Shown: positions 1-64,000 of the stretch, piece after piece
Layout: the number at the start of each line of letters is the position of its first letter
Position numbering within the stretch: the first letter of the stretch is position 1
Origin: Promethearchaeota archaeon
GTDB lineage: Archaea; Asgardarchaeota; Lokiarchaeia; Sigyniarchaeales; SOKP01
Assembly (NCBI GenBank): GCA_016840165.1
Contig: JAEOSU010000038.1
Location: 1-64,000 of the forward strand
Length of the DNA stretch: 64,000 bases
Direction of reading: 5' to 3'
The notes under the pieces: model-generated
Seen by the model: the letters and a program-made list of their open reading frames with translations, nothing else
The model's database searches: none
What the model was told of the DNA's origin: nothing
Position numbers and translations under genes: made by a program

Positions 1-953
1 ATCCTAAATCTATATACTTTCTTACCTAATCCAGTAAGTACTAGAAATGCAGTAAGAATCATCAATAAAACATCAATTAAAGCCCTAAAAATATCAATTC
101 CAATAGCAAACGACACAGAGCGAAATGAATTTATAAAACTAAAGGATCGAAACCAGAGAACTAACCATATTAGCATATAAAAAATTGAAGAAAATATATT
201 TGGCGTATTATTTTTTCTACTTTTAATATAAAGAAAAATTAAGCGATATGAAGTTAATACAATAATAGCGAAGACAACAATATTCCAGCCATTAAACCAA
301 TAAAGAGGCTCTACTGAATAAGTGGGAGGTTGAGGTTCAAAAAAATATAAAAAACCAAAGTATGTTCCTATTTGAATTAATACTGGTGTGATCAAAGCAA
401 TTAATAAAAATACAATAGATAATATCTCAGTTTTTTTTGATGAATAATCATTATCGATAAGTTTATTGTCTATATTTACAGAAATATTTTCAAATCCAGT
501 TTTAATAAAGAAAATTTGGATAATGTTCCATCCGAAGTAAAGAATGATATAGAAGCCCGGAAGAATATAATCCCATCCCAGAAACTGAATTGGCAATTGA
601 CTAGAAGAGCCAAAAAGGAAATAAAGCAATATTGTAATAGCAGAAAGTATAAAAATAACTAATAGGAACAAAGTTTTTTTCACTTGGTCTTTTTTCTCTT
701 CAGAAAATAAGGTTCTCTCCATCTGAGGAACTCTTCCAATAAAGATAAGAATTAAAAAAGTAAGTGCAAAAGAACTTATAATAAATAAAACAGCATTTCC
801 AAATCCTTGTATCGGATTAAAACTAAGAACAATACAAGAAAGTAGAATTACAATGAAACAGATCGAATATACAGCATGACTCATGCTAAATATGTTGTGA
901 AATGTTAACTGAATTTTTTCTTTAAAATTTAAATCCTTATCAATTTTGGTCAT
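1..953 (-). CDS. Polytopic membrane protein, 3' end runs off the window (not in ORF track)
   Basis: Manual translation from ATG at 953 (MTKIDKDLNFKEKIQLTF...) stays open to the window edge with many hydrophobic segments. Confidence 0.85.
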   Translation of the reverse strand, partial: MTKIDKDLNFKEKIQLTFHNIFSMSHAVYSICFIVILLSCIVLSFNPIQGFGNAVLFIISSFALTFLILIFIGRVPQMERTLFSEEKKDQVKKTLFLLVIFILSAITILLYFLFGSSSQLPIQFLGWDYILPGFYIILYFGWNIIQIFFIKTGFENISVNIDNKLIDNDYSSKKTEILSIVFLLIALITPVLIQIGTYFGFLYFFEPQPPTYSVEPLYWFNGWNIVVFAIIVLTSYRLIFLYIKSRKNNTPNIFSSIFYMLIWLVLWFRSFSFINSFRSVSFAIGIDIFRALIDVLLMILTAFLVLTGLGKKVYRFR

Positions 954-1122
954 ATTATTATTCTCACCACATTCATTAATAAAAAATTTGATCAATTATT
1001 GCATTTTTAAAGAAGGGTTAATTTGGAGAATTTTGTATAGATAATTTTATATATCAAAATGAGTATTTAAAATCTATTTACAATAAAAAACGTATTTATC
1101 AAAAAATTAGAGTTAACTACAT

Positions 1123-3369
1123 ATGAAACATATAAAACTAAGAAAATTTATTTATATTCTTATTTCAATGCTACTTTTCTTGAATATCGCTGGTTTTGTT
1201 TTAAGTAATCTAAATCCAAATCGGACATTGCTAAATGATGACATAAATATTCCTCAAACCTCACAGTTTATCTCAAAAAATATAAGAGTAGCGATATATG
1301 ATGAAGCAAATACCACTACACCATCATATACAGGAGTTGGGCTTTTAACAAACAATCATTCTCTTATTCAAGCTGCTTTAATAGCTGCTGGATATGATGT
1401 AACTCCCCTTACAACCAATCAAATCTATAATCATGAATTAAGAACAGCTGACTATGATGTATTTATAATGGCTGATCACTTACCTAGAGAAAATATTACA
1501 AATTATGTTAAAGAGTTTTGGCTAGGTGGCGGAGCTTTATTATCAATTGAAAGCGCTCTTAGCTATATTTGCTATGCGGGAATTTTACCTCCAGAATCTG
1601 CTGGTGATGATGGATATACAACATATTGGACTTACCAATTTTCAACAGATCAAAACATTACAGCACGTCACCCCGTTTCAAAATCTTATGCTCTTAATGA
1701 TACTTTTACAATAGATGACTCATTTTCATCAGCTACTTTTAGTTGGACTGCTCTTCAGGGCACAAGTATCGCAAATGAAGTAGTAAAAATTGCTACAAGA
1801 CCTGGACTCCCTAATGCTGCCACAGTAGTTGCTTTTGAGCCTCAATCAGCAGGAGGTAAGGTTGTACACCTGCCAAATATCGGAGATATAGAAGATGATA
1901 TGATTTTAATTGATGCGATTGAATGGCTATGTCCCAGACCGAAAGGGCGTCTACTATTCGATTTAACTCATAAACCTGAATATGGAATCGATCCTTGGGA
2001 TGATCTTTCTGATAATCCTGGTTTTTATGAAATTTGGCGAGATAATCTGGTCAATAGATCATATACAATTGATAAATTGTATCCTTCACCTTTTGGAAAT
2101 CTATCAGCATCAAATTTAGCTCCATATGATGTTTTAATACTTAGTTTTACTGATTATAATTACTCTACATCAGAAATCAACGTAGTTAGAGATTGGGTAG
2201 ATAATGGAGGAGGACTTTTTATAATTGGAGACCAACATGACTATCAACCTCATAAAACACTAGCTTTAAATGATTTATTAACTCATTTTGATATATCATT
2301 TAATGAGACTAGCGATGGCACCAATACCGTCACAGAAGTTTTTAATCATCCGATAAATGAAGGAGTCTCTCAAATTACTGCCCTCGCTCCAGGTTTGGTC
2401 AATATAGATGGCAATGCTTTTCCCATTTTAGGTAACGATCTATCAAATATCATTGTAGGGGGCGAAGAGTATGGTGGTGGTAGGATAGTTCTAAATGCAG
2501 ATCTAGCAACTTTAAGGGATTCAGGTATAGAAGATTTTGATAGCCTTCAATTCGGTATTAATCTTGTAAATTGGTTAACTGCGGATGATGCAGAAATATT
2601 GGTATTTGTATATGAACACTCAAGTCCAGATCCAAACGATAATATATATAGGAGTCCTATAGCTACTGCTTTAAACGATCTAGGATGCCCATTTTATATG
2701 ACATTTGATGAGACTTACTTAAATTTAAGTCTCACTGATACTTCATATAAATTAGTCATAATTGATAATGTTATGAATTATATAATGGATACAGTGGGCG
2801 TAACTCTGTTAGAATTCTTAAAATCTGGTGGTTATCTTATTTTGAATACTTGGGAGTATCGCACAGCAACATATAATTATCTATGGGATTATTTAGGCTT
2901 TAGTTACGCTGGAAATTACTTTAATGTACCACAAACAATAAATATTTGGGATACAAATCATCCTATATTTAAAACCCCTGCAGATTATGGAGCAACTACC
3001 ATAGAAACATCATTAAATTTTGCTGGTACAGATTATACTAATTTAACTTTACACAGCAATGCAACTGGAATTGCTGGCTTAACTTCTTCGGCAAACTCTA
3101 GCACGGCTGCTATAATTCTTGGTGCTAACGGTCGTGCTATAACGAATGCAATGCACTTAACTGAATATTATGATGATACAGATGATTCAACGTATCCTGA
3201 CGCATTAGAAATATGGGAAAATGAGATTGCTTATATGGTAGACTTAATGACACCGGTTATAACACCAGGCGGAGGAATTCCGGGTTTTGAAATAGGAACA
3301 TTTTTGCTAGTGACATTTTCTACGATAGGAGTTATTTCTGTTATATCTATAATGAAGAAAAAAAATTAA
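1123..3369 (+). CDS. Cell-surface protein with repeated class-I GATase-like/DUF4350-like domains and a C-terminal IPGF (PGF-CTERM/Loki-CTERM-like) anchor
   Basis: N-terminal hydrophobic signal; repeated 'YDVxI...WxxGGGL' modules; many N-x-S/T sequons; ends GGGIPGF-TM-KKKN. Confidence 0.75.
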   Translation: MKHIKLRKFIYILISMLLFLNIAGFVLSNLNPNRTLLNDDINIPQTSQFISKNIRVAIYDEANTTTPSYTGVGLLTNNHSLIQAALIAAGYDVTPLTTNQIYNHELRTADYDVFIMADHLPRENITNYVKEFWLGGGALLSIESALSYICYAGILPPESAGDDGYTTYWTYQFSTDQNITARHPVSKSYALNDTFTIDDSFSSATFSWTALQGTSIANEVVKIATRPGLPNAATVVAFEPQSAGGKVVHLPNIGDIEDDMILIDAIEWLCPRPKGRLLFDLTHKPEYGIDPWDDLSDNPGFYEIWRDNLVNRSYTIDKLYPSPFGNLSASNLAPYDVLILSFTDYNYSTSEINVVRDWVDNGGGLFIIGDQHDYQPHKTLALNDLLTHFDISFNETSDGTNTVTEVFNHPINEGVSQITALAPGLVNIDGNAFPILGNDLSNIIVGGEEYGGGRIVLNADLATLRDSGIEDFDSLQFGINLVNWLTADDAEILVFVYEHSSPDPNDNIYRSPIATALNDLGCPFYMTFDETYLNLSLTDTSYKLVIIDNVMNYIMDTVGVTLLEFLKSGGYLILNTWEYRTATYNYLWDYLGFSYAGNYFNVPQTINIWDTNHPIFKTPADYGATTIETSLNFAGTDYTNLTLHSNATGIAGLTSSANSSTAAIILGANGRAITNAMHLTEYYDDTDDSTYPDALEIWENEIAYMVDLMTPVITPGGGIPGFEIGTFLLVTFSTIGVISVISIMKKKN

Positions 3370-3385
3370 TCTCTTTTTTTTTATT

Positions 3386-4129
3386 TTATTCTTTTATATG
3401 TCCTAATACCCCAACATAAATAGAGGTTTCATTGATTCCATCAATCTCCAACAGTTGGTTTAACTCATCATCATATATCGCACCGATGGTACAAGCTCCA
3501 AGGTTTAATGCTTCCGCTACTAAATAAAAATTTTGCCCTATGTGTCCTGCATCTAAATATATGTATCTATAGCATCGCTGGGAATATTTCCATTGCGATC
3601 TGTCAATTACTGCTGTCAAGATAAAATTGACACTAGATTTATATGCCATCTCTTGATCCAAGCATCCTTTTGCTACTTCCATTCGAAAATCACCTTTATT
3701 TAGTAATTCAAGATTATGGCTGGCGATATCATAATGATAAACGCCTTGGGATAAATTCGAAACATTATTGATTATTGGATATGTCTCTATTGGATAGAGG
3801 CCTCCCGCAGAAGGGGTAGTTCGAAATGCAAAATTAGGAAACTTACGCGTCAATCCTGTCATTCCATATAACAATAAACTTAATTCCATAATTGATATCG
3901 GAGATGAATTAAAATTACGAGATGATTTCCTATTGGTAATCGCTTTCCAGAATTGAATGCTATCATCAAATTTAGGTTTCGGAAGCTCGACTACATCCAT
4001 TGCATCGGGGTAATTCTTATAAGTTGGAGGTTTATTATCCCAATCCAAATAATGACGTGGTAATTGCCCTCTAATATATTTCGATTTTTTTTGAAACTCA
4101 TCTCCATATGGATCCATACTATCTCCCAT
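3386..4129 (-). CDS. SagB/ThcOx-family FMN-dependent dehydrogenase (nitroreductase fold)
   Basis: Motifs RKSSRNF, RTTPSAGGLYPIETY, YRYIYLDAGHIGQN, LGACTIGA. Confidence 0.9.
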   Translation of the reverse strand: MGDSMDPYGDEFQKKSKYIRGQLPRHYLDWDNKPPTYKNYPDAMDVVELPKPKFDDSIQFWKAITNRKSSRNFNSSPISIMELSLLLYGMTGLTRKFPNFAFRTTPSAGGLYPIETYPIINNVSNLSQGVYHYDIASHNLELLNKGDFRMEVAKGCLDQEMAYKSSVNFILTAVIDRSQWKYSQRCYRYIYLDAGHIGQNFYLVAEALNLGACTIGAIYDDELNQLLEIDGINETSIYVGVLGHIKE

Positions 4130-4217
4130 AACTAAAATGAGTTTAATTAATTTTAAAATATTGAGCTAATAAATTAAAAATAAAGTAATTAAGAATTAAA
4201 AAAAAATAATTGACACA

Positions 4218-4457
4218 TTATTTTACTGCTTCAAAATAGATGTGCCATTGTTCTTCGTCTTCGATAAAATCGGTCCCTAAATGCTTATGTTTCGTTTGTT
4301 TTAATAAATCTCTTGGAACAGACTCACTAGCTGGTTTGTAATCGGTTATGACCTTCAACACAGTACCTGGTCGCATTTTCATAAGCTGTTTTTTTGTTTT
4401 GAGGGCTGGTACAGGGCAAACTAATCCACAAACATTTAATTCCATATCAAAATTCAT
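4218..4457 (-). CDS. tusA: TusA/SirA-family sulfur carrier (second copy)
   Basis: GLVCPVP (CPxP) motif; ATG at 4457 preferred because it follows a GAGAGG SD. Confidence 0.85.
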   Translation of the reverse strand: MNFDMELNVCGLVCPVPALKTKKQLMKMRPGTVLKVITDYKPASESVPRDLLKQTKHKHLGTDFIEDEEQWHIYFEAVK

Positions 4458-4491
4458 ATTTTTTCCTCTCATTTAATTTTTTTAATAAAAT

Positions 4492-6960
4492 TTAAGATTC
4501 ACACAATAGTGTGAAAATGGGTTCATCTCTTCCTTGATCAACTTTCATTTCAAGTTTCATCATCTGTGTTAATCGAAGAGCTTCATATCGTACTTTTTTC
4601 GAGTCTAAGTTCAAGTTTTTTGCAATTTCGCTGATGGTCCCTATTCCTTGAGTAGTGATGTAGTCAAATACTTGTTGTCTGGGTGTTTTTTCAAAAGTCA
4701 TTAATTCTCGTTTTGATTTGAGATTTATCGCTTTGTTTAGCTCCTCTTCGTTTACTTCTCCTTTTTCAAATAAACCCGATTCAATTGCACTCTCTACTAT
4801 TTCCTTACCCCTTTCAGTCCACACCACAACAGTTGTATAACCTTTTTGGGAACCAACCTCTCCTGCGGTTAAATCTGAATAGATTGCAGGAAAGTCTTGA
4901 CAGTGACTACAAAAATGATTACAACTTAAGCATCTACGGGCTTCTTGTAAAGCCATATCCTCATTAAACATTTGATCTATTTCTTCAAAGCTCCAGTTGA
5001 TCTCTTGCGTTGCCTCCTCTAAAGATTCAGGTTTTAATGAATAATCTTTTGGGGGTTTCTTAGGACCAGTAAAGAAAGAATTTACTTTCTTATATCGTCC
5101 TTCTGTTAAACTTTCTCCTTTTAGATATTTATCAATTGAAATAGCAGCTTCTTTTCCGTGAGCAATCGCTGCTATAGCAACCGCTTTTGAATTGTTAATG
5201 ATATCACCACCGGCAAATACTCCAGAAATATTTGTCTCAAAAGTAACTTCATTGACTTTAATTTTATTTCGTTCTTTTTCAAGTTTATTTTCTGTTGCAG
5301 CGTCAATTTGATCAAAATCCACTGCCTGGCCTACTGCAATAACAATTGAGTCTACTGGAATCTTATAATCCGAACCGTCCACTTTATTAAGAGCCTTTCT
5401 GCCATTTTCATCAGGAGCTCCCCATTCAATCTGATAGCAATTTAAAACTAATTTACTATCTTCACTTTGTGTGATTTTAGAGGTCGAAGTTTTAAAGTGA
5501 TATTTCATAAAGTTCATCTCGTTATCGGGGATATCCTTCAATACTAATTCTAATTGTTCTTCAGACATGATATCCACTAAATGCACTTTCTCAGCACCCA
5601 AACGTAAAGCGGTTTGGGCTACATCAACGGCTACTGGACCACCACCAATGATTCCTAATGTTTTTCCCTTGAATTCTTCATTATTTTCCCAATAACGATA
5701 TTTCCTATCCATCAGAAAACTAATCGCAACATGAACATTTGGGAGATCATCACCTTCTAAATGAAGAGTTCGAGGCTTATATTGCCCAGTAGCAATAAAA
5801 AACGCTTCAAACCCATCATTTTTCAAATCCTCGATGGTCATCTCAGGACCTAATGAGCTATTCAGAACTACTTTAACTCCCGATTCAACTATCCTTTCAA
5901 CATCATAGTCTAAAACGTAATTTGGTAAACGAAATTGTGGTACTCCGAATCGAAGCATCCCTCCAGTTTTATCAGTTTTTTCAAATATTGTGGGAGCGTA
6001 TCCTATTTGCCTTAAATAATATGCTGCGGTCAATCCCGCGGGTCCAGAACCAATAATAGCAATCTTTTTAGCATTTTTGTCTATTTTTGGTTTCTTTCTT
6101 GCTTTTGTGGAATTTTCGATTTCCCATTCAGTTACGAATTTTTTTAATTCTCTAATCGCGACAGGATGATCATCTCCTATTAATGTACATCCATGCTCGC
6201 ATTCATTTGTACAAATTCTTCCACAAATTGAAGGTAATGGATTATTTTGACGGATTAAATCTACCGCTTCTTGATACTTTCCTTGTCGAATCAATGAAAT
6301 ATAACCTTGAGCATTTACCCCAGAAGGACACCCATTGCAGCATGGAGAACAGACGATCCCCTTATCAGTAAGTTCAGTTCGCATATGAGAGTTGCAGAAA
6401 AGTCCGAATTTAAATATTTCACGGTTCATTTCTTCTTCTAATTCCGCAGCACCTCGAATCTCACAAGGAACTCCTACAATACCTACTGGTTCTGAGGTTT
6501 CTCCTACAAGTTTCACCAATTTTTCAAGTACTCCAGAACGCCCATAAACCACGCCTGCTTTTTCAACGACTTCTTTTGGATCCGATACTATATCTGCTTC
6601 TGGTTTTTCTTCTATCTCTTGTACCATCACAATCTCAGCTAACTCCTTATTATCTAGCAAGGATTTTGCTAAGGTAGTAACTACTCCACCACTAGCTGCT
6701 TTTGCTAAAATTTCAGGATTTTTACTTCTAAGTGAGTATATAGCTTTTGGCTTCTGTTTTTCAAACTTTTTCTGAATAACTTGGGGACAATTCTGATAAC
6801 ATTTCCCACAGTCTTGTCCTTCACGTTCTAAAATACAATAATCTTTAAGAACAGGGCGTCTAACTTCCATTTCAATATGCTTACACGACCCCACACAGAG
6901 ACCGCATCCCTGGCATAAACCAGCGTCTATTATTTCACTTTTTAATAGTTCAAAACTCAT
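4492..6960 (-). CDS. FrhB/FdhB-family subunit with an inserted GltD/NfnB-like FeS-flavoprotein and a C-terminal winged-helix-like domain
   Basis: N-terminal CxxCxxCxxxC; ASGGVVT, GVPC, GLFC (FrhB); then PCxxxCP..NPLPSICGRIC, GSGPAG, GGMLRFGVP, GGGxVAxD, FAGGD, EARRCLSC (GltD-like); then CSHCxD..DLTAG..G..TTVVVWTERG (FrhB C-terminus). Confidence 0.85.
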   Translation of the reverse strand: MSFELLKSEIIDAGLCQGCGLCVGSCKHIEMEVRRPVLKDYCILEREGQDCGKCYQNCPQVIQKKFEKQKPKAIYSLRSKNPEILAKAASGGVVTTLAKSLLDNKELAEIVMVQEIEEKPEADIVSDPKEVVEKAGVVYGRSGVLEKLVKLVGETSEPVGIVGVPCEIRGAAELEEEMNREIFKFGLFCNSHMRTELTDKGIVCSPCCNGCPSGVNAQGYISLIRQGKYQEAVDLIRQNNPLPSICGRICTNECEHGCTLIGDDHPVAIRELKKFVTEWEIENSTKARKKPKIDKNAKKIAIIGSGPAGLTAAYYLRQIGYAPTIFEKTDKTGGMLRFGVPQFRLPNYVLDYDVERIVESGVKVVLNSSLGPEMTIEDLKNDGFEAFFIATGQYKPRTLHLEGDDLPNVHVAISFLMDRKYRYWENNEEFKGKTLGIIGGGPVAVDVAQTALRLGAEKVHLVDIMSEEQLELVLKDIPDNEMNFMKYHFKTSTSKITQSEDSKLVLNCYQIEWGAPDENGRKALNKVDGSDYKIPVDSIVIAVGQAVDFDQIDAATENKLEKERNKIKVNEVTFETNISGVFAGGDIINNSKAVAIAAIAHGKEAAISIDKYLKGESLTEGRYKKVNSFFTGPKKPPKDYSLKPESLEEATQEINWSFEEIDQMFNEDMALQEARRCLSCNHFCSHCQDFPAIYSDLTAGEVGSQKGYTTVVVWTERGKEIVESAIESGLFEKGEVNEEELNKAINLKSKRELMTFEKTPRQQVFDYITTQGIGTISEIAKNLNLDSKKVRYEALRLTQMMKLEMKVDQGRDEPIFTLLCES

Positions 6961-6962
6961 TT

Positions 6963-8198
6963 TTATCCCTCTTTGATTGTAATTTCTTTAATTACTCCTT
7001 TTGGATCAATACTATAGTTTAAAGACCCATTTTTATAGGTCCCTTCTGCTACTTCAAAAATATGACTTTTGTAGCTTTCAAAATCCTCATTATCATCAAT
7101 TTTCTGTTTAAATCCACCAAAATACACATTAGACAGATTCATGTTTCCAGCAATCTTTCGGATTTTTTCAGTTGTTTCTTTATATTTTTGAGCATCTTTA
7201 TTATTCGTAGCTTCAATTAATTCTGTTTCTAATTCTAATAATTCGCTACGATACTTTTTCGTTTGTTCACTGATTTCTATATTATTCGCTTTTTCATAAG
7301 TTTCAATAATTTTAAGTATTAATGAAATTGATTTATTTCCACCTAATAATCCCGCAATAAGGGGTAATTCTTCGATTAATCTTCCAGTAAAAACATCTTG
7401 AAGTAAATCACCAGAAGATTGCATTCTTCCCCTTGGTAAACCTGAAGTTGGTAAGGTAAATCGAAAGAAATTTCCAAGAATGTCTGGTAAACTATCCGTT
7501 ACATCATCTTCAGCATCCGCAAGTTTGTCAGTAGCTCCTTTTTCAGAATGCTCGGTAGCCATTTCAATATTTCCCATAAGTGTGCCAAACATTCCCAACA
7601 TACGGACTCCAGATCTTTCTACCATAGGTTTGCACCCTCTACACGGAGTATTATAATCGATACACCTTTCTTTGCATTCTTTTGCAATAAATCCATTACA
7701 AAGAAATCCTAAATCATTAAAGCAAGTTTCATTATCTTCAATCTCAATTTGTCTATTTACAGAGTCAAGATATTCACAGGTTGCTCTCCGCTTACATGCA
7801 TTACAAAGTGGTCTGTTCTCTCGCGATTCTTCACCGTTTATTGCTGCAATTAGTTCCTCTATTTCCCCTAAACAACCATCTACAGTAATCTCATTAGAAA
7901 CGAAGTTTTTTAACGGAGTGACTTGATGACCTTTTTGATTTGCTAATGCAAAGATTCCTCCTGTTGTAGTGCAATCCCCAAATGCAATAATTCTTTCAGC
8001 ATTGTTTTGGATATTTTGAACGGAATCTAAATCATTCGGTAATAAATATCCAGTAATTATTGCAACATCCATAGATTCTGCTTTCCACTCGTGAGGATTG
8101 GAAATGAATTCTACCTTAATATTATCCTCTAGCTTTAATAATAAAGTTTCATAGAAACATTTATTACAACCATTAAATTGAAATATTTTAACATCCAT
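6963..8198 (-). CDS. MvhG/FrhG-like hydrogenase small-subunit FeS protein with a ~150-aa C-terminal extension resembling a degenerate large subunit
   Basis: GCNKC, GDCTTTGG, DGC, CNAC, CFxxxGxxCxG..C..C..PCRGC. Confidence 0.8.
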   Translation of the reverse strand: MDVKIFQFNGCNKCFYETLLLKLEDNIKVEFISNPHEWKAESMDVAIITGYLLPNDLDSVQNIQNNAERIIAFGDCTTTGGIFALANQKGHQVTPLKNFVSNEITVDGCLGEIEELIAAINGEESRENRPLCNACKRRATCEYLDSVNRQIEIEDNETCFNDLGFLCNGFIAKECKERCIDYNTPCRGCKPMVERSGVRMLGMFGTLMGNIEMATEHSEKGATDKLADAEDDVTDSLPDILGNFFRFTLPTSGLPRGRMQSSGDLLQDVFTGRLIEELPLIAGLLGGNKSISLILKIIETYEKANNIEISEQTKKYRSELLELETELIEATNNKDAQKYKETTEKIRKIAGNMNLSNVYFGGFKQKIDDNEDFESYKSHIFEVAEGTYKNGSLNYSIDPKGVIKEITIKEG

Positions 8199-8640
8199 AC
8201 TTTATCGTCCCCTCTTCTTTAATTGCTGTGGCTAATCGTTCCACAATATCTTCAAAGTCCCCTACCGCAGTTTCTCCTTCCGCAGCTCTTGAAGTGTACT
8301 GGTTTATGAACTGGTCACTATATCCTAGTTCTTTAAATAACTTTTTCATGAGTTTTATTCTATGCATTGATAATAAGTTTCCATTGAAAAAATGACATGC
8401 CCCTATACAACATCCAACGCATGCAACAGCATCAGCACCGTTATTTAAGGCATCCATAATTTGGATAGGTCCAATTTGACCAGTACATTGAACTCGAACA
8501 ATTCGTATTGCAGGTTCATAAGCCATTCTTGCTACGCCCGCAGTATTTGCTGAGCCTTGACCACATTCATTGCACATAAAAACAACTATGTTTTGAATTT
8601 TCCCTTTTATTTCTTCGTCTATAACTGCACAATCACTCAT
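8188..8640 (-). CDS. mvhD: MvhD/FlpD [2Fe-2S] subunit
   Basis: FMCxxC, RIVRVQCTGQ, GADAV, GCxxGxCHFxxGN; ATG at 8640 overlaps the hdrA stop (ATGA). Confidence 0.9.
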   Translation of the reverse strand: MSDCAVIDEEIKGKIQNIVVFMCNECGQGSANTAGVARMAYEPAIRIVRVQCTGQIGPIQIMDALNNGADAVACVGCCIGACHFFNGNLLSMHRIKLMKKLFKELGYSDQFINQYTSRAAEGETAVGDFEDIVERLATAIKEEGTIKYGC

Positions 8641-10667
8641 TCGCAAACGGCACCTCCGCCAGATACGGCGATTATTTCATCTAACAATTGATCATCGCTA
8701 AAATTGATTAATTGAATCGCTTTTGTTGGACATACGGGCATGCACATTCCACACGATTTACACGCAACTTCATTTACGGATGGTGTCCCATTTTCATCAA
8801 TATCAATCGCAGCTGGAGCACAAACCGTTTTACAAAGTCCACAATTCACACATAAATCATAGTCAATTGTAGGAATAAGCATTTCTTTCTCAATATATCC
8901 TTTTACTAATGGAGCAGCGGCTAAGGCGGCAGCACTTCCTGCGTGGGCAACACTCTCAGAGATATCTTTTGGACCTTGAATTGTACCAGCTAAAAAAATA
9001 CCTCCCTTACTACTTAAAGTAGGATTCATTTTTATATGGAATTCTTTTAGGAAACCTTCCTTTGATCGTAATACATGAAGTTTAGAACCAAGTGGTCCAA
9101 TTCCTTCAGGAGGAACCATAGCAGCTGACAAAACAACTAAATCTGCTTTTAATTGTAATGGAGTCTGACTTAACGTATCTTCGACTATCACTCTCAATTC
9201 ACCAGTTAATGGGTTTCTTACTATTTCTGAAGGTCTACCCCGAATAAACCTAACTCCTATTTCTTGAGCAGATTTGTAAAGCTCTTCAAAATTAAGTCCA
9301 GGTGTTCTTACATCAATATAACAGATGGTAACATCAGTATCCGGATACATTTCTTTAATAATTCTCGCATTCTTTACAGCAAACTTACAACAGACGCCAG
9401 TGCAGTACACATTCCCTACCTGATCATTTCTACTGCCGACACATTGTATCATAACGACACTTTTTGGAATTTTACCATCCGATGGTCTCAAAACTTCGCT
9501 ATTTGTTAATGAAGTTGGTGATAACATTCGTTCTAGTTTAAGCTGCGTAATTACATCTTCAAATCCTTCTTGTCCATAATGATATGGCTCGATTTCTGAA
9601 GGATCATATTCATCATATCCCGCGGCGACAACAATCGATCCAACCTTAATGGTTTTTGTTTCTGGTTGCATTGAAAAATCTACTGCTTGAACAGGACAAA
9701 TATTTACACATGTATTACAATCAATACAATTCTTTTTGTCTCGTATATATGTAGCAGGAATCGCTTGTGGATATGCTTTATATATAGCTTTTCTCATAGA
9801 CATTCCCATATCCCATTCACTTGGGAGTTCAACTGGACAATGCTCAGCACATTCACCACAAGAAGTACAGTTATCTTTTACATAGCGTGGCTTAATTTCA
9901 AACTCGACTTCAAAATTACCTAAAGAACCTTCAATATTTTTAACTTGTGAATTAGTATATAGCTCTATTAGCGGATGATTGGCAACACCGTTAGTTAACG
10001 GCGAGATTGAGCACTGAGGACATTCAAGAGTAGGAAATGTTTTATTAAGTCTTGTCATATGTCCACCTATGGTTGATTCTTTCTCGATAAGATAAACTGG
10101 GATCCCTAATTCTGCCATATCGTGGGCAGCTCTAAGACCAGCAATCCCTGCACCTATTACCAATGCAGCTTTAGTTGTCTTTACTCTTCTGGTCTCTACA
10201 TCCTCTAATTTACGGGCTCTATTTACTCCCGCTTCTACTAACTGCATGGCTTTTTGATCTGCTTTCTCCTTTTCTTTTTGATGTACCCAACTACAATATT
10301 CACGTACATTTACTTGCTGATGTCGATGTTTATTAAGTCCCATTTCTTCAATTGCCCGCGCAAAAGTTTTTCCATGTTGATTTTTAGAGCAACTGGCAAC
10401 TACAGTCCGGTTGACACCTAATTCTTTAATTGAATCCTTTACCATTTGCACCCCAGGTTTGGAACACATAAACATGTAATGTTCAGCCTTTACAACATTA
10501 GGTAAGGTTTTTGCATAATCCGCAACTTTTGCGACATCAACCGTACTAGCAATGTTATGGCCACAATGGCACACGAATACTCCGATTCTTGTTTCTTCTG
10601 AATCATTTTCCTTAACTGTATCATCTACATTTTCTGCTTTTTCAACTTTTTCTTCTTTTATTGTCAA
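8637..10667 (-). CDS. hdrA: Heterodisulfide reductase subunit A
   Basis: IGVFVCHCGHNI, MCS, VIGAGIAG, KTFPTLECPQC, inserted 2x[4Fe-4S], IQCVGSR, CxxxCC, GPKDI, C-terminal ferredoxin. Confidence 0.95.
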   Translation of the reverse strand: MTIKEEKVEKAENVDDTVKENDSEETRIGVFVCHCGHNIASTVDVAKVADYAKTLPNVVKAEHYMFMCSKPGVQMVKDSIKELGVNRTVVASCSKNQHGKTFARAIEEMGLNKHRHQQVNVREYCSWVHQKEKEKADQKAMQLVEAGVNRARKLEDVETRRVKTTKAALVIGAGIAGLRAAHDMAELGIPVYLIEKESTIGGHMTRLNKTFPTLECPQCSISPLTNGVANHPLIELYTNSQVKNIEGSLGNFEVEFEIKPRYVKDNCTSCGECAEHCPVELPSEWDMGMSMRKAIYKAYPQAIPATYIRDKKNCIDCNTCVNICPVQAVDFSMQPETKTIKVGSIVVAAGYDEYDPSEIEPYHYGQEGFEDVITQLKLERMLSPTSLTNSEVLRPSDGKIPKSVVMIQCVGSRNDQVGNVYCTGVCCKFAVKNARIIKEMYPDTDVTICYIDVRTPGLNFEELYKSAQEIGVRFIRGRPSEIVRNPLTGELRVIVEDTLSQTPLQLKADLVVLSAAMVPPEGIGPLGSKLHVLRSKEGFLKEFHIKMNPTLSSKGGIFLAGTIQGPKDISESVAHAGSAAALAAAPLVKGYIEKEMLIPTIDYDLCVNCGLCKTVCAPAAIDIDENGTPSVNEVACKSCGMCMPVCPTKAIQLINFSDDQLLDEIIAVSGGGAVCE

Positions 10668-10668
10668 T

Positions 10669-11586
10669 TTAGACGACCTCTTGTTCTTTTTTCATTTGCT
10701 TTTCTCCAAAAATATAATTTTTACCCATTAATTGATATTGAAGCCCAACAAATTCTTGATCCATTCCCATACAATAAGCTGTCAACTGAGATATATGAAT
10801 TACCGGATAATCATAATCGCAGCTCTTATTCTTATTTAAGTAGTCCTGTCCTGTCTCAAATTGCAAATGACAAAATGGACATATATCTAATATAAAATCA
10901 GGTTTCACAGTATCGATATTTCTCATTTTCTCTCCAAATATCGTCATACTCGCATCACCTGAATAAGCTTTTACACCACCACCCGCACCACAACATGTTA
11001 GTTGTTCTTTAAAGCGTACCGATTCGACACCTAAAGCTTCAATATACTCTTCGATAATGGTAGGCCCTTCAGAACTTTCAATTTCTCGGATTCGGGTTGG
11101 TTTTAAAAAATGACAGCCATAATGAACTGCAGCACGAGCGTTTACTTTTCTTACGATCATATCTTCAATACCCCAAGGACCTATATCATAGCCTAAAACT
11201 TCACCAATATGACGAACATTAATTGTACCCTTAAACTCATAATCCCCAATTAACTTCAATTTTTCATTAACCATGATTCGATGATCTTCATTTTCTTTCA
11301 GATGTTTGTTGACTTCTTGAAGGGTTCCAAAACAGCCATTACAAACTGTTAGAATATCACAATCCAATTGTTCCGCGATACATAGATTTCTTGCAGCAGC
11401 AACCATCCAATCTATTTTATTAAATGAGCGAAATACACCAGGAGCGGGACAGCAGCCTGCTTTTTCCATATCTAGCAATTCATATCCTAATTTTTCCATA
11501 ACAAATTTCGTAGCTTTTTCTATAGCAGGATATCTATTTGGCATTAAGCATCCAAGAAAAAATGCAAATGATTTCTCTTTTACCAT
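10669..11586 (-). CDS. hdrB: Heterodisulfide reductase subunit B
   Basis: Two CCG domains: FLGC..RYP / CCPAPG / CNGC and HYGCH / CCGAGGG / CPFC. Confidence 0.95.
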   Translation of the reverse strand: MVKEKSFAFFLGCLMPNRYPAIEKATKFVMEKLGYELLDMEKAGCCPAPGVFRSFNKIDWMVAAARNLCIAEQLDCDILTVCNGCFGTLQEVNKHLKENEDHRIMVNEKLKLIGDYEFKGTINVRHIGEVLGYDIGPWGIEDMIVRKVNARAAVHYGCHFLKPTRIREIESSEGPTIIEEYIEALGVESVRFKEQLTCCGAGGGVKAYSGDASMTIFGEKMRNIDTVKPDFILDICPFCHLQFETGQDYLNKNKSCDYDYPVIHISQLTAYCMGMDQEFVGLQYQLMGKNYIFGEKQMKKEQEVV

Positions 11587-11598
11587 TCTTTTCTCCTC

Positions 11599-12147
11599 CT
11601 ATTCTTCTTTTTCTTCCTCTTTCACGGGAGGAAGATCAAACATATATTTTTCAAAATTTTTTAAATCTTTATCATCCCCCTCTTGCTTAAACTTAAACAA
11701 TGTGGGAGGTAATTCTTCTAAACCTAATTCTACTCTTCTTTGTTTAACTTCATCATTAATCGGAACTGCATGCCCCGTATTTTTTAAATAACCAACAACC
11801 GCCCTATGATTTGGAGAAATATTGCCTCGTTTCGTGGCATAATTCCTTAATTCCATAATAACATCAGTTGGCCTCACATCTCTTGGACATCGTTCATAAC
11901 ATTGATAGCAAGTAGTACATAGCCAGATATCAGGATCATCTAAAACTGAAAGATCCCCTAATACTACTTTGCGTACTATATTGCGAGTTTTTAAAGCAGT
12001 CCATCGACCACTTTCACAACTAGCAGTACATGTTCCACATTGAATACATTTCCAGATGTTAGACTTTCTCTCAATATTTTTGAAGAATTCTTGATCAAAA
12101 TCCTCATCTGTCATGAATTCTTTATGTTCTTCCTTTACATCAGACAT
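11599..12147 (-). CDS. hdrC: Heterodisulfide reductase subunit C
   Basis: CIQCGTCTASC, IWLCTTCYQCYERCPR, TGHAVP. Confidence 0.95.
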   Translation of the reverse strand: MSDVKEEHKEFMTDEDFDQEFFKNIERKSNIWKCIQCGTCTASCESGRWTALKTRNIVRKVVLGDLSVLDDPDIWLCTTCYQCYERCPRDVRPTDVIMELRNYATKRGNISPNHRAVVGYLKNTGHAVPINDEVKQRRVELGLEELPPTLFKFKQEGDDKDLKNFEKYMFDLPPVKEEEKEE

Positions 12148-12186
12148 AATTTCTCACCAATTTACTATAAAAATAAAAAAAAATAT

Positions 12187-12603
12187 TTATAATGATACTA
12201 CTTGACCGCCATCAGACATTTCAATAAAACCTGCGGCGCCTATGGGATCTTCGACAAAGTCCCACATTTCTTCTCTCTTGATGTTCATTAAATCCATAGT
12301 CATTTGACATGGGTAAAGTTTCATCTTACCATCATCGACTGCTTCTTTAATGAGGTCCCAAGGTTCTTCCATTCCAAACTTCTTTAAACGCTTTCTAAAC
12401 ATCCCAGCTGCCATACCTTTCATTGGAGCAGGCATTCCTGCCACTTTTGGCTTAAATTTCTTTTTTAAGAGATTTAATCCCCAGAATGTAAAAAAGAAGT
12501 TCATCTCAACGTCCATCGCGCCTCCTGTTGTGCCAAGTATTGTCATCATCATAAATTTTTCGAAAGATTTGTCTTTCACAATAAAATTCATTTTTTCAAC
12601 CAT
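12187..12603 (-). CDS. DsrE-like (DrsE_2 / peroxiredoxin-family) sulfur transferase
   Basis: FFTFWGLNLL, YPCQMTMDLM, GAAGF; ATG at 12603 lies 5 nt after GGTGA. Confidence 0.85.
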   Translation of the reverse strand: MVEKMNFIVKDKSFEKFMMMTILGTTGGAMDVEMNFFFTFWGLNLLKKKFKPKVAGMPAPMKGMAAGMFRKRLKKFGMEEPWDLIKEAVDDGKMKLYPCQMTMDLMNIKREEMWDFVEDPIGAAGFIEMSDGGQVVSL

Positions 12604-12657
12604 ATATTTCACCTTATTTTCTTTTTTTGTTTTTTTTAATATATATTTTATAATTTT

Positions 12658-12677
12658 GGCTAATCGATTAATTAGCC
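12658..12677. promoter_or_regulatory. Inverted repeat GGCTAAT-N6-ATTAGCC, containing the palindrome TAATCGATTA, in the dsrH/dsrE2 spacer
   Basis: Read directly; GC-containing dyad in an otherwise AT-rich ~150-bp gap; function inferred. Confidence 0.35.
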
Positions 12678-12752
12678 GGCTTTATATTCAAATTATTACT
12701 TACTCGTAAAAAATATCTTATTTTTTTCTTAATTCTATTTATTTAGTCATCT

Positions 12753-13082
12753 CTATATCCAAGAAACGACTTTTTGTGTCGATTCTAAAACATCTACAAG
12801 TTCATTATAATCAATTGCATTTATTTTATCATGCAATTGATTAAGGGCTATACCTCGGGCGTTCATATCAGGTTTCAGAGCATAAACTGTAATATTTAAA
12901 TCTAAAAGCTCAATCATAGATTTCGGTATCTTGCCTTTTTTAGAGATACCTATTACTCCATCATGGATTAAAACAAATCCGATTCGATGATTTTTATTAA
13001 TCTGAGCTTTTAGAATTGGTAATAATCGCTCTAAGTGGCTTCCCGTCATTTCACTAAATCCAAACAAATATATTAAATCCAT
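12753..13082 (-). CDS. dsrH: DsrH/TusB-family sulfur relay subunit
   Basis: LIHDGV, VYALKPDMNARG, IDYNELVD, terminal SW. Confidence 0.85.
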   Translation of the reverse strand: MDLIYLFGFSEMTGSHLERLLPILKAQINKNHRIGFVLIHDGVIGISKKGKIPKSMIELLDLNITVYALKPDMNARGIALNQLHDKINAIDYNELVDVLESTQKVVSWI

Positions 13083-13097
13083 TTCGATACTCCTCCT

Positions 13098-13466
13098 TTA
13101 GAACCTAATGCAAATATCTACGTTATCTATTAAATCTACTAAATCATCTACCGAGATGATATTTAGATTCTCATATTCTACCAAATCATCTTTAGAAAGA
13201 CCTGCATCAGCCAATGCGGAATCCAAGATATATAGTTCTAGATCAGATAAGTCTGCCATTTCAAATACCTCCTCTAAATTATCCATGCCAACAACTTCAG
13301 GCGCTGCATCTTTATTTAACAGATACACTGCATCTCCAGTAAAGACTACCTTACATTCTATATATTCACCTAAAGCCACAAACCCAGAACCAATTCTTAT
13401 TGCTTCAACAGCCGAGTTTTTACCCACAGGTGATTTATCAGTAATTATTAATGCGGATTCAACCAT
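13098..13466 (-). CDS. dsrF: DsrF/TusC-family sulfur relay subunit
   Basis: SPVG..AVEAIR, VVFTGDAVYLL; lies between dsrE- and dsrH-like genes. Confidence 0.8.
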   Translation of the reverse strand: MVESALIITDKSPVGKNSAVEAIRIGSGFVALGEYIECKVVFTGDAVYLLNKDAAPEVVGMDNLEEVFEMADLSDLELYILDSALADAGLSKDDLVEYENLNIISVDDLVDLIDNVDICIRF

Positions 13467-13471
13467 GATGA

Positions 13472-13840
13472 CTAACCTCCTGGTCCAAAAACTATGACTT
13501 TTTCAGATTCTACTGACCAATTAGAAAAGTCTCCTAAACCTTCTTCAACTGCACCATCAATGAATTCCTCTTCCTTCAATCCCGTTAAACTCACCCAAGT
13601 ACTACATCCAGCGATCGGAATGGCATTTTGTTTACAAAAATCTTCAATCTTTTTCGGAATGTTTCGAATAGAAGTCCCACAACTGATCTCCTTTTTAAGG
13701 TTATATACTCCTGAACCATAAAAGAACAAACCCTTGATATTATGCCCCTTTTTAATCAATGCTTCAGCGATTTGAATCAAAGAATCTGATGCTTCGAATT
13801 TATAAGGTTCTGTACTTATAAAGAACGTGTATGTCGTCAT
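13472..13840 (-). CDS. dsrE: DsrE/TusD-family sulfur relay subunit
   Basis: PY..A..KGH....FFYxxGV, Cys at the catalytic-equivalent position (AGCSTW), GLGD..KVIVF. Confidence 0.85.
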   Translation of the reverse strand: MTTYTFFISTEPYKFEASDSLIQIAEALIKKGHNIKGLFFYGSGVYNLKKEISCGTSIRNIPKKIEDFCKQNAIPIAGCSTWVSLTGLKEEEFIDGAVEEGLGDFSNWSVESEKVIVFGPGG

Positions 13841-13869
13841 TGTATAATCTGCCTCAATCATTCCCCTAT

Positions 13870-14094
13870 TTAATTCTTTTTAATCATAAAAGTGACTTTT
13901 TCGCCTTCTTCTCTTGTCTCCATTAACTCATCGCCAGTTTTATGCAATAAAGCTGGCACGTCCTTGAGGGCTCCTTTGTCGTCTACGATAAGTTCTAAAA
14001 CTTGACCCGAATTTAATTTTTTTAATTCTTTTCTCGTCATTAAGACAGGCATAGGACATTTTTTTCCTAAAGCGTTAAGTGTCATATCAGCCAT
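13870..14094 (-). CDS. tusA: TusA/SirA-family sulfur carrier
   Basis: GKKCPMPVL, GQVLELIVDD..A..DVP. Confidence 0.9.
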   Translation of the reverse strand: MADMTLNALGKKCPMPVLMTRKELKKLNSGQVLELIVDDKGALKDVPALLHKTGDELMETREEGEKVTFMIKKN

Positions 14095-14203
14095 TATTTT
14101 CAACTTTTTCAGTTTTTTTTTCTACTTTTTTGCGTTATAATATCAGAAAAAATCTTGTTTGATATTATTTATAGATCAAAAATATACAAATCTATTTAAA
14201 GTA

Positions 14204-14280
14204 TAGTTTTTTTTCTTATAACAAGTATGATTTTATAATAAAAAAAACTAAGAATAAGTATATTATAGAAAAAAAAACTA
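14204..14280. promoter_or_regulatory. Three 17-bp boxes at 30-bp period; candidate Lrp-type operator
   Basis: 14204-14220 (reverse complement TATAAGAAAAAAAACTA), 14234-14250 TATAATAAAAAAAACTA, 14264-14280 TATAGAAAAAAAAACTA. Confidence 0.55.
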
Positions 14281-14398
14281 TTTAATCGAGAAAAATCGAT
14301 AGTTATATGAATTACTATTACCAAATTATTGATGGAACAAACTAATATTTTATAATTTTTTTAAATATTTTTCAAAAAATTGGAATCGTGACAAGAAT

Positions 14399-14893
14399 AT
14401 GGTCGTTGCAGACTCAGAGAAAATAACTCTGGATAATATTGATAAACAAATTCTTGAACTACTTCAAGATAATGCGAAGTATACCATACGGGAAATAGCC
14501 GACAAAACCGAAAAAAGTGTTACTGCTGTAAGGGTTCGCATTAAAAGATTGGAGGATGAATTAATTAAAAAGTATATGGCGATTGTGGATTGCCGAAAAT
14601 TGGGTTATAGAGAAATGGTGATCGCTTCTCTACGCGTGAATTCTTCGCAACCTCTAGATGATATCAAAAATAAAATTGAAAAAATGCCACAAGTTAAATA
14701 TGCCTATATAGTAACAGGAGAGAGGCCCATAATTGCTATGTTTAAATGTTTAGGTCATGAAGAAGCAATGGATTTAATAGAAGATCTCCGTAAACTTCCT
14801 GGTGTAGAAGAAATAAACACGCAAATTGTATTAGATCGGATAAAAGAAGATCATTCGATAATTATCCCCGAGGATAAGAAGAAGCAATCATAA
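14399..14893 (+). CDS. Lrp/AsnC-family transcriptional regulator, divergent from the tusA-dsrEFH-hdr cluster
   Basis: LDNIDKQILELLQDNAK...IA...VRVRIKRLE HTH plus C-terminal RAM domain (YIVTGE). Confidence 0.92.
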   Translation: MVVADSEKITLDNIDKQILELLQDNAKYTIREIADKTEKSVTAVRVRIKRLEDELIKKYMAIVDCRKLGYREMVIASLRVNSSQPLDDIKNKIEKMPQVKYAYIVTGERPIIAMFKCLGHEEAMDLIEDLRKLPGVEEINTQIVLDRIKEDHSIIIPEDKKKQS

Positions 14894-15440
14894 ATCAGTT
14901 TTTTTGTATTTTTTCGGTTTAAACTAAGAAAATTACTACTAGGTAATATTAATATAATTTATAGCTTTCTTAATTTCTTGATCTTTTCTTTATTAATTCG
15001 TTTGATCTCTTTTTTTAAATTTAGAATAGCAGCATTTATTTCAACGCGTTTAACTTTTAATGTAGAAATTTTAGAGTGATTAATTTTTTTTGATTCATGT
15101 TTTATTCTTTGGTCAATTTGGGCTAATTCTTTATGTTTTGTTGCTAGTTTTGCCTCTAATTCTTTTAACTTTTGATGGTATTCTAACTGAACCTTTTTAA
15201 TTAGAGCTGCTCTAGATTCATTTTTCATAAAATCTCCTTATAAAAAAATCCATTATTATTAAATATTATTTTGAATATACGAGATTAAATAATTTGCGTT
15301 AGCTTGTATGAAGAGGTGCGATTAAGTGAAATTTAAATAAATATTAGACTTACAAAAGCGTCGAATTTTCTAAAACTGACTTTTAAAGAAAAATAGCACA
15401 ATATTTTATATTTAATATAGGATCATTCGATAATTATCCC
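14849..15440 (+). repeat. Perfect 20-bp direct repeat GATCATTCGATAATTATCCC at 14849-14868 and 15421-15440
   Basis: Direct sequence comparison. Confidence 0.9.
14959..15228 (-). CDS. Small basic coiled-coil protein
   Basis: Heptad pattern, Lys-rich; AGGAGA SD upstream. Confidence 0.7.
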   Translation of the reverse strand: MKNESRAALIKKVQLEYHQKLKELEAKLATKHKELAQIDQRIKHESKKINHSKISTLKVKRVEINAAILNLKKEIKRINKEKIKKLRKL

Positions 15441-15729
15441 TGAATAAGGACACTTGTTAAATATTCTATTTTTTAAAATCAAAAATAATTCAATTAAAAC
15501 TATCATCGATCAAATTCTAATATAATTGTTAAAAATTTTTATTATTAATGTTTTTTTACTTCACTTTTCAATGGTTTTCGGAAAGACAATCAGATAATAA
15601 TGTTGCAAAATGATTAGATAATAGTTTATTGTACTTTTACGTCAAACTTATCGGGAGCCAAGAAACCATATTATTATATATAGATTTATCATAAAGATAT
15701 ATATCTTAACAATATTTTGGGATAATAAT

Positions 15730-17355
15730 ATGAAAACTAAAACAAAATACCTAGTGATTTTATTAATAATGGGACTTTTTTTTCCTTTACTTCTCAATTT
15801 TAACTTTAATTTAAACAGCGAAGTTAATACTAATTTAATTAATCCAAAAAGTTCGGGAGCTTATATCGAATCATTCATTCATATTGATGGGAGCGTTCCT
15901 GGGAATTGGTCTGATACAGTAACTACCTATTCGTGGTGTTCTGGTGATGGGTCATGGAGTAATCCCTATATAATTGAAAATGTTACTGTTGATTGTGGTG
16001 GTACTGGGACTGGAATTTTAATAGAAAATTCAAATACTGAATATTTTATCGTAAGAAATTGCACGGTTTACAACACGGGTAATGGATTGTTTGATAGCGG
16101 AATCAAACTAGAAAATACGTGTATTGGCACGATTTTTAAGAATAATGTCTCAAATAACCAAGTTAATGGAATTTGTTTGATTGGATGTAATAATAATACC
16201 ATAATTGAGAATACCGCAAACCATAACTATCTATATGGGATAAACTTAATTAATAATTGCGATTATAATACCATCTCGGGAAACACCGTAAACTACAACT
16301 CTCGTGGTATACAATTATATGATTATTGTGATTATAACAATATTTCGGGAAACATCGTATGTAACACTACCGACATCGGGATACTTTTATATGATTATTG
16401 TGGTCATAACACCATCTCGGGAAACACCGTAAACGATAATGCCTACGGGATATATTTTGAAAATAAATGTAACAATAATACGATTTCGGGAAACACCGCA
16501 AACGATAACCCGTACGACGCGATATATTTACACAAGTGTGATAATAACACCATCTCGGGAAACACCGCAAACGATAACGATTGCGGGATATATTTTGATG
16601 ATTATTGTGATAACAACACGATTTTGGGGAACCATGCATTTAACAATACCAATGAAGGGATATATTTGGTGGATTTGTGTGATAATAATACTATTACTGA
16701 AAATGCCTTATACAACAATACTATAGGAATACGTGTTGAATCAGATAATAATAACAATTCAATTTATAAAAATTTCTTTCTGGAAAATGGAATACATGCT
16801 GTCGATGATGGAATAGATAACAAGTGGAATAACACGATTATTGGAAATTACTGGGATAACCATACTGGTCCAGATGTCAATCCTAATGATGGAGTTGTGG
16901 ATGTTCCATATACATATATCGGTGGTTCTGCGGGAAGTATAGATTATTTGCCAATAGCTGAAGATGGTGCACCAATGATTACAATTAATTCACCTTCTTC
17001 AGGTAGCATATTTGGTGTTTCTGCTCCTTCTTTCGATGTGACTATCACTGACACTACTTTAGTATCAATGTGGTATACTATGGATGGAGGTATTAACAAC
17101 TACACTTTTACAGAAAATGGAAAGATAGATCAATCAGCGTGGGATATTTTACCTAAAGGAAGTATCACCATTACCTTTTATGCTATTGATATTGTAGGTA
17201 ATGAAGCATTTGAAGAAGTTAGTGTAATCAAGAATGTTCCAAGTGGTTTAGACCCGGGTGCGATAATAACTATTGTAGTTATTTCTGTAGTAGGTGGGGT
17301 TGCTGTATTAAGTATGGCTTATATATATCTTAAAAAGCGAAGAGCATCAGCGTAA
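15730..17355 (+). CDS. Membrane-anchored right-handed beta-helix (NosD/pectin-lyase-like) surface protein with Ig-like stalk
   Basis: GDGSWSNPYIIEN, repeated NNTISGNT..N..GI, GNYWD, WYTMDGG, C-terminal TM plus basic tail. Confidence 0.88.
   Translation: MKTKTKYLVILLIMGLFFPLLLNFNFNLNSEVNTNLINPKSSGAYIESFIHIDGSVPGNWSDTVTTYSWCSGDGSWSNPYIIENVTVDCGGTGTGILIENSNTEYFIVRNCTVYNTGNGLFDSGIKLENTCIGTIFKNNVSNNQVNGICLIGCNNNTIIENTANHNYLYGINLINNCDYNTISGNTVNYNSRGIQLYDYCDYNNISGNIVCNTTDIGILLYDYCGHNTISGNTVNDNAYGIYFENKCNNNTISGNTANDNPYDAIYLHKCDNNTISGNTANDNDCGIYFDDYCDNNTILGNHAFNNTNEGIYLVDLCDNNTITENALYNNTIGIRVESDNNNNSIYKNFFLENGIHAVDDGIDNKWNNTIIGNYWDNHTGPDVNPNDGVVDVPYTYIGGSAGSIDYLPIAEDGAPMITINSPSSGSIFGVSAPSFDVTITDTTLVSMWYTMDGGINNYTFTENGKIDQSAWDILPKGSITITFYAIDIVGNEAFEEVSVIKNVPSGLDPGAIITIVVISVVGGVAVLSMAYIYLKKRRASA
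16255..16640 (+). repeat. Intragenic ~69-bp (23-aa) tandem repeats
   Basis: TCGGGAAAC cores at 16276, 16345, 16417, 16486, 16555 and a degenerate copy at 16624. Confidence 0.85.
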
Positions 17356-17358
17356 TTT

Positions 17359-18348
17359 TCAATTATATTTCTTTTTCTTTTTATTCTTTCGATTTACAAG
17401 AGTTATTCCTAAGATCACTAATAATAGGGAGATAGGATATATAAAAAAATCAAATTTCTCTTGTAGAAAAAGTGCGGAAAATAAAACCCCAAATAATGGC
17501 ACTAAAGTTTGAAAAATAGCCGCTCGACTAGCATCTAAACGTTTAACACCTTCTAAATAAAATGTATAAGCACCCACAGTAGAGAGAAAAGCTAAGTAGA
17601 ATATCCCCATCCAAACTCGAATTGGAATAGATAAATAAACTATGGGATTGAGAAATTCGGGACTAAATATCAAAGCTATTGGGGTCGTAATAGCAAATCC
17701 AAAAAGGGAAACCCACGTCATAATCCAAATAGAGCTTGGCTGGTATTCTGATGAAGATTCTTTAACCTTATTTAAAAAATAACGTGAGATAACCGTATAT
17801 ATCGCATAAGCCAAAGCTGCTATTAGGATCAAAAAATCACCTAATATTCTATTTAATACATTAAGATTTGGAGAAAACCCAAAAATTATAAAAACTGCGA
17901 AAAATGCTAAAAGGCTGCCTAATAACTTTTTCCATGTAAAAGATTCTGACTTAAGAAATATGCTAGAGAGAATAACCACCCATATCGCATTCGTTGCAAC
18001 TACAATACTAGCATCACTCGCAGCAGTGAATAGTTCACCAAATAGATATCCAGTTTGATAAATTGTTACAGAAAGAAGACCCATTATACTGAGAATTTTT
18101 GCATTTTTCTTAGCAAATTGCCAGTTGACTGTGTTTTCCTTTAATTTAAGGATAATAAAAAGACAAACGATTGCTAAAAAATATCGAATTACCGCAATCA
18201 TGAGTGGCGGAATAGTTGGACCTCCTATATCTTCTGAAACTAACCATCTACCGATTGGCCAAGTTCCTCCCCAGATCACTGCTGTAAAAATTAATAAAAT
18301 ATAGGCGATTAACTCATTTTTTTTAATGGCATAATTCCTTAATATCAA
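17359..18348 (-). CDS. DMT/EamA-family transporter
   Basis: IWGGTW, two EamA halves, ~10 TM, LSALFLQE. Confidence 0.9.
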   Translation of the reverse strand: MILRNYAIKKNELIAYILLIFTAVIWGGTWPIGRWLVSEDIGGPTIPPLMIAVIRYFLAIVCLFIILKLKENTVNWQFAKKNAKILSIMGLLSVTIYQTGYLFGELFTAASDASIVVATNAIWVVILSSIFLKSESFTWKKLLGSLLAFFAVFIIFGFSPNLNVLNRILGDFLILIAALAYAIYTVISRYFLNKVKESSSEYQPSSIWIMTWVSLFGFAITTPIALIFSPEFLNPIVYLSIPIRVWMGIFYLAFLSTVGAYTFYLEGVKRLDASRAAIFQTLVPLFGVLFSALFLQEKFDFFIYPISLLLVILGITLVNRKNKKKKKYN

Positions 18349-18454
18349 AGAAAAATCACATTTAAGTTATGAAATATCTTATTCTAAGGCTATGTACTAA
18401 AATAAAGTGCAATTTCTATACTTTTTCAAAAATAAGTAAATGAAATAAACAATT

Positions 18455-18844
18455 CTATTCAGGTTTTTTTAATTCTTTTTCGATAATTCGTATTTCCTTG
18501 TCCAACTCTTTCATCTTAATTTTTTTCTCGTTTTCTATGGCCTTTACTTTCGCTTTTACTGAACTCTGCATCTCTTTTCTTAATCTTTTCCTTTCTTTTT
18601 CTAAGCTCTTAACAATTGGATTTAATTCTTTTTTTTTTGTACCTAAATACTTTAATTTTTCGTTAACCTCAGCTAATTCAAACTGTTTAGATTCTAATTT
18701 TGCTTCTACTTCTTTAATTTTTTCATCATACTCTTGACTAAGCCTATTTTTAACGTAGTCTAGTTTCTTTTTGGCAACATCTTCAATTTCAACAATTTTT
18801 TGAGCAATAATATTTATTGAGTCTCTGAGTTCCTCGTCTGACAT
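18455..18844 (-). CDS. Coiled-coil hypothetical protein
   Basis: K/E-rich heptads. Confidence 0.7.
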   Translation of the reverse strand: MSDEELRDSINIIAQKIVEIEDVAKKKLDYVKNRLSQEYDEKIKEVEAKLESKQFELAEVNEKLKYLGTKKKELNPIVKSLEKERKRLRKEMQSSVKAKVKAIENEKKIKMKELDKEIRIIEKELKKPE

Positions 18845-18983
18845 CTCAATTTGAATATAATACTATATATATTTATTTTTTAGTATATTTTCTATAGGAT
18901 TTAGTGAATTAATATACTTTAAAATAATATACTATAAGAAAATAATGAATTAAGTATCAGGGAAATTGAGTTATTTTAGATAA

Positions 18984-19796
18984 TTACTCATTTAAAAATT
19001 TGATTTTTCTATGTTTTCTTGGAGGACAGCGATAAAACTTTACGTTGGGATAACCTAATGTAAATACGCCCCAACTTCTTCCTCTCAACCTCACAATTTT
19101 ACTAAGCTTAGGATTATTTTCAAACGCAATATGGGTCCAGCCGTTATAGCAAGTCCCTAACCCTAATGATTGAGCAGCTAATCTCCCATAAGTCACTGTA
19201 TTCGCGATATTGTAGTGATCCATAGCGCTATTACCTGAGGTATACACAAATATGACATGAGGAGCATCAAAATATATTTGATATTCATATAATTCACCCC
19301 TAATTTGAAATGATTCTTCATACATAGATCTCGTTGCTGGATTTTTCAATAGTTCTTCTTTCACTGCATCTGACAATAATTTTAATTGCTCAATATCAGA
19401 TACCACCGCAAATTTCTCTGCTCGGAGATTAGCACTTGTGGGTGTATATTCCATTGCTGCGATTACTTTTTTAATTAAATCAATGGGAACTTGTTTCTTT
19501 TTATACCACCTAATAGACCGATTTGCACGTAAAAAGTTGTATAATTTCTCATAGGGAATATAATTAGATAAATCATCAATTCCTTCAAAACTATAGTGTT
19601 CCTCTCCAAAATCATCGAAGAGAATAGCATCTTGAGGGCAAAGAGAGATACAATGACCACAACGGATACATCTTCCAGTTGGATCGTCAAAAATTACTTT
19701 GTTATCGCTCTTACTTCGTTTGAACATTGGTGGACATTCTAGGACACACATTCCACATGTATTACATTTATCATAGTCTATACCAATTATAGACAT
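18984..19796 (-). CDS. Nitroreductase with N-terminal 2x[4Fe-4S] ferredoxin domain
   Basis: CxxCxxCxxxCP twice; RSIRWY, PTSAN, LGLGTC. Confidence 0.92.
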   Translation of the reverse strand: MSIIGIDYDKCNTCGMCVLECPPMFKRSKSDNKVIFDDPTGRCIRCGHCISLCPQDAILFDDFGEEHYSFEGIDDLSNYIPYEKLYNFLRANRSIRWYKKKQVPIDLIKKVIAAMEYTPTSANLRAEKFAVVSDIEQLKLLSDAVKEELLKNPATRSMYEESFQIRGELYEYQIYFDAPHVIFVYTSGNSAMDHYNIANTVTYGRLAAQSLGLGTCYNGWTHIAFENNPKLSKIVRLRGRSWGVFTLGYPNVKFYRCPPRKHRKIKFLNE

Positions 19797-19843
19797 CTTA
19801 AATCAGCTTTTACATTTTTTATTTTTTTTTAAATAATATTATT

Positions 19844-20560
19844 TTATTGTATACTATTAATAATTTTAATTATCTCTCTCATATTTTTAACTTCAAAATC
19901 GGGAATAATATCTGATTGCCTCTTTTGATTCATATCATTAAACCATATGCTTAAGATTCCGCAATCCTTCGCCCCCTTCACATCTGTATGTAATAAATCA
20001 CCAATATGGATACTTTCCTCTGGTTTTGATTTAAGATGTTTTAATGCTTCCTGAAAGAGTATTTCAGAAGGTTTATAATACCCAATTTCATCTGAAAAGA
20101 TAGTTGTTTGAAAATATTTGAGAATATCATATTTTTCCATAACTTTTTTAATAATTTTTCCAGGCGTGATTCCCGTATTGGAAATAAGGCCAATATTGTA
20201 TTTTGAATTTAAATTTTTCAATGTATCAACCACTCCTTCTTTTAACAGGGGAGGATCCTTCAGCATTTCGCTTTCCATTATATTTAAAATCTTACTTTTT
20301 TCATTATTAGAGAGACTAACTTCAAGACAATTTAACATTTTTTCAATTCTCTCATCGTTATGGATATGCAAATATAATTCATTTAAATCTTCAATATCAT
20401 AGTACAGAAAGATATGATCATAACATTTTGTAATGACTTCTATATCCATGATTTCGCCTTTATTTGCAAAAAAACGAAGCAGAAACTCTATTCTGGATTT
20501 TGAATATGACTTATTTTGAAAAGTCGTATTCCATAAATCAAATGTAATTGCTTTAATCAC
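19844..20560 (-). CDS. HAD-superfamily hydrolase
   Basis: FDLWNT, ISNT, KP, HIGD...D. Confidence 0.9.
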   Translation of the reverse strand: MIKAITFDLWNTTFQNKSYSKSRIEFLLRFFANKGEIMDIEVITKCYDHIFLYYDIEDLNELYLHIHNDERIEKMLNCLEVSLSNNEKSKILNIMESEMLKDPPLLKEGVVDTLKNLNSKYNIGLISNTGITPGKIIKKVMEKYDILKYFQTTIFSDEIGYYKPSEILFQEALKHLKSKPEESIHIGDLLHTDVKGAKDCGILSIWFNDMNQKRQSDIIPDFEVKNMREIIKIINSIQ

Positions 20561-20586
20561 TATCTATCTCCTTATTTTCTACGAAT

Positions 20587-21525
20587 TCATAGATTCATTA
20601 GTTCGTTAAAATTGTCTTTGCTTAATTTCAACAAGCCAGCTTTGGGGAGTCTTTTTGCAAGAAGTTGCCAATTCCTATCCTTCTGAAAAACTTCTTGAAA
20701 TATTGGTAAGGATTCAGAGAATTTATTTACATTTGCTAAAGAAACTGCGGTCCAAAATTTCATTTCAAGATTATGAGGCATTAACTTTTGAGATGCATCA
20801 TATTCTTTTAATGCTGTTTCCATATCGTTTTTTTCTAAGGCAAGGTCTCCATTATTCATATGTTCATATGCACGATGGACCTTTAATAATCGCTCTAATT
20901 CTTTCAAGGGTTCTTGATGATCCTCAACCCTTAAATCAATTTCAGGATCTTCCCATCGATTTTCTTTTTTCTCACCACCCACAATTAAGAGTGCTGCTGA
21001 CTGTTTTCCTCGAATATCTCCTCCTTGAGATTCAGCCGCTTTCAGAACCTCTATAATTCTCTCTGGAAGGGGTAATTCATTGTTCTTTTCAAATTCTTCA
21101 GCCATAGCAGACCAAACAGTATCATTAAGCATCATATTTGCTTGTACAGAATAATGTTTTCCTTTTTTATGGCCAGCAGCTTGAATACAATCCTTTCCAG
21201 TATGAACTGCAATTCTGCCTTGGTTGTCTAATATCGCGAGCTGTCTAACGTCCCTTCCCTCATCTGTAGATAATAATATATCAAGAGCTTCATACGAGGT
21301 TTTACCTTTCTTTAGAAGCTCTAACCCTCGTAATCCAAAAGAAACATTAACTAATGCTTGGGTAGCAATAACTCCTACCCCCGACTCACCCCATGATACT
21401 ACAGAACCCACTGAAAACCAATGACTCTGTACACCAACCCCCATTTTTCCTGTAGAAGGATCTCGGGCTACAATAGAATAAGTATGGGCAAGCGATTTAT
21501 GAACGTTGAAATTTCTTTTACTCAT
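20587..21525 (-). CDS. DUF1028 (Ntn-hydrolase-like) protein with C-terminal TPR
   Basis: HTYSIVARD, GVIATQA, GGDIRGKQSAAL, DLRVEDH. Confidence 0.9.
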   Translation of the reverse strand: MSKRNFNVHKSLAHTYSIVARDPSTGKMGVGVQSHWFSVGSVVSWGESGVGVIATQALVNVSFGLRGLELLKKGKTSYEALDILLSTDEGRDVRQLAILDNQGRIAVHTGKDCIQAAGHKKGKHYSVQANMMLNDTVWSAMAEEFEKNNELPLPERIIEVLKAAESQGGDIRGKQSAALLIVGGEKKENRWEDPEIDLRVEDHQEPLKELERLLKVHRAYEHMNNGDLALEKNDMETALKEYDASQKLMPHNLEMKFWTAVSLANVNKFSESLPIFQEVFQKDRNWQLLAKRLPKAGLLKLSKDNFNELMNL

Positions 21526-21680
21526 CTTGGTTCCCTCTATAAAAATTATTAATGATAAATTGAATTTATTAATAAATCCTTTAATTATTTTGGTTTAGTT
21601 TATAATCTATTAAATCATCTTAAAGGCTTATTCTCGAGGAAATAAAAATATTTATTAATTAGACTACTATTGAAGAGTTA

Positions 21681-22040
21681 ATGAGTTCAAAAGCAAATAT
21701 TACGGAATTATTCGAAAATTGGAATAAATATAATCAAGAAGTTCAAGAATTAATGGGAAACTTTGATTTAGCTAATGTAAAAAAGATAAGGAAAAAGCAA
21801 CAAGAAATTGAGGATAATATATATAATCTATTAAAAAAGAATGCTCCTAAAGATTATATAGAGATGTTACCTGAAGACTGTGGCGAATTAGAAGTAGGTT
21901 ATGATACTACTAATAATGAATTCTATTTTGTTATGATTGATCCTAAAAGTGAAGATAATGATAATATAAAACTAATAGCATTCACGATCAATACTGAAAA
22001 ATTAGTAAATATTATAGAAGATTTCACAATTGAGGATTAA
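21681..22040 (+). CDS. Hypothetical protein
   Basis: Open frame with typical composition. Confidence 0.65.
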   Translation: MSSKANITELFENWNKYNQEVQELMGNFDLANVKKIRKKQQEIEDNIYNLLKKNAPKDYIEMLPEDCGELEVGYDTTNNEFYFVMIDPKSEDNDNIKLIAFTINTEKLVNIIEDFTIED

Positions 22041-22059
22041 AATAAAAAAAAATTGAAAA

Positions 22060-23586
22060 TTAAAATTTATCAGCATCATCATACCAGTCAGGATACCACT
22101 GATAATACTCTCTTGGAAAAGCTTTTTTCAAACCTTCATATGTTGCTTTTATAAGGACCAACTTCCCTTGACGGTCGCGATGAGTAATTACTAGATTTTG
22201 TTGTTCAAGTGATTCAATAATTTTTCGTATTGTTGAACGACTCCCTCCGATATCTTCTCGAACGTCATCTGGGCTCATATATAGACCGGGATTTACCTTG
22301 TAATCATGAGCTAAAACCTTCAATATATTCTCTTCATTCAATTCAAGTCCATGAAATCTAGATTGTTTCTTTGATACTACAGGTGCATTTACTTCATCAT
22401 TCCATCGCATTCTCATAGGATGGTTGTATGTAGGGAGCATTGAGGCAAACCTATAGACAATCATTTTTTGGACTTCTGTAGTTCCAGCAACAATTTCACC
22501 AATTTTTCCTTCACGTACTAACCTTTCTACGGGATAAAATCTTGTAAGGCCATCTCCTCCCATGACCTGCACTGCTTTCAATCCTGCATCCCTAATATAT
22601 TCACTAATAACCCATTTTGCGACTGAAGCATCAATCATAGGTTCAAGACCATCATCTAATTGCTTAGCAGTATTATATGCAAATAATCTTCCCATTCGAT
22701 ATTTAGCTATTATATCTGCGATTTCGTTTTGAATTCCGGGAAATTGATTTGTACTTCTTCTAAATTGCACACGACGCTGAGTATACCAAAATAGAATGTT
22801 AATAATATCTTTCAAGGTACCAACATAAACGGCACCTGCAATTAAGCGCTCAAAATTTAATCCAGCCATCATAACGTTCCAACCTTTGCCAACAGGGCCA
22901 ATGCGATTCTCATCGGGAACCCGTACATCTTCAAATGAGATGTATCCGTTTGGAACATTATCAAATCCAACCAGTTTATTTATCTTTTCTAAGTGGAATC
23001 CAGGTGTTCCTTTTTCAACTAAAAAGGAAGTTATGTGACCATACTGCTTTTTTACATCTTTTTCATTACTAGTTTTAGCATAAATAAAATATCGATCTGA
23101 TACTCCTGCTCCCGTAATGTAGCGTTTTTTTCCATTTATCACCCATTCATCGCCATCTTTCTCTGCCGTGGTCATAACATTTGCTGCATCTGATCCTGCA
23201 AAAGGCTCGGTGATACATACCGCGCCTAACTTATCACCCTTTGCAAGTTGAGGCAACCATTTTTCTTTTTGCTCGTCGGTGGCAAAACGTAACATTTGTT
23301 CTAAACCCGCGAGCATTGATACAACAAAAACATGACCAACAGCATATAATCTTCCTAGTTGTTCTGCAACTATACAGGACCCTGTAGCTCCTAATTCTAA
23401 ACCGCCATATTGCTTAGGAATTCCCACACCAAAATATCCTTCGTTTGCAACTCTTTTAACTAAATCCCATGGAAATTTCTTCTTCCAAAAATAAGCTTCT
23501 GCTTCTTCAAATAATTCATCAGCAAAATTTTCGACTTTTTTGGCAATTTCCTTTTGCTCTTCAGTCCACCAAAAATACGGTTCCAT
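22060..23586 (-). CDS. Acyl-CoA dehydrogenase with C-terminal winged-helix-like extension
   Basis: ITEPFAGSD, INGKKRYIT, RVQF, QVMGGDG, GTTEVQ; ~120 extra C-terminal residues. Confidence 0.9.
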   Translation of the reverse strand: MEPYFWWTEEQKEIAKKVENFADELFEEAEAYFWKKKFPWDLVKRVANEGYFGVGIPKQYGGLELGATGSCIVAEQLGRLYAVGHVFVVSMLAGLEQMLRFATDEQKEKWLPQLAKGDKLGAVCITEPFAGSDAANVMTTAEKDGDEWVINGKKRYITGAGVSDRYFIYAKTSNEKDVKKQYGHITSFLVEKGTPGFHLEKINKLVGFDNVPNGYISFEDVRVPDENRIGPVGKGWNVMMAGLNFERLIAGAVYVGTLKDIINILFWYTQRRVQFRRSTNQFPGIQNEIADIIAKYRMGRLFAYNTAKQLDDGLEPMIDASVAKWVISEYIRDAGLKAVQVMGGDGLTRFYPVERLVREGKIGEIVAGTTEVQKMIVYRFASMLPTYNHPMRMRWNDEVNAPVVSKKQSRFHGLELNEENILKVLAHDYKVNPGLYMSPDDVREDIGGSRSTIRKIIESLEQQNLVITHRDRQGKLVLIKATYEGLKKAFPREYYQWYPDWYDDADKF

Positions 23587-23827
23587 CCTTACTCTCACAA
23601 CCTATTATACTATAAGATATATTTTTCATAATGATAATGTGATGTAATTATTTTTATATCTAAAATTTTAGGAAAATGTTCTTCTGTTTTCCCTCTATAA
23701 AATATTCTGCATTTTTGTTAATCTATTTAAAAAAATGAAAATAAATTAATGATAGTGTATTATGATTAAGATAATAAATTTAAATTGTGAAGATTTGCTA
23801 AAATTATATAATATTAAGTGATTTCTT

Positions 23828-25441
23828 ATTTCTATTCCATCCTCACTACGAGAAGGACCAAGAACTACAAATACATTAGCAAAAAAGCGTTATTTAGCTA
23901 TTTATGTTTCCATCATGGTTCTTAGTGCTCAACCTCTTATAATTTGGTTTTGGCTTTATTGGAGGATCTTTTCTGTTGATGATGTACTCTTTTATATATT
24001 ATTTCCTGTTTGGTTTATTATTGGATTATTCGTTTTCATACTATCTTCAATTATCGTCGCAAGATTCTTCTTATTTTTTGCAAATTTATTGCATAAACCA
24101 CAAGAGGGGGTTTTTACAAGGAGTAACGATGATAAAGATTATTGTTATTGGAGTCTGAGAGCAATAATTAGAAAATGGCCTGTTTGGTTAATTCGACAAT
24201 TTTCTTTACCATTTTTTGAAATACTTGCTTATAAAATTCTTGGAATTAAAACCTCATTTTCTAATGCCCTAGACAACGCATGGGTTGATTGTGAGTTTAT
24301 TGAAATGGGGAAAAATGCAAGAATTGGCCAGGGAAGTTTAATTATGTCAAATATTATTGTTAGCGATAAATTAATAATAAAAAAAGTACTTATCGGAGAT
24401 AATGTTATCATTGGTGCTCATGTTTTAATCCTTCCTGGTACAATAATTGGAGATAATACAATCGTTGACTCTAATGGGCTTACGTTAATTAATCAGAAAT
24501 TAGAGGCTAATTCTATTTATAGCGGCAATCCAGCTAAGAAATATATGACTAATGATGCGATTAAAAAGATAGAAGGTATAGAGAAATTTTCACTCACGAT
24601 AGATCCAATAAAAGATATAGAGAAAACTTTTTTACGGGAGGAAGTTAAAGAATTATCAGTACCATTCCACTTCTATGTTATTACGGGATTTATCATCATT
24701 GCTTTCTCTTTTGTCATACCTGGAATTTTATTTTTCATCGTTGTTTTTGGATTAGTTGTTCCTCATTTATTTAATACACCCTTAATTCTTACGACTTTCC
24801 TTAATCCAAAACCTTATTTCATAATGATCTCCACCCCAATATTGTTTATTGGACTCTATTTATTACATCTTTTTTTTGTAGCTCTTTTTACCCGTTGGTT
24901 TTATAAAGTAGCAGATGCACGAGGAGCATCCCAAGGTATTTACGACCGAAATTTAGATGAAAGTTCCGAGGCATTGGATTATTATCATTTTAGAGCCTTC
25001 TTACTGAAGTACCCGGTATTCGCTTATTCTCGTTCGCCCTTTCCTTGGTTACTTAATTGGGAATTAAGATTTATTAGATCAAACAAAATAGGAAAGAATA
25101 CTGTATTAGAAGAAACGTTCCTTCATAGTCATATCAATTTTGGGAAAAATTGTTATCTTGGCACATCCTCCCACATAACTAATCATCTGGTTGATGGAGT
25201 ATATGGTTCAGAAAACCTTACATTTATAGGAGTCTCGATTGATGATAATTCTGTGTTAAATTCTATAACTGGTGGTTTGCCTGGAACTAAAATTGGAAAA
25301 AATTCAACATTATTACCTAGCTGTACAACGATAAAGTTTGATAAACTCGGCTCCAATGGTATATATGCTGGTTTCCCTGCCAGAAAATTAACGAAAGAAG
25401 AAGTTTTAAAATATCTAGGAGGTGAATATTCTGGAGAATGA
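23828..25441 (+). CDS. Membrane protein with two TM-hairpin plus hexapeptide (left-handed beta-helix) acyltransferase units
   Basis: IGDNVIIGAHVLILPGTIIG..YSGNPA and IGKNS..YAGFPA; frame is open upstream of ATG 23915 to ATT 23828 (start uncertain). Confidence 0.8.
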   Translation: MSIPSSLREGPRTTNTLAKKRYLAIYVSIMVLSAQPLIIWFWLYWRIFSVDDVLFYILFPVWFIIGLFVFILSSIIVARFFLFFANLLHKPQEGVFTRSNDDKDYCYWSLRAIIRKWPVWLIRQFSLPFFEILAYKILGIKTSFSNALDNAWVDCEFIEMGKNARIGQGSLIMSNIIVSDKLIIKKVLIGDNVIIGAHVLILPGTIIGDNTIVDSNGLTLINQKLEANSIYSGNPAKKYMTNDAIKKIEGIEKFSLTIDPIKDIEKTFLREEVKELSVPFHFYVITGFIIIAFSFVIPGILFFIVVFGLVVPHLFNTPLILTTFLNPKPYFIMISTPILFIGLYLLHLFFVALFTRWFYKVADARGASQGIYDRNLDESSEALDYYHFRAFLLKYPVFAYSRSPFPWLLNWELRFIRSNKIGKNTVLEETFLHSHINFGKNCYLGTSSHITNHLVDGVYGSENLTFIGVSIDDNSVLNSITGGLPGTKIGKNSTLLPSCTTIKFDKLGSNGIYAGFPARKLTKEEVLKYLGGEYSGE

Positions 25442-26306
25442 AAAGGTACCCAATTTTCCCAATTCTTTAGACATAACGAAATATCCCATTACTACCAATA
25501 CTTTCAGATGGTCATTTACCGCTTCATTGCTTTCAATTATCCTTCATATTTTATCCTTCTTTATTCCATCGGTTATGATTATGACGTTCTTTAGCTTTGC
25601 AATGGACTCTTTCTTTTTCCATTGGCGAGTATTTATAATATTTTTAGATGTATTAGCATGGTGGGGTATTTACATATTAGTAAGCTTGTTTATGGGGAAA
25701 ATGACTTTAATTATACTTAAAATGCTCCATATGCCTAAAGAGGGATTATTTAAGCTCGATCATAAAAATAAAGATTATAAGTATTATTGTCTTCGATATT
25801 CCGTAAAGAAATTTATATTTTGGATTTGGAATAATTTTTGTTTTCCATGGGCGTCAAATCTCGCATTTAAGCTATGTGATATGAGAGTAGATTATAAAAG
25901 TACACTTTTTGATGGGTGGAGCGATTTAGAATTTATATATTATGGCAATAATATGATGATTGGGCAAGGTGCTGTAGTATTATCGAGTGTAATAATCAGA
26001 ATTGATAATATTGACTACCTGTTTATAAAAAAAGTAATTATTGGTGACCATGTTGTATTAGGAGGGCATTCGATTGTTGCTCCTGGGACTATCATAGGAA
26101 AAGGGACTACTTTAGGGATTTGGGCCGTAACACATATCGGTCAGAGATTAGAACCAAATTACATTTATATTGGGAAACCTGCCCGTAAGTATCAACCAAC
26201 GGATAAAGCCCGGGAGGAAAGTAAAAAAGTTCTAATTCGAAGATTAGTTGATACAGGGGAAAGGATTCCTTTTGATATTAAATCTCTTGAAAAAGATTCA
26301 GATTAG
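25431..26306 (+). CDS. Membrane protein with one TM-hairpin plus hexapeptide acyltransferase unit
   Basis: IGDHVVLGGHSIVAPGTIIG..YIGKPA; paralogous to the upstream gene (PKEGLF..KDY.YY.LR); start 25422-25431 uncertain. Confidence 0.82.
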   Translation: MENEKVPNFPNSLDITKYPITTNTFRWSFTASLLSIILHILSFFIPSVMIMTFFSFAMDSFFFHWRVFIIFLDVLAWWGIYILVSLFMGKMTLIILKMLHMPKEGLFKLDHKNKDYKYYCLRYSVKKFIFWIWNNFCFPWASNLAFKLCDMRVDYKSTLFDGWSDLEFIYYGNNMMIGQGAVVLSSVIIRIDNIDYLFIKKVIIGDHVVLGGHSIVAPGTIIGKGTTLGIWAVTHIGQRLEPNYIYIGKPARKYQPTDKAREESKKVLIRRLVDTGERIPFDIKSLEKDSD

Positions 26307-26323
26307 AATTAATATTAATAGTA

Positions 26324-27031
26324 TTATTCTATTTTAAAATAACTTTTAGCTTTTTTATGTTTAAACCATATTATGGATATTGAAGCGATTATTGTGGCAA
26401 ATAAAAAAAAATTACCAAAGGGAACAACCACCACGACTTCTGATTCTACTAATTCCCATCGAAATATAGTGGTCTTATTAGTGATCTTTTCGATAAGTGT
26501 GGAAATGCCATTTGAGTTATAGGTGATTTCCACGGTAGTGGTATTTTGATAATCTAAGAGGAGCGTAGAATTAATGAACGAATAATTAAGAGGTCCTGAG
26601 CTTTCAAGAGCATCACCAATCAAAGTTAAATTCACTGGTGTAGGAACAATAAGAGGTAAGGCATCTTGATATGCAATTTCTGACCAATTAAGATAATTTT
26701 GTGAAAAATTATATGCCATATAAAACGTGTTTTCTTTTTCATAAATCCATACGAAATTGTGATAATAAGCTAAGGTATAATTTACAATGAGACAATTGGG
26801 TCCATCAGACCAAGTATCATTATATATGTCAGTAACCGTGAACCTTATATAGGGAAAACCAGTATAAGGAGATTCAGTAGCATTTAAAGTCTCCCAACGT
26901 AGACTCTCTCCCTGTTCTAATGGAAATGTTGAGTCATAAATCGTAATTTGGCCGAGAGAAAGGGGACTAATGCCAATTCTTATTAAGAGGGTAAAGATCA
27001 AGGCTATAGTGATAAATTTCCAAGTTCTCAT
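26324..27031 (-). CDS. Secreted, C-terminally anchored hypothetical protein
   Basis: Signal-like N-terminus; VPFG-TM-basic C-terminus. Confidence 0.7.
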   Translation of the reverse strand: MRTWKFITIALIFTLLIRIGISPLSLGQITIYDSTFPLEQGESLRWETLNATESPYTGFPYIRFTVTDIYNDTWSDGPNCLIVNYTLAYYHNFVWIYEKENTFYMAYNFSQNYLNWSEIAYQDALPLIVPTPVNLTLIGDALESSGPLNYSFINSTLLLDYQNTTTVEITYNSNGISTLIEKITNKTTIFRWELVESEVVVVVPFGNFFLFATIIASISIIWFKHKKAKSYFKIE

Positions 27032-27188
27032 AATAAACTAAAATATAATTATAATTTGATTTTTTTAAGTCTATCTGATTGTAATAATCATATCAATATA
27101 TTACTTTTAAATCTAAACATATTTAATCCCAACAAATTAATTATCAGATATATTATGTTAAGAAAGAAAAAAAAGGTAAATTATGATT

Positions 27189-28592
27189 TTACATTCGTTC
27201 CATTTCTTGTAGCTTTTTATGCTTTTTATCATGGAGAATAAGGATCTCTTTTCTAATATTGTCCCAGTACTCTCCTCTTATCGGATAGAATTTGAGTATC
27301 AACGCGGATAATAGCAGTGCTATTCCAGGAATAAGTAATGTGAATGATCGAATAGATAAAAATGCTTCAAATGGTTGGTTGAGATTAGGTGGGTTATTTC
27401 CAACTCTAGGTATAAATCCGGATAAGTTAAGTAATAATGTAGGTATAATAATAGCTATACTTTGTGCTGGTTTAGTTACTAAAGCATTAATTCCGAAAAA
27501 AGCTGCTTCTCGACGTACGCCAGTCTTTAGCTCATCTTCATCAATAGTTTGAGCAAATAATAGATCGTTAAAAATTAATGGTCCAACGAAACCAATTCCC
27601 GCAATAAGTAAACAAATATAGACAGATTCAGCTAATAAATATGAGAAGAAGAACGCAGCAATTAAGCTTACCCCACCAATAACTAAAAGAATTTGATCAC
27701 TTTTCACCACACCCCATTTTTTAGCCAATCGAGGTGTAAACCATATTCCGATTAACAGAGGAATGAAAATAAAAACCAATAGAATCAAAGATGATTGTTG
27801 AACGATATAGTCTGCTAACCAGAATACCGCACTAAGAATACTGGACTGAAAGAATATTACCATAAAGTTTGCCGTTATAAGAATAAGAAAGGATTTACTT
27901 TTGAAGGTGTATTTTAAAGCTTCAATTAATCCAAGAGGTTCATCTACTTTAGTAAATTCAGGTCGTTCTTTAAACTTATAGGTAGTAATGATTATTGCTA
28001 TCGATCCAATTATACCTACTACTATCATTGAGATAAGTAGTAATTCCCTTGAGATATTACGAAATAGTTCTGGTATAATAAATCCTAAAATCATCCCTAT
28101 TAGGTTAAAGAAAGAAGCAAAAACTTTTAATTTATTTCTCTCGGGTTCATCCTCCGTTATCTCTGGTAGAAGAGCAGAATAAACAAGAAATACTATTGTA
28201 TATGCTGTATCATAAAGACAAGTAGTAATCACCATCCAAATAAAAACCGCCCAAACCCCACTAGTTATATCGGGTGAGAACCAAATTAAAACGAAAGTCA
28301 ATCCTAAAAATGGAGCTGTATATCGCATGAATGGTATACGTCTTCCTTTTCGCGCTCTCGAGCGATCTGAGAGAATACCAAATATTGGATCATTAAATGC
28401 GTTAACTAATAGAAATATGATTTGAATATAAAATACAACTATTCCTTCACTTGAAAGTCCTAGATAATCATTATAGAAGATATTTATTAATGCCGCATAA
28501 ATTCCATTTATTAAAGCCCCTCCAAAACTCGCAGATGCCCAATAAGCTCGCTCTTTTGGTGAGAATTTTGGTGCTTCTAATGTTGTTTCCAT
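27189..28592 (-). CDS. MFS glycoside-pentoside-hexuronide (MelB-like) transporter
   Basis: NAFNDPIFGILSDR..GRRIPF; IDEDELKTGVRREA. Confidence 0.92.
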   Translation of the reverse strand: METTLEAPKFSPKERAYWASASFGGALINGIYAALINIFYNDYLGLSSEGIVVFYIQIIFLLVNAFNDPIFGILSDRSRARKGRRIPFMRYTAPFLGLTFVLIWFSPDITSGVWAVFIWMVITTCLYDTAYTIVFLVYSALLPEITEDEPERNKLKVFASFFNLIGMILGFIIPELFRNISRELLLISMIVVGIIGSIAIIITTYKFKERPEFTKVDEPLGLIEALKYTFKSKSFLILITANFMVIFFQSSILSAVFWLADYIVQQSSLILLVFIFIPLLIGIWFTPRLAKKWGVVKSDQILLVIGGVSLIAAFFFSYLLAESVYICLLIAGIGFVGPLIFNDLLFAQTIDEDELKTGVRREAAFFGINALVTKPAQSIAIIIPTLLLNLSGFIPRVGNNPPNLNQPFEAFLSIRSFTLLIPGIALLLSALILKFYPIRGEYWDNIRKEILILHDKKHKKLQEMERM

Positions 28593-28769
28593 TTTATTAT
28601 CTCACTTTTTTTATAAATTATTGTATGGATTATTATTTGAGTTTTGAACTTTAAAAGATTTTCTTTTATAAAATCAACTACTAGCTTATCTATATATGAT
28701 ATAGTAAAATTATTTAATTTAATAAGAGTTAATTGATCTTAACAATAATTTTTAGATGATTAATGAAGA

Positions 28770-29516
28770 ATGAAGAAACTCGTCTTATTACGGCATGGAG
28801 AGAGTATCTGGAATAAAGAGAATAGGTTTACAGGATGGACTGATGTTGATTTATCAGAAAAAGGTATTGAGGAAGCAAAAAAAGCAGGAAGGATACTCAA
28901 AAAAGAAGGATATACTTTTGATGTTGCTTATACTTCAGTATTAAAACGAGGAATACGAACATTATGGATTGTACTAGATGAGATGGATTTGATGTGGATC
29001 CCAGTCTATCGATCTTGGAGGCTTAATGAACGCCATTACGGTGCATTACAAGGCCTCAATAAAAAAGAATTAGCGGAAAAAATTGGTGAAGACGAAGTAC
29101 AAATTCTTAGAAGGAGTTATGATGTTCCTCCACCACCACTTAAAACCTCTGATCCACGTTATCCTGGAAATGATCCACGATATGCAGATCTTAGTCGACA
29201 AGAAATTCCTTTGACTGAATGTCTAAAGGATACTGTTGAGCGATTTTTACCCTATTGGCAGGAAGTTATTGTCCCTACTATCAAAGAGGGTAAAAAGGTA
29301 TTAATATCGGCTCATGGAAACAGTCTTCGTGCTCTTGTAAAATATTTGGATAATATGACGGAAGATAAGATTATTAAACTCAACATTCCTACCGGAATTC
29401 CACTTATTTATGAATTAAATGATGACGATCTTAAACCAATTAGACATTATTACCTTGGAGATCCAGAAGAAATAGAACAGGCAATATCCTCAGTAGAAGA
29501 TCAAGGAAAAGCATGA
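28770..29516 (+). CDS. gpmA: 2,3-bisphosphoglycerate-dependent phosphoglycerate mutase
   Basis: [40 protein letters not shown]. Confidence 0.97.
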
Positions 29517-29552
29517 TAATAACCAACTAGAAACGAAAACGGATTAAAAATA

Positions 29553-30338
29553 ATGAATGTGAAAAAAATAATTAATAATCCAGCCATTTCAAGAACAATA
29601 TTTTATCCTAGAAAAGTTCCAATTCCAAGCAACTTAGAATCAAATATTAAACCTTTTGATTTGAAAATAGGATCAAATATAATAATTGGGGGTTATTTTT
29701 TTTTGAATGATAACACTCTCCCCTCTATATTACTCTTTCATGGAAATGGTGAAGTTGCATTGGAATACTCCTACTTTGCCCCGATGTTTTTTAATTGTGG
29801 TGTAAACTTAGCTGTGGCAGACTTTAGAGGCTATGGTCATAGTAATGATCAGCCTTCTTATACAAGCTTAATTGATGATGCTGTTTTAATCTATAAGAAA
29901 TTTCAAAATTGGTTAGATAGTGGTTCATACAACCCCAAAACTTTTGTCTTTGGTAGATCATTAGGAAGTATATGTGCCGCAGAAATTGGCTCAAAAGAGT
30001 TAGATCATCTGAGAGGAATAATTTTTGAAAGCGGATTCGCAAGTACTTATAATCTGATCAAACATTTTGGAATAGATATCCCAACCCTTACACCAGATTT
30101 AATAAGTCCTTATTCAAACGATACTCGAATCCGAAAATTTCATTATCCCACATTAATAATTCATGGCACTTCTGATTTTATCATTCCAACTTCGGAGGGG
30201 GAATTAATTTATAAAAATTTACCTAATGACGTTGAAAAGCAGCTTATTTTAATTGAGGGTGCCACACATAACAATATTATTACATTTAAAGAGGAATATT
30301 TTGAACCTCTAAAGAAATTTATCCATAAATATATGTAA
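29553..30338 (+). CDS. Alpha/beta hydrolase (ABHD13/17-like)
   Basis: FHGNGE, DFRGYG, GRSLG, IHGTSD, GATHN. Confidence 0.9.
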   Translation: MNVKKIINNPAISRTIFYPRKVPIPSNLESNIKPFDLKIGSNIIIGGYFFLNDNTLPSILLFHGNGEVALEYSYFAPMFFNCGVNLAVADFRGYGHSNDQPSYTSLIDDAVLIYKKFQNWLDSGSYNPKTFVFGRSLGSICAAEIGSKELDHLRGIIFESGFASTYNLIKHFGIDIPTLTPDLISPYSNDTRIRKFHYPTLIIHGTSDFIIPTSEGELIYKNLPNDVEKQLILIEGATHNNIITFKEEYFEPLKKFIHKYM

Positions 30339-30482
30339 AAAGCCTAATTTTGAATTCTTCATTTTGGATTTTTAGTTTATTTATTTATTAATTGTCTTAT
30401 GGGAGAAACATTTATATATAAGAGCAAATAGCTTATTGTAACTCGAAATCTAATTAAATAATATATAAAGTGATCAATTAAA

Positions 30483-30878
30483 ATGGCAGGACAAATCTCT
30501 AAACAATTAAAAATATTGTTTCTTGTACATTTTTTTGTATGCATCATTCTGGGATTAGTCTTTTTAATCTTTGTTGAATCATTTACAGATTTAATTCAAT
30601 GGCCTAATGTAGATCCGGTGGCTGGGCGATTACTAGGTGCTTCGTTGTTAGCATTTTCTACAAGCTCCCTACTTGCATGGAGAGAAACAGAATGGTTGAA
30701 AGTGAAACTCATTGTCCAGATGGAAATAGTATGGTGTGCTGTTGGATCTATAGTGCTTTTAATATGTGTTTTCACGCCCATTTTTTTACTCCCCTTTTTC
30801 ACATGGGTGTTCATCGTTCTACTTCTATTTTTCCTTATTGTATTCGTCTGGTTCTACTTTCAACAAGAAAAGGATTAA
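30483..30878 (+). CDS. Small 4-TM membrane protein
   Basis: Four hydrophobic segments. Confidence 0.75.
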   Translation: MAGQISKQLKILFLVHFFVCIILGLVFLIFVESFTDLIQWPNVDPVAGRLLGASLLAFSTSSLLAWRETEWLKVKLIVQMEIVWCAVGSIVLLICVFTPIFLLPFFTWVFIVLLLFFLIVFVWFYFQQEKD

Positions 30879-31041
30879 TTTGACTTAAAATTTAATAAAT
30901 TTTTTTATTTTTTTCCTTTAATATCCTTTTTTCGATTATATTAATCATTGGACTAAGAATCCTTTTAGTACTAAATAACATTTTGAAATCTTGAACAAGA
31001 ATAAGATCAGTATGAAATTAAAAGGGAGTTGATATGATAAA

Positions 31042-31326
31042 ATGAATTACTGCCCCAATTGTGGAGCTAACTTGAAACATTTTGTAAATTTAGAACCAAA
31101 TTTTTGTCCTAAGTGTGGAGTTAGATTAATAAAAAAAAATAAATACTGCTCAATTCGCATTCAATGTGCAATTTGCCATGAATATGTAGAAATTAATGCG
31201 AAAAAAATTATCTGTTCTTATTGTGGGAGCTCCTTCCATGAATCATGTGTTCGTAGATGGATTTTACAACATAATTCTTGTCCTTTATGTCAAAATATAT
31301 ATATTATTCCCAAATCTAAAAGCTAA
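31042..31326 (+). CDS. Zinc-ribbon plus RING-finger protein
   Basis: CPNC..CPKC, then CAIC..CSYC...FHESC..W....CPLC. Confidence 0.85.
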   Translation: MNYCPNCGANLKHFVNLEPNFCPKCGVRLIKKNKYCSIRIQCAICHEYVEINAKKIICSYCGSSFHESCVRRWILQHNSCPLCQNIYIIPKSKS

Positions 31327-31375
31327 GTTCCTTAAGATTTCAAATTCTATTTTCTTTAAATAATACCTAATTCTA

Positions 31376-31843
31376 TTAGATAAAAAAACCCTTAACAATT
31401 AGAATTGCCCCAATATTTATTAAAATTAGTGCAACGCTTTCAATTGCTATTAGATCGATAATTCCTCCAATTAAATTGACAATGAGTCCTATAACTACTA
31501 TAATTATCCCTAAAAAAAACCATTGTATTCTTCTTTTAGTTTCTCCTTCTGTTTTTCCAGTAATGATTGCATATTTGTATAAGACATAGATAAGCAATCC
31601 TACTCTGCTTATATTTACAAATGCATGCCAAATATCAGGAGTTATTGTATTGATAACTCCCTGTTCATATAACACTGGATCTGGATATGGTCTCCAGATA
31701 AAGTATCCGAAACTTAAAATTACCAAGATAATTATCATAATTCCTAAATATTTTAGATTTAATGCCACTTTTTGGGATTTTTCCAATATAAGAACAGTCA
31801 TTATCAGAGAGATAGAGACGTTCCGTGAAGCAAAATTAACCAA
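31376..31843 (-). pseudogene. 5'-truncated membrane protein (C-terminal ~4 TM)
   Basis: Begins mid-helix with only a TTG, no SD, and an in-frame stop 8 codons further upstream; overlaps the opposite-strand ORF. Confidence 0.6.
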
Positions 31844-33356
31844 TAAAATCTTTGATTTAATCCCAAATTATGATCTATGTATAGTAATTCATTCAAAGGA
31901 ACATCCATTATTGTATTACCAAACAGCAATTGCTAAAGCTGCGGGCAAACCTCTTATTTTTTTGAAGGCAAAAGCAGAATCTTTATCATTCCATCTCAAT
32001 CAAGAATTCAAGGTAGATTATGATCCTAACGATTTATCTGAAGAAAATGTTGAGGATATTATTAAAAATCTAATTACTAGAGTCAAAGATATTGAAATGA
32101 ATGATTGGGAGGCTCTCCAACCATTTAGTTTTGAAAAGGTTCAGAAAATTAAAGATTCAATAAAAAATAATGGAATAAAAAAATGTTCCGTAATTGGACC
32201 TTTTGGGCAGGAAGGATCAGAGATCAAGGAACATATTAACAGCGTAATTGACTATATAATTAAGCCAGGATTGAAAAAATTTGGTTTAATTCCATTTACA
32301 ATTAATGATTTACTGTCAACTCTTGCTTCATCGAAACCAGGGTTACTTTCTGAGCGAAAGTCTAGATTACTATCTGAAGATACCCTTAGATTATTATCAG
32401 GACAAGTTTATAAAGCAATTTTAACAACTAATCTATGCATTGCGATCTTAACCTTCCCAGATCCATCCGTATTTTATGAATTAGGTATGGCACATTTTGA
32501 ATCTCGTCCAGTTATTAAATTAATGGATAAAGAGACCTATAAAAATTATCCTTTTGTTCTACGAAAAAAGAAAGATCTTATTCTCTACAATTATCAATAT
32601 TTATCGCTAGAAAGCATCTTTTATGACAAAACTTACACAAAACAGATTGTTAATTATATTAAGGACTTAGAAGCTAAAGACTGGAGAGTTGAGAATTTTC
32701 GATTTAAAGATCTCGTTATAAAAAATGAATTTAAGAAATATATTAAGAATATAATAGCAAAAACACATAGAGAAATAAAGTTTGACAGTTTGGTTTACAA
32801 AACAGGTTTAGAACCTTATATAGTTGAAAAATTGGTTGAGAAAATGATCCTCAAGAGAGAACTAAATGCTGAAATCATTAAAAATAAAGTAATTTTCAGA
32901 CAATCTGATGTTAATTCTGTTAGTTCAGCTCCTACTATATTGAATAGCAAAAAGTTTTTAATTTTCATTAGCTACGCAACTAAAGATGCTGATTGGTTTA
33001 AAATCAGAGAAGTTTCAAAAGTATTAACTTCCTATAATGAGATAGAAAATGTTCTTTATTGGCAAGAAGATATGAAAGATAATATTTTTGAATATATGGA
33101 TCTGAATTTAGGTAAATGTGATGTTATGCTCTTGTTTTGTTCTCCTAATGCTTTAAAATCAAAACCAGTAATAAAAGAATGGACGGCAGCTGACAGCATG
33201 GAAATACCAATCATTCCCATATTTTTCAGTCCGGACCATATACCCCCACTTTTAAAGTCTAGGTTAGGCGTTCAATTTATCCCTTTTGAGTTTGAAGAGA
33301 ATGTAAATAAAATTTATAAATTAATTATTAAAAAATGTGAACAAAACAGTCAGTAA
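31833..33356 (+). CDS. Probably 5'-truncated protein: two nucleoside-deoxyribosyltransferase-like domains, PCI/wHTH, TIR
   Basis: PSVFYELGMAH; PCI-like VEKLVEKMI..LNAEI; TIR IFISYA...CSPNA..S..V.KEW. The track's first ~60 aa are antisense to the membrane gene. Possible restart at ATG 32097. Confidence 0.7.
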   Translation, partial: KLTNKIFDLIPNYDLCIVIHSKEHPLLYYQTAIAKAAGKPLIFLKAKAESLSFHLNQEFKVDYDPNDLSEENVEDIIKNLITRVKDIEMNDWEALQPFSFEKVQKIKDSIKNNGIKKCSVIGPFGQEGSEIKEHINSVIDYIIKPGLKKFGLIPFTINDLLSTLASSKPGLLSERKSRLLSEDTLRLLSGQVYKAILTTNLCIAILTFPDPSVFYELGMAHFESRPVIKLMDKETYKNYPFVLRKKKDLILYNYQYLSLESIFYDKTYTKQIVNYIKDLEAKDWRVENFRFKDLVIKNEFKKYIKNIIAKTHREIKFDSLVYKTGLEPYIVEKLVEKMILKRELNAEIIKNKVIFRQSDVNSVSSAPTILNSKKFLIFISYATKDADWFKIREVSKVLTSYNEIENVLYWQEDMKDNIFEYMDLNLGKCDVMLLFCSPNALKSKPVIKEWTAADSMEIPIIPIFFSPDHIPPLLKSRLGVQFIPFEFEENVNKIYKLIIKKCEQNSQ

Positions 33357-33382
33357 TTTAAAGAATAAAAATAAAAAAAAAT

Positions 33383-34024
33383 TTATTTCTTTCTTAACAT
33401 TAGAATCCCGTTTTCGAAAAACCAAAACAAGTTAGCAAATAAGAACAGCCATTCTGCAAAACTTTGAAATTCGGGTGCTAATCCGGGATTCACCCGATTT
33501 AGGATAAGTAAGATCAAATACAAGATAAAAAAGGCAACAACAAGAATATTAAATAATACTTGCCATTTTGAAAAGATCTTTACCTTATTTTCTAAAATCG
33601 CATAACCAAAAAGATATAAAATCCCTGTAAAGAAGAATACCAATTCAAATATGAAATGATTTGTGTATGCTTCTTCTGTATTAAAAATTGACATCCCCAT
33701 AATACCTACAGCGGATAAAAAAGCAAGTATAAACAGTATCCACGTTCCTTTTTTTGCCAATCCCTTCTCTTGTAAATAAAGTGTAAATCCTAGCATAAAA
33801 AGGATGATAAAACAAGCTGTAATGAACCAAAAAACATTGAAAAAGATATATAATGAATTTGTTGGACCACCTAAATAACTAATATGGGTTTCGAAGAAAT
33901 TAAAATTTGGATGTACCACCATCGCAGGGACAAGTCCTATGAAAAAAACGAGTAAGCCGATAAAGGCAAAATAGCTAGCATTTATTTTGGTATAGATTTT
34001 ATTAATTAATTCCATATTTCTCAC
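33383..34024 (-). CDS. DUF998/Frag1-like membrane protein
   Basis: ISYLG, conserved His, EW near C-terminus, ~6 TM. Confidence 0.7.
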   Translation of the reverse strand: MRNMELINKIYTKINASYFAFIGLLVFFIGLVPAMVVHPNFNFFETHISYLGGPTNSLYIFFNVFWFITACFIILFMLGFTLYLQEKGLAKKGTWILFILAFLSAVGIMGMSIFNTEEAYTNHFIFELVFFFTGILYLFGYAILENKVKIFSKWQVLFNILVVAFFILYLILLILNRVNPGLAPEFQSFAEWLFLFANLFWFFENGILMLRKK

Positions 34025-34177
34025 TACTTTTGTAGTAAAGTTATTTTATAATTTGATATATCTTATTTCTTTAAAGTTGTATTTATATCTATAATATCCT
34101 TAATTAATTAATAGATAGCAATCTCAAGAAAAAACAGTTTTGATAAAAGAATTAAAATAATTGAAATTTAGAAAAAG

Positions 34178-35068
34178 TTAAAGTAAGCTTCCTTTCGCAA
34201 TAAGATAAACGTTTCCTCCTACCATGATATAGAATTTATTTTCCTTTTTATCAGCTCTAAGAAGAAGTAGTGAGTTTCTACCTATTTCATATCCTTGTTC
34301 CACTTTAATATCGATACTAGGTTTCCCAAAATATTCATGCCTTACCAAATAAGCAGCAAGGCATCCGGCAGCAGAACCAGTAGCAGGGTCTTCAGGAACT
34401 CCATAATAATCCGCGAAAAATCTAACATTAAGATCATTATTTTTATTATATGTTTCTGGACAAAATATCAGTATTGTTTTAGCTTCAATATTTTGAATTA
34501 ATCTTTCATAGGGCTCAGTATTTATTTTGGCTCGTTTGACTGCATCTAAGGTTTTAAGAGGAACGATAATCGTCGGTACTCCGGTTGAAACTTCTTGAAT
34601 ATTAAATCGAGTATCAATATCTTCATCTTTAATTCCCAACACTTCAGCAAGGAATTCTGGAGCAAAGAATCCATGGAATGTGGGACTTTTATGTTCCATC
34701 CACACCTCATTGATTATATCACCCTTGTATTTAAATAATACCGCAATAGATCCGAGCTTAACATTCAATGAAATTGTTTTTACTTTCTCTTTTATGAAAA
34801 ACTTTTTAAGAATGTAAGCCGTACCGAGTATTGGATGACCAGCAAAACTTAATTCGGTGGTTGGAGTGAAAATCCTTACATCATAATTCTCAATAGAAGT
34901 GATAAATGTGGTTTCTGAATAGTTCATTTCCTTAGCGATTTTTTGCATCATTGTATCTGAAAGGATATCCTCAGAAATAACTACAGCGAGTTGATTTCCT
35001 TCATATTTATATTCCGCAAATACGTCTACAATATAGAATGTTAGCTCATTAGCTAGGATTTCTTTCAT
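34178..35068 (-). CDS. PhzF-family isomerase
   Basis: VDVFA...GNQLAV, NYSETTF, ELSFAGHP, EDPATGSA. Confidence 0.93.
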   Translation of the reverse strand: MKEILANELTFYIVDVFAEYKYEGNQLAVVISEDILSDTMMQKIAKEMNYSETTFITSIENYDVRIFTPTTELSFAGHPILGTAYILKKFFIKEKVKTISLNVKLGSIAVLFKYKGDIINEVWMEHKSPTFHGFFAPEFLAEVLGIKDEDIDTRFNIQEVSTGVPTIIVPLKTLDAVKRAKINTEPYERLIQNIEAKTILIFCPETYNKNNDLNVRFFADYYGVPEDPATGSAAGCLAAYLVRHEYFGKPSIDIKVEQGYEIGRNSLLLLRADKKENKFYIMVGGNVYLIAKGSLL

Positions 35069-35304
35069 TTGTTATCTCACAAATTTTGATATTAATTTAC
35101 CTAAGTTTAATATACATTTATCCTATTTTAAATATTAAAGTTTGTTATCGTTAATTGCGCCTCTTTTTTTGGAAAAAAAATTTTTTAATTGAAAATATTT
35201 AAAAAAGCTTCCTAAATAGTCAAAATCACTAAAAAATATTACTTTTATATAGATTTTAAGCTGATATAAAATAATAAAATAATAATATTTCAATTGTGAT
35301 ATAA

Positions 35305-36021
35305 ATGCTTTCCCCTATTGGTTGGCTTGATGGTCTAACTGCTTTGGCTGTTGTTCTTGCAGGAATAATTTTTGGACTTCTTAGTTTTTATAAGTCAATA
35401 AGATTAAAAGCAAACCTTCTAAGTGTGACTGGATTAGCTACATTAAGCGTAGGATTTATATTACTGGGGCCTGCTATGGATTTATTAACGATTCTAATCA
35501 CGGAAGATAATTTAGAACCCTTTTGGTTATATGGGTTACTTAGCTATAGTTGGACGGCTCCAATTGCAATATTTGGGCTATATATCGGTTCAGAACTCTT
35601 ACTCCCAAAAAGGAAATGGATAATTGTAGCATGTTATACTGGTTTAAGTATTATATTCGAAATAATTTTATTTGGTTTCTCATTAAATAATCCTGAAGTA
35701 ATATTTCGTTATCCTGAGATTGATCCAAATGGAACGGAATTACTTAATACGAGTATTAATCCCACATCTATAGCTTTTATATTGATGTTAGTTTTTCTAA
35801 TTTCTGGTCTCATTTTCAATGGTTTTGGCTTCTTAAGGAAGAGTCGTCAATCTTCTGGCGAATTAAAAAGAAAGTTCCTTTATCTTTCACTAGGATGGAT
35901 TTTGTTTATAATCTGTGGAGCAGTAGACGGATTGGTCGATCCCGGGATATATACTTTCTTTATACGATTTGGCTTGATAATCAGTATAACATTCATGTAT
36001 CTTGGTGTAAGAGTGAAGTAA
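35305..36021 (+). CDS. Polytopic (~7 TM) membrane protein
   Basis: Hydrophobic segments; KSRQSSGELKRKF loop. Confidence 0.75.
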   Translation: MLSPIGWLDGLTALAVVLAGIIFGLLSFYKSIRLKANLLSVTGLATLSVGFILLGPAMDLLTILITEDNLEPFWLYGLLSYSWTAPIAIFGLYIGSELLLPKRKWIIVACYTGLSIIFEIILFGFSLNNPEVIFRYPEIDPNGTELLNTSINPTSIAFILMLVFLISGLIFNGFGFLRKSRQSSGELKRKFLYLSLGWILFIICGAVDGLVDPGIYTFFIRFGLIISITFMYLGVRVK

Positions 36022-36177
36022 AGATTAAGAAATCTTTAAAAAAATTTTATTTTTTATTAAAAATTCCATTTTTTCATTACTTTTCAGTTTAAGCAAATTT
36101 AATAAATTTACATTGATATTGTTATTTAATCAAATTGATTTCCAACAGAAGCACATTAGGATTAGGTTAGAAAAGCT

Positions 36178-37602
36178 TTGAGGTTGAAAAAAGAGAATCT
36201 TAAAAAGATAAAGATCTTATTTCTTCTCGGCGCAATTGTTTCGTTTGTATTATTATCTACATTCTTTATTGTATATACGCTAAATGTTAAAGAAATTTCT
36301 GAATTTTATGAAGTTTCTAGCAATCATTTAGAAATTACTGATATCCATATTAACAATCATTTAGGCATGGGCGATGTTAGCATTGAACAATCAATTAAAA
36401 ACCCAAATAACGTTTTTGAAGCAAATTGGAATATAAAATATAAGGGGATTTACATCCCGAGTGAAATAATTATCATCAATTATGAAGTGAATATGTCTAT
36501 ATTTAAGATTAATATTTATGGTAATCTTAATGAACAATCTATTGATAGAGATATTGTATATTCGCATCTCTGTTTAAATATTAATCCTGATTATCAAGTT
36601 TATCACTTTCATAGTGATAGCAAAAAAGGTAATATCAAAATAAATACTCGCAATATCAATATAAGTACTATTGAAATTGAATCCAGTTCTGGAGATATTG
36701 ATGTTCAATTAAATAATAGCAATATTCTTGATGATTTTGGTATATCTACTGATTCGGGAATAATTAATTTAGTTTTGGATAATATAAATTTCAGCACTGA
36801 TTTTTTCAGTATTTCAGATTCGGGTTATCAATATTTTAATTTTTGGAATCTCAAATTTTCTTCTGGAGCAGAGCTAAGAGCTATATCATCAACAGGTATG
36901 ATTAAATTAAAATGGGCAAATCATTACTTAAAATCTCAAAATGTTAATATTGTCTTATATTCTAAGAATAACGTCGAATTTCGCTTCTGGTCCCCTATTC
37001 AAATCATGAGATTTGACATAACACTAGTTTGTTATGGGTCAGGATCAACCCGTTTCACCGGAGTTCCCACTATTTTTACTGAAATAAGCCCAGATCATTA
37101 TCAGTCTAAAAATATTGGTGATTCTGAAGTAGATATGTTGACTATTAAAGCCATATCTTCTTATGGTGAAGCTTACGTAAGACATATTGATTGCTTCAAA
37201 ATGAAACGATTTTGTGATTATGATGATATTAATCCATATGAAGAGGAATTACAAGGAAATTATGAAATACCGAAGAAAGATCATGATATTAACCAAATCG
37301 AGCTATTTAACATTAGATATATCTATTTAAATGAAACTAAAGCCTTAAAACTAAATCTGGATTATCTCCAGAATACTAGTAGTAATATTATCTATTTTAA
37401 CTGGGATATAAAATATATGAGAGGGTCTTCGTATGGGAAAGCTTATCTTAAAATAGATATATCAAATAAAACAGAAGGGAATGAACTAAAAGTTTATATT
37501 CGACTTGATTTTGAACTAGATCGCATGTTACCTTACATAGTTGAGTCCAACTTCACCGTTCTAATTCATCCTGATTATAGTTTCAATAATTATACTATAT
37601 GA
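36178..37602 (+). CDS. Membrane-anchored DUF4097/adhesin-like beta-strand repeat protein
   Basis: N-terminal TM; repeated S.SG.I.I motifs. Confidence 0.6.
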   Translation: MRLKKENLKKIKILFLLGAIVSFVLLSTFFIVYTLNVKEISEFYEVSSNHLEITDIHINNHLGMGDVSIEQSIKNPNNVFEANWNIKYKGIYIPSEIIIINYEVNMSIFKINIYGNLNEQSIDRDIVYSHLCLNINPDYQVYHFHSDSKKGNIKINTRNINISTIEIESSSGDIDVQLNNSNILDDFGISTDSGIINLVLDNINFSTDFFSISDSGYQYFNFWNLKFSSGAELRAISSTGMIKLKWANHYLKSQNVNIVLYSKNNVEFRFWSPIQIMRFDITLVCYGSGSTRFTGVPTIFTEISPDHYQSKNIGDSEVDMLTIKAISSYGEAYVRHIDCFKMKRFCDYDDINPYEEELQGNYEIPKKDHDINQIELFNIRYIYLNETKALKLNLDYLQNTSSNIIYFNWDIKYMRGSSYGKAYLKIDISNKTEGNELKVYIRLDFELDRMLPYIVESNFTVLIHPDYSFNNYTI

Positions 37603-37623
37603 AATTAAACTTTGTATTCAAAG

Positions 37624-37989
37624 CTACAAATAAAGATTTAATTTATCAATATCCTTTTTTATGTGGGATACTCTATGTTCTTGAATTTCCTCATTAGTCA
37701 TACCTTGAATATCCTCCTCGATGTTTGGATTCTCCTCTTCATATGCCTCCTCTACCATCATACCATAACGTATCGAAAAAGCTACGAGTTCAGGGATTAG
37801 GGAGACCATTGCCTTAAAGCTGAAGATTCCGCTTAATCTACTTAAAATTTGGATCATCTCAGCAAAAGGATCAACATCCACATCAGGTTTTTTCATAATA
37901 TCCATAATTCGCTTGAATAATACCTCATAAAAAAGTTCCAACTCTTCTTTATTTAGTCCGTACTCTTCTTCCTCTTCATTTTCCTCCAT
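37624..37989 (-). CDS. Acidic hypothetical protein
   Basis: Open frame, ATG start. Confidence 0.7.
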   Translation of the reverse strand: MEENEEEEEYGLNKEELELFYEVLFKRIMDIMKKPDVDVDPFAEMIQILSRLSGIFSFKAMVSLIPELVAFSIRYGMMVEEAYEEENPNIEEDIQGMTNEEIQEHRVSHIKKDIDKLNLYL

Positions 37990-38098
37990 TTTAGCATCTC
38001 TCTAATTCATTAATGAATTGAATTTAAAAATATTTTGATATTAAAAATATAGCCTTAATAATATTTAAGAGAAGATGAATTCCTATATCAGTTCTAAT

Positions 38099-38317
38099 TC
38101 AACAAAGTGTGAGGAATTCTTCTATTAAAATTGATTGATAAAGAGGGTCTCTTTCCTTAAATGGTATATCTTCAGTACCATCATATATATACTCAACTTC
38201 ATGGTCAGCATGAAAAGGTTTGACAATTTCAGCGACTAAAGAATGAAAATATGGACCATTTTCTGTTAAATGTTCCAATCGATCCCTAAGATGCTCCTTC
38301 AATCGTCCTGAACTCAT
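38099..38317 (-). CDS. Small protein with IYDGTE motif
   Basis: Shares its motif with the upstream ORF 38338-38514. Confidence 0.75.
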   Translation of the reverse strand: MSSGRLKEHLRDRLEHLTENGPYFHSLVAEIVKPFHADHEVEYIYDGTEDIPFKERDPLYQSILIEEFLTLC

Positions 38318-38337
38318 TTTCTTACTCGATCCTGTTA

Positions 38338-38514
38338 TTATTTTTGACTAATTCTTTTATGGTACGTTCGAATAACATCTTCGAATTCTAATTTCATTAA
38401 GGCTTTAAAAATAGGGTGGCGACTGTTAAATCGAATTAACTCTGTCCCATCATAAATATCAGGTTTTTTTATCTTATTTTGAGAGTTATCATTAAATTTG
38501 TGCTGAACAATCAT
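38338..38514 (-). CDS. Unannotated 58-aa protein with IYDGTE motif
   Basis: MIVQHKFNDNSQNKIKKPDIYDGTELIRFNSRHPIFKALMKLEFEDVIRTYHKRISQK*; starts 4 nt after the upstream stop. Confidence 0.75.
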   Translation of the reverse strand: MIVQHKFNDNSQNKIKKPDIYDGTELIRFNSRHPIFKALMKLEFEDVIRTYHKRISQK

Positions 38515-38518
38515 TATC

Positions 38519-38962
38519 TTATTCTTTGTATATCCTATCCCCTTTATATTTTAAATTCAAGCCCGATTTTTGAATCTTATCTCCTTGTGTAAAGAGTAAA
38601 TACTTAACAGCCTTAACATTAATTTTTAAATGTTCGGCCAAATCTTTTAAACTAATGTCATCGACCAATTGAAAAACCTGAGGTAATTTATCAATAATTT
38701 CTTTGATGTTACCTATCATTGACGCCAAAGCTATTTCTTGAGTGATAATTTTCACATCAACTCCATAATTATCTTTTAATTTCTCGGAGTTATTTTCGAT
38801 CCAATCATGGATTACTAATCTTGTAGCTTCTGATAAGGGAATATTTCTATTATTAGACATATTGCTAATAACATTGTAATCGAATTCATCCAAACTCACT
38901 GTAATTCTGTCCATTTTTGGTTTCTTCCGTTCGTTCTCCTCATTACCACTATTTGATGACAT
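38519..38962 (-). CDS. Ribbon-helix-helix (CopG-like) protein with C-terminal HTH
   Basis: RITVSLD...LSEATRLVI; ISLKDLAEHLKIN. Confidence 0.75.
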   Translation of the reverse strand: MSSNSGNEENERKKPKMDRITVSLDEFDYNVISNMSNNRNIPLSEATRLVIHDWIENNSEKLKDNYGVDVKIITQEIALASMIGNIKEIIDKLPQVFQLVDDISLKDLAEHLKINVKAVKYLLFTQGDKIQKSGLNLKYKGDRIYKE

Positions 38963-39139
38963 TTTTAGATCGACAAAAATACAGAGTTACTTAGGAGAAG
39001 ATCATTAGAGTATTTAAACGTTTGCATAAGGGATCATAAGATGATCACGGAGTGCAACATTTAAATATAAGTTATGTCATATTGATATTATATTAATATC
39101 ATCCATATATCACTTGGTCAAAAAAGAAAGAAAATATGC

Positions 39140-39790
39140 GTGATTGAGATGCTTGAACTTTATTCTCCGAATTTTGAATTATTAAATACTAAAGAGCGGG
39201 TTACAATGGATTTAATTAAACAAGGAAAGGAATATTTGGAGCAGTTTGATGTAAATCCGGACTTAATGTTGGATACATACTCATTAGTATATAGATATTT
39301 AAGAAAAACAGGTAAAATCCCACACAATCTCTACAAATTTTTCATAGCGGCATATTACATAGTATCCCGCCATCCTTTTGCGTTTCCTGCCCACCAATCG
39401 AAAGCTGAATTTAGTAATCAATTCGATCTTCCTGTAAGCTCACTTGAGTATAGTGTTGGCAAAATTACTACAACTTTTAATTATATTTGTATCTTAGATG
39501 ATATGAATTATCCATACTTCATTGATCCTAAACGTGATTTAAGTTTAAAATTCATAAAATCTATAGTAAGATCGAAAGTAGATAAGAAAATGATGCAGTT
39601 TTTGCTATATGAAAAGCCAATCAATTCTCAAATTCTTACTGAAGAGTTAGTTTCTGAGATACTTTTTGAACACAAAGCTTTTCCTGATGAACTGATGCGT
39701 CAATTATATGAGATTGTTTTTGAGTTAGTGGAAAATGAATTCAAAGATTATAATGAGTACGTTTCGCTACAAAAGAAAGTTTTTATTTAA
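39140..39790 (+). CDS. Hypothetical protein with cyclin-fold (TFIIB-core-like) similarity
   Basis: IAAYYIVSR..P..KAEFSNQFDLPVSSL resembles the TFB AA.LY..CR..P.T..EIA pattern. Confidence 0.55.
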   Translation: MIEMLELYSPNFELLNTKERVTMDLIKQGKEYLEQFDVNPDLMLDTYSLVYRYLRKTGKIPHNLYKFFIAAYYIVSRHPFAFPAHQSKAEFSNQFDLPVSSLEYSVGKITTTFNYICILDDMNYPYFIDPKRDLSLKFIKSIVRSKVDKKMMQFLLYEKPINSQILTEELVSEILFEHKAFPDELMRQLYEIVFELVENEFKDYNEYVSLQKKVFI

Positions 39791-39879
39791 TTATTTAACT
39801 TCTTTTTTCTACTATTTCTATCTCTCAAATTTTTAAAATTAGTCTTATAAAAGAAAAAAATAAGAAAAGAATCTCTAAA

Positions 39880-40863
39880 TTAAAGTCTTATGAGATGTAT
39901 GAAGAGATTAGAAAATCGATCAAATATAATTCTTTCTCGATATTTGGACGATAAAGCAATATCATAATTGAAAGCTTTAAGTTCTTTTTCATAATTGTTA
40001 TCCCATTCGTGAAGTGCCAAGATAACATTAAGTACTTGCTTTTGTAAATTCACAGGAACGGAGAATTCATGAAAATGTAAGAAAGGGCTAACTTTATTTA
40101 TTTTATTTGCATTTCGAGGGAGCCATCTAAATTCACTAATTTTTGAATGAGCATTTTTTCCAGGTTTATTGAACCGAGAGCATAACCGATTAGTAGAAAG
40201 AGTTATTCCAAGAAGTTCAGGAGAATGATATCTTTTCTTTCTAAGTGAAAAGTGAAAATCAAACAAGATATAAATATTTTCTTTAATCTTTATTACATAT
40301 TTATCATTTACACCAATCCAGATGATGGGTAGTACTAAGCTAAAGATAAGGTAACCAATCATTAGATTTCGAACAACAATACTATAAATACTATTATCAA
40401 AAACGAAAACCTCTAAATCAGTATAAATCATAAAAACAACAGATAGACTATTTAATAATACAAATAAGAGCCCACTGGTATACTTCTTTTGAAATTCATA
40501 CCCCATATAATTTAATTCTTCTTTAATGTAATTTATCAGGGATGGTGTAAATTTTACTCGAAGATGGTTTATTAAATAGAAAATTAAAAAGATCGAAGCG
40601 CTAAATAAAACCCATCCAATTGTTAAATTTAAATTAATAGAATATGGGCGATAATTTGCAATTTGAAGATAGTTGAGAAATACTATTCTTGGTTGTAAAT
40701 CTAGGATTACGTACCCAATTAAAATTAATAAAATTAAGCTAATTAAGCCACTTGCCTTTATTGATTTGATCAAGAACTCTCTTTTGAGTAATCTAATTGA
40801 TTTTGAAATATTCTTCTCATCTTCAAAATTTAAATCTGAATTTTTCTTGAAAAAACGTTTCAT
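39880..40863 (-). CDS. Membrane protein (4 TM plus soluble C-terminal domain)
   Basis: ATG at 40863 overlaps the upstream stop (ATGA) after GGAGG. Confidence 0.7.
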   Translation of the reverse strand: MKRFFKKNSDLNFEDEKNISKSIRLLKREFLIKSIKASGLISLILLILIGYVILDLQPRIVFLNYLQIANYRPYSINLNLTIGWVLFSASIFLIFYLINHLRVKFTPSLINYIKEELNYMGYEFQKKYTSGLLFVLLNSLSVVFMIYTDLEVFVFDNSIYSIVVRNLMIGYLIFSLVLPIIWIGVNDKYVIKIKENIYILFDFHFSLRKKRYHSPELLGITLSTNRLCSRFNKPGKNAHSKISEFRWLPRNANKINKVSPFLHFHEFSVPVNLQKQVLNVILALHEWDNNYEKELKAFNYDIALSSKYRERIIFDRFSNLFIHLIRL

Positions 40864-41324
40864 TCCTCCAACCTCCATCCTTTTGTTTTTTTTAAACCTT
40901 CTAGCGGAGTTTCCCAATAACTCTGGACGATTTCTCTAAATAGAGTCAAATCTGGGTTATCATCCTCATTTAATTTTATAATATGAAATTTTGAAGTTTT
41001 CTTCTCGATGGTGATATAATTTTCATTTTCTAAGTATTCAAAGGCATGCCATAATTTGTCTAATCTATCGATATTTAAACTGTTCTTTATATCGGTTTTA
41101 TTTACTACGGCATCCGGTGTAGTTAATTTCGCGATACTCATCATTACTTGACCTCCTCTTAAAGAGGCAATATTCGTTAATTTGTCAAAAATTATACAAA
41201 CTTTTTCCATGAACGAATTAAGTTCATTATAAAAGTCTAATTTGGTGGTACCATTTAGCTCCAGTTTTTTTTTGAAATCATCTAATTCGTATTTTTTTAC
41301 AAAATCTTGAAATAAATTAATCAT
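40860..41324 (-). CDS. Winged-helix-like hypothetical protein
   Basis: KTDIKNSL...AFEYLENENYITIEK..FHIIKL. Confidence 0.6.
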   Translation of the reverse strand: MINLFQDFVKKYELDDFKKKLELNGTTKLDFYNELNSFMEKVCIIFDKLTNIASLRGGQVMMSIAKLTTPDAVVNKTDIKNSLNIDRLDKLWHAFEYLENENYITIEKKTSKFHIIKLNEDDNPDLTLFREIVQSYWETPLEGLKKTKGWRLEE

Positions 41325-41608
41325 TATGATTAACTAATAGTTAAGCTTTTATAAAAAAAATACTACTATTTGAAATATTTTATTCTCACTTTAATAGTAG
41401 TCTGTCTAATTGTGTGTTAAGCTTCACAGTTTATGCGTCTTCTTATACGGATAATCCGTATAAGAATACAGTTTTTTCTTAATTCAATACGAATCATGCT
41501 CATTATCACTTATATAAGGGATCATCTAACTACTAAACAATATTGTAGAAAATTTGGATGTCTCTCTAAAAGTAAAAAATGGTGCGATAAACTATTACAG
41601 AAAAAGTT

Positions 41609-41806
41609 TTGTTTAAGACGTTTGAGCAAATCTGTTTAGATAAACTAAAAGAAATAGGAATATCTACTGCCTCAGAATGGTGTAAGGCCATGGGCTACAT
41701 GCATCGCGGGTCACTTGCAAAAATTATCAGAAGGATCAAGCAAAACTCTCCGGAAAAACTCAAGATATATAATGGCAAAAAGCCAAGACGATATGAAGCA
41801 GTATAA
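41609..41806 (+). CDS. Small basic HTH-like protein
   Basis: STASEWCKAMGY...LAKIIRRI...PRRY; TTG start after a GGTG-like SD region. Confidence 0.6.
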   Translation: MFKTFEQICLDKLKEIGISTASEWCKAMGYMHRGSLAKIIRRIKQNSPEKLKIYNGKKPRRYEAV

Positions 41807-41810
41807 ATCT

Positions 41811-42653
41811 CTATATATTTAATTTTTCATCATATAAATCGCGATCAATAATCAATGAGTTAATCTTTGAAAAAAGACCTAAGATTAAACTCATCTCTTT
41901 TTTTGTCATCAAAGCTCGTTCTAATACATTCCTAAATGCGAAATAAACGCTTTTTTGTTTGTAATTACGTATTTTAAGGGTTCTAATAACATTGTCAATA
42001 ATTTTGAGTAATAATTTTCGCTCTTCTCTTTCTGCTAATAATACTGGATGCTTGCCTCTTCCAATGTTTAAATTATGAGTCGTTTTAAATACCTCATATA
42101 ACACTATAGCACAAGCATGGGATATATTTAATGTGGGATACAAATTGTAAGTGGGAATCCGTAAGATGATGTCTGAAAAGCTTATCTCTTCATTTGTTAG
42201 TCCACGAGATTCTTTACCGAATAATATTGCGATTTTTAGATTTTTTTTGGAGATTGGTAGTTCTAAATGTTCTGGAAATATAGCACTTCGCTTAATATTG
42301 GTATATCTTTTGCCTTTAGCCGTTGTCGCAATAATTAAATCAAATTGGTTCATTAGTTTTTCAAGTTCTTTAAGATGGTGCTGTTCATTTTCAAGCTGAA
42401 TAACCTTAGCATTAATAAGTATCTGTTTTCCATGCATTGCAAATCCTTGAGTTTCATAGCTAAAAATTTTCTCTATCTTCTCAATAGGGTTAAATATTAT
42501 CAGATTTTGAAAATTAAAGTTCACCATTACACGAGCAATGGAACCAATATTTCCAGAATGTTCTGGTTGAACTAAAATAATACTAAATTGGAGATTTTCA
42601 TATTCTTTTGCTAGTGTTGTTTCCTTAAAAGCATCTAAGTCTATATCTTTCAT
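41811..42653 (-). CDS. trmJ: SPOUT RNA methyltransferase, TrmJ/TrmH family
   Basis: P...GNIGSIARVM.NF, LFGKESRGLTNEE, YPTLNISHA. Confidence 0.85.
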   Translation of the reverse strand: MKDIDLDAFKETTLAKEYENLQFSIILVQPEHSGNIGSIARVMVNFNFQNLIIFNPIEKIEKIFSYETQGFAMHGKQILINAKVIQLENEQHHLKELEKLMNQFDLIIATTAKGKRYTNIKRSAIFPEHLELPISKKNLKIAILFGKESRGLTNEEISFSDIILRIPTYNLYPTLNISHACAIVLYEVFKTTHNLNIGRGKHPVLLAEREERKLLLKIIDNVIRTLKIRNYKQKSVYFAFRNVLERALMTKKEMSLILGLFSKINSLIIDRDLYDEKLNI

Positions 42654-42768
42654 TTTTTACACCAAAAGAGCTATTATTTTAGTAATTCACTCTATAAATA
42701 GCAAATTTTATGGATGATAAAAATGTTTTTAATAGAACTTAGTAAAGAAAAAATAAAATAAAAATTAT

Positions 42769-44175
42769 TTAGTTAGAATTAATCTTGTTCCTTTTTTCAT
42801 TGTGTAATGTTTCGATATCGATTTTGATTTGTTCATATTTTTCTTTATTAATTGGAAATTTAAGTATCGCTATAATTCCTATACCAAGAGCAATCGCAGG
42901 AAATACGAATATAAGTATCTTTAAACCTATTTCAACGCCTAATATGCCCGTAGGATCCAAAGAAAACACTTTCCATCCAGTAGTTCTAAATACTAAATTA
43001 ATCGTAAGAATTACTAAAATGGTAGATAGTTTCGTGATTAAAGCATTTATACCGTAAAATCCACCTTCTCGTCTTGTTTTAGTTAATAACTCATCTTGAT
43101 CAATAATGGCTCCTAATACAATATCGCCAAACAACAACGCTCCCGAGAGTCCAATACCTACTAGGAAAAAGATTAAAAATGCTATTTCCATACTGTTTAT
43201 GAGTGTTAAAGGGAAAAGTGTAATAATAAAAACAGCAAAAGACAACATATAGCCTTTTTTCATACCAACTTTTAACGCGATAAATCGCCAGAGGATCATA
43301 AAAATGGCTGCAGAAATGAAGGTAAATCCCAATAATAAACCCAATAACATTGATTCTTCTTCAGGTATATGTAATACAAAACTCCCATATAACGGAACAA
43401 TCATCGGAAGCATACCAATTACATACCAGTATGCTAAATTAGCCACAATAAAATACCGAAAGGATCTGTTTTTAATTGATATTTTTAAAGAATTTAAGAA
43501 AGATGGAGCTGTTTCGTAATCTTTTGAAAATTCCTTTTTTTCTTTAATTCCAAAAAAAATTAGCAAAATGACGCCAATGAACATTACAATCATCATTATG
43601 ATAGCCGCAAAGCTATAGTTCGAAAAATTATTTGGATCATCTAGTTTTCCTATAAGAAAAGGAGGAATAACAGATGCAACAATCAATCCAAGAACGGTAA
43701 ATATTTGTTTAATCGCATTTGCTTTTGAACGCTCATTTAGATCTTTAAACATCTCCGGAAATAACGATGCATAATTTAAGTCATAGGTTGTATAAGAAAT
43801 ATCGAATAAAATAACCATGATAATAAGATAAATAAACGAGAGTGGTAAAGAACTTGCTGGTGGAGTAAATAGAAACACAATGATTAGACATAAAGGAATT
43901 AATGCTAATATGATATATGGTTTTCTTCTCCCAAATCTACTTTTTGTCCGATCTGATAACGCTCCCATCATTGGATCATTGAAAGAATTCCATAGTGACC
44001 AAATTATAAACGCTATAGTAATAAAATCAACATCTATACCAACCACAGCAAAGTAAAAAGTAAAGACATACATATTAAACATCTGGATAACAATAGTATC
44101 TGAAAATTGTCCAATACCATATCCTACTGCCTTTTTTGTTGAATACGAATCTCTTTTCTTATCCATCATTTTCAT
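42769..44175 (-). CDS. MFS GPH-family transporter
   Basis: WNSFNDPMMGALSDR..GRRKPY; IDQDEL.T..RREG. Confidence 0.92.
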   Translation of the reverse strand: MKMMDKKRDSYSTKKAVGYGIGQFSDTIVIQMFNMYVFTFYFAVVGIDVDFITIAFIIWSLWNSFNDPMMGALSDRTKSRFGRRKPYIILALIPLCLIIVFLFTPPASSLPLSFIYLIIMVILFDISYTTYDLNYASLFPEMFKDLNERSKANAIKQIFTVLGLIVASVIPPFLIGKLDDPNNFSNYSFAAIIMMIVMFIGVILLIFFGIKEKKEFSKDYETAPSFLNSLKISIKNRSFRYFIVANLAYWYVIGMLPMIVPLYGSFVLHIPEEESMLLGLLLGFTFISAAIFMILWRFIALKVGMKKGYMLSFAVFIITLFPLTLINSMEIAFLIFFLVGIGLSGALLFGDIVLGAIIDQDELLTKTRREGGFYGINALITKLSTILVILTINLVFRTTGWKVFSLDPTGILGVEIGLKILIFVFPAIALGIGIIAILKFPINKEKYEQIKIDIETLHNEKRNKINSN

Positions 44176-44304
44176 TCAGTTTATCTAAAGATTAAATTTA
44201 ATATTAAGTTGAATAAAGGTTTATTTATAGCTTTAGCAAATATATATTCAAATTAAATCAATAATTTAGATTTATACACAAAACTGTTAAATTTTGATGA
44301 GTTT

Positions 44305-45984
44305 ATGTCAGATGAAATGTTAGAAGAAATCACTGAAGCTGCTGCAGAAGGAAATTATAAAGAAATTGGACGTTTAGTTAGAAAGGCTCGGAGAAAAGGC
44401 TTTAAAGTAGAGGAAATAATTGAAGCATTGTCAAGTGGGTTAACGGATACGAGTAAAAAATATAAATCCAAAGGAATGTATCTTGATGATATAATTAAAT
44501 CTGCGGGAGCTTTTGAAGTAGGATTTCAAGCGCTAGGTCTTCCAGATCCGACTAAAGAACCTGAAGAGAAAATCATTCTTGGTGTAATGGGAGGGCCATG
44601 GACAATTGGAACTAACATCGTATCGGCAAATCTTAAAGCTCATGGGTTTGAAGTTATTAATGCAGGGTCAGATGTCACGCCAGAAGATATTGCTAAGAAA
44701 ACTCTAGAAACGGATGCTCGAATAGTTGCTTTTGCTATATATTTAATGCAAACTAAAGGAGATGTTTCAAAATTAGAAGAAGAATTATGGAAACTAGGGA
44801 TACGTCATAAAGTGAAAACGATACTCAGTGGTCCAGCAGCATCTTCAATTATGGCTCAAAAGTCAAATGTGGATGCATATGTAAAAGATGTAAACGAGCT
44901 AATCCTTAAGGTGAAAGAATTTTCTGAAGAACTTAAATCAGAAATGAGTTCATATGAGAGAGTAATGACTTCCGTTGCTCATAAAGAACCAGATAGGGTA
45001 CCATTTATGCCTTTTGCTCAAACTTTTTCAGCTAAAGTAGCTGGAATTCCTTTCTCTCAGTATGTAAGTAAAGCGGAAAAATTCGTAGAGGGTCAAATAA
45101 AAGCTTATAAAATGTTTGGTTGGGATGCATTATGTTTCTCATCGGACGTAGGAATGTATGCGGAAGCCTGTGGGGCAAAAATTGAGTTTCCATATGATGA
45201 TGTTCCACGAATTGCAAAACCCGTTTTAAGTCATGCTAACCTCTATGAGGATTTTAAAAAGTTAGATCTTCCAAATCCAAAGAAGGCTGGTCGGCTCACA
45301 GAATCAATTAATGCTATTGAAATGGCGAAGAAAGAACTAGGAGATCTTGTTCCCTTGATAGGATGGACTGAGGGACCCTTTCAAGGGGTTACCTTGCTTT
45401 CAGGAGCTGATCCAATGCAATTATTCTATGTACTAGATCACCCTGATGAATTTAGGGAAATGTTAGATTGGTATGCAGATTTTGAAATTGAAGTAGCTCG
45501 GGCAATGTATGAAGCAGGAGCTGATATTATCGGAGTAGGTGAGACTGCAGCCTATTTTATGTCTCCTAAATTTTTTGAAGAATTTTGTTTAAAACCAGAA
45601 AAAAAAGCATGCCAAGCAATAAAGAAAATGGGCATGATACCACTAATTCATTGCTGTGGATATGTACCGCAGTGTATTCATTTTGCTGTTGAAACTAATC
45701 CAGGAGGAGCTATTCAATTTGATTATCAAGTAGATTTAGCATGGGCTAAAAATGTACTTGCTAACAAAGTAACTATTATGGGGAATCTCAATTATAATAA
45801 GTTAACGAATTCAGATACCCAAGGGGTATATGAGGATTGCAGAGAACATATTAAAATTGCTGCAAAAGGAGGAGGATTTTGGTTGGCATTTGGATGCGAA
45901 ATTCCTCGTGAATTACCAATTGAGAATATGAGAACAATAATGAGAGCTGTAAAAACAATAGGAAAATACCCAATAAAATCTTAA
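44305..45984 (+). CDS. Fusion of a corrinoid (B12-binding) protein and an MtaA/CmuA (URO-D-fold) methyltransferase
   Basis: Cap helices plus IGxNIV..L..HGFEVI.AG.DV; EPDRVP, GPF, HCCG, MGN, GCEIP. Confidence 0.88.
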   Translation: MSDEMLEEITEAAAEGNYKEIGRLVRKARRKGFKVEEIIEALSSGLTDTSKKYKSKGMYLDDIIKSAGAFEVGFQALGLPDPTKEPEEKIILGVMGGPWTIGTNIVSANLKAHGFEVINAGSDVTPEDIAKKTLETDARIVAFAIYLMQTKGDVSKLEEELWKLGIRHKVKTILSGPAASSIMAQKSNVDAYVKDVNELILKVKEFSEELKSEMSSYERVMTSVAHKEPDRVPFMPFAQTFSAKVAGIPFSQYVSKAEKFVEGQIKAYKMFGWDALCFSSDVGMYAEACGAKIEFPYDDVPRIAKPVLSHANLYEDFKKLDLPNPKKAGRLTESINAIEMAKKELGDLVPLIGWTEGPFQGVTLLSGADPMQLFYVLDHPDEFREMLDWYADFEIEVARAMYEAGADIIGVGETAAYFMSPKFFEEFCLKPEKKACQAIKKMGMIPLIHCCGYVPQCIHFAVETNPGGAIQFDYQVDLAWAKNVLANKVTIMGNLNYNKLTNSDTQGVYEDCREHIKIAAKGGGFWLAFGCEIPRELPIENMRTIMRAVKTIGKYPIKS

Positions 45985-46102
45985 AAAAGAATATATAACA
46001 TATAAATATCTTTTATATTTTTTAATTACTATAATATCGAATTATTCAATGTTGTCAATGTATAGCCTAAACAACCCTCAATAAATCGATTCACCATAAA
46101 TT

Positions 46103-46696
46103 ATGTTAGATTTTAACAATATTTTGAATTATCTTGAATTTATTAATATAAGTACTGATGATCAATCTATTTTTGAATGGAAACCTCCAAATTCATATAA
46201 GAGTTACATGCTTGATTTAAATATAGTTAAACAAAATAGAATGAGCAATATTTTCTTTCACCTTAATAAAGGCAATTTAAAAATTGTCCATATTAGAAAA
46301 GACAAATTAATCTATTCGGCTGGAGCATCTAATGAAATTCAATTTCAGCTCTTAGAGGCTCTAATTGATCATATTTCAATAAAATTTTATGAAATATGGG
46401 ATGTTGATTATGTTTTAAGCTATGAGAATTTTACACCTACAGTTTTTAATCCATTTAAAAAAGAAGTCCAAGAAATCATTGAGAAATTTCACACATTAGA
46501 TTTAATTAAAATTATTAATGTTGAGTGTATGGTATGCGAAAAGATACTACCCCTCATCGTAAAAGTAAGTTTGATAAAAAATGCTGAGTCATACCCAGTA
46601 CCGATTGTTTTTGATCATTTAGGACATTCAATCCTTTGCTACATTGATAAAAATTTTCATGTGCGAGGCATAGAACTCGTGAATAAAACAGGTTAA
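46103..46696 (+). CDS. Hypothetical protein with CxxC and C-terminal H..LCYID.NF.VRG motif
   Basis: Motif read from translation. Confidence 0.7.
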   Translation: MLDFNNILNYLEFINISTDDQSIFEWKPPNSYKSYMLDLNIVKQNRMSNIFFHLNKGNLKIVHIRKDKLIYSAGASNEIQFQLLEALIDHISIKFYEIWDVDYVLSYENFTPTVFNPFKKEVQEIIEKFHTLDLIKIINVECMVCEKILPLIVKVSLIKNAESYPVPIVFDHLGHSILCYIDKNFHVRGIELVNKTG

Positions 46697-46783
46697 TTTG
46701 TTTTACTGGGATTTAGGATTCTCTTATTTTAATCATCATTTAATAAGCAAATTATTAATACTTCATTTTTATTAATAAATAAT

Positions 46784-47851
46784 ATGGCTAATAACAATCA
46801 TTCCGACGAGGATGTCTTCTTTGAAGATATCGTCAAAAAGACTAAAACGGGGATTACGTTTCCTAAGGAACTCCGAGATATTATGTTTAGTGAAGATGCT
46901 GAGATTTATTTTAAATTAAAAGTTCCCAAAGATAAAAGTAAGATTATTTTAGAAGTAATTTCAGAAGCAGATGCAGAAAGTCACAAAAAAGTGGTTATTC
47001 TTAAATCAAAACCTGAGTTGAAATCTAAAGGAAAAAAGAATGGAGAAATTGTTAGTGGTGGGACTAGTTTAGCGCCTAATTGGGGTGATTATTTTGTATA
47101 TGATTTTAAAAGTAGAGAAAAAGTTAAACCTATCTTAGAATCCGCGTTTTATAAATTTGCAGAAACTCCAATGAATTTAGAAGACGCCATGGGAAGAGTA
47201 AAATATGTCTTGGTTTCCTTTTTAACGTCAAAAGTTAAAACAGAAAATGCTAAACTCTATTATTCTGTTATAAGGTTTTTAAATGATATTATTGAAAAAT
47301 TTAATCAACCTAATTTATTAGATTGGATTTTTGAAAAAATCATCCCTAATATTGAAAGTAAATTCCTATATGAGCTTGCTCTTTTAGATCTGGTCGAAAT
47401 CTCATTAAAAGTAAAACGATGGGAAAAAGCAGAATTATACATCTTTTATGTCCTAAAAAATATAGATGAATATCCTCCCTCAGAAATGTATAATGTGATG
47501 AATAGCTTTAAACAATTAGTTAAGAAAGTGAAAGGTGTTGAACGTAGCGATAAAATTGATATATTACTTAAAGAGAAGTTGATGGAATATGCCGAAAATG
47601 TAATTAAGGAAGATGTTGATTATAAAATCCAGATAATTGAATTTTTAGAAGATTTAGATTATATCGAACTCGCTTATAAACTTGCAAAAGAATTAGAGAA
47701 AACTCTCCCCCCTAAGAGTGTTCGTATTGATGAAGTGAGAAAAATTGTTAAAAGATTATATATTGCTCCTATTGCTGAAAATAAACCACAATCGAGTATA
47801 GATTATGATGAAATTGATGAAGATGATAATACCGAAAAAGATCAGACTTGA
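46784..47851 (+). CDS. Protein with AbrB/SpoVT-like N-terminus and helical-repeat C-terminus
   Basis: GITFPKELRD; TPR-like helices. Confidence 0.55.
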   Translation: MANNNHSDEDVFFEDIVKKTKTGITFPKELRDIMFSEDAEIYFKLKVPKDKSKIILEVISEADAESHKKVVILKSKPELKSKGKKNGEIVSGGTSLAPNWGDYFVYDFKSREKVKPILESAFYKFAETPMNLEDAMGRVKYVLVSFLTSKVKTENAKLYYSVIRFLNDIIEKFNQPNLLDWIFEKIIPNIESKFLYELALLDLVEISLKVKRWEKAELYIFYVLKNIDEYPPSEMYNVMNSFKQLVKKVKGVERSDKIDILLKEKLMEYAENVIKEDVDYKIQIIEFLEDLDYIELAYKLAKELEKTLPPKSVRIDEVRKIVKRLYIAPIAENKPQSSIDYDEIDEDDNTEKDQT

Positions 47852-47916
47852 AATGTTATATTTAACCACGTTTATTACTAATACAATTATTAAAGTATTG
47901 GAAGAGGTAATTAAAG

Positions 47917-48534
47917 GTGATTGATCCATTTGTCATTAAGATATTTTTTCTCATTGTTATCCTTTCCTTTCTTGTTGGAATGTTTGTCCCAATGATAATA
48001 ATAAAGAAGAAAGGATATGATCCTCATGGAACACATGAAAGTGCTTCATTTCTAACCAAATTGACTCCTTATACAATTTTCACATGGCTTACATACATTA
48101 TTCTATATATTATAATGGATGAAGAAATCTTACTCTTTTTAGGATTAGATGTTTTAATTTCAGATTTTTTTGTTATCATGGGAATGATTATTGTTAGTTT
48201 AGGTTTATTATTAGATTTATGGGGGACTCTCTCACTTGGAACTAATTTTAGGATTGAACTTCCAAAAGAAAATATTTCATTAAATACTACAGGAGTTTAT
48301 AGGTTAATGAGAAATCCTATAGTAGTAGGAGTATATTTTCTTCTGCTTGGAAGTTTTCTGATTATCCCAACCGTATTATCATTAATCTTCCTAATAATAA
48401 ATATATTAACTTTTGATTCTAAAGTAAGAGATGAAGAAAGATATCTTGCTAAAAAGTTTGGTAATGAATATAGGGATTATAGGGAAAAGGTAGGCAGATA
48501 TTTTCCATTTAATATTTTAAAGATAAGAGAATGA
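47917..48534 (+). CDS. ICMT/PEMT-family membrane methyltransferase
   Basis: TTGVYRLMRNP, EERYL..KFG.EY..Y..KV.RY. Confidence 0.9.
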   Translation: MIDPFVIKIFFLIVILSFLVGMFVPMIIIKKKGYDPHGTHESASFLTKLTPYTIFTWLTYIILYIIMDEEILLFLGLDVLISDFFVIMGMIIVSLGLLLDLWGTLSLGTNFRIELPKENISLNTTGVYRLMRNPIVVGVYFLLLGSFLIIPTVLSLIFLIINILTFDSKVRDEERYLAKKFGNEYRDYREKVGRYFPFNILKIRE

Positions 48535-48577
48535 ATATCTTTTCTGTAAATTAATAAATTTTAAAAATGAATTTAAA

Positions 48578-49213
48578 ATGGGTTTAAAAAAAAAGTTAGT
48601 GGCTCAAGTTAGAAATCCAAGCGGGAAATTAGGGCGCTTTATCGCTAGAGGAATGAATAAGGGGCATGCTAAATTAGCTAAATGGGGTATATCTAAGATT
48701 TTGATCAAGCCAGATTATTTTATTCTGGATATTGGGTGTGGAGGAGGAGGAAATCTCCATAGGTTTGGAGAGATGATAAAAGATGGAAAGGTTTATGGAA
48801 TTGATTCCTCAGAGACTTCAGTAAACATAAGCAAGAAAATAAATAAAAATCAAATTGATAATGGAATTATAGAGATACAAAAAGCCTCAGTATCTTCATT
48901 ACCTTTTAATAATAATTTCTTTAATTTAGTCACTGGTTTTGAATCATACTATTTTTGGCCAGATTTAATTAAAGACTTGAATGAAATATATAGAGTTCTT
49001 AAACCAAAAGGAAAATTAATCCTTGTTAATGAAGGATATCTTTGCGATAACACGAAGAAAAGGAAAAAAGCTGAAAAATGGTCAATATTGGGAAATTTTC
49101 ATATACATTCACCCAAAGAATATGAAGACTTCTTAACTAAAGCTGGATTTATTAATATTCAAATTTTTGAAGAAAGAAAAAAAGGATGGATTGCTGTTAT
49201 TGGCGTTAAATAA
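48578..49213 (+). CDS. Class I SAM-dependent methyltransferase
   Basis: LDIGCGGG, GID.S, LPF, RVLKPKG. Confidence 0.92.
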   Translation: MGLKKKLVAQVRNPSGKLGRFIARGMNKGHAKLAKWGISKILIKPDYFILDIGCGGGGNLHRFGEMIKDGKVYGIDSSETSVNISKKINKNQIDNGIIEIQKASVSSLPFNNNFFNLVTGFESYYFWPDLIKDLNEIYRVLKPKGKLILVNEGYLCDNTKKRKKAEKWSILGNFHIHSPKEYEDFLTKAGFINIQIFEERKKGWIAVIGVK

Positions 49214-49240
49214 ATAGTAATTCTAAAAGAATAGAAAGAA

Positions 49241-50473
49241 TTAGTCATTCTCTTCTTCTTTTTTATCTTTTTCTTCAAAAAATTCTTCGGCTCTCTCTAA
49301 TTCACCTTCTAATAATTCTTTTTCTTTTTGTTTAATTTGCTTTTCTTTTAATTCTAATTCGACTCGAGATAATTCATTTTCCTTTTCTATTAGTTCTTCT
49401 TTTATTTTTAACGCTTCTTCCTTCTTCTCAATTGCTTTTTCTTCAATTTCTTTTTCTCGTAATTCTAGTTCAAGTTTCTTCTTTTTCAGTTCGAAATCCT
49501 TCTTTTTAAGCTCTATCTCTTTATCTAAGATATCAGATTCTTCCTTTTTTATTATTTTTTTAATTTTCTTTGGTAACTCTTCTCTTTTCGCAGGTTTTTC
49601 TATTTCATGATCAATAATATCTTCTTTTATTTTCAATGCTTTTTCTTTTTCTTGAATAAATTGTTCTTCAAGTTGCTTTTCTTTTTCTTCCAATTCTAAT
49701 TTTTTCTTTTGAATTGCAATTTTTTTCTTTTTTAACTCTAATTCTTTATCAGTGATTTCCGTTTCTTCCTGTTCTAAGTCGGATTCTTCTTCTACTATAT
49801 CTTCTATACCATCGACAGAAACTATAGATTTTAAAATCTTATCCGCATTTTCTTTTAGTTCCTTATCTTCCGGGAATTCTTTAACGTAATTAGAAATTAT
49901 TTTTGTTATTAATGATGGTTTATCTTTACCTATAGCAGTTAATGCTTGAATAGCTTTTTTCACTACGAAATCCTTTTCATCACTTAATTTTTCCGTAATC
50001 GCTTTAATCAAATCATCATCTTCAATGTTCAATTCTCCCCCTGCTATAAAAATTAAGAGTTGAAGATCGGCCTCCCTTACATTGGGATCGTCAGAATTTA
50101 ATAAATCTTTACTATAAGGTAAAAATAAGTCACATTCATCTTCACACATTGATTTAAGTAATAGTAGAAACGAATAACGAAGAACTGAGTCTCTTTTTGA
50201 TAAATTTTCTAGCAAGGAAGGAATATCAATGATTAAACGCTCAATTAAGAAACGAAGAACCGTTCTACCTCCATGTAAGAGCATAAGCGTCTCAATGATG
50301 TCTTCAAGACGATCTAAGTAATCTTCATCCGTCGCGTCTCCTAGATAAAGTGCGATAATATTTACGACATCATCAAATCTCTCATCTTTCATGAAATCTT
50401 TTATTTTACTTATTTCAGGATTTTCTTGTTGTTTTTCACTCAATTTTTTCTCTCCTTCATAATTTAAATCCAA
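49241..50473 (-). CDS. HEAT-repeat protein with long K/E coiled-coil tail
   Basis: LLNSDDPNVREA, LSDEKDFVVKKAIQAL; duplicated coiled-coil unit. Confidence 0.8.
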   Translation of the reverse strand: MDLNYEGEKKLSEKQQENPEISKIKDFMKDERFDDVVNIIALYLGDATDEDYLDRLEDIIETLMLLHGGRTVLRFLIERLIIDIPSLLENLSKRDSVLRYSFLLLLKSMCEDECDLFLPYSKDLLNSDDPNVREADLQLLIFIAGGELNIEDDDLIKAITEKLSDEKDFVVKKAIQALTAIGKDKPSLITKIISNYVKEFPEDKELKENADKILKSIVSVDGIEDIVEEESDLEQEETEITDKELELKKKKIAIQKKKLELEEKEKQLEEQFIQEKEKALKIKEDIIDHEIEKPAKREELPKKIKKIIKKEESDILDKEIELKKKDFELKKKKLELELREKEIEEKAIEKKEEALKIKEELIEKENELSRVELELKEKQIKQKEKELLEGELERAEEFFEEKDKKEEEND

Positions 50474-51393
50474 ATTATATAAAAATCATTATATAAACGA
50501 AATAAAATATTAAACACTAAACGCAAGTCTCGATATCTAATGCCATTTTTTACATCGATATGTAATCTAATTTTTAGGTTTTCCTTTTTATCGATATATA
50601 AATTAATCTCTTTACAAAATTGACTCAAAGCATCCAAATCATTAGCAAAAGTATTCCATAAATATTGATCCTTCTTATTATCATCATTTTCAGGTGGTTC
50701 TTGGCTTGTTCTGTTTAATATATCTTTAGGAATATAAGTTTTAATTTCAACACAATCATCTGGAATAAGATTTCGCTCAATTTCTGGAAAGTATAGAGAG
50801 GTGAATAAATCTGTTAAACCTTTTAATATTTCTAAGTTGGCGATCATCTCCCTATTGGCATTACATAAAGCATACTTTTCATTTAAAAAGATAATGTGTA
50901 TCTTTTCTTCAAATTTAAAAATCAAATAATTTATTTTATTAGTCAAGAAATATTGAAAATCTTCATCTCGATTATTTATTCGATCTTTAAAAATATCAGT
51001 AGCTGCCTTAAAATCCCCTTTCGATAAAAATTTATTTAATTTTCTATAATCTCCATGAAAAAACACGTCTACAAAGTCTATTAAATACAAATACGTATCA
51101 AATGGTTTATAAATTACCGTTTTATTTCGAAAATCACGTTGAATAATATTTTTGTGAACACTATAACAAAATTTCGGTTGATCTTCAAGACTTAATCCAT
51201 TCAATATTCTAAGTTTGAGCAAAAATCTTTTAGAACACATTGGAGAGAGTGTGCATAAAATTCTATCACGCTCACATTCTTCAAAGCATAACTTTTTAAT
51301 TCGGTTATTTAATAATTCTAGCAATTCATCTTTAGTTTTCGAGTCTGATTCCGATGTAATAAACTTATCAATGTGTTCAGGGGTTAACGGCAT
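50464..51393 (-). CDS. Hypothetical protein with N-terminal Cys cluster
   Basis: C-x3-C-x6-C-x5-C...FCY. Confidence 0.7.
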   Translation of the reverse strand: MPLTPEHIDKFITSESDSKTKDELLELLNNRIKKLCFEECERDRILCTLSPMCSKRFLLKLRILNGLSLEDQPKFCYSVHKNIIQRDFRNKTVIYKPFDTYLYLIDFVDVFFHGDYRKLNKFLSKGDFKAATDIFKDRINNRDEDFQYFLTNKINYLIFKFEEKIHIIFLNEKYALCNANREMIANLEILKGLTDLFTSLYFPEIERNLIPDDCVEIKTYIPKDILNRTSQEPPENDDNKKDQYLWNTFANDLDALSQFCKEINLYIDKKENLKIRLHIDVKNGIRYRDLRLVFNILFRLYNDFYIIWI

Positions 51394-51590
51394 TTCTTGA
51401 AATTTTTTTTCTTTACTATATACATTAGTATTGATCTGATCTAATTGTAATTACTAATTTTTCATTTCATAAATTATTTTATTATCATTTATAATTTCGA
51501 ATTTTGTAAACAAAATATATTAATAAGTGTTTTTTATATTTTTATTAAGAATATTAATAGCGTTCCTAATAAGAAAGCAGAAAGATAAAA

Positions 51591-53099
51591 ATGTTAAGAC
51601 AACTTCACGTTTTTCTCAAAAGTGAGTTATTATTTACTCATACATATGCAATGGCCGTTGGAGATGAAGAGGTAAGTAATGTTAAAAAAGTTCTTGGTTC
51701 TTTTCTTGAGATGCCAATGCCAGGTAAAACATTTCAATTTCCTGGCTCCAATTTTCAAATATTTCATCGAAGCAAGGATAATTTAATATTTATATTCATA
51801 ACCGATTTAATAGACAATAAGGACTATATTGAAAAGATCCTTATTAAAACAATTGACAAATTCCAATCTCTTTTTCCGAACATTGGTTCTATTGAGCATT
51901 CCATATTATCTTCAAATGAATTTCTTGATTTTCTAAATAAAATCCAACATGAAATGCATTCAAAAATAGCACTCATGGGACCCTACAAATCTGGAAAGAC
52001 TTCTCTTTATCAATTACTTAAAGATAATGAAGAACGTGATATTGCAGATTTTGCAAAAGTATCTCTTTTTAATTTAAATAAACTTCAATTTGATTTATGG
52101 GATTTTCAATTACCTGAAAATTATCATGGATTATGGGGCAAATTCATAAAAGGCTCAGATTTAATAATACTCCTATTTGATATCTCAGACTATAATTTGA
52201 AGGTAATAGAACATTTTTTACAGTTATATAATCAAGAAAGTAAGCTTTCAAGACTTTTAATTCTAGGGAATAAGGCTGATTTAATTAATGAAGAGGAAAT
52301 AAAACTAACTTCTAATTTATTAAAAATAGGTAAATATCAAACGATATCTTTGAAACAAACTGATGCTGAACAAAAACTAAAAGAACTCATCGGGCAAAGC
52401 TTAAGGTTAAAAAAAGGATTACCAGATAAATTTAACATTTTAATCAAAGAAGCTGAACAAATAGAAAATGATAGAAATTATGTATTAGCAATAGCAAAAT
52501 ACAAAGAATTAATCAAGATTTGTAATGAATATCAAGACTTTCTTTATATCTCCGGATTTAAAGATAAAGTTGAGCAACTTACTGAAAAACTAGAAAAAGA
52601 TAAAAAATTTAGACGTCAACAAGGAATTAAGCTTAAATTTGAGATTCCAAACCAAATTAAATTCCATCAAAAAGTTAGTGTCAAACCACTTCCTAGTGAA
52701 GGCCCACAAGAATTAATAAAACCAGTTCCTCCCAAAAAAGGTTTTATTGAAATGCCTCTTGAGGGTACATATAAGAAAAAGAAATTAGAAAACCTTACCT
52801 TGTTTACTCAAGAGGATAAAGAAGAGGCGGAAAAAAAGGAGTTCTTAGAACCAGAGGATATTAGTTTCGATATAAAACTAAAAGCTCCCGAAGAGAAAGA
52901 GCTTTCTATTGAAAAGGAGATCTCGAGTTCGGAATTTCCTAAAAAATTACAAACTCTTATTATAAAAAATGGAAGCTCTCTTAGCTTAAATTTATGTGAA
53001 CATCTTATAAAAGAATTAAAGAAAACGCTCGATAGGCCATTAACCATAGAGGATGTTGAAACCGCGGCGAAAATTTTTGTCAATCAAGAGAATCTATAA
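51591..53099 (+). CDS. Longin-like plus Ras-superfamily small GTPase plus MIT/TPR-like helical domain
   Basis: GPYKSGKTS, LWD, GNKAD; N-terminal longin-like alpha/beta pattern. Confidence 0.78.
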   Translation: MLRQLHVFLKSELLFTHTYAMAVGDEEVSNVKKVLGSFLEMPMPGKTFQFPGSNFQIFHRSKDNLIFIFITDLIDNKDYIEKILIKTIDKFQSLFPNIGSIEHSILSSNEFLDFLNKIQHEMHSKIALMGPYKSGKTSLYQLLKDNEERDIADFAKVSLFNLNKLQFDLWDFQLPENYHGLWGKFIKGSDLIILLFDISDYNLKVIEHFLQLYNQESKLSRLLILGNKADLINEEEIKLTSNLLKIGKYQTISLKQTDAEQKLKELIGQSLRLKKGLPDKFNILIKEAEQIENDRNYVLAIAKYKELIKICNEYQDFLYISGFKDKVEQLTEKLEKDKKFRRQQGIKLKFEIPNQIKFHQKVSVKPLPSEGPQELIKPVPPKKGFIEMPLEGTYKKKKLENLTLFTQEDKEEAEKKEFLEPEDISFDIKLKAPEEKELSIEKEISSSEFPKKLQTLIIKNGSSLSLNLCEHLIKELKKTLDRPLTIEDVETAAKIFVNQENL

Positions 53100-53118
53100 A
53101 TACATTCAAATTTAAACA

Positions 53119-54612
53119 TTAAAAGATAGAAATTAACATTCTATAGTAATTTGGTAAAAAAACATACATTATTGTGTTTCCTATCAGGAAAATGATTAAT
53201 AATATTGCAATTAAATTCACAAATTTATATTTTAATTTTGGTGTTGAATCTTTCTCTAAATAGGAACTGTTTTTACTTATGTAAACCTGAATAAAAAAGT
53301 GAGATGTGTAGAGAAGATTTATTAGAACTGAGATTATAAAAAAACTTATTGCGATAATATACACCAAGCTTATCAGCGAATTAATCAAGAGGAATGCAAC
53401 CTCAAAATAGAAAAGGATAAAATAAATAAAGATTAAACTAACTGGAAATATCAATAATACACCAGAGAGAAATAATAACAATCCAAAAAATTTGTTATTT
53501 TTCCAAAAATTACCTAAGAACCTCACATTATCTTCATAAGATACATTCGCTACTTGTAGAAATGAATAAGACAGTAATAACTTAATAATGATTAAATTTG
53601 CATATAGAAAACCTAATAAATTTAGCATATCACCACTATAAGACTCAGGGAACAGAGAAAAAATCATGAATAAAAATAGAACTAGATTAGAGTCACTTAT
53701 TATGCTATAACCTATTATCTTTTTAGTTGAATAAGTAAATCCATCTTGAGATGTATATAACTCCAAAATAATATAATAAATAGCGATGACTATACCTGTA
53801 CCTGAAAAAATTAAACTTATAAAAATAGTAATAAAATTAAGCAGACTAATAGCATGCAATATTCGTATAATGCTAACTAATGTTATGAAATTAAAAGCCA
53901 TATAAATGATTAAATGGAAAAAATTAATTTCCTGAAAATACAGTTTAAGATGAAAAACATAAAAGGGAAAAAATCCGCATGCTATGCCCATTCCAAGTAT
54001 TAACAATATCGCTACGATAGTACCAGCGATATCGGATGTTATAATAGCCCCGATATTATAAATCTGTATTGTGCCGGTATTAAAGTAATAGATTAATGCT
54101 GCTAATATGAGTAGGATAATGCTTAGAACACAAGCTAAGAAATAAGTCTTTAATAGGTTAAACTCTTTCTTAAACTCTCCAAAATAAAAAATCATCCCTA
54201 CCAGCATTGAGGTCAAGATAAAAAATGCGATTAAAGTTAAGAAATTGATACTGATAACCATACCTATAAGTGATAAAAAAATCAGTAATGAAAATGTATC
54301 AAATAAATAGGCATTTGGATACTCTTCTGAAGTAAACTTGATAAAAATTGAAAAAATGACTTGAAAGAGGAAAATAATTCCCATTAGGATATATTGATTT
54401 GAGGAAAAGAGAATATTGAATATGGATTCTTGATGGGGAAAAAGAAGATTAAGTACGATAAGTATTAAAGTTATGATTAGATTTACAGATGATAAAATTA
54501 AGTGAATAGTTTTACGAATTTCATAAGTTTTTACCACCAGCATTAATAATGCTCCAGCCAATAATAGAATAGCGGGAATTATTGCTATGAAAAGAAATAT
54601 TGGAATGGTCAA
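53119..54612 (-). CDS. Proton-conducting antiporter-like membrane subunit (NuoN/MrpD-like), divergent
   Basis: ~14 TM; G..PFY.F...LY, KKIIGYS. Confidence 0.65.
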   Translation of the reverse strand: MTIPIFLFIAIIPAILLLAGALLMLVVKTYEIRKTIHLILSSVNLIITLILIVLNLLFPHQESIFNILFSSNQYILMGIIFLFQVIFSIFIKFTSEEYPNAYLFDTFSLLIFLSLIGMVISINFLTLIAFFILTSMLVGMIFYFGEFKKEFNLLKTYFLACVLSIILLILAALIYYFNTGTIQIYNIGAIITSDIAGTIVAILLILGMGIACGFFPFYVFHLKLYFQEINFFHLIIYMAFNFITLVSIIRILHAISLLNFITIFISLIFSGTGIVIAIYYIILELYTSQDGFTYSTKKIIGYSIISDSNLVLFLFMIFSLFPESYSGDMLNLLGFLYANLIIIKLLLSYSFLQVANVSYEDNVRFLGNFWKNNKFFGLLLFLSGVLLIFPVSLIFIYFILFYFEVAFLLINSLISLVYIIAISFFIISVLINLLYTSHFFIQVYISKNSSYLEKDSTPKLKYKFVNLIAILLIIFLIGNTIMYVFLPNYYRMLISIF

Positions 54613-54781
54613 GTTAAATCACCAATGTTATGATCAATTTTCTCTTTAGATTGAGAGTTTTCTCACGATCGTTATAGCACGATTGATTTAATATTAAATA
54701 ACTTTCGAAATTTAATAAATTTAATAATAACTCTTTAAATTAATTAATATTAAATTTTCTAATAATTAATTCAAAAGAAGT

Positions 54782-56281
54782 ATGATGAATGCAATTAATC
54801 AATTAAAAGAAGAGTTCACTGAAATTAGACGACTTCAGTATATCACAGCTCTATTAGGGTGGGATACCCAAGTCAATTTACCTCCAGGTTCATATAAAGG
54901 ACGATCAGAGCAAGTTTCAATTATGGAAAAGATTACCCATGAAAAGCTAATTTCTGAAAAAATTGGTAAACTAATTTCAGAATGTGAAAAAATATCTGAT
55001 TTAGATACAATAGACTCTGCTATGGTAAGAGAAGCAAGAAGACTATATGATCATGAAGTAAAAATCCCTACAGAACTCGTTATAGAAATAGCGAAAACAA
55101 GTATATTAAGTCATCAAGCTTGGGAAAAGGCAAAAGAAAAGAGTGATTTTTCTATATTTGAGCCGTTACTTTCAAAAATGATTGAGCTTGAAATCGAAGT
55201 AGCAAAAAAATTGGATACTGGACCTACATTATATTCCACATTAATAGATTTATATGAACCGGGTGCTACTTATAGCTGGATTAAATCTGTTTTTGATGGA
55301 TTGAAACCGAGACTCGTAAGTATTATAGATAAGTTAACTTCTTCTAATGATAAACCAAACTTTTCAATACTGACTCGAAAATATGATCCTAAAAAGCAAT
55401 GGGATTTTAGTGTTGAGGTTGTAAAGAAACTACAATTTGATACTAATTTCGGACGACAAGATAAATCAGTACATCCTTTTACGACAACATTATCTTCAAC
55501 TGATACTCGAATAACTACTCGAATAAATGAAAATTTCTTCTCCCCAGGTATATTCGGTTCAATTCATGAATGTGGTCATGCTCTTTATGAAATGGGCTTT
55601 AAAAAAGAAATTCACGATACAATATTGGCTGATGGAGCATCAATGGGAATCCACGAATCCCAATCACGGATGTATGAGAATATAATCGGGAGAAGTAAAG
55701 AATTTTGGACTCATTTCTTTCCAATTCTTAAAAATAATTATTTTAAAGATACATTGAAAGATGTTAATTTAGATGAATTTCACCGAGCTATTAATACTGT
55801 ACAACCTTCATTCATCCGAGTTGAGGCTGATGAAGTTACTTATGCTTTACATATAATCCTTCGATTTGAAATCGAGCATGACATCATTGAAGGTAAAATT
55901 GAGAGTGCAGAGATCCCGACAATTTGGAATGAAAAGTTCGAAAAACTATTTGGCCTTCAGGTTATGAAAGATTCTGATGGAATGCTTCAAGATGTTCATT
56001 GGTCTGGTGGAGCCTTCGGCTATTTCCCTACATATGCACTAGGGAATCTATATGGCGCACAAATTTATTCAGATGCTTTGAGAAAACACCCTTCTTTACC
56101 TGAAGACTACAAAAAAGGAGATTTTACAAACATTTTAGCCTACCTAAGAGAAAATGTACATCAACATGGAAAGATATATCAACCACGAGACTTAGTAAAA
56201 AGAATAACTAATGAGGATTTAAACCCCGATTACTTTATAGAATATATTGAGAATAAATTTTATCCAATCTACAAAATTTAA
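54782..56281 (+). CDS. Carboxypeptidase, family M32
   Basis: HPF, HECGHALYE, HESQSR, IRVEADE, QDVHW, YFPTYALG. Confidence 0.96.
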   Translation: MMNAINQLKEEFTEIRRLQYITALLGWDTQVNLPPGSYKGRSEQVSIMEKITHEKLISEKIGKLISECEKISDLDTIDSAMVREARRLYDHEVKIPTELVIEIAKTSILSHQAWEKAKEKSDFSIFEPLLSKMIELEIEVAKKLDTGPTLYSTLIDLYEPGATYSWIKSVFDGLKPRLVSIIDKLTSSNDKPNFSILTRKYDPKKQWDFSVEVVKKLQFDTNFGRQDKSVHPFTTTLSSTDTRITTRINENFFSPGIFGSIHECGHALYEMGFKKEIHDTILADGASMGIHESQSRMYENIIGRSKEFWTHFFPILKNNYFKDTLKDVNLDEFHRAINTVQPSFIRVEADEVTYALHIILRFEIEHDIIEGKIESAEIPTIWNEKFEKLFGLQVMKDSDGMLQDVHWSGGAFGYFPTYALGNLYGAQIYSDALRKHPSLPEDYKKGDFTNILAYLRENVHQHGKIYQPRDLVKRITNEDLNPDYFIEYIENKFYPIYKI

Positions 56282-56391
56282 CTCTTTTTTATTTTTTTAA
56301 ATTTAAAAATTGAATATTGATGAATTTAGATACTAAAAGGTATGCTGAAAAATTATTAATTCTATTAGGTAATAAAATTTTTCAAATATAT

Positions 56392-57054
56392 TTAGAATTC
56401 CTTGCGTATGAATAAAAATGATGAAATTGAAAGTAAGGATATAGGAATCGCGATTCCTATAACAGCTGCAAAAATAAACGGGTTTATGATATTAATAAAT
56501 AATACTGGTAAAATGGAAAGTGCCGAGAGTTGATTACCAAGATATACAGATAAAATTGCTGCAACAGGAACCGAAGAAATGGTAATCCCAAATAACAGCC
56601 CAATCGAACATGAGATTGCAATTGCCGCTAAACTTATAGCTAAAGATTCAAAAAGAGTAATTATCACCCCCTCTGTTAACCCACCAATCGTTATATAATC
56701 AATAATTAACCCTAAAGTTAGAGAGATGATAATAGCAATGACCAAACAAAAATATACAGCTATAAACTTTGCAATTAAAATAGTTATGCGGTTTATAGGT
56801 CTAATAAGGAATAAATCATATACTTTCTGAGTGATTTCACTCGTTAATGAAGTACTAAGCATTGCAGAAGCAAGGGTTCCCCCTATTGTTGAAACTACAA
56901 TTGATACAAGAACGGAAAAGGGGAATTCCTCCATATCAGGCTGAAAAAAATGCATAAGAATAGTCAATATAGGTAGACCAACCCATAATACAATCATAAC
57001 TTTGGATTTATAAAACCCACGCAATTCATCGAAAAATAGTATAAAGAATTTCAA
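56392..57054 (-). CDS. ABC-2 type permease
   Basis: ~6 TM, SEI...LFLIRPI.R..IL.AKF. Confidence 0.88.
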   Translation of the reverse strand: MKFFILFFDELRGFYKSKVMIVLWVGLPILTILMHFFQPDMEEFPFSVLVSIVVSTIGGTLASAMLSTSLTSEITQKVYDLFLIRPINRITILIAKFIAVYFCLVIAIIISLTLGLIIDYITIGGLTEGVIITLFESLAISLAAIAISCSIGLLFGITISSVPVAAILSVYLGNQLSALSILPVLFINIINPFIFAAVIGIAIPISLLSISSFLFIRKEF

Positions 57055-58061
57055 TGCATATCACCACTTATATAATTTAAATAAACTTTTTCAAGAGATG
57101 GTTTTAAAAATCTGAAGCTTCTGATATAACATTTTTGTTGAAAAATACTTCCTAAAATTTTATGGGAAATTTCATCAAGATCTGCTTCAGGATGTAAATA
57201 AAGCAATTGTTTTAGGTTGGACGCTACTTCAATTTTCTCGATTTCTTCAATATTTTCTAAATCTTTACAAATGTGTCCCTCTTTAGCATAAATTATTTCG
57301 ATAATTTTTCCTACTTGGAATTGTTCCTGCAATTCAGTGGGAGTCCCAATCTTCATAATTTCACCCTGGTTTAAAATCCCTATTTTATTTGCAATATCTT
57401 CTACATCATTAAGGATGTGGGATGAAAACAAAATTGTAATTTCTTTCTTAGCTAAAGCCTTTATAAGCGATTTAATCTGAAATCTGCTAGCAGGATCTAA
57501 GCCAGAGAGCGGTTCATCTAAAATAAGTATTTTAGGTAAATTCAATAGAGCTTGTGCTAAGCGAAGTTTCTGGATCATGCCACTTGAAAGATGTTTAACT
57601 TTTTTTTCTTTAAACTCATAAAGACCCACGAAGCTTAACAGGGAATCGATTCTATTTTTAAGTTTGATTTTATCTATCCCTGAAAGCCTTCCAAACGTAT
57701 ATAAGGCATGATTGACTGTTCGCCAAGTTTGAAATCCTGTATCTTGTGGATGATAACCTAATATTTTAAATAAGTTATTCTGCTTTTTTGATATTAATTT
57801 ACTGTTTATTAAATAATTTCCTGAATAGTCCTTGATTAATCCTACCATAATCTTAATAGTTGTAGTTTTCCCAGCACCATTAGGACCTATATAGCCAAAT
57901 ATATCCCCCCTTTTTATCTCTAGAGAAACATTTTTTAATGCAGTTATGGTTTTGTATTTTTTAAAAATATTTTGAAACTTTAGATCTTGAAATGTGTTCT
58001 CCTCTAAGTCCTCTTCATATTCATCAAGAAAATTATCTAAATTCCTTGTTTCAAGTGCCAT
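57051..58061 (-). CDS. ABC transporter ATP-binding protein
   Basis: GPNGAGKTT, LSSGM, ILILDEP, SSH. Confidence 0.95.
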   Translation of the reverse strand: MALETRNLDNFLDEYEEDLEENTFQDLKFQNIFKKYKTITALKNVSLEIKRGDIFGYIGPNGAGKTTTIKIMVGLIKDYSGNYLINSKLISKKQNNLFKILGYHPQDTGFQTWRTVNHALYTFGRLSGIDKIKLKNRIDSLLSFVGLYEFKEKKVKHLSSGMIQKLRLAQALLNLPKILILDEPLSGLDPASRFQIKSLIKALAKKEITILFSSHILNDVEDIANKIGILNQGEIMKIGTPTELQEQFQVGKIIEIIYAKEGHICKDLENIEEIEKIEVASNLKQLLYLHPEADLDEISHKILGSIFQQKCYIRSFRFLKPSLEKVYLNYISGDMH

Positions 58062-58219
58062 ATTTAGTTTATACTTTTCTAATTGGTATATACATTTTAA
58101 ATATTACAAATAAACATGATTTATAATATTTTTTTAAAGATTTGAGAATTCAAACTCAGATTTATATATATATCCTTTTATAGTTTATTAAATTATTAAT
58201 GCTTTAATTAAAATTAATT

Positions 58220-59206
58220 ATGTTTGTTTCAGAAATCAACATTAAACTTGGTATACTAGGGCTTTGGTCTTCTGGTAAAACTTCAATGGTGAACTTGTTC
58301 CTCAATAAGGAGTTTCCCGATATCTATATCCCTACAATTGGATCTAATATTGTCAGAAAAGAATATCAATTAGAAAATTATCAAATTAGAATTAATATTT
58401 GGGATGTGGGTGGACAAAAAAGTTTTAATCCTCTCAATCCCGCATACTTCAGTAATTTGGATATAGTATTTCTTGTATTTGATTTATCTAATTTAAAAGA
58501 AACTCTTGTAGAATTAAAAAAGACCTATTTAAAATCGTTAAATAAATTATCTCCAGATTCTATTCGATTTTTAATTGGAAATAAATCGGATCTTATAAAA
58601 CCCGAAGATTCTGATATTTTACTCAATAATATTAGACAATATGGAATTGAGGGTATACCAATAATTTTTGTATCAGCAAAAACTCGCGATAATCTTACAG
58701 AAGCATTTGAATTAATAATCTTTGAATTTCTCAAAAAATTGGAAAATGAAAGCAAAAAACAACAGATCCAAGGATTAAGCGAAGAATTTTTACATAATTT
58801 AGGAAAAAATGAAGAAAATTTGTATAACTTACTAATTAATTTAGATGAAGTAGACTCTACGAGTATATATCAAAAAATTAGTCCTCAAATAGTTAAAAGA
58901 GTAATAAAAACAAAGGATAGAAAAGAAGAAATTAGGAAAAAAGAATTAGAGCCTACTATTAGTTTTCCTGAAGAGTTTTTTATTGTTGATAAAATTAAAT
59001 CGAATGTAATGAAATTATTTTATAATAATTTAAATTCGGTTCAAGAGTTAATTTTAAGTTTAAAGAGTACTCCAATTGATTATTTAATTAACAGAATCGA
59101 TCTTGTTAATGATGAACTCAATGGAATAAAAGATGATTTTGAGCTCAAACTGAATTCACTCTTTAACTTGAGAAAAAAAGGATTAGATTCGTATAAAAAC
59201 GACTAA
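58220..59206 (+). CDS. Rab-like small GTPase with C-terminal helical/coiled-coil extension
   Basis: GLWSSGKTS, YIPTIG, IWDVGGQ, GNKSD, SAK. Confidence 0.9.
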   Translation: MFVSEINIKLGILGLWSSGKTSMVNLFLNKEFPDIYIPTIGSNIVRKEYQLENYQIRINIWDVGGQKSFNPLNPAYFSNLDIVFLVFDLSNLKETLVELKKTYLKSLNKLSPDSIRFLIGNKSDLIKPEDSDILLNNIRQYGIEGIPIIFVSAKTRDNLTEAFELIIFEFLKKLENESKKQQIQGLSEEFLHNLGKNEENLYNLLINLDEVDSTSIYQKISPQIVKRVIKTKDRKEEIRKKELEPTISFPEEFFIVDKIKSNVMKLFYNNLNSVQELILSLKSTPIDYLINRIDLVNDELNGIKDDFELKLNSLFNLRKKGLDSYKND

Positions 59207-59222
59207 ATTGAGGTGAAATAAA

Positions 59223-59741
59223 ATTCCAAAAACGGAAAAAACTGATAATGATGAGATTAATGTTCAGAATAATTTTAAAGAACAAATAAAACAACTTGAA
59301 ATCAAAATAAAAGATTTAAAAGAAGAAGTGGCTAAGAATCAAAAAGAAATGCTCCAGCGAATAGAAGAGACAATAAAAACCCAAGAGGAAATCATAATGG
59401 ACATGATTAAAAAATTCAATAATGAGTTTTATCAACATAAAACCAATGTTTTAGAGGACTTAGAGCATATTAAAAATCAGCAAGATGTTCTCAAAATCTC
59501 TTATACGGTAAATGAGAAAAAGCTTTTAGATAAAATAGAAAAAATCGTAATTAAAAAAGTTCATGAAAAAATTAATGGAAGGGAAAATGAAATTTTAATG
59601 AAAATTTGGGTAGAAGAATTTAAAGATATCATAGCTAATTTTGAAAAACTGAAAAAAGTAGACCCCAAAGAATTTAAAATTCGATTAAAAGAAATAACTG
59701 ACACTATTGAAATGTTTAAATCTAAAATACTAATTGAATAA
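59223..59741 (+). CDS. Coiled-coil protein (start probably ATT 59223 rather than GTG 59328)
   Basis: Frame open 35 codons upstream; GAGGTGA SD 6 nt before ATT. Confidence 0.7.
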   Translation: MPKTEKTDNDEINVQNNFKEQIKQLEIKIKDLKEEVAKNQKEMLQRIEETIKTQEEIIMDMIKKFNNEFYQHKTNVLEDLEHIKNQQDVLKISYTVNEKKLLDKIEKIVIKKVHEKINGRENEILMKIWVEEFKDIIANFEKLKKVDPKEFKIRLKEITDTIEMFKSKILIE

Positions 59742-59747
59742 GAAAAA

Positions 59748-60887
59748 TTAATTTAATTTTGGAGGAGGAACATAGACTCTTCTCATACCCTCAATTAATC
59801 TAATAGCATTTTCAGGGCAGAAATGTGCACAAACACCACAACCAATGCAAATTTTCTCATTTACTTCTGCAATATTTTCAGTATTCAAATGAATTGCCTC
59901 TACAGAACACTTTTCTACACAAATACCACATCCAGTACAAAGATCCTCATCAATAGAAGAGAGATAATTTGTGGAATTTATCATTGCTGTCATTCCACCC
60001 CTCCACCAATCGAGCGTTCCACAACAACATTTGCAACAGTTACATACACTTGTTTCGGCTTTTTGAATATCTGAATGTGGATGAAATGCCTTATGAACCA
60101 AACCATCTTGTTCAGACTGCTTCATTATTTTTAAGGCCTCCTCTTTCGAAACTAATCTAGCAAATCCTTGTTCGGAAACGAATCTAGCTGATTTCCCGAA
60201 AGTAAAACAATTTTCTCTTAATTGAGTCTGCTTACATGGCTCTCCTAGTAAATCTTTGTGATTTCGGCAGAAACAATGACCCACGGCAATATCATCAAAT
60301 TTTAGTATCAAATCTTCTATTCTTTGGGTCGGAATAATGTCTTCTTCGGGAACTTCTAAATTCTCATTAACGATAATCTGAACTTCATCTCCCGATATGT
60401 TTTTTTCTAAAAGGGGTAATGTCCTGTCAAAAGGGCGCATTTTTTCGAAGATCGGAATGATAGAGTCATAATTCATTTGTATAAAATCTTCAACCTCATC
60501 AAAATAACTAGCAAATAACTCAGCAAGAGCTTTTTCATCTGCGGTATGCTGAATTTTTCCCATGAATGTGTATTCAAAAGCACCAACCATTACTAAAGGC
60601 ATTAATCGATATACCATAATCCCTTCAGAATTTGGTTGATTAAAGATATAACCTTTCTTTGCTAATGATTTGACAAGACGAAAAATTTGATCATCAGGCA
60701 TCTTGCTACTTTTTCTTAATTCTTCAAGAGTTTGGGAAACCTTTCTTCTAAAGGCTTCAACCAAGGCTAATTCATCTTCATTAATCATTTGTTTAATGAT
60801 ACTAATTAAAGTCTCATTAATAGGAAAAGGAAGTGAACCCGCCTTAATTATAATACGTGCGGCTTTATTATATTGTTCGACTGACAA
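59748..60887 (-). CDS. Iron-sulfur protein with N-terminal wHTH-like region and C-terminal 2x[4Fe-4S]
   Basis: CFCR, C, GLVH, CNCCKCCC, CxGCGxC...C twice. Confidence 0.88.
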   Translation of the reverse strand: MSVEQYNKAARIIIKAGSLPFPINETLISIIKQMINEDELALVEAFRRKVSQTLEELRKSSKMPDDQIFRLVKSLAKKGYIFNQPNSEGIMVYRLMPLVMVGAFEYTFMGKIQHTADEKALAELFASYFDEVEDFIQMNYDSIIPIFEKMRPFDRTLPLLEKNISGDEVQIIVNENLEVPEEDIIPTQRIEDLILKFDDIAVGHCFCRNHKDLLGEPCKQTQLRENCFTFGKSARFVSEQGFARLVSKEEALKIMKQSEQDGLVHKAFHPHSDIQKAETSVCNCCKCCCGTLDWWRGGMTAMINSTNYLSSIDEDLCTGCGICVEKCSVEAIHLNTENIAEVNEKICIGCGVCAHFCPENAIRLIEGMRRVYVPPPKLN

Positions 60888-61061
60888 TTTTGTTCAATAA
60901 ATTTTGTCTGTAATATTACTTCGTTAAATGATATATATCATTAATAGGTTTCATTTAAGAATTATTGGACTACTAATATTATAAAATAAATAGAAATTTT
61001 ATTATAATTAAATAGGTTGTTTAAAAAAACCTTTTATATAAAAATTTCTGATATATTCATC

Positions 61062-61643
61062 ATGTCGCAATCTAATATTATAATAAAATTAAAAAATGAT
61101 GCAGAAGCGGTATATGCATTTCCAAATAAGAAAAAGGAATTTTTCATTGATTTATTCAATGCGAGTCCAAATTATTTACCTCAAGCAAAAATAAGAATTG
61201 AAGGTCCTCCCGAAGTTAAAATGCTTGTGAAATCTGAATGGTATGGAGGTGTACCGGCTGGACAATCCAAAAGACGCCTATATAGTATTATTCCAAAAGA
61301 AGAAGGAATATTTCAATTTACTGCCTCTCTCACTAGTAAAACAAGACCAATAATCGATATCCCTTTCGAGGTAAGGGTAGGGAACGTTGCTGTGACTCCA
61401 TTATTATCAAAACCTCCAACAACACCAAACGCTACTAAAGTAATGCAGAAAATCAACTGTCCTTACTGTCACGAATTAATTGACGATGATGCGTCTTTTT
61501 GTCCCCATTGTGGCTCAAGTATTCAACAAAAATTGGAGGAATCTAAAAAGGATGGAAAGGATACTAAGTTTTGTACAAAATGCGGCACCGAGCTTCCCAT
61601 AGATGCAAAATTCTGTGCTAAATGTGGCACTAAATTAAAATAA
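61062..61643 (+). CDS. Ig-like domain plus double zinc-ribbon protein
   Basis: CPYC..FCPHCG and FCTKCG..FCAKCG; ATG at 61062. Confidence 0.8.
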   Translation: MSQSNIIIKLKNDAEAVYAFPNKKKEFFIDLFNASPNYLPQAKIRIEGPPEVKMLVKSEWYGGVPAGQSKRRLYSIIPKEEGIFQFTASLTSKTRPIIDIPFEVRVGNVAVTPLLSKPPTTPNATKVMQKINCPYCHELIDDDASFCPHCGSSIQQKLEESKKDGKDTKFCTKCGTELPIDAKFCAKCGTKLK

Positions 61644-61812
61644 ATACCTCTAATCTTTATTTTTATTGTTTACTGCTTTCATCACTAATTAAAATGACGC
61701 CAGAGTGTTTTCTCTAGAAATATAGAATAATATTTTTAAGCGAAAATAATATTATAGTCTGATATATACTGGGATTTTATAATTCATTTCAAAATTCAAT
61801 TTGAAATCTGAT

Positions 61813-63993
61813 ATGAAACTAACAAACCTAAAAATTAATGATTTTTTTAATGAAATTGATAAATTCACATTTTTGGTAGGCGCTGGATGTTCTATTGACA
61901 GTCCTTCTAACCTTCCTGCTGGTTTTGCGATGATGGAAGCCTTAATTGAACATACATGCCATCAATCAGAGTGGAAAGGTATTATTGAGCTTATGAAATC
62001 GGGACAATTGCGATTTGAAACCCTCGTTGAGATTATACGAGATCAATTAGATCCCACGCTTGAACTCATTGATTTCTATGGAATGTGCGATAAACCAAAT
62101 ATTCAACATTTTTTCTTAGCTGATATGTTAATAAAAGGTCATTTTGTAATGACCACTAATTTCGATCATTTGATTGAATATGCCCTAAATCATTCAGGTA
62201 TACCTTTAGGAGATATTGTTCCGATAATAACTAGAGAAGATTTTGAAAGATATACTGACCCTTATGAGTTACTAAATCAAGGAAAGAAGCTAGTTTATAA
62301 AGTTCATGGCTCTCCTACGAACTTAATAACTAAACAATCCACAAAAGATTCTTTAATAGCTACAATTCAGGCTTTTGGTTCAAATAAAGAAGCAGAAAAC
62401 GTTTTTCAACTTGAATCATTTAAACAACCTGCATTTGAAAACATCACTAAAGAACGTTCATTAGTTGTTATTGGATATTCAGGTAGCGATGACTTTGACA
62501 TAGTTCCTACATTAGCAGTGTTAAGACAATTAAAGAATGTGATTTGGATTAACTATTCAAATGACATCAAAATGGGAAATGAGCAGATTTATGAGATTAA
62601 TGAGAATACTTCTCAATCATTAAATAAACTGGATTTGAATTTGAAAAAAGTAGTCCAGATCCTCTTAAAAATATGGCAGGCTCGAAATACTGAACATGTT
62701 TATTTAGTTAATGTCAATACATCCACTCTAGCCGAAGAGTTAATTGAATCCAAACCAAAGCTAAGTGTAGAAGACTTTTCCTTACAACCGACCGCTTATC
62801 TCAATAGAATTTATCCTGATGTAGAGGACGCTTTAAAATTCTATATACCTTACAAAATATATATTGATAAGGATTTATATGATAATGCTTTACCTTGTCT
62901 CAAAAAGTTACTTCGCGTTGCTGAAGATACAGATGATAAGAACTGGAAAATACTTACTCTGAATAATATTGGAGAACTTTATCATTCAATAGGAAATTAT
63001 GCTGATGCTCTAACTAATTTAGAAAATGCATTGGAACTGGCTAAAAATTTAGGTAGTATATTTGGAATAAATATTAAATCCACTATCTTTAATAATTTAG
63101 CAACCGTTTATTCGAGCAGAAGAGACTATCCAGCTGCCATTAATTATTATAAGGACGCTGCGAGGATTCTTAGGCAAAATGGTAATTTGCATGGCACGAT
63201 GGTTAATTTAAATAATGTCGGAGATATTTATCGGACACAGGATCGCTTTCCTGAAGCGTTGAAATATTATGAAGAGGCATTAGATATTGCCAATCAAATT
63301 GGAGATATAAATGCTCGTGGTTTAATATTGAACAACAGTGGAACTATGTATGTCAGTCAGAGAAACTATTTAGAAGCAGAAAAACGATATAATGAAGCTT
63401 TAAAAATCTCAAAACAATTAGGTGATAGAAGCTTAAATTCATCTTGTCTCCTTAATATCGGTAATCTAAGGCGAATCCAAGGGAATACCCAGGAAGCCTC
63501 CAGGTTATTCAATGAAGCACTTATCATAGCAGAAGAGATTGGAGATGTTGAAGCTAAATCCTCAATATTAGAGTACATTAAATTGAATAATCAACAAACT
63601 TCGGGAACACAAAAGGCACTTCTTTCTAAAGATATTGGCGTGGTAACTGAGGATATTGACTGCCATCCAAAATGGACTAATAACGATATAAAGAGTTTTA
63701 TTAAAGGTTTTACCGAAGGTTTTTTTAATGAATTTCGAGATTCACTTAATTGGCAACGTATAAAAGTCGTTTATGAAGAACTCGATTCAAATACTTTTAC
63801 AATCTCATCTGGTTCTCCAATAAAAGCAACGTTTCAAATATTAGAAAAAAGTAAGAAGAAAAAGATGCTTCAAATTAAATGGGAGGAGCGGAGTGACATA
63901 GCTAGGTCTGTATGGATTGGCATAGTTAAACAATTTAGAATTGTTTTCTCAAATCCGGGGCTTAAATCCATTCAAAAATTAATAAAAAAATAA
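61813..63993 (+). CDS. SIR2-like (SIR2_2) domain plus TPR protein
   Basis: GAGCS, TTNFD, KVHGS, IGYSGSD; about 6 TPRs (LNNIG..Y...G.Y..AL). Confidence 0.9.
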   Translation: MKLTNLKINDFFNEIDKFTFLVGAGCSIDSPSNLPAGFAMMEALIEHTCHQSEWKGIIELMKSGQLRFETLVEIIRDQLDPTLELIDFYGMCDKPNIQHFFLADMLIKGHFVMTTNFDHLIEYALNHSGIPLGDIVPIITREDFERYTDPYELLNQGKKLVYKVHGSPTNLITKQSTKDSLIATIQAFGSNKEAENVFQLESFKQPAFENITKERSLVVIGYSGSDDFDIVPTLAVLRQLKNVIWINYSNDIKMGNEQIYEINENTSQSLNKLDLNLKKVVQILLKIWQARNTEHVYLVNVNTSTLAEELIESKPKLSVEDFSLQPTAYLNRIYPDVEDALKFYIPYKIYIDKDLYDNALPCLKKLLRVAEDTDDKNWKILTLNNIGELYHSIGNYADALTNLENALELAKNLGSIFGINIKSTIFNNLATVYSSRRDYPAAINYYKDAARILRQNGNLHGTMVNLNNVGDIYRTQDRFPEALKYYEEALDIANQIGDINARGLILNNSGTMYVSQRNYLEAEKRYNEALKISKQLGDRSLNSSCLLNIGNLRRIQGNTQEASRLFNEALIIAEEIGDVEAKSSILEYIKLNNQQTSGTQKALLSKDIGVVTEDIDCHPKWTNNDIKSFIKGFTEGFFNEFRDSLNWQRIKVVYEELDSNTFTISSGSPIKATFQILEKSKKKKMLQIKWEERSDIARSVWIGIVKQFRIVFSNPGLKSIQKLIKK

Positions 63994-64000
63994 TTATAAA

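Follow-up and report, generated by a model that had tools for sequence, protein, structure and literature searches.

In hydrogenotrophic methanogens, HdrABC is found together with the MvhAGD module (HdrABC-MvhAGD; 5ODC), and its disulfide acceptor is CoM-S-S-CoB. Under nickel limitation, methanogens have an F420H2-dependent form, Elp-Hdr, in which a truncated FdhA, an FdhB/FrhB-like F420H2 oxidiser and an MvhD homologue feed HdrABC (PMC12350162). In the sHdr-LbpA system, the genes are arranged as hdrC1B1A-hyp-C2B2, HdrA is short, lipoate-binding proteins are present, and TusA/DsrE3 feed sHdr (PMC11094781); a dsrE3A-dsrE2B-tusA set is known from Metallosphaera (PMC4175335). In Desulfovibrio, DsrC interacts with FlxABCD-HdrABC (cited in PMC10504309), and this soluble Hdr complex, linked to NADH, has been proposed to use a sulfur-carrier protein as substrate.

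For Asgard archaea, metabolic models simply write 'MvhADG-HdrABC', as in the MK-D1 preprint. A 2025 preprint on Nerearchaeum marumarumayae (10.1101/2025.07.22.663070) had already hypothesised that the Hdr of an Asgard archaeon acts on TusA/DsrE-bound persulfides. Its donor is a group 3c [NiFe] hydrogenase, and the proposal takes up one line of a metabolic scheme; the passages available contain no synteny, phylogeny, vestigial hydrogenase or FrhB module. A literature search for earlier descriptions of sulfur-relay genes linked to hdr in Lokiarchaeota/Asgard found only a legend in this preprint.

Gene content of the locus

The window, i.e., the whole 64,000-nucleotide stretch of DNA that was analysed, comes from a Lokiarchaeia (Asgard) MAG that is 99.7% complete, in agreement with the Asgard-type origin suggested by an earlier sequence-only reading. 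Thirteen co-oriented minus-strand genes span positions 3386-14103 in the order tusA-dsrE-dsrF-dsrH-dsrE2-hdrC-hdrB-hdrA-mvhD-mvhG-like-frhB::gltD-tusA-SagB-type nitroreductase. Each of these genes named in the sequence-only reading was found at its place on the minus strand, and the tight spacing it described was borne out, with intergenic gaps of -11 to +39 nt apart from two wider ones of 140 nt (dsrH/dsrE2) and 88 nt (tusA2/nitroreductase). The Lrp gene was also recovered as divergent from the cluster. The features are:

14399-14893, plus strand: lrp, Lrp/AsnC regulator (PF13412, PF01037), divergent from the cluster
13870-14103, minus strand: tusA1, sulfur carrier with CPxP cysteine (PF01206, 3.6e-23)
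13472-13861, minus strand: dsrE (PF02635; TIGR03012 below the equivalog cut-off)
13098-13466, minus strand: dsrF (PF02635; TIGR03010 below the equivalog cut-off)
12753-13082, minus strand: dsrH (PF04077; TIGR03011 at 56.9 bits, above the cut-off of 49.2)
12187-12612, minus strand: dsrE2, soluble DsrE2B-type carrier (PF13686, 1.6e-22)
11599-12147, minus strand: hdrC, two [4Fe-4S] clusters (TIGR03290 at 178 bits, above the cut-off of 160)
10669-11586, minus strand: hdrB, methanogen type (TIGR03288 at 362 bits, above the cut-off of 345)
8637-10667, minus strand: hdrA, 676 aa, full-length bifurcating type (5odc_A match, 4e-193)
8188-8646, minus strand: mvhD, [2Fe-2S] connector (PF02662, 1.4e-31)
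6963-8198, minus strand: mvhG-like gene, 411 aa
7431-8198, minus strand: MvhG part, residues 1-256 of the 411-aa protein (aligned to 9sw2_E and 5odc_E)
6963-7430, minus strand: miniature Cys-free [NiFe] large-subunit remnant, residues 257-411 of the 411-aa protein (AF2 model and VIA-align)
4492-6960, minus strand: frhB::gltD, 822 aa, with FrhB_N, Fer4_20, Pyr_redox_2 and FrhB_C (PF04422, PF04432)
4218-4472, minus strand: tusA2 (PF01206, 1.5e-17)
3386-4129, minus strand: SagB-family nitroreductase (TIGR03605 at 158 bits, above the cut-off)

The true start of dsrE2 is probably the ATG at codon 4. With HdrABC-MvhAGD the cluster shares HdrA, HdrB and HdrC from end to end, MvhD and MvhG with their cluster ligands, and an HdrB in which the CoM/CoB-contact residues are mostly kept; it differs in having a 155-aa Cys-free remnant fused to MvhG instead of an active MvhA, in the addition of FrhB (with or without GltD) and in the linked sulfur-carrier genes. 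The resemblance to sHdr-LbpA lies in the position of hdr genes beside TusA and DsrE-family carriers and in a DsrE2 of the DsrE2B type, but here MvhD, the MvhG fusion and FrhB are encoded, and a true DsrEFH trio stands in place of DsrE3. As the sequence-only reading had stated for lbpA, the cluster holds no GcvH-like gene; two such genes are located elsewhere in the genome (contigs C54 and C63). Its claim that the cluster fits neither the methanogen Hdr-Mvh nor the sHdr pattern was upheld: an active MvhA is missing, HdrB and HdrC form a single pair where sHdr has two (C1B1 and C2B2), HdrA is of full length, and LbpA is not encoded in the cluster. Compared with FlxABCD-HdrABC, the genome has no DsrC, the donor module is another one and F420 is involved.

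The HdrABC core

HdrA, HdrB and HdrC all align end to end with their methanogen counterparts, and HdrB and HdrC score above the CoB-CoM reductase equivalog cut-offs. Residues 24-665 of HdrA match residues 2-646 of the methanogen protein 5odc_A, while the short sHdrA (6tjr_A) covers only HdrA residues 339-586; the protein is thus of full length, with its FAD and ferredoxin domains. HdrB contains PF02754 twice, with two complete CCG motifs (non-cubane [4Fe-4S] clusters) whose cysteines are invariant, and matches 5odc_B with an E-value of 1e-90. With a single hdrB and a single hdrC in the cluster, the earlier description of one methanogen-type HdrB was correct.

A phylogeny of HdrB, proposed in the sequence-only reading as a check, placed the relay-linked proteins with the methanogen enzymes: in a quick tree they formed one clade (SH-aLRT 97) among canonical methanogen HdrB, with the HdrB of the source genome inside the clade and the other HdrB paralogs of the genome outside it. 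The existence of such a clade is new here. The nearest non-Asgard HdrB proteins are true methanogen enzymes with 43-50% identity, and no more than two alignment columns tell the Asgard clade apart from the methanogen proteins.

Most of the CoM/CoB-contact residues known from 5ODR are conserved: Arg14, Gly46 and Gly198 do not vary, and at Arg201 the only replacement is Lys, in 41 of 47. Nothing in the pocket suggests that it has been reshaped to admit a substrate carried by a protein, and since most contact residues are retained, a small anionic disulfide may still be accepted as substrate. Arg240 was considered as a lost CoB-phosphate ligand and was dropped as a marker, as it varies in methanogen-type HdrB too. 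Prediction of a complex between HdrB and TusA2, both given as 16-row alignments, scored 0.00 and provided no answer.

The electron donor module

Residues 1-256 of the 411-aa protein align to nearly the whole of MvhG (9sw2_E, 5odc_E) and carry Cys ligands for three Fe-S clusters that are invariant in the orthologs. For the C-terminal 155 residues, Pfam gave nothing meaningful, and the Atlas feature search returned only sub-threshold NiFe large-subunit leads (0.84). The AF2 model of the whole protein was poor (pLDDT 57), and its Foldseek matches were small subunits, aligned to the small-subunit part only. The C-terminal part was modelled well on its own (pLDDT 88); Foldseek with this model found large subunits only at E 0.07 or worse. 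Its identity was settled by VIA-align, where the top 15 matches were all [NiFe] large subunits or complex-I-type (Nqo4/NuoD-type) homologues, with Z 9.4-13.5 and 144-155 residues aligned, the next unrelated match having Z 5.3. By hhalign, the remnant maps to the L1 RxCGxC region of two of the genome's own large subunits, with the cysteines replaced. The remnant is entirely Cys-free, and both the N- and the C-terminal Cys pairs of the [NiFe] large subunit are missing. From sequence and structure prediction together, the 411-aa protein is a complete MvhG fused to a miniature, Cys-free [NiFe] large-subunit remnant, which is new here. An intact MvhA is absent from the cluster, as noted earlier from the sequence, a remnant without metal ligands being carried instead. 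The canonical MvhA genes elsewhere in the genome have their own MvhG, and the set on contig C30 also has its own MvhD.

In the frhB::gltD product, FrhB is made up of residues 1-207 and 684-805, interrupted at about residues 208-683 by a GltD/NfnB-like Fe-S flavoprotein. The Thor-type orthologs are plain FrhB and match only the two FrhB segments of the fusion. The GltD-like insert is specific to the Lokiarchaeia gene order, which is likewise new here. An acidic residue at the end of beta-2 of the NAD(P)H fold is present in all 20 of 20 frhB::gltD orthologs. FrhB itself occurs in every version of the module, and a genome check proposed in the sequence-only reading recovered F420 biosynthesis, with CofH above the cut-off and CofG-like, CofE and CofD proteins present. 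The F420/NADH donor side postulated there is well supported by the universal FrhB, the F420 genes, the MvhA remnant without metal ligands, and canonical MvhA genes that have partners of their own.

As in an Elp-type donor, an FrhB/FdhB-type subunit and an MvhD-type connector lie beside hdrABC in an organism that makes F420. The likeness to Elp-Hdr extends to the F420H2 oxidiser, the connector, the lack of a hydrogenase, and a dead truncated catalytic subunit as probable scaffold. However, the Elp scaffold stems from formate dehydrogenase, whereas MvhG and the mini-MvhA here are of [NiFe] hydrogenase descent, and the relation to ElpA is one of analogy, not homology. The Lokiarchaeia in addition have the NADH-type GltD/NfnB module inside FrhB, and the acceptor would be another than CoM-S-S-CoB.

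The sulfur carriers

The CPxP cysteine of TusA1 is invariant in the 26 orthologs aligned, and that of TusA2 is invariant across its aligned orthologs. DsrE and DsrE2 each have one invariant Cys in the aligned orthologs, in the motifs (A/G)C(S/T)TW and LYPC(Q/S)MTM, respectively. The candidate persulfide cysteines of both TusA copies, DsrE and DsrE2 had been reported as kept in this locus, and they are kept throughout the aligned orthologs as well. DsrH has no cysteine, and its ortholog alignment contains no conserved one. The trio is of the DsrEFH/TusBCD kind, with three paralogous subunits and the active Cys on DsrE/TusD. The best solved relative of DsrE2 is 2qs7_A, which it matches over the full length (4e-18); 2qs7 is cited as a DsrE2B structure from Sulfolobales archaea (PMC11094781).

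TusA2 is the carrier most constantly tied to the module, as its gene adjoins frhB, or is divergent from hdrC, in every order. Its motif CGLVCPVP raised the idea of a two-Cys DsrC analogue, which was dropped because other orthologs have T, R or Q in place of the second Cys. DsrEFH normally hands over to DsrC/TusE, but the whole 99.7%-complete genome gave no PF04358 match for this acceptor, and no NIR_SIR match for siroheme sulfite reductase either. The absence of dsrC/dsrAB had been noted before for the window.

Conservation of the linkage across Asgard genomes

Of 41 Asgard HdrB loci, 38 have relay genes beside hdr and the remaining three are truncated by contig ends, while none of 39 methanogen/ANME/Thermoplasmata HdrB loci has such genes. 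The linkage is not due to chance. It is found in Lokiarchaeia, including the cultured Promethearchaeum syntrophicum MK-D1 and Lokiarchaeum ossiferum, and in Thorarchaeia-type genomes, thus spanning two Asgard classes and four gene orders. In the Lokiarchaeia order the relay is upstream of hdr, and in the MK-D1 family lrp is inserted between dsrE2 and hdrC. The relay is downstream in Thor-type genomes; another Thor subgroup has tusA<>dsrE-hdrCBA, and one locus (L038) reads dsrE-dsrF-hdrCBA-mvhD-mvhG*-frhB-tusA. A relay not linked to hdr in related genomes, which the sequence-only reading had named as evidence against itself, was not what this synteny check showed.

The flanking genes are less constant. 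The Lrp gene goes with the cluster in Lokiarchaeia and is more distant in Thor-type loci. The SagB-like nitroreductase is present and adjoins the cluster here, as described earlier, but the association is loose: some relatives have the gene at a distance of 1-1.5 kb, none was detected in Thor-type loci, and its membership of the module is doubtful.

Proposed function and alternatives

We infer that the cluster encodes a hydrogenase-independent heterodisulfide-reductase complex, driven by F420H2/NADH and probably bifurcating, which reduces sulfane sulfur delivered by the relay; the probability of this reading is roughly 45%. F420H2 would be oxidised at FrhB and, in Lokiarchaeia, NADH probably also at the inserted GltD/NfnB-like flavoprotein. 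The electrons would pass the three Fe-S clusters of the MvhG subunit, held by the dead miniature MvhA remnant, and would then travel by way of MvhD and its [2Fe-2S] cluster to the full-length HdrA, at whose flavin bifurcation probably takes place. One path would lead to the reduction of ferredoxin. HdrB would reduce sulfane-sulfur or disulfide species handed over by TusA1/2, DsrEFH and DsrE2, candidates being a persulfide, polysulfide, thiosulfonate or carrier disulfide, with release of sulfide, so that the relay would fill the place of the CoM-S-S-CoB of methanogens. CoM-S-S-CoB itself is unlikely as the acceptor, because neither McrA (no MCR_alpha match) nor ComA was found in the 99.7%-complete genome. 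A fermenting/acetogenic Asgard archaeon would thereby gain both a sink for electrons and a supply of reduced ferredoxin.

In the sequence-only reading, HdrB was to reduce or oxidise carrier-bound persulfides or disulfides. The linkage behind this proposal stands, while the chemistry is deduced from it and has to be set against the retained CoM/CoB-contact residues; the oxidising direction seems unlikely for a fermentative anaerobe without LbpA. Several observations speak against relay-fed sulfur reduction. No carrier has an obvious flexible Cys arm (DsrC-like) or lipoyl arm (LbpA-like). In one relative (G005), hdrC through frhB::gltD is cleanly deleted and the relay persists, another (G008) has a tusA-dsrE2 pair on its own, and Ca. 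Harpocratesius has lost most of frhB::gltD and kept the rest. The reduction potential of persulfide/S0 is rather low (~-270 mV), which is marginal for bifurcation from F420H2/NADH to ferredoxin. The stronger proposal that TusA/DsrE-carried sulfane sulfur replaces CoM-S-S-CoB as the high-potential bifurcation acceptor in Asgard archaea, so that F420H2/NADH-driven sulfur reduction yields reduced ferredoxin, is put forward as less likely than not.

It is unlikely, in our estimate, that the same donor module serves an HdrB whose substrate is a mixed sulfur compound or an anionic (hetero)disulfide of small size, such as a novel thiol cofactor pair or a free thiosulfonate/polysulfide, with the relay making, loading or recycling the compound and the carrier itself staying out of the active site. 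The conserved CoM-sulfonate and CoB-contact positions, with Arg201 changing only to Lys, the equivalog scores of HdrB and HdrC, and the closeness to true methanogen enzymes are in its favour. Moreover, Metallosphaera DsrE3A and TusA carry thiosulfonates, which have a sulfonate group as CoM does (PMC4175335). On the other hand, the missing McrA and ComA count against it, no candidate cofactor pathway is tied to the cluster, and the tight, repeatedly reshuffled linkage with four carriers points to direct hand-over.

Slightly less likely again is an assimilatory or biosynthetic role, in which Hdr would supply the reductant that mobilises or releases the sulfur of S0, thiosulfate or carrier persulfides for use in tRNA thiolation, Fe-S clusters or cofactors, with no energy-conserving sink. 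The Nerearchaeum preprint (10.1101/2025.07.22.663070) proposes that another Asgard archaeon assimilates sulfur reductively through TusA/DsrE persulfides in a process coupled to Hdr. The persistence of the relay after hdr loss in G005 and the lone tusA-dsrE2 pair in G008 agree with this role, as do the dsrEFH sets: genome G000 has just the one of the cluster, and many relatives have a second near ThiF-TusA-ThiI-like thiolation genes. However, the sediments inhabited by such archaea are rich in sulfide, which would seem to make reductive assimilation superfluous. An HdrA of the bifurcating type, 676 aa long and joined to a large donor module, would also be heavy machinery for trace sulfur, TusE/DsrC and the bacterial Tus end-point are absent, and about half of the genomes of the family do without the module.

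An sHdr-like oxidative function, in which HdrB oxidises carrier-bound sulfane sulfur and F420 and/or NAD+ are reduced with the electrons gained, is improbable. TusA/DsrE-type carriers beside hdr are the hallmark of sulfur-oxidising sHdr (PMC11094781), and DsrE2B-type proteins adjoin Hdr-like genes in Sulfolobales. Against it stand the single HdrB/HdrC pair, the full-length HdrA, the lack of LbpA in the cluster and the grouping of HdrB with methanogen enzymes. Oxidation of sulfane sulfur by NAD+/F420 is, furthermore, endergonic without a high-potential sink.

Least probable of all is selenium traffic, with carriers moving Se and Hdr reducing selenotrisulfide-like adducts to selenide for selenophosphate synthesis: both TusA copies also match YedF selenium-metabolism models, the GltD-like part matches YgfK and 'diclust_near_Sec' below cut-offs, and the genome uses selenocysteine (selD with an in-frame TGA), but the selenium-model matches are all far below cut-offs, a separate yedE-yedF-like-selD locus is present on contig C40, and Se, required only in traces, does not justify a complex of this kind. 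The YedE and TusA pair on C40 was also considered as a thiosulfate importer for the relay; this was dropped, since the pair adjoins the Sec-containing selD and hence belongs to a selenium locus.

Implications

The cluster bears on the old question of what soluble HdrABC reduces in non-methanogens, for which it gives concrete candidate substrates. At least one Asgard Hdr module is no hydrogenase complex at all, and after Elp it would provide a second and independent example in which a catalytic subunit has been cut down to a scaffold within an F420-dependent donor arm of Hdr. Both cultured Lokiarchaeia, MK-D1 and L. ossiferum, carry the cluster, which makes the idea accessible to bench experiments. 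Should sulfur be the acceptor, the finding would be relevant to hydrogen-sulfur syntrophy scenarios of eukaryogenesis and to cryptic sulfur cycling in marine sediments. If relay-fed sulfur reduction is indeed coupled to bifurcation, it would supply reduced ferredoxin for the Wood-Ljungdahl pathway or H2 evolution, and the lineage closest to eukaryotes would possess a bifurcating Hdr that is driven by sulfur and derives from a hydrogenase whose active site was lost.

Organization of the gene cluster and its host genome

The window is contig C15 of a 3.6-Mb assembly with a completeness of 99.7%, and the closest proteins and loci came from Lokiarchaeia/Promethearchaeota MAGs. The gene set and order proposed from the sequence alone were borne out by Pfam and NCBIfam for all 13 co-oriented genes and for the divergent lrp.

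Features of the cluster, from the first gene of the minus strand onwards, with supporting evidence
14399-14893, divergent from the 13-gene cluster: lrp
3386-14103, minus strand: the 13 genes below
TusA, first copy (Pfam and NCBIfam)
DsrE, DsrF and DsrH (Pfam and NCBIfam)
DsrE2, soluble (Pfam and NCBIfam)
HdrC (NCBIfam, above the CoB-CoM reductase equivalog cut-off)
HdrB (NCBIfam, above the CoB-CoM reductase equivalog cut-off)
HdrA (Pfam and NCBIfam)
MvhD (Pfam and NCBIfam)
6963-8198: 411-aa protein, gene mvhG* (Oxidored_q6 domain)
4492-6960: 822-aa protein, gene frhB::gltD (FrhB_N, Fer4_20, Pyr_redox_2 and FrhB_C domains)
TusA, second copy (Pfam and NCBIfam)
Nitroreductase, SagB family (Pfam and NCBIfam)

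Intergenic gaps are small or negative; only dsrE2 and the nitroreductase gene are preceded by longer ones, of 140 nt and 88 nt, respectively. The alignment of HdrA with its methanogen counterpart runs from end to end, whereas the short sHdrA matches its core only, and HdrB matches methanogen HdrB structures at approximately 1e-90. DsrE2 is of the DsrE2B type, with 2qs7 as the best solved relative. The region past lrp (15730-18348) encodes a beta-helix protein of the NosD-like kind (541 aa) together with an EamA transporter, neither having an evident tie to the cluster.

The genome has at least 10 hdrA paralogs and, elsewhere, two real [NiFe] hydrogenase sets, each with its own small subunit. 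The set on contig C30 (273600-278200; locus L052:5604-10188) also has its own MvhD: it encodes an HdrA-MvhD fusion of 840 aa that carries a DUF7347 domain at its N terminus, followed by MvhG (259 aa) and MvhA (433 aa). The set on contig C19 (2231-6399; L050) encodes an unusually long small subunit (466 aa) and a large subunit, with HdrC-like and HdrB-like genes immediately downstream. A locus on contig C40 (14236-18191; L053) looks like one for selenium utilisation with a selenoprotein SelD: yedE is split into two ORFs, a TusA/YedF-like gene is present, and selD carries a single in-frame TGA.

Conservation of the linkage between sulfur relay and hdr genes

Within the genome's own family, an ortholog of the 411-aa protein was detected in 63 of 134 genomes. 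Further orthologs occurred in 6/14 and 1/4 genomes of two sister families, in seven genomes of one family of Thorarchaeia-type (Thor-type) Asgard archaea, and in one further genome that is probably mis-binned. Within Lokiarchaeia the whole gene order is retained wherever contigs allow; the family to which Promethearchaeum syntrophicum MK-D1 and Lokiarchaeum ossiferum belong has lrp between dsrE2 and hdrC. The Thor-type order is hdrCBA-mvhD-mvhG*-frhB-tusA-dsrEFH, one Thor subgroup has tusA<>dsrE-hdrCBA, and one metagenome contig carries dsrE-dsrF-hdrCBA-mvhD-mvhG*-frhB-tusA.

An HdrB profile scanned against 185,579 species genomes gave 529 confirmed matches, of which the best 80 were retained. 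Among these 80, sulfur-carrier (relay) genes were present at 38 of the 41 Asgard loci, the remaining three being cut by contig ends, and at none of the 39 methanogen/ANME/Thermoplasmata loci. In a quick maximum-likelihood tree, 47 relay-linked HdrB proteins formed one clade (SH-aLRT 97) among methanogen-type HdrB, with the genome's own paralogs outside it. The linkage noticed in the sequence-only reading recurs in Lokiarchaeia and Thor-type genomes in several gene orders. Across 41 relatives and three queries, relay presence tracks presence of the hdrCBA-mvhD-mvhG*-frhB module, the kin not being independent of each other. Four MAG loci (L055, L063, L067 and L068; JBHL... records) labelled Hermodarchaeota, Hodarchaeota or Odinarchaeota encode HdrB 85-87% identical to this Lokiarchaeia HdrB, and their taxon labels look unreliable.

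There are exceptions to the linkage. In L027 (G005:C156), the stretch from hdrC through the 5' half of tusA2 has been cleanly deleted, leaving tusA1-dsrEFH-dsrE2, a tusA2 fragment, the nitroreductase gene and lrp, and a second relative (G008) has a tusA-dsrE2 pair only. Ca. Harpocratesius repetitus FW102 (L023/L091) has mostly lost frhB::gltD, the short remnant matching only residues 1-80 and 761-816, and retains the other cluster genes. Many genomes of the genus carry a second dsrEFH set (~50% identity) about 4 kb from genes for ThiF, TusA and a ThiI-like PP-loop protein (L033:3333-10730 of G017:C79, L034, L035); it is absent from the window's genome.

A donor arm resembling Frh/Mvh

In the 411-aa protein, residues 1-256 can be aligned to almost all of MvhG, and their Fe-S ligands are invariant. 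The remaining tail (residues 257-411) shows strong conservation and is free of cysteine. Profile comparison maps this tail to the L1 RxCGxC nickel-binding region (residues 38-101) of two large subunits encoded in the same genome, with other residues in place of the cysteines (in the better case, probability 66%, E 5.5e-5). When the predicted tail model (pLDDT 88) was compared exhaustively with known structures, the top 15 rows were all [NiFe] large subunits or complex-I-type (Nqo4/NuoD-type) homologues (Z 9.4-13.5, 144-155 residues aligned), and the first unrelated row had a Z of 5.3. On the basis of these alignments and the model, the protein is a fusion of MvhG with a miniature, ligand-free MvhA. 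The family is small and amounts to about seven clusters (50% identity) in a set of 1.8 billion representatives.

The ends of the 822-aa protein (residues 1-207 and 684-805) are FrhB and its middle is a GltD/NfnB-like Fe-S flavoprotein. As the Thor-type counterpart is a plain FrhB of 345-389 aa matching only these ends, the insert is an innovation of the Lokiarchaeia order. An acidic residue ending beta-2 of a dinucleotide fold usually favours NADH. In the insert (fold at residues 428-475), beta-2 ends in Asp/Glu in 20/20 orthologs, which points to NADH rather than NADPH. F420 biosynthesis, flagged for checking together with CoM/CoB by the sequence-only reading, is represented in the genome by CofH above cut-off, a CofG-like neighbour, CofE and CofD.

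The donor arm therefore reads like Frh/Mvh minus the hydrogen site, and electrons would pass from FrhB through the MvhG clusters and MvhD to HdrA. The nearest parallel shown by experiment is Elp-Hdr (PMC12350162), whose substitute for Mvh consists of a truncated FdhA, an F420H2 oxidiser of the FdhB type and a homologue of MvhD.

Electron acceptor and proposed function

A literature search found no paper describing the cluster. Established relatives of the idea are TusA/DsrE with sHdr (PMC11094781) and, as cited in PMC10504309, DsrC with Flx-Hdr. Neither Mcr and ComA nor DsrC/TusE and DsrAB-type reductases were found in the 99.7% complete genome, and no LbpA is linked to the cluster. Since, in addition, the candidate persulfide cysteines of four of the relay carriers are invariant in ortholog alignments, sulfane sulfur delivered by the relay is the best candidate for the HdrB acceptor. 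However, the HdrB positions contacting CoM and CoB, defined in the solved enzyme (PMC13261682), are largely unchanged in the relay-linked clade. This counts against sulfane sulfur and makes a small anionic disulfide a possible substrate; speculatively, the sulfonate-binding glycines would suit a thiosulfonate too.

The cluster itself is well anchored by comparative evidence, the proposed substrate being putative. To a reductive, probably bifurcating Hdr complex fed by the relay, in which HdrB would pass electrons to relay-delivered sulfane sulfur, we give a probability of roughly 45%.

Follow-up and report, generated by a model that had tools for sequence, protein, structure and literature searches.

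An FrhB-type iron-sulfur flavoprotein interrupted by a complete NfnB/GltD-type flavoprotein, encoded in an Hdr operon of an Asgard archaeon

The protein P0001, encoded in the 64,000-nucleotide window (the whole stretch of Promethearchaeota archaeon DNA analysed here), is an FrhB-type iron-sulfur flavoprotein interrupted by a complete NAD(H)-binding flavoprotein of the NfnB/GltD type. We propose, with a probability of roughly 0.6, that it serves a cytoplasmic HdrABC-MvhD-MvhG-like complex as the subunit through which electrons enter (or leave), an FrhB scaffold carrying a plugged-in NfnL module for NADH entry. To our knowledge, neither substrate nor donor is known for the many Hdr-type complexes of Asgard archaea, and the balance of NADH, ferredoxin, F420 and hydrogen in Asgard archaea is central to syntrophy models of eukaryogenesis; a built-in NADH port would be a concrete, testable answer for one Asgard Hdr complex whose operon has no gene for a hydrogenase large subunit.

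The open reading frame (4492-6960, reverse strand; 822 aa, ATG start) is free of internal stops, and its product runs from a 2x[4Fe-4S] ferredoxin domain through a first FrhB part, the NfnB/GltD module and the FrhB remainder to a winged helix (Table 1). Pfam returns the nested order that the preliminary description had proposed: FrhB_FdhB_N (PF04422) covers aa 75-146 with 50.7 bits against a cut-off of 22, Fer4_20 aa 204-283 with 84.4 bits, Pyr_redox_2 aa 299-602 with 97.2 bits and FrhB_FdhB_C (PF04432) aa 666-738 with 67.1 bits against 23.3. When the whole genome is scanned, FrhB_FdhB_C itself falls into two pieces, with profile positions 4-49 on aa 159-200 and 68-149 on aa 655-738. FrhB is thus indeed split by a GltD/NfnB-type flavoprotein flanked by the FrhB cluster ligands; the bounds first given for the insert (about 6348 to 4921, that is aa 205-680) are right, and it is a complete pyridine-nucleotide flavoprotein, with both Fer4_20 and Pyr_redox_2. 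Towards the N-terminus, phmmer aligns P0001 with residues 3-169 of Fsr (7np8_A) and with 8rja_E, NCBIfam FpoF matches at aa 9-202, and all eight Cys of the ferredoxin domain are invariant in the homologue alignment.

Table 1. Domains of P0001 and neighbouring genes of the operon (window positions; (-), reverse strand).
Feature	Residues	Position (strand)	Evidence or key residues
2x[4Fe-4S] ferredoxin domain, FpoF/Fsr-N type	1-63	6772..6960 (-)	C16, C19, C22, C26; C42, C51, C54, C58
FrhB N-domain and first part of FrhB C-domain	64-203	6352..6771 (-)	Cluster ligands C166 (GVPC), C189 (GLFC)
Inserted, circularly permuted NfnB/GltD ('NfnL') flavoprotein, ~480 aa	204-682	4915..6351 (-)	Pfam, NfnB alignment, fold
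FrhB C-domain remainder	683-754	4699..4914 (-)	C684, C687 (FCSHCQDF); motifs DLTAGEVGS, TTVVVWTERG
C-terminal winged-helix domain	755-822 and stop codon	4492..4698 (-)	AF2 tail model, Foldseek
TusA-like sulfur carrier, directly downstream of the fusion gene		4218..4472 (-)	Pfam TusA 63.6 bits
MvhG-like [NiFe]-hydrogenase small-subunit homologue	411 aa	6963..8198 (-)	Pfam Oxidored_q6; NCBIfam VhuG weak
MvhD (FlpD)		8188..8646 (-)	Pfam FlpD 109.5 bits
HdrA (P0004)	676 aa	8637..10667 (-)	NCBIfam HdrA2 747 bits, below curated cut-off
HdrB (2x CCG)		10669..11586 (-)	Pfam CCG 119 bits
HdrC		11599..12147 (-)	Pfam Fer4 dicluster families

The ligands of the FrhB [4Fe-4S] cluster, identified in M. marburgensis FrhB (PMC3591093), are kept on both sides of the insert, which supports the functional nested insertion suggested at the outset. 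For C684 and C687 the match to FrhB C192 and C195 (3zfs_C) is seen at single-residue level, in a phmmer alignment of the FrhB remainder that covers 3zfs_C 191-257 and extends to 8rja_E and Fsr; C166 is placed on FrhB C104 by the range offset of the 3zfs_C match and aligns with the PC motif of Fsr, and for C189 the order of the motifs and the match to the FrhB_FdhB_C profile indicate C134. The four residues fit the PC..C..CxxC cluster motif described for Fsr (PMC10229431). They are invariant in 43 homologues, 35 of full length and 8 short forms; in the 35, all 20 predicted ligand Cys of P0001 are invariant down to 47% identity. The two halves are also predicted to fold together: in the AF2 model they form a single FrhB fold, to which FrhB chains align with VIA-align Z scores of 23.0-23.7 over 220-227 residues spanning about 65..763 of the model (best matches 9r51_B, Z 23.7, 222/282 residues, rmsd 3.3, and 6qgr_B, Z 23.0, 227 residues), with pLDDT below 50 at the junctions 190-203, 645-655 and 681-689 and in the ferredoxin domain.

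The insert is circularly permuted and of the NfnL type, as solved in NfnA and StnC. P0001 648-680 corresponds to NfnB 10-42 and P0001 205-616 to NfnB 45-462, an order common to 9bov_A, 8oh5_C and 9n5u_A, and the start of the Fer4_20 profile (positions 4-35) is found at aa 657-686, at the insert's C-terminal end. Its fold matches the NfnL domain of NfnA and StnC with Z scores of 39.3, 38.9 and 38.6 (39.3 to 9bov_A, 38.6 to 8oh5_C), and 4ylf_B with 35.0; the match to NCBIfam PRK12771, a profile for NAD(P)-binding proteins of the permuted GltD type, is limited to aa 204-688 and, at 394.6 bits, stays below the curated cut-off of 516. Besides Fer4_20 and Pyr_redox_2, the module has two dinucleotide folds, GSGPAG for FAD and GGGPVA...HLVD463 for NAD(H), and the FAGGD motif. 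Two [4Fe-4S] sites are predicted, one A7-like (C211, C250, C254 plus K273 or C246) and one A6-like (C207, C258, C677, C680); C207, C211, C250, C254, C258, C677 and C680 are invariant in the fusion family and in 33/33 relatives, and K273 and C246 within the fusion family. Both ends of the insert are predicted to bind one cluster, and the insert accordingly lies between the second and third Cys ligands of the FrhB [4Fe-4S] cluster. In Csac NfnA, the module is a non-bifurcating NADPH entry, with electrons passing from FAD to A7 (C108, C147, C151, K170) and on to A6 (PMC11829005), and an offset of +103 turns these A7 ligands into C211, C250, C254 and K273 of P0001. By this analogy, we propose that the insert flavin is a plain entry port rather than a bifurcation site. 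No NfnA/NfnS-type partner ([2Fe-2S] + FAD) is found among the operon genes characterised (3386-13861). The NADPH-type YRR that follows beta-2 of the second Rossmann fold in 30/33 GltD-like relatives is absent from P0001 (HLVD463I): HLVD stands at the NAD site in 33/35 fusion-family members, MVE in one, and YRR only in P0130. By the motif rule, the site thus looks NADH-type, Asp463 replacing YRR.

The fusion gene lies in an operon that also encodes HdrC, HdrB, HdrA, MvhD and an MvhG-like protein, predicted to be an Fe-S wire to MvhD; no hydrogenase large (catalytic) subunit is encoded in the operon. In the window, the MvhG-like gene is 2 nt away from the FrhB fusion; the two also adjoin in loci L010, L011, L012 and L014, and the downstream tusA is kept in L010 and L011. 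Pfam gives no credible match for the last 217 aa of the MvhG-like protein. The whole series hdrC-hdrB-hdrA-mvhD-Oxidored_q6-fusion-tusA is found again in a relative at 47% identity, and in a relative at 57% identity, whose contig starts inside mvhD, the visible mvhD-Oxidored_q6-fusion-tusA is identical in order. In all loci examined, the rearranged ones of the short forms among them, the gene directly follows mvhD and the MvhG-like gene. The accompanying HdrA lacks Fer4_20, and its match to Pyr_redox_2 is short and confined to the N-terminal part (aa 169-257), hence it has no GltD module of its own. This conserved operon supports the link to Hdr that the preliminary description had drawn. It is from gene order that P0001 is predicted to associate with Hdr; a pyridine-nucleotide port wired to the Hdr complex is well supported, and P0001 is probably a direct NADH port for this operon, which encodes no hydrogenase catalytic subunit.

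We envisage an FpoF/Fsr-type FrhB scaffold (2x[4Fe-4S] domain, one [4Fe-4S] cluster, flavin pocket) into which NfnL would be plugged between Cys2 and Cys3. In the scheme that we infer, for the cofactors bound as well as for the sequence of electron transfer, the substrate of Hdr and the direction of flow, a hydride from NADH would reduce the insert FAD, and single electrons would then pass through the A7-like and the A6-like [4Fe-4S] clusters to the FrhB cluster, the last two being joined by C677-x2-C680-x3-C684-x2-C687. From there, electrons could move through the N-terminal ferredoxin clusters to the MvhG-like protein, MvhD and the HdrA flavin, where they would drive, or in reverse stem from, the reduction of ferredoxin coupled to that of a disulfide or persulfide at HdrBC.

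Short forms of the protein (366-399 aa) keep the FrhB part without the flavoprotein core and persist in the same kind of operon as the long form. They carry remnants of the insert and are therefore not ancestral, uninserted proteins, a possibility that can be ruled out: they have secondarily lost the core. The tree of the family is a quick IQ-TREE whose root is not secure, the outgroup P0357 filling only 12% of the columns. No near-identical uninserted paralogue is present in the same genome, its own FrhB-family loci being only 25-33% identical.

The FrhB flavin pocket has been remodelled. In Frh, cryo-EM assigned a beta-sheet lid with an IGKGK loop to F420 binding (PMC3591093). Neither this lid nor the small residue at FrhB S209 is found in P0001: the insert replaces most of the lid sheet, with some 25 residues ahead of the KGK turn and the two strands that follow it, and S209 corresponds to Glu701, E or D in 35/35 members. 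The FrhB-invariant Asp of DGG is replaced by S/N and the Lys of KY by V in the fusion family, and the Arg of RT, likewise invariant in FrhB, is W714 in 35/35. The remodelled residues are strongly conserved within the clade, suggesting a role beyond that of a pure NADH-to-Hdr wire. One chain with both an F420 site and a pyridine-nucleotide site had initially been proposed, loss of the F420 pocket being named as one finding that would speak against it; the pyridine-nucleotide site stands, and the F420 site does not fare as well, the pocket being partly lost since the lid is replaced and four FrhB-invariant residues are changed. The FrhB flavin pocket may still react with F420, although we lean towards doubting it.

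The main alternative is that the FrhB pocket binds F420 and the insert NAD(P)H, P0001 acting as an F420H2:NAD(P)+ transhydrogenase and/or feeding Hdr from either carrier, with the FrhB cluster as a three-way junction. Such an enzyme is in line with the scores of the two FrhB Pfam domains, both of which exceed the cut-offs, with the restored FrhB fold of the model and with the high conservation of the pocket motifs within the clade, as it is with a T-D-(K/R)-G turn at 198-201, which falls on the canonical KGK turn in the alignment and has a basic residue in 31/35 members. The short forms point the same way: lacking the NADH core in the same operon type, they need some substrate site, and it can be argued that the FrhB flavin site can serve as one alone. 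CofH and CofD are also encoded in the genome, at 466 and 314 bits and thus each beyond its cut-off, whereas the best match to Fno (TIGR01915) reaches 88.9 bits against a cut-off of 149.8. Mer (TIGR03555) is not found in this genome, which is 99.7% complete. Against the dual-port reading, the F420 elements of Frh are not kept, and the changed residues remove positive charge from a cleft that is positively charged according to the Fsr and Frh studies (PMC10229431, PMC3591093). Moreover, seven further FrhB-family loci in the same genome, at least five of them with canonical pocket motifs, could serve F420. We regard this alternative as unlikely.

An NADH-fed Hdr subunit could be placed in a wider and quite speculative picture, which we think rather improbable as a whole: one Asgard family would run an NADH-driven bifurcating Hdr without a hydrogenase catalytic subunit, linking the NADH pool to low-potential ferredoxin, with a TusA/DsrE persulfide or disulfide as the high-potential substrate. 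P0001 would then be a three-way junction whose pocket (S/N90, R141, E701, W714) serves a second hydride carrier not handled like F420, and the short forms would have had their NADH arm cut off. P0001 is also a natural experiment in modular redox-enzyme evolution, a permuted NfnL with both ends on one cluster having landed between two ligands of a different cluster; an HdrC/HdrB fusion of the same lineage holds a near copy of it, and the core was deleted again in a sister clade, which kept four Cys. For enzyme engineering, it marks where the FrhB fold tolerates a 480-aa insertion.

P0001 could instead be a stand-alone soluble NADH:ferredoxin (or NADH:acceptor) oxidoreductase, co-transcribed with Hdr yet working outside the complex: it combines a ferredoxin-like domain of its own with a complete NADH port, and GltD/SudA-type modules work in small complexes elsewhere. 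This is very unlikely given the invariable place of the gene behind mvhD and the MvhG-like gene, and its tight spacing to the latter in the window. A redox-sensing transcription factor, with a DNA-binding winged helix and flavin and Fe-S modules sensing the NADH/NAD+ or F420 redox state, is harder still to credit. The winged helix that had been suspected at the C-terminus is real at the level of fold: the AF2 tail model (pLDDT 86.5, topology H-H-H-E-E) matches Zalpha, MarR, BpsR and AspA in Foldseek (TMq 0.68-0.74, rmsd 1.0-2.0 A), and the tail carries a conserved basic surface motif, KKVRYEALRL. Sequence profiles are weak, the tail alone giving only sub-threshold HTH-like matches in Pfam (DUF7646, E 0.0014; HTH_9, E 0.09) and no family match that reaches its cut-off. 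Winged helices are often protein-protein modules, a 750-aa sensor with five clusters and two flavins would be extravagant, and the gene occupies the operon position of a structural subunit. Finally, misassembly, a chimera or gene decay is refuted by breadth of occurrence, the same length (~820 aa) and domain order being found in more than 120 independent clusters at 90% identity (NCBI, JGI, ENA, Logan); the reading frame of P0001 is intact and the ligands are invariant, and neither chance nor an assembly artefact accounts for the fusion. Among 200 sampled genomes of the phylum Promethearchaeota, the full form is confined to one family, of which 17 further genomes carry the fusion (14 full length, 3 cut at contig ends or shorter). 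The DNA datasets containing the gene are marine sediment and soil metagenomes, and no RNA dataset is listed.

An FrhB with a GltD/NfnB insert was not described in the full-text literature searched, which covered subscription journals to a small extent, and in that literature the architecture is not an already characterised family. The closest parallels are found in parts. The insert resembles the NfnL/NfnB-like middle domain of NfnA (C. saccharolyticus 9BOV, T. sibiricus 9N5U/9N5V; Bfu-type NfnABC) and StnC (S. ovata 8OH5), with the same permuted order (C...CP first, RCxxC last), two [4Fe-4S] clusters, FAD and a dinucleotide fold (32-36% identity, Z 38.6-39.3 over ~445 residues), and there too NfnL is an internal plug-in domain and a non-bifurcating NAD(P)H entry port (PMC11829005). 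There are key differences: (i), the host is an FrhB module in P0001 and a HydA/Fdh-like subunit in NfnA and StnC; (ii), the partner complex is of the Hdr type and, unlike in Bfu-type NfnABC, the operon has no NuoE/F-like subunits; (iii), the NADPH-type YRR of those modules is an NADH-type Asp in P0001. The scaffold, in turn, is that of FpoF/FqoF, Fsr-N (7NP8) and the F420-reductase subunits 8RJA_E and 8RIU_B, which share the N-terminal 2x[4Fe-4S] domain, the FrhB fold and the PC..C..CxxC motif (E 1e-10 to 1e-17 for the N half and 1e-7 to 1e-10 for the C half against FpoF/Fsr-type FrhB proteins). However, their Cys2-Cys3 segment of 54-58 residues, the F420 lid, is ~480 aa in P0001, which also has four changed family-invariant pocket residues and an additional winged helix.

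A comparable solution has been predicted in other Hdr complexes: in ANME-1 HdrA9-11 (PMC9012536) and 'type III HdrA' (PMC12054007), an NfnB/GltD module of ~500 aa is nested in a subunit of the complex, where it would supply NAD(P)H electrons to Hdr. In those proteins, from methane-metabolising archaea, the insert sits in the HdrA ferredoxin domain, whereas here HdrA is ordinary and the module is in an FrhB-like Asgard subunit. Closer to home, HdrC-like-GltD-2xCCG fusions of 920-937 aa in the same Asgard family carry the permuted module between HdrC-like dicluster and HdrB-like CCG domains, but have no FrhB; one of them, a 920-aa HdrC-GltD-HdrB-like fusion (L013:483-3245) with an NADH-type LVD motif, holds the nearest relative of the insert (56% identity over 472 aa), and the module of another, P0136, is 41% identical. 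Finally, the M. hungatei FdhB/FrhB-MvhD-HdrABC assembly (7BKB) and the predicted HdrA-MvhD-FrhB of Korarchaeia (PMC10667645) likewise have an FrhB-family subunit encoded with MvhD and HdrA as a port for a mid-potential carrier; in those assemblies FrhB/FdhB is uninterrupted and has no pyridine-nucleotide module, whereas in the Asgard operon an MvhG-like subunit is also interposed.

The most likely reading of the 822-aa fusion protein P0001, to which we give a probability of about 60%, is that of an NADH port wired into the FrhB cluster and from there to Hdr, so that NADH would be coupled both with ferredoxin and with a disulfide or persulfide. Its Pfam domains run in the order FrhB_FdhB_N (75-146), Fer4_20 (204-283), Pyr_redox_2 (299-602) and FrhB_FdhB_C (666-738), and in the genome scan the FrhB_FdhB_C profile is itself split (positions 4-49 at aa 159-200, 68-149 at aa 655-738), which confirms the nested FrhB/GltD order and the insert coordinates of the preliminary description. 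Residues 1-175 and 683-767 resemble Fsr (7NP8), over its ferredoxin and F420H2-oxidase part, as well as 8RJA_E, 8RIU_B and FrhB; the host is thus an FrhB of the FpoF/Fsr-N type, carrying a 2x[4Fe-4S] domain at its N-terminus (C16, C19, C22, C26 and C42, C51, C54, C58). The FrhB cluster is held by C104, C134, C192 and C195 in M. marburgensis (PMC3591093) and by a PC-X40-C-X54-C-X2-C motif in Fsr (PMC10229431). At residue level, C684 and C687 of P0001 pair with C192 and C195 of FrhB; C166 corresponds to C104 by the match-range offset and lines up with the PC motif of Fsr, and C189 is assigned to C134 from motif order and the FrhB_FdhB_C profile match. As first proposed, the cluster cysteines are retained on both sides of the insert, with a spacing of 494 residues between the second and the third versus 54-58 in canonical FrhB proteins. 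In an AF2 model of P0001 built from a 77-row alignment (pLDDT 79.1, pTM 0.64; low confidence in the Fe-S loops), FrhB chains superpose as a single rigid body across residues 65 to 760/763 (VIA-align; 9R51_B, Z 23.7, 222/282 residues, rmsd 3.3; 6QGR_B, Z 23.0, 227 residues). The two halves, whose reassembly the preliminary description had named as a check, are therefore predicted to come together in one FrhB fold, out of which the insert loops.

The insert is a circularly permuted NfnL module. When compared with T. maritima NfnB (4YLF_B) by phmmer, P0001 matches in two pieces of swapped order, 205-616 to NfnB 45-462 and 648-680 (the FEEI..EARRCLSC helix) to NfnB 10-42, and positions 4-35 of the Fer4_20 profile, its beginning, lie at aa 657-686; the permuted order is colinear in 9BOV_A (NfnA), 9N5U_A and 8OH5_C (StnC). 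In superpositions of the model, the insert matches the NfnL domain of 9BOV_A (VIA-align; Z 39.3 and rmsd 3.1 A over 447 residues), 9N5V_A (Z 38.9), 8OH5_C (Z 38.6) and NfnB 4YLF_B (Z 35.0). Both module ends give ligands to one cluster and hence are adjacent, making splicing into a loop possible. In C. saccharolyticus NfnA, the middle NfnB-like domain has a non-bifurcating FAD at the chain end, from which electrons of NADPH move on to A7, A6 and A3, the A7 ligands being C108, C147, C151 and K170 (PMC11829005). An ungapped alignment (offset +103) would place A7 on C211, C250, C254 and K273 of P0001, leaving C207, C258, C677 and C680 for an A6-like cluster. The string C677-x2-C680-x3-C684-x2-C687 joins the A6-like and FrhB clusters over a single turn of chain; as in comparable ferredoxin motifs, the transfer distance is probably short. 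All 20 predicted ligand cysteines are invariant in 35 full-length members, among which C204 and C208 vary.

Folds that bind NAD(H) classically carry an acidic residue where beta-2 ends. In the stretch following the second GGGxxA fold, YRR, of the 2'-phosphate-binding type, is found in 30 of 33 GltD-like relatives (29 of them in the full (I/V)xYRR(S/T)xxEMPA context). At this site the fusion family has HLVD-I in 33/35 members, MVE-I in P0129 and YRR in P0130 alone (L010:6111-8576), the full-length member that diverges most (47% identity). Since the main clade has the acidic beta-2 end, and P0130 and the relatives YRR, we infer that specificity switched from NADPH to NADH inside the fusion family. 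The insert has its nearest relative (56% over 472 aa, identical LVD motif) in a GltD module that, in 920-937-aa proteins of this Asgard family, lies between an HdrC-like dicluster domain and a pair of CCG (HdrB-like) domains; the module of one such protein (L013) is likely its sister or source. The module has therefore been shuffled between Hdr-associated proteins of the lineage. The 920-aa fusion seems to be absent from the window's own genome, in which the best other match (C9:51052-52491) reaches 38%.

The F420 site that had been placed in the same chain fared less well: the pocket is kept, but the lid sheet is mostly replaced and four canonical pocket residues are changed. From cryo-EM of Frh, F420 contacts have been assigned to S209/V210 and to a conserved 163-IGKGK turn in a three-stranded sheet (148-172) between Cys134 and Cys192 (PMC3591093), exactly the segment where the insert of P0001 sits. 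P0001, its insert taken out for alignment only, was aligned with six FrhB-family proteins of its own genome and the FrhB-family outgroup P0357: the canonical ~50-residue segment with D-I-x-K-G-K-F occurs in P0357 and five of the six, and the sixth (par_L007; C54, 315 aa) has no lid segment. The lid remnant of P0001 is a T-D-(K/R)-G turn only (basic in 31/35 members), without the ~25 residues before it and the two strands after. Four positions invariant or nearly so in FrhB, Fsr, 8RJA_E, 8RIU_B and the own-genome proteins are changed yet fixed in the fusion clade: the DGG Asp is S/N90, K75 of the KY loop is V138 (R141 being invariant), S209 is E701 (E in 33, D in 2) and the Arg of the ..RT.. 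motif is W714 (35/35). The FrhB-family cleft has been described as positively charged for F420 (PMC10229431); these changes would amount to a net loss of positive charge, and the flavin pocket is conserved but re-tooled, without decay. That P0001 keeps F420 reactivity is possible though somewhat doubtful, and a true dual port for F420 and NAD(H), or a transhydrogenase, is unlikely. Some hydride carrier still reacting at the FrhB pocket is favored by strong purifying selection on that pocket, by F420 biosynthesis genes in the genome (CofH 466 bits, CofD 314 bits) and by the existence of short forms devoid of the flavoprotein core. Seven further FrhB-family loci of this genome (25-33% identical to P0001) lie on C29 (44204-47665 and 63260-67841, with two loci side by side on this contig), C105, C9 and C54; in at least five of them the KGKF lid is of the canonical kind and the S209 position holds S, G or A. 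A 221-aa ORF (C48:35970-36557, plus strand) matches Fno (npdG) over its full length, at 88.9 bits against a cut-off of 149.8, and is possibly a divergent F420:NADP oxidoreductase.

The P0001 gene is second-to-last in a tightly packed minus-strand cluster ending with tusA.

Coordinates of the fusion gene, its neighbors and related loci
Feature	Position	Strand	Remark
Four DsrE/DsrH/DsrE_2-family genes	12187-13861	minus	upstream of hdrC
hdrC	11599-12147	minus	
hdrB	10669-11586	minus	
hdrA	8637-10667	minus	
mvhD	8188-8646	minus	
MvhG-like Oxidored_q6 gene	6963-8198	minus	411 aa; [NiFe]-hydrogenase small-subunit homologue
P0001 fusion	4492-6960	minus	822 aa
tusA	4218-4472	minus	downstream of fusion
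HdrC-like/permuted GltD/2xCCG protein	L013:483-3245	minus	920 aa; G177:C27; module 56% identical to insert, LVD
Short form	L012:2549-3694		
Short form	L014:2887-4029		G065

A nitroreductase-family gene (247 aa; 3386-4129, minus strand) follows tusA on the same strand; its membership of the operon is uncertain. The sulfur-relay set (DsrE/DsrH and TusA genes) wraps a canonical HdrABC-MvhD, hinting that the Hdr substrate could be protein-bound sulfur (persulfide or disulfide) rather than CoM-S-S-CoB. The MvhG-like protein has Cys motifs for three clusters and a Cys-free C-terminal extension (~215 aa) that matched no Pfam family; its gene (402-421 aa) adjoins the fusion in every locus read. The order hdrC-hdrB-hdrA-mvhD-Oxidored_q6-fusion-tusA recurs in the locus of the 47% relative (L010), and mvhD-Oxidored_q6-fusion-tusA in that of the 57% relative (L011), whose contig begins inside mvhD; TusA is kept in both. 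No [NiFe] large subunit was found in L010 or L011, nor by Pfam scans of the window genes characterised (3386-13861). This kept order supports a physical complex with Hdr partners, without proving one, and a stand-alone oxidoreductase is improbable. L011 also carries an Arf/Ras/Roc-family small GTPase gene near the fusion operon (8107-9183, plus strand), consistent with an Asgard origin of that contig. The C-terminal tail, folded alone (pLDDT 86.5), is modelled as H-H-H-E-E and matches Zalpha, MarR-type and AspA winged helices (TMq 0.68-0.74), bearing out the suggested wHTH as a predicted fold; a redox-sensing regulator acting through it is nevertheless very improbable. As an NADH port, P0001 would pass electrons from NADH to the insert FAD, the A7-like, A6-like and FrhB [4Fe-4S] clusters and the N-terminal ferredoxin clusters, then through the MvhG-like protein and MvhD to the HdrA flavin; NADH would be coupled to ferredoxin and, at HdrBC, to a disulfide or persulfide, in either direction.

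More than 120 clusters at 90% identity (817-825 aa) share the Pfam set of P0001, all labelled as Asgard MAGs and bearing no names beyond 'FAD-dependent oxidoreductase' or 'GltD-like'; that the protein is an artefact has a negligible probability. When 1.84 billion 50%-representatives were searched exhaustively, the full architecture appeared in two further clusters only, P0129 (57%) and P0130 (47%), all other matches covering just aa ~204-690 at 32-41% identity. Of 200 genomes sampled from the phylum, only members of one family have matches: 17 of the 40 sampled from it, the window's own not counted, spread over three genera (14 full-length, 3 cut at contig ends or shorter). The short forms (366-399 aa; P0133, P0304-P0331; at least ten clusters, from NCBI, JGI, ENA and Logan) are 65-74% identical to P0001 aa 1-196, P0133 being also 65% identical to aa 658-822. 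We rejected them as ancestral uninserted proteins because they keep insert remnants, pointing to secondary reduction: between GLFC and CxxCQDF stands the last Fer4_20 helix (RCGCTLxG..P..I..LK.F..EWE, P0001 254-282), the 399-aa forms also keep the permuted NfnB N-terminal helix (F.EIE.....LQ.GK.C.SC, 658-680), and four Cys remain (CxC and CxxC). When the FrhB parts were placed in a quick ML tree, whose root is insecure, the eight short forms made one clade (SH-aLRT 99) nested among long forms. The Hdr locus is rearranged around them, to hdrA-mvhD-Oxidored_q6-short FrhB-(hdrC-hdrB) in L012 and in G065, a sampled species of the window's own genus in which no full-length fusion was found.

NfnA and StnC likewise have an NfnL domain plugged in, and the HdrA of ANME-1 and 'type III HdrA' have NfnB/GltD inserted in HdrA, whereas here the host is FrhB; we found no description of an FrhB with such an insert in the literature searched. 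The parts and the plug-in principle are already known; what is new is (i), the FrhB host; (ii), the point of insertion, which lies at the F420 lid and is flanked by two ligands of a single cluster; (iii), the Asgard Hdr context without a hydrogenase large subunit; and (iv), the secondary deletion series.
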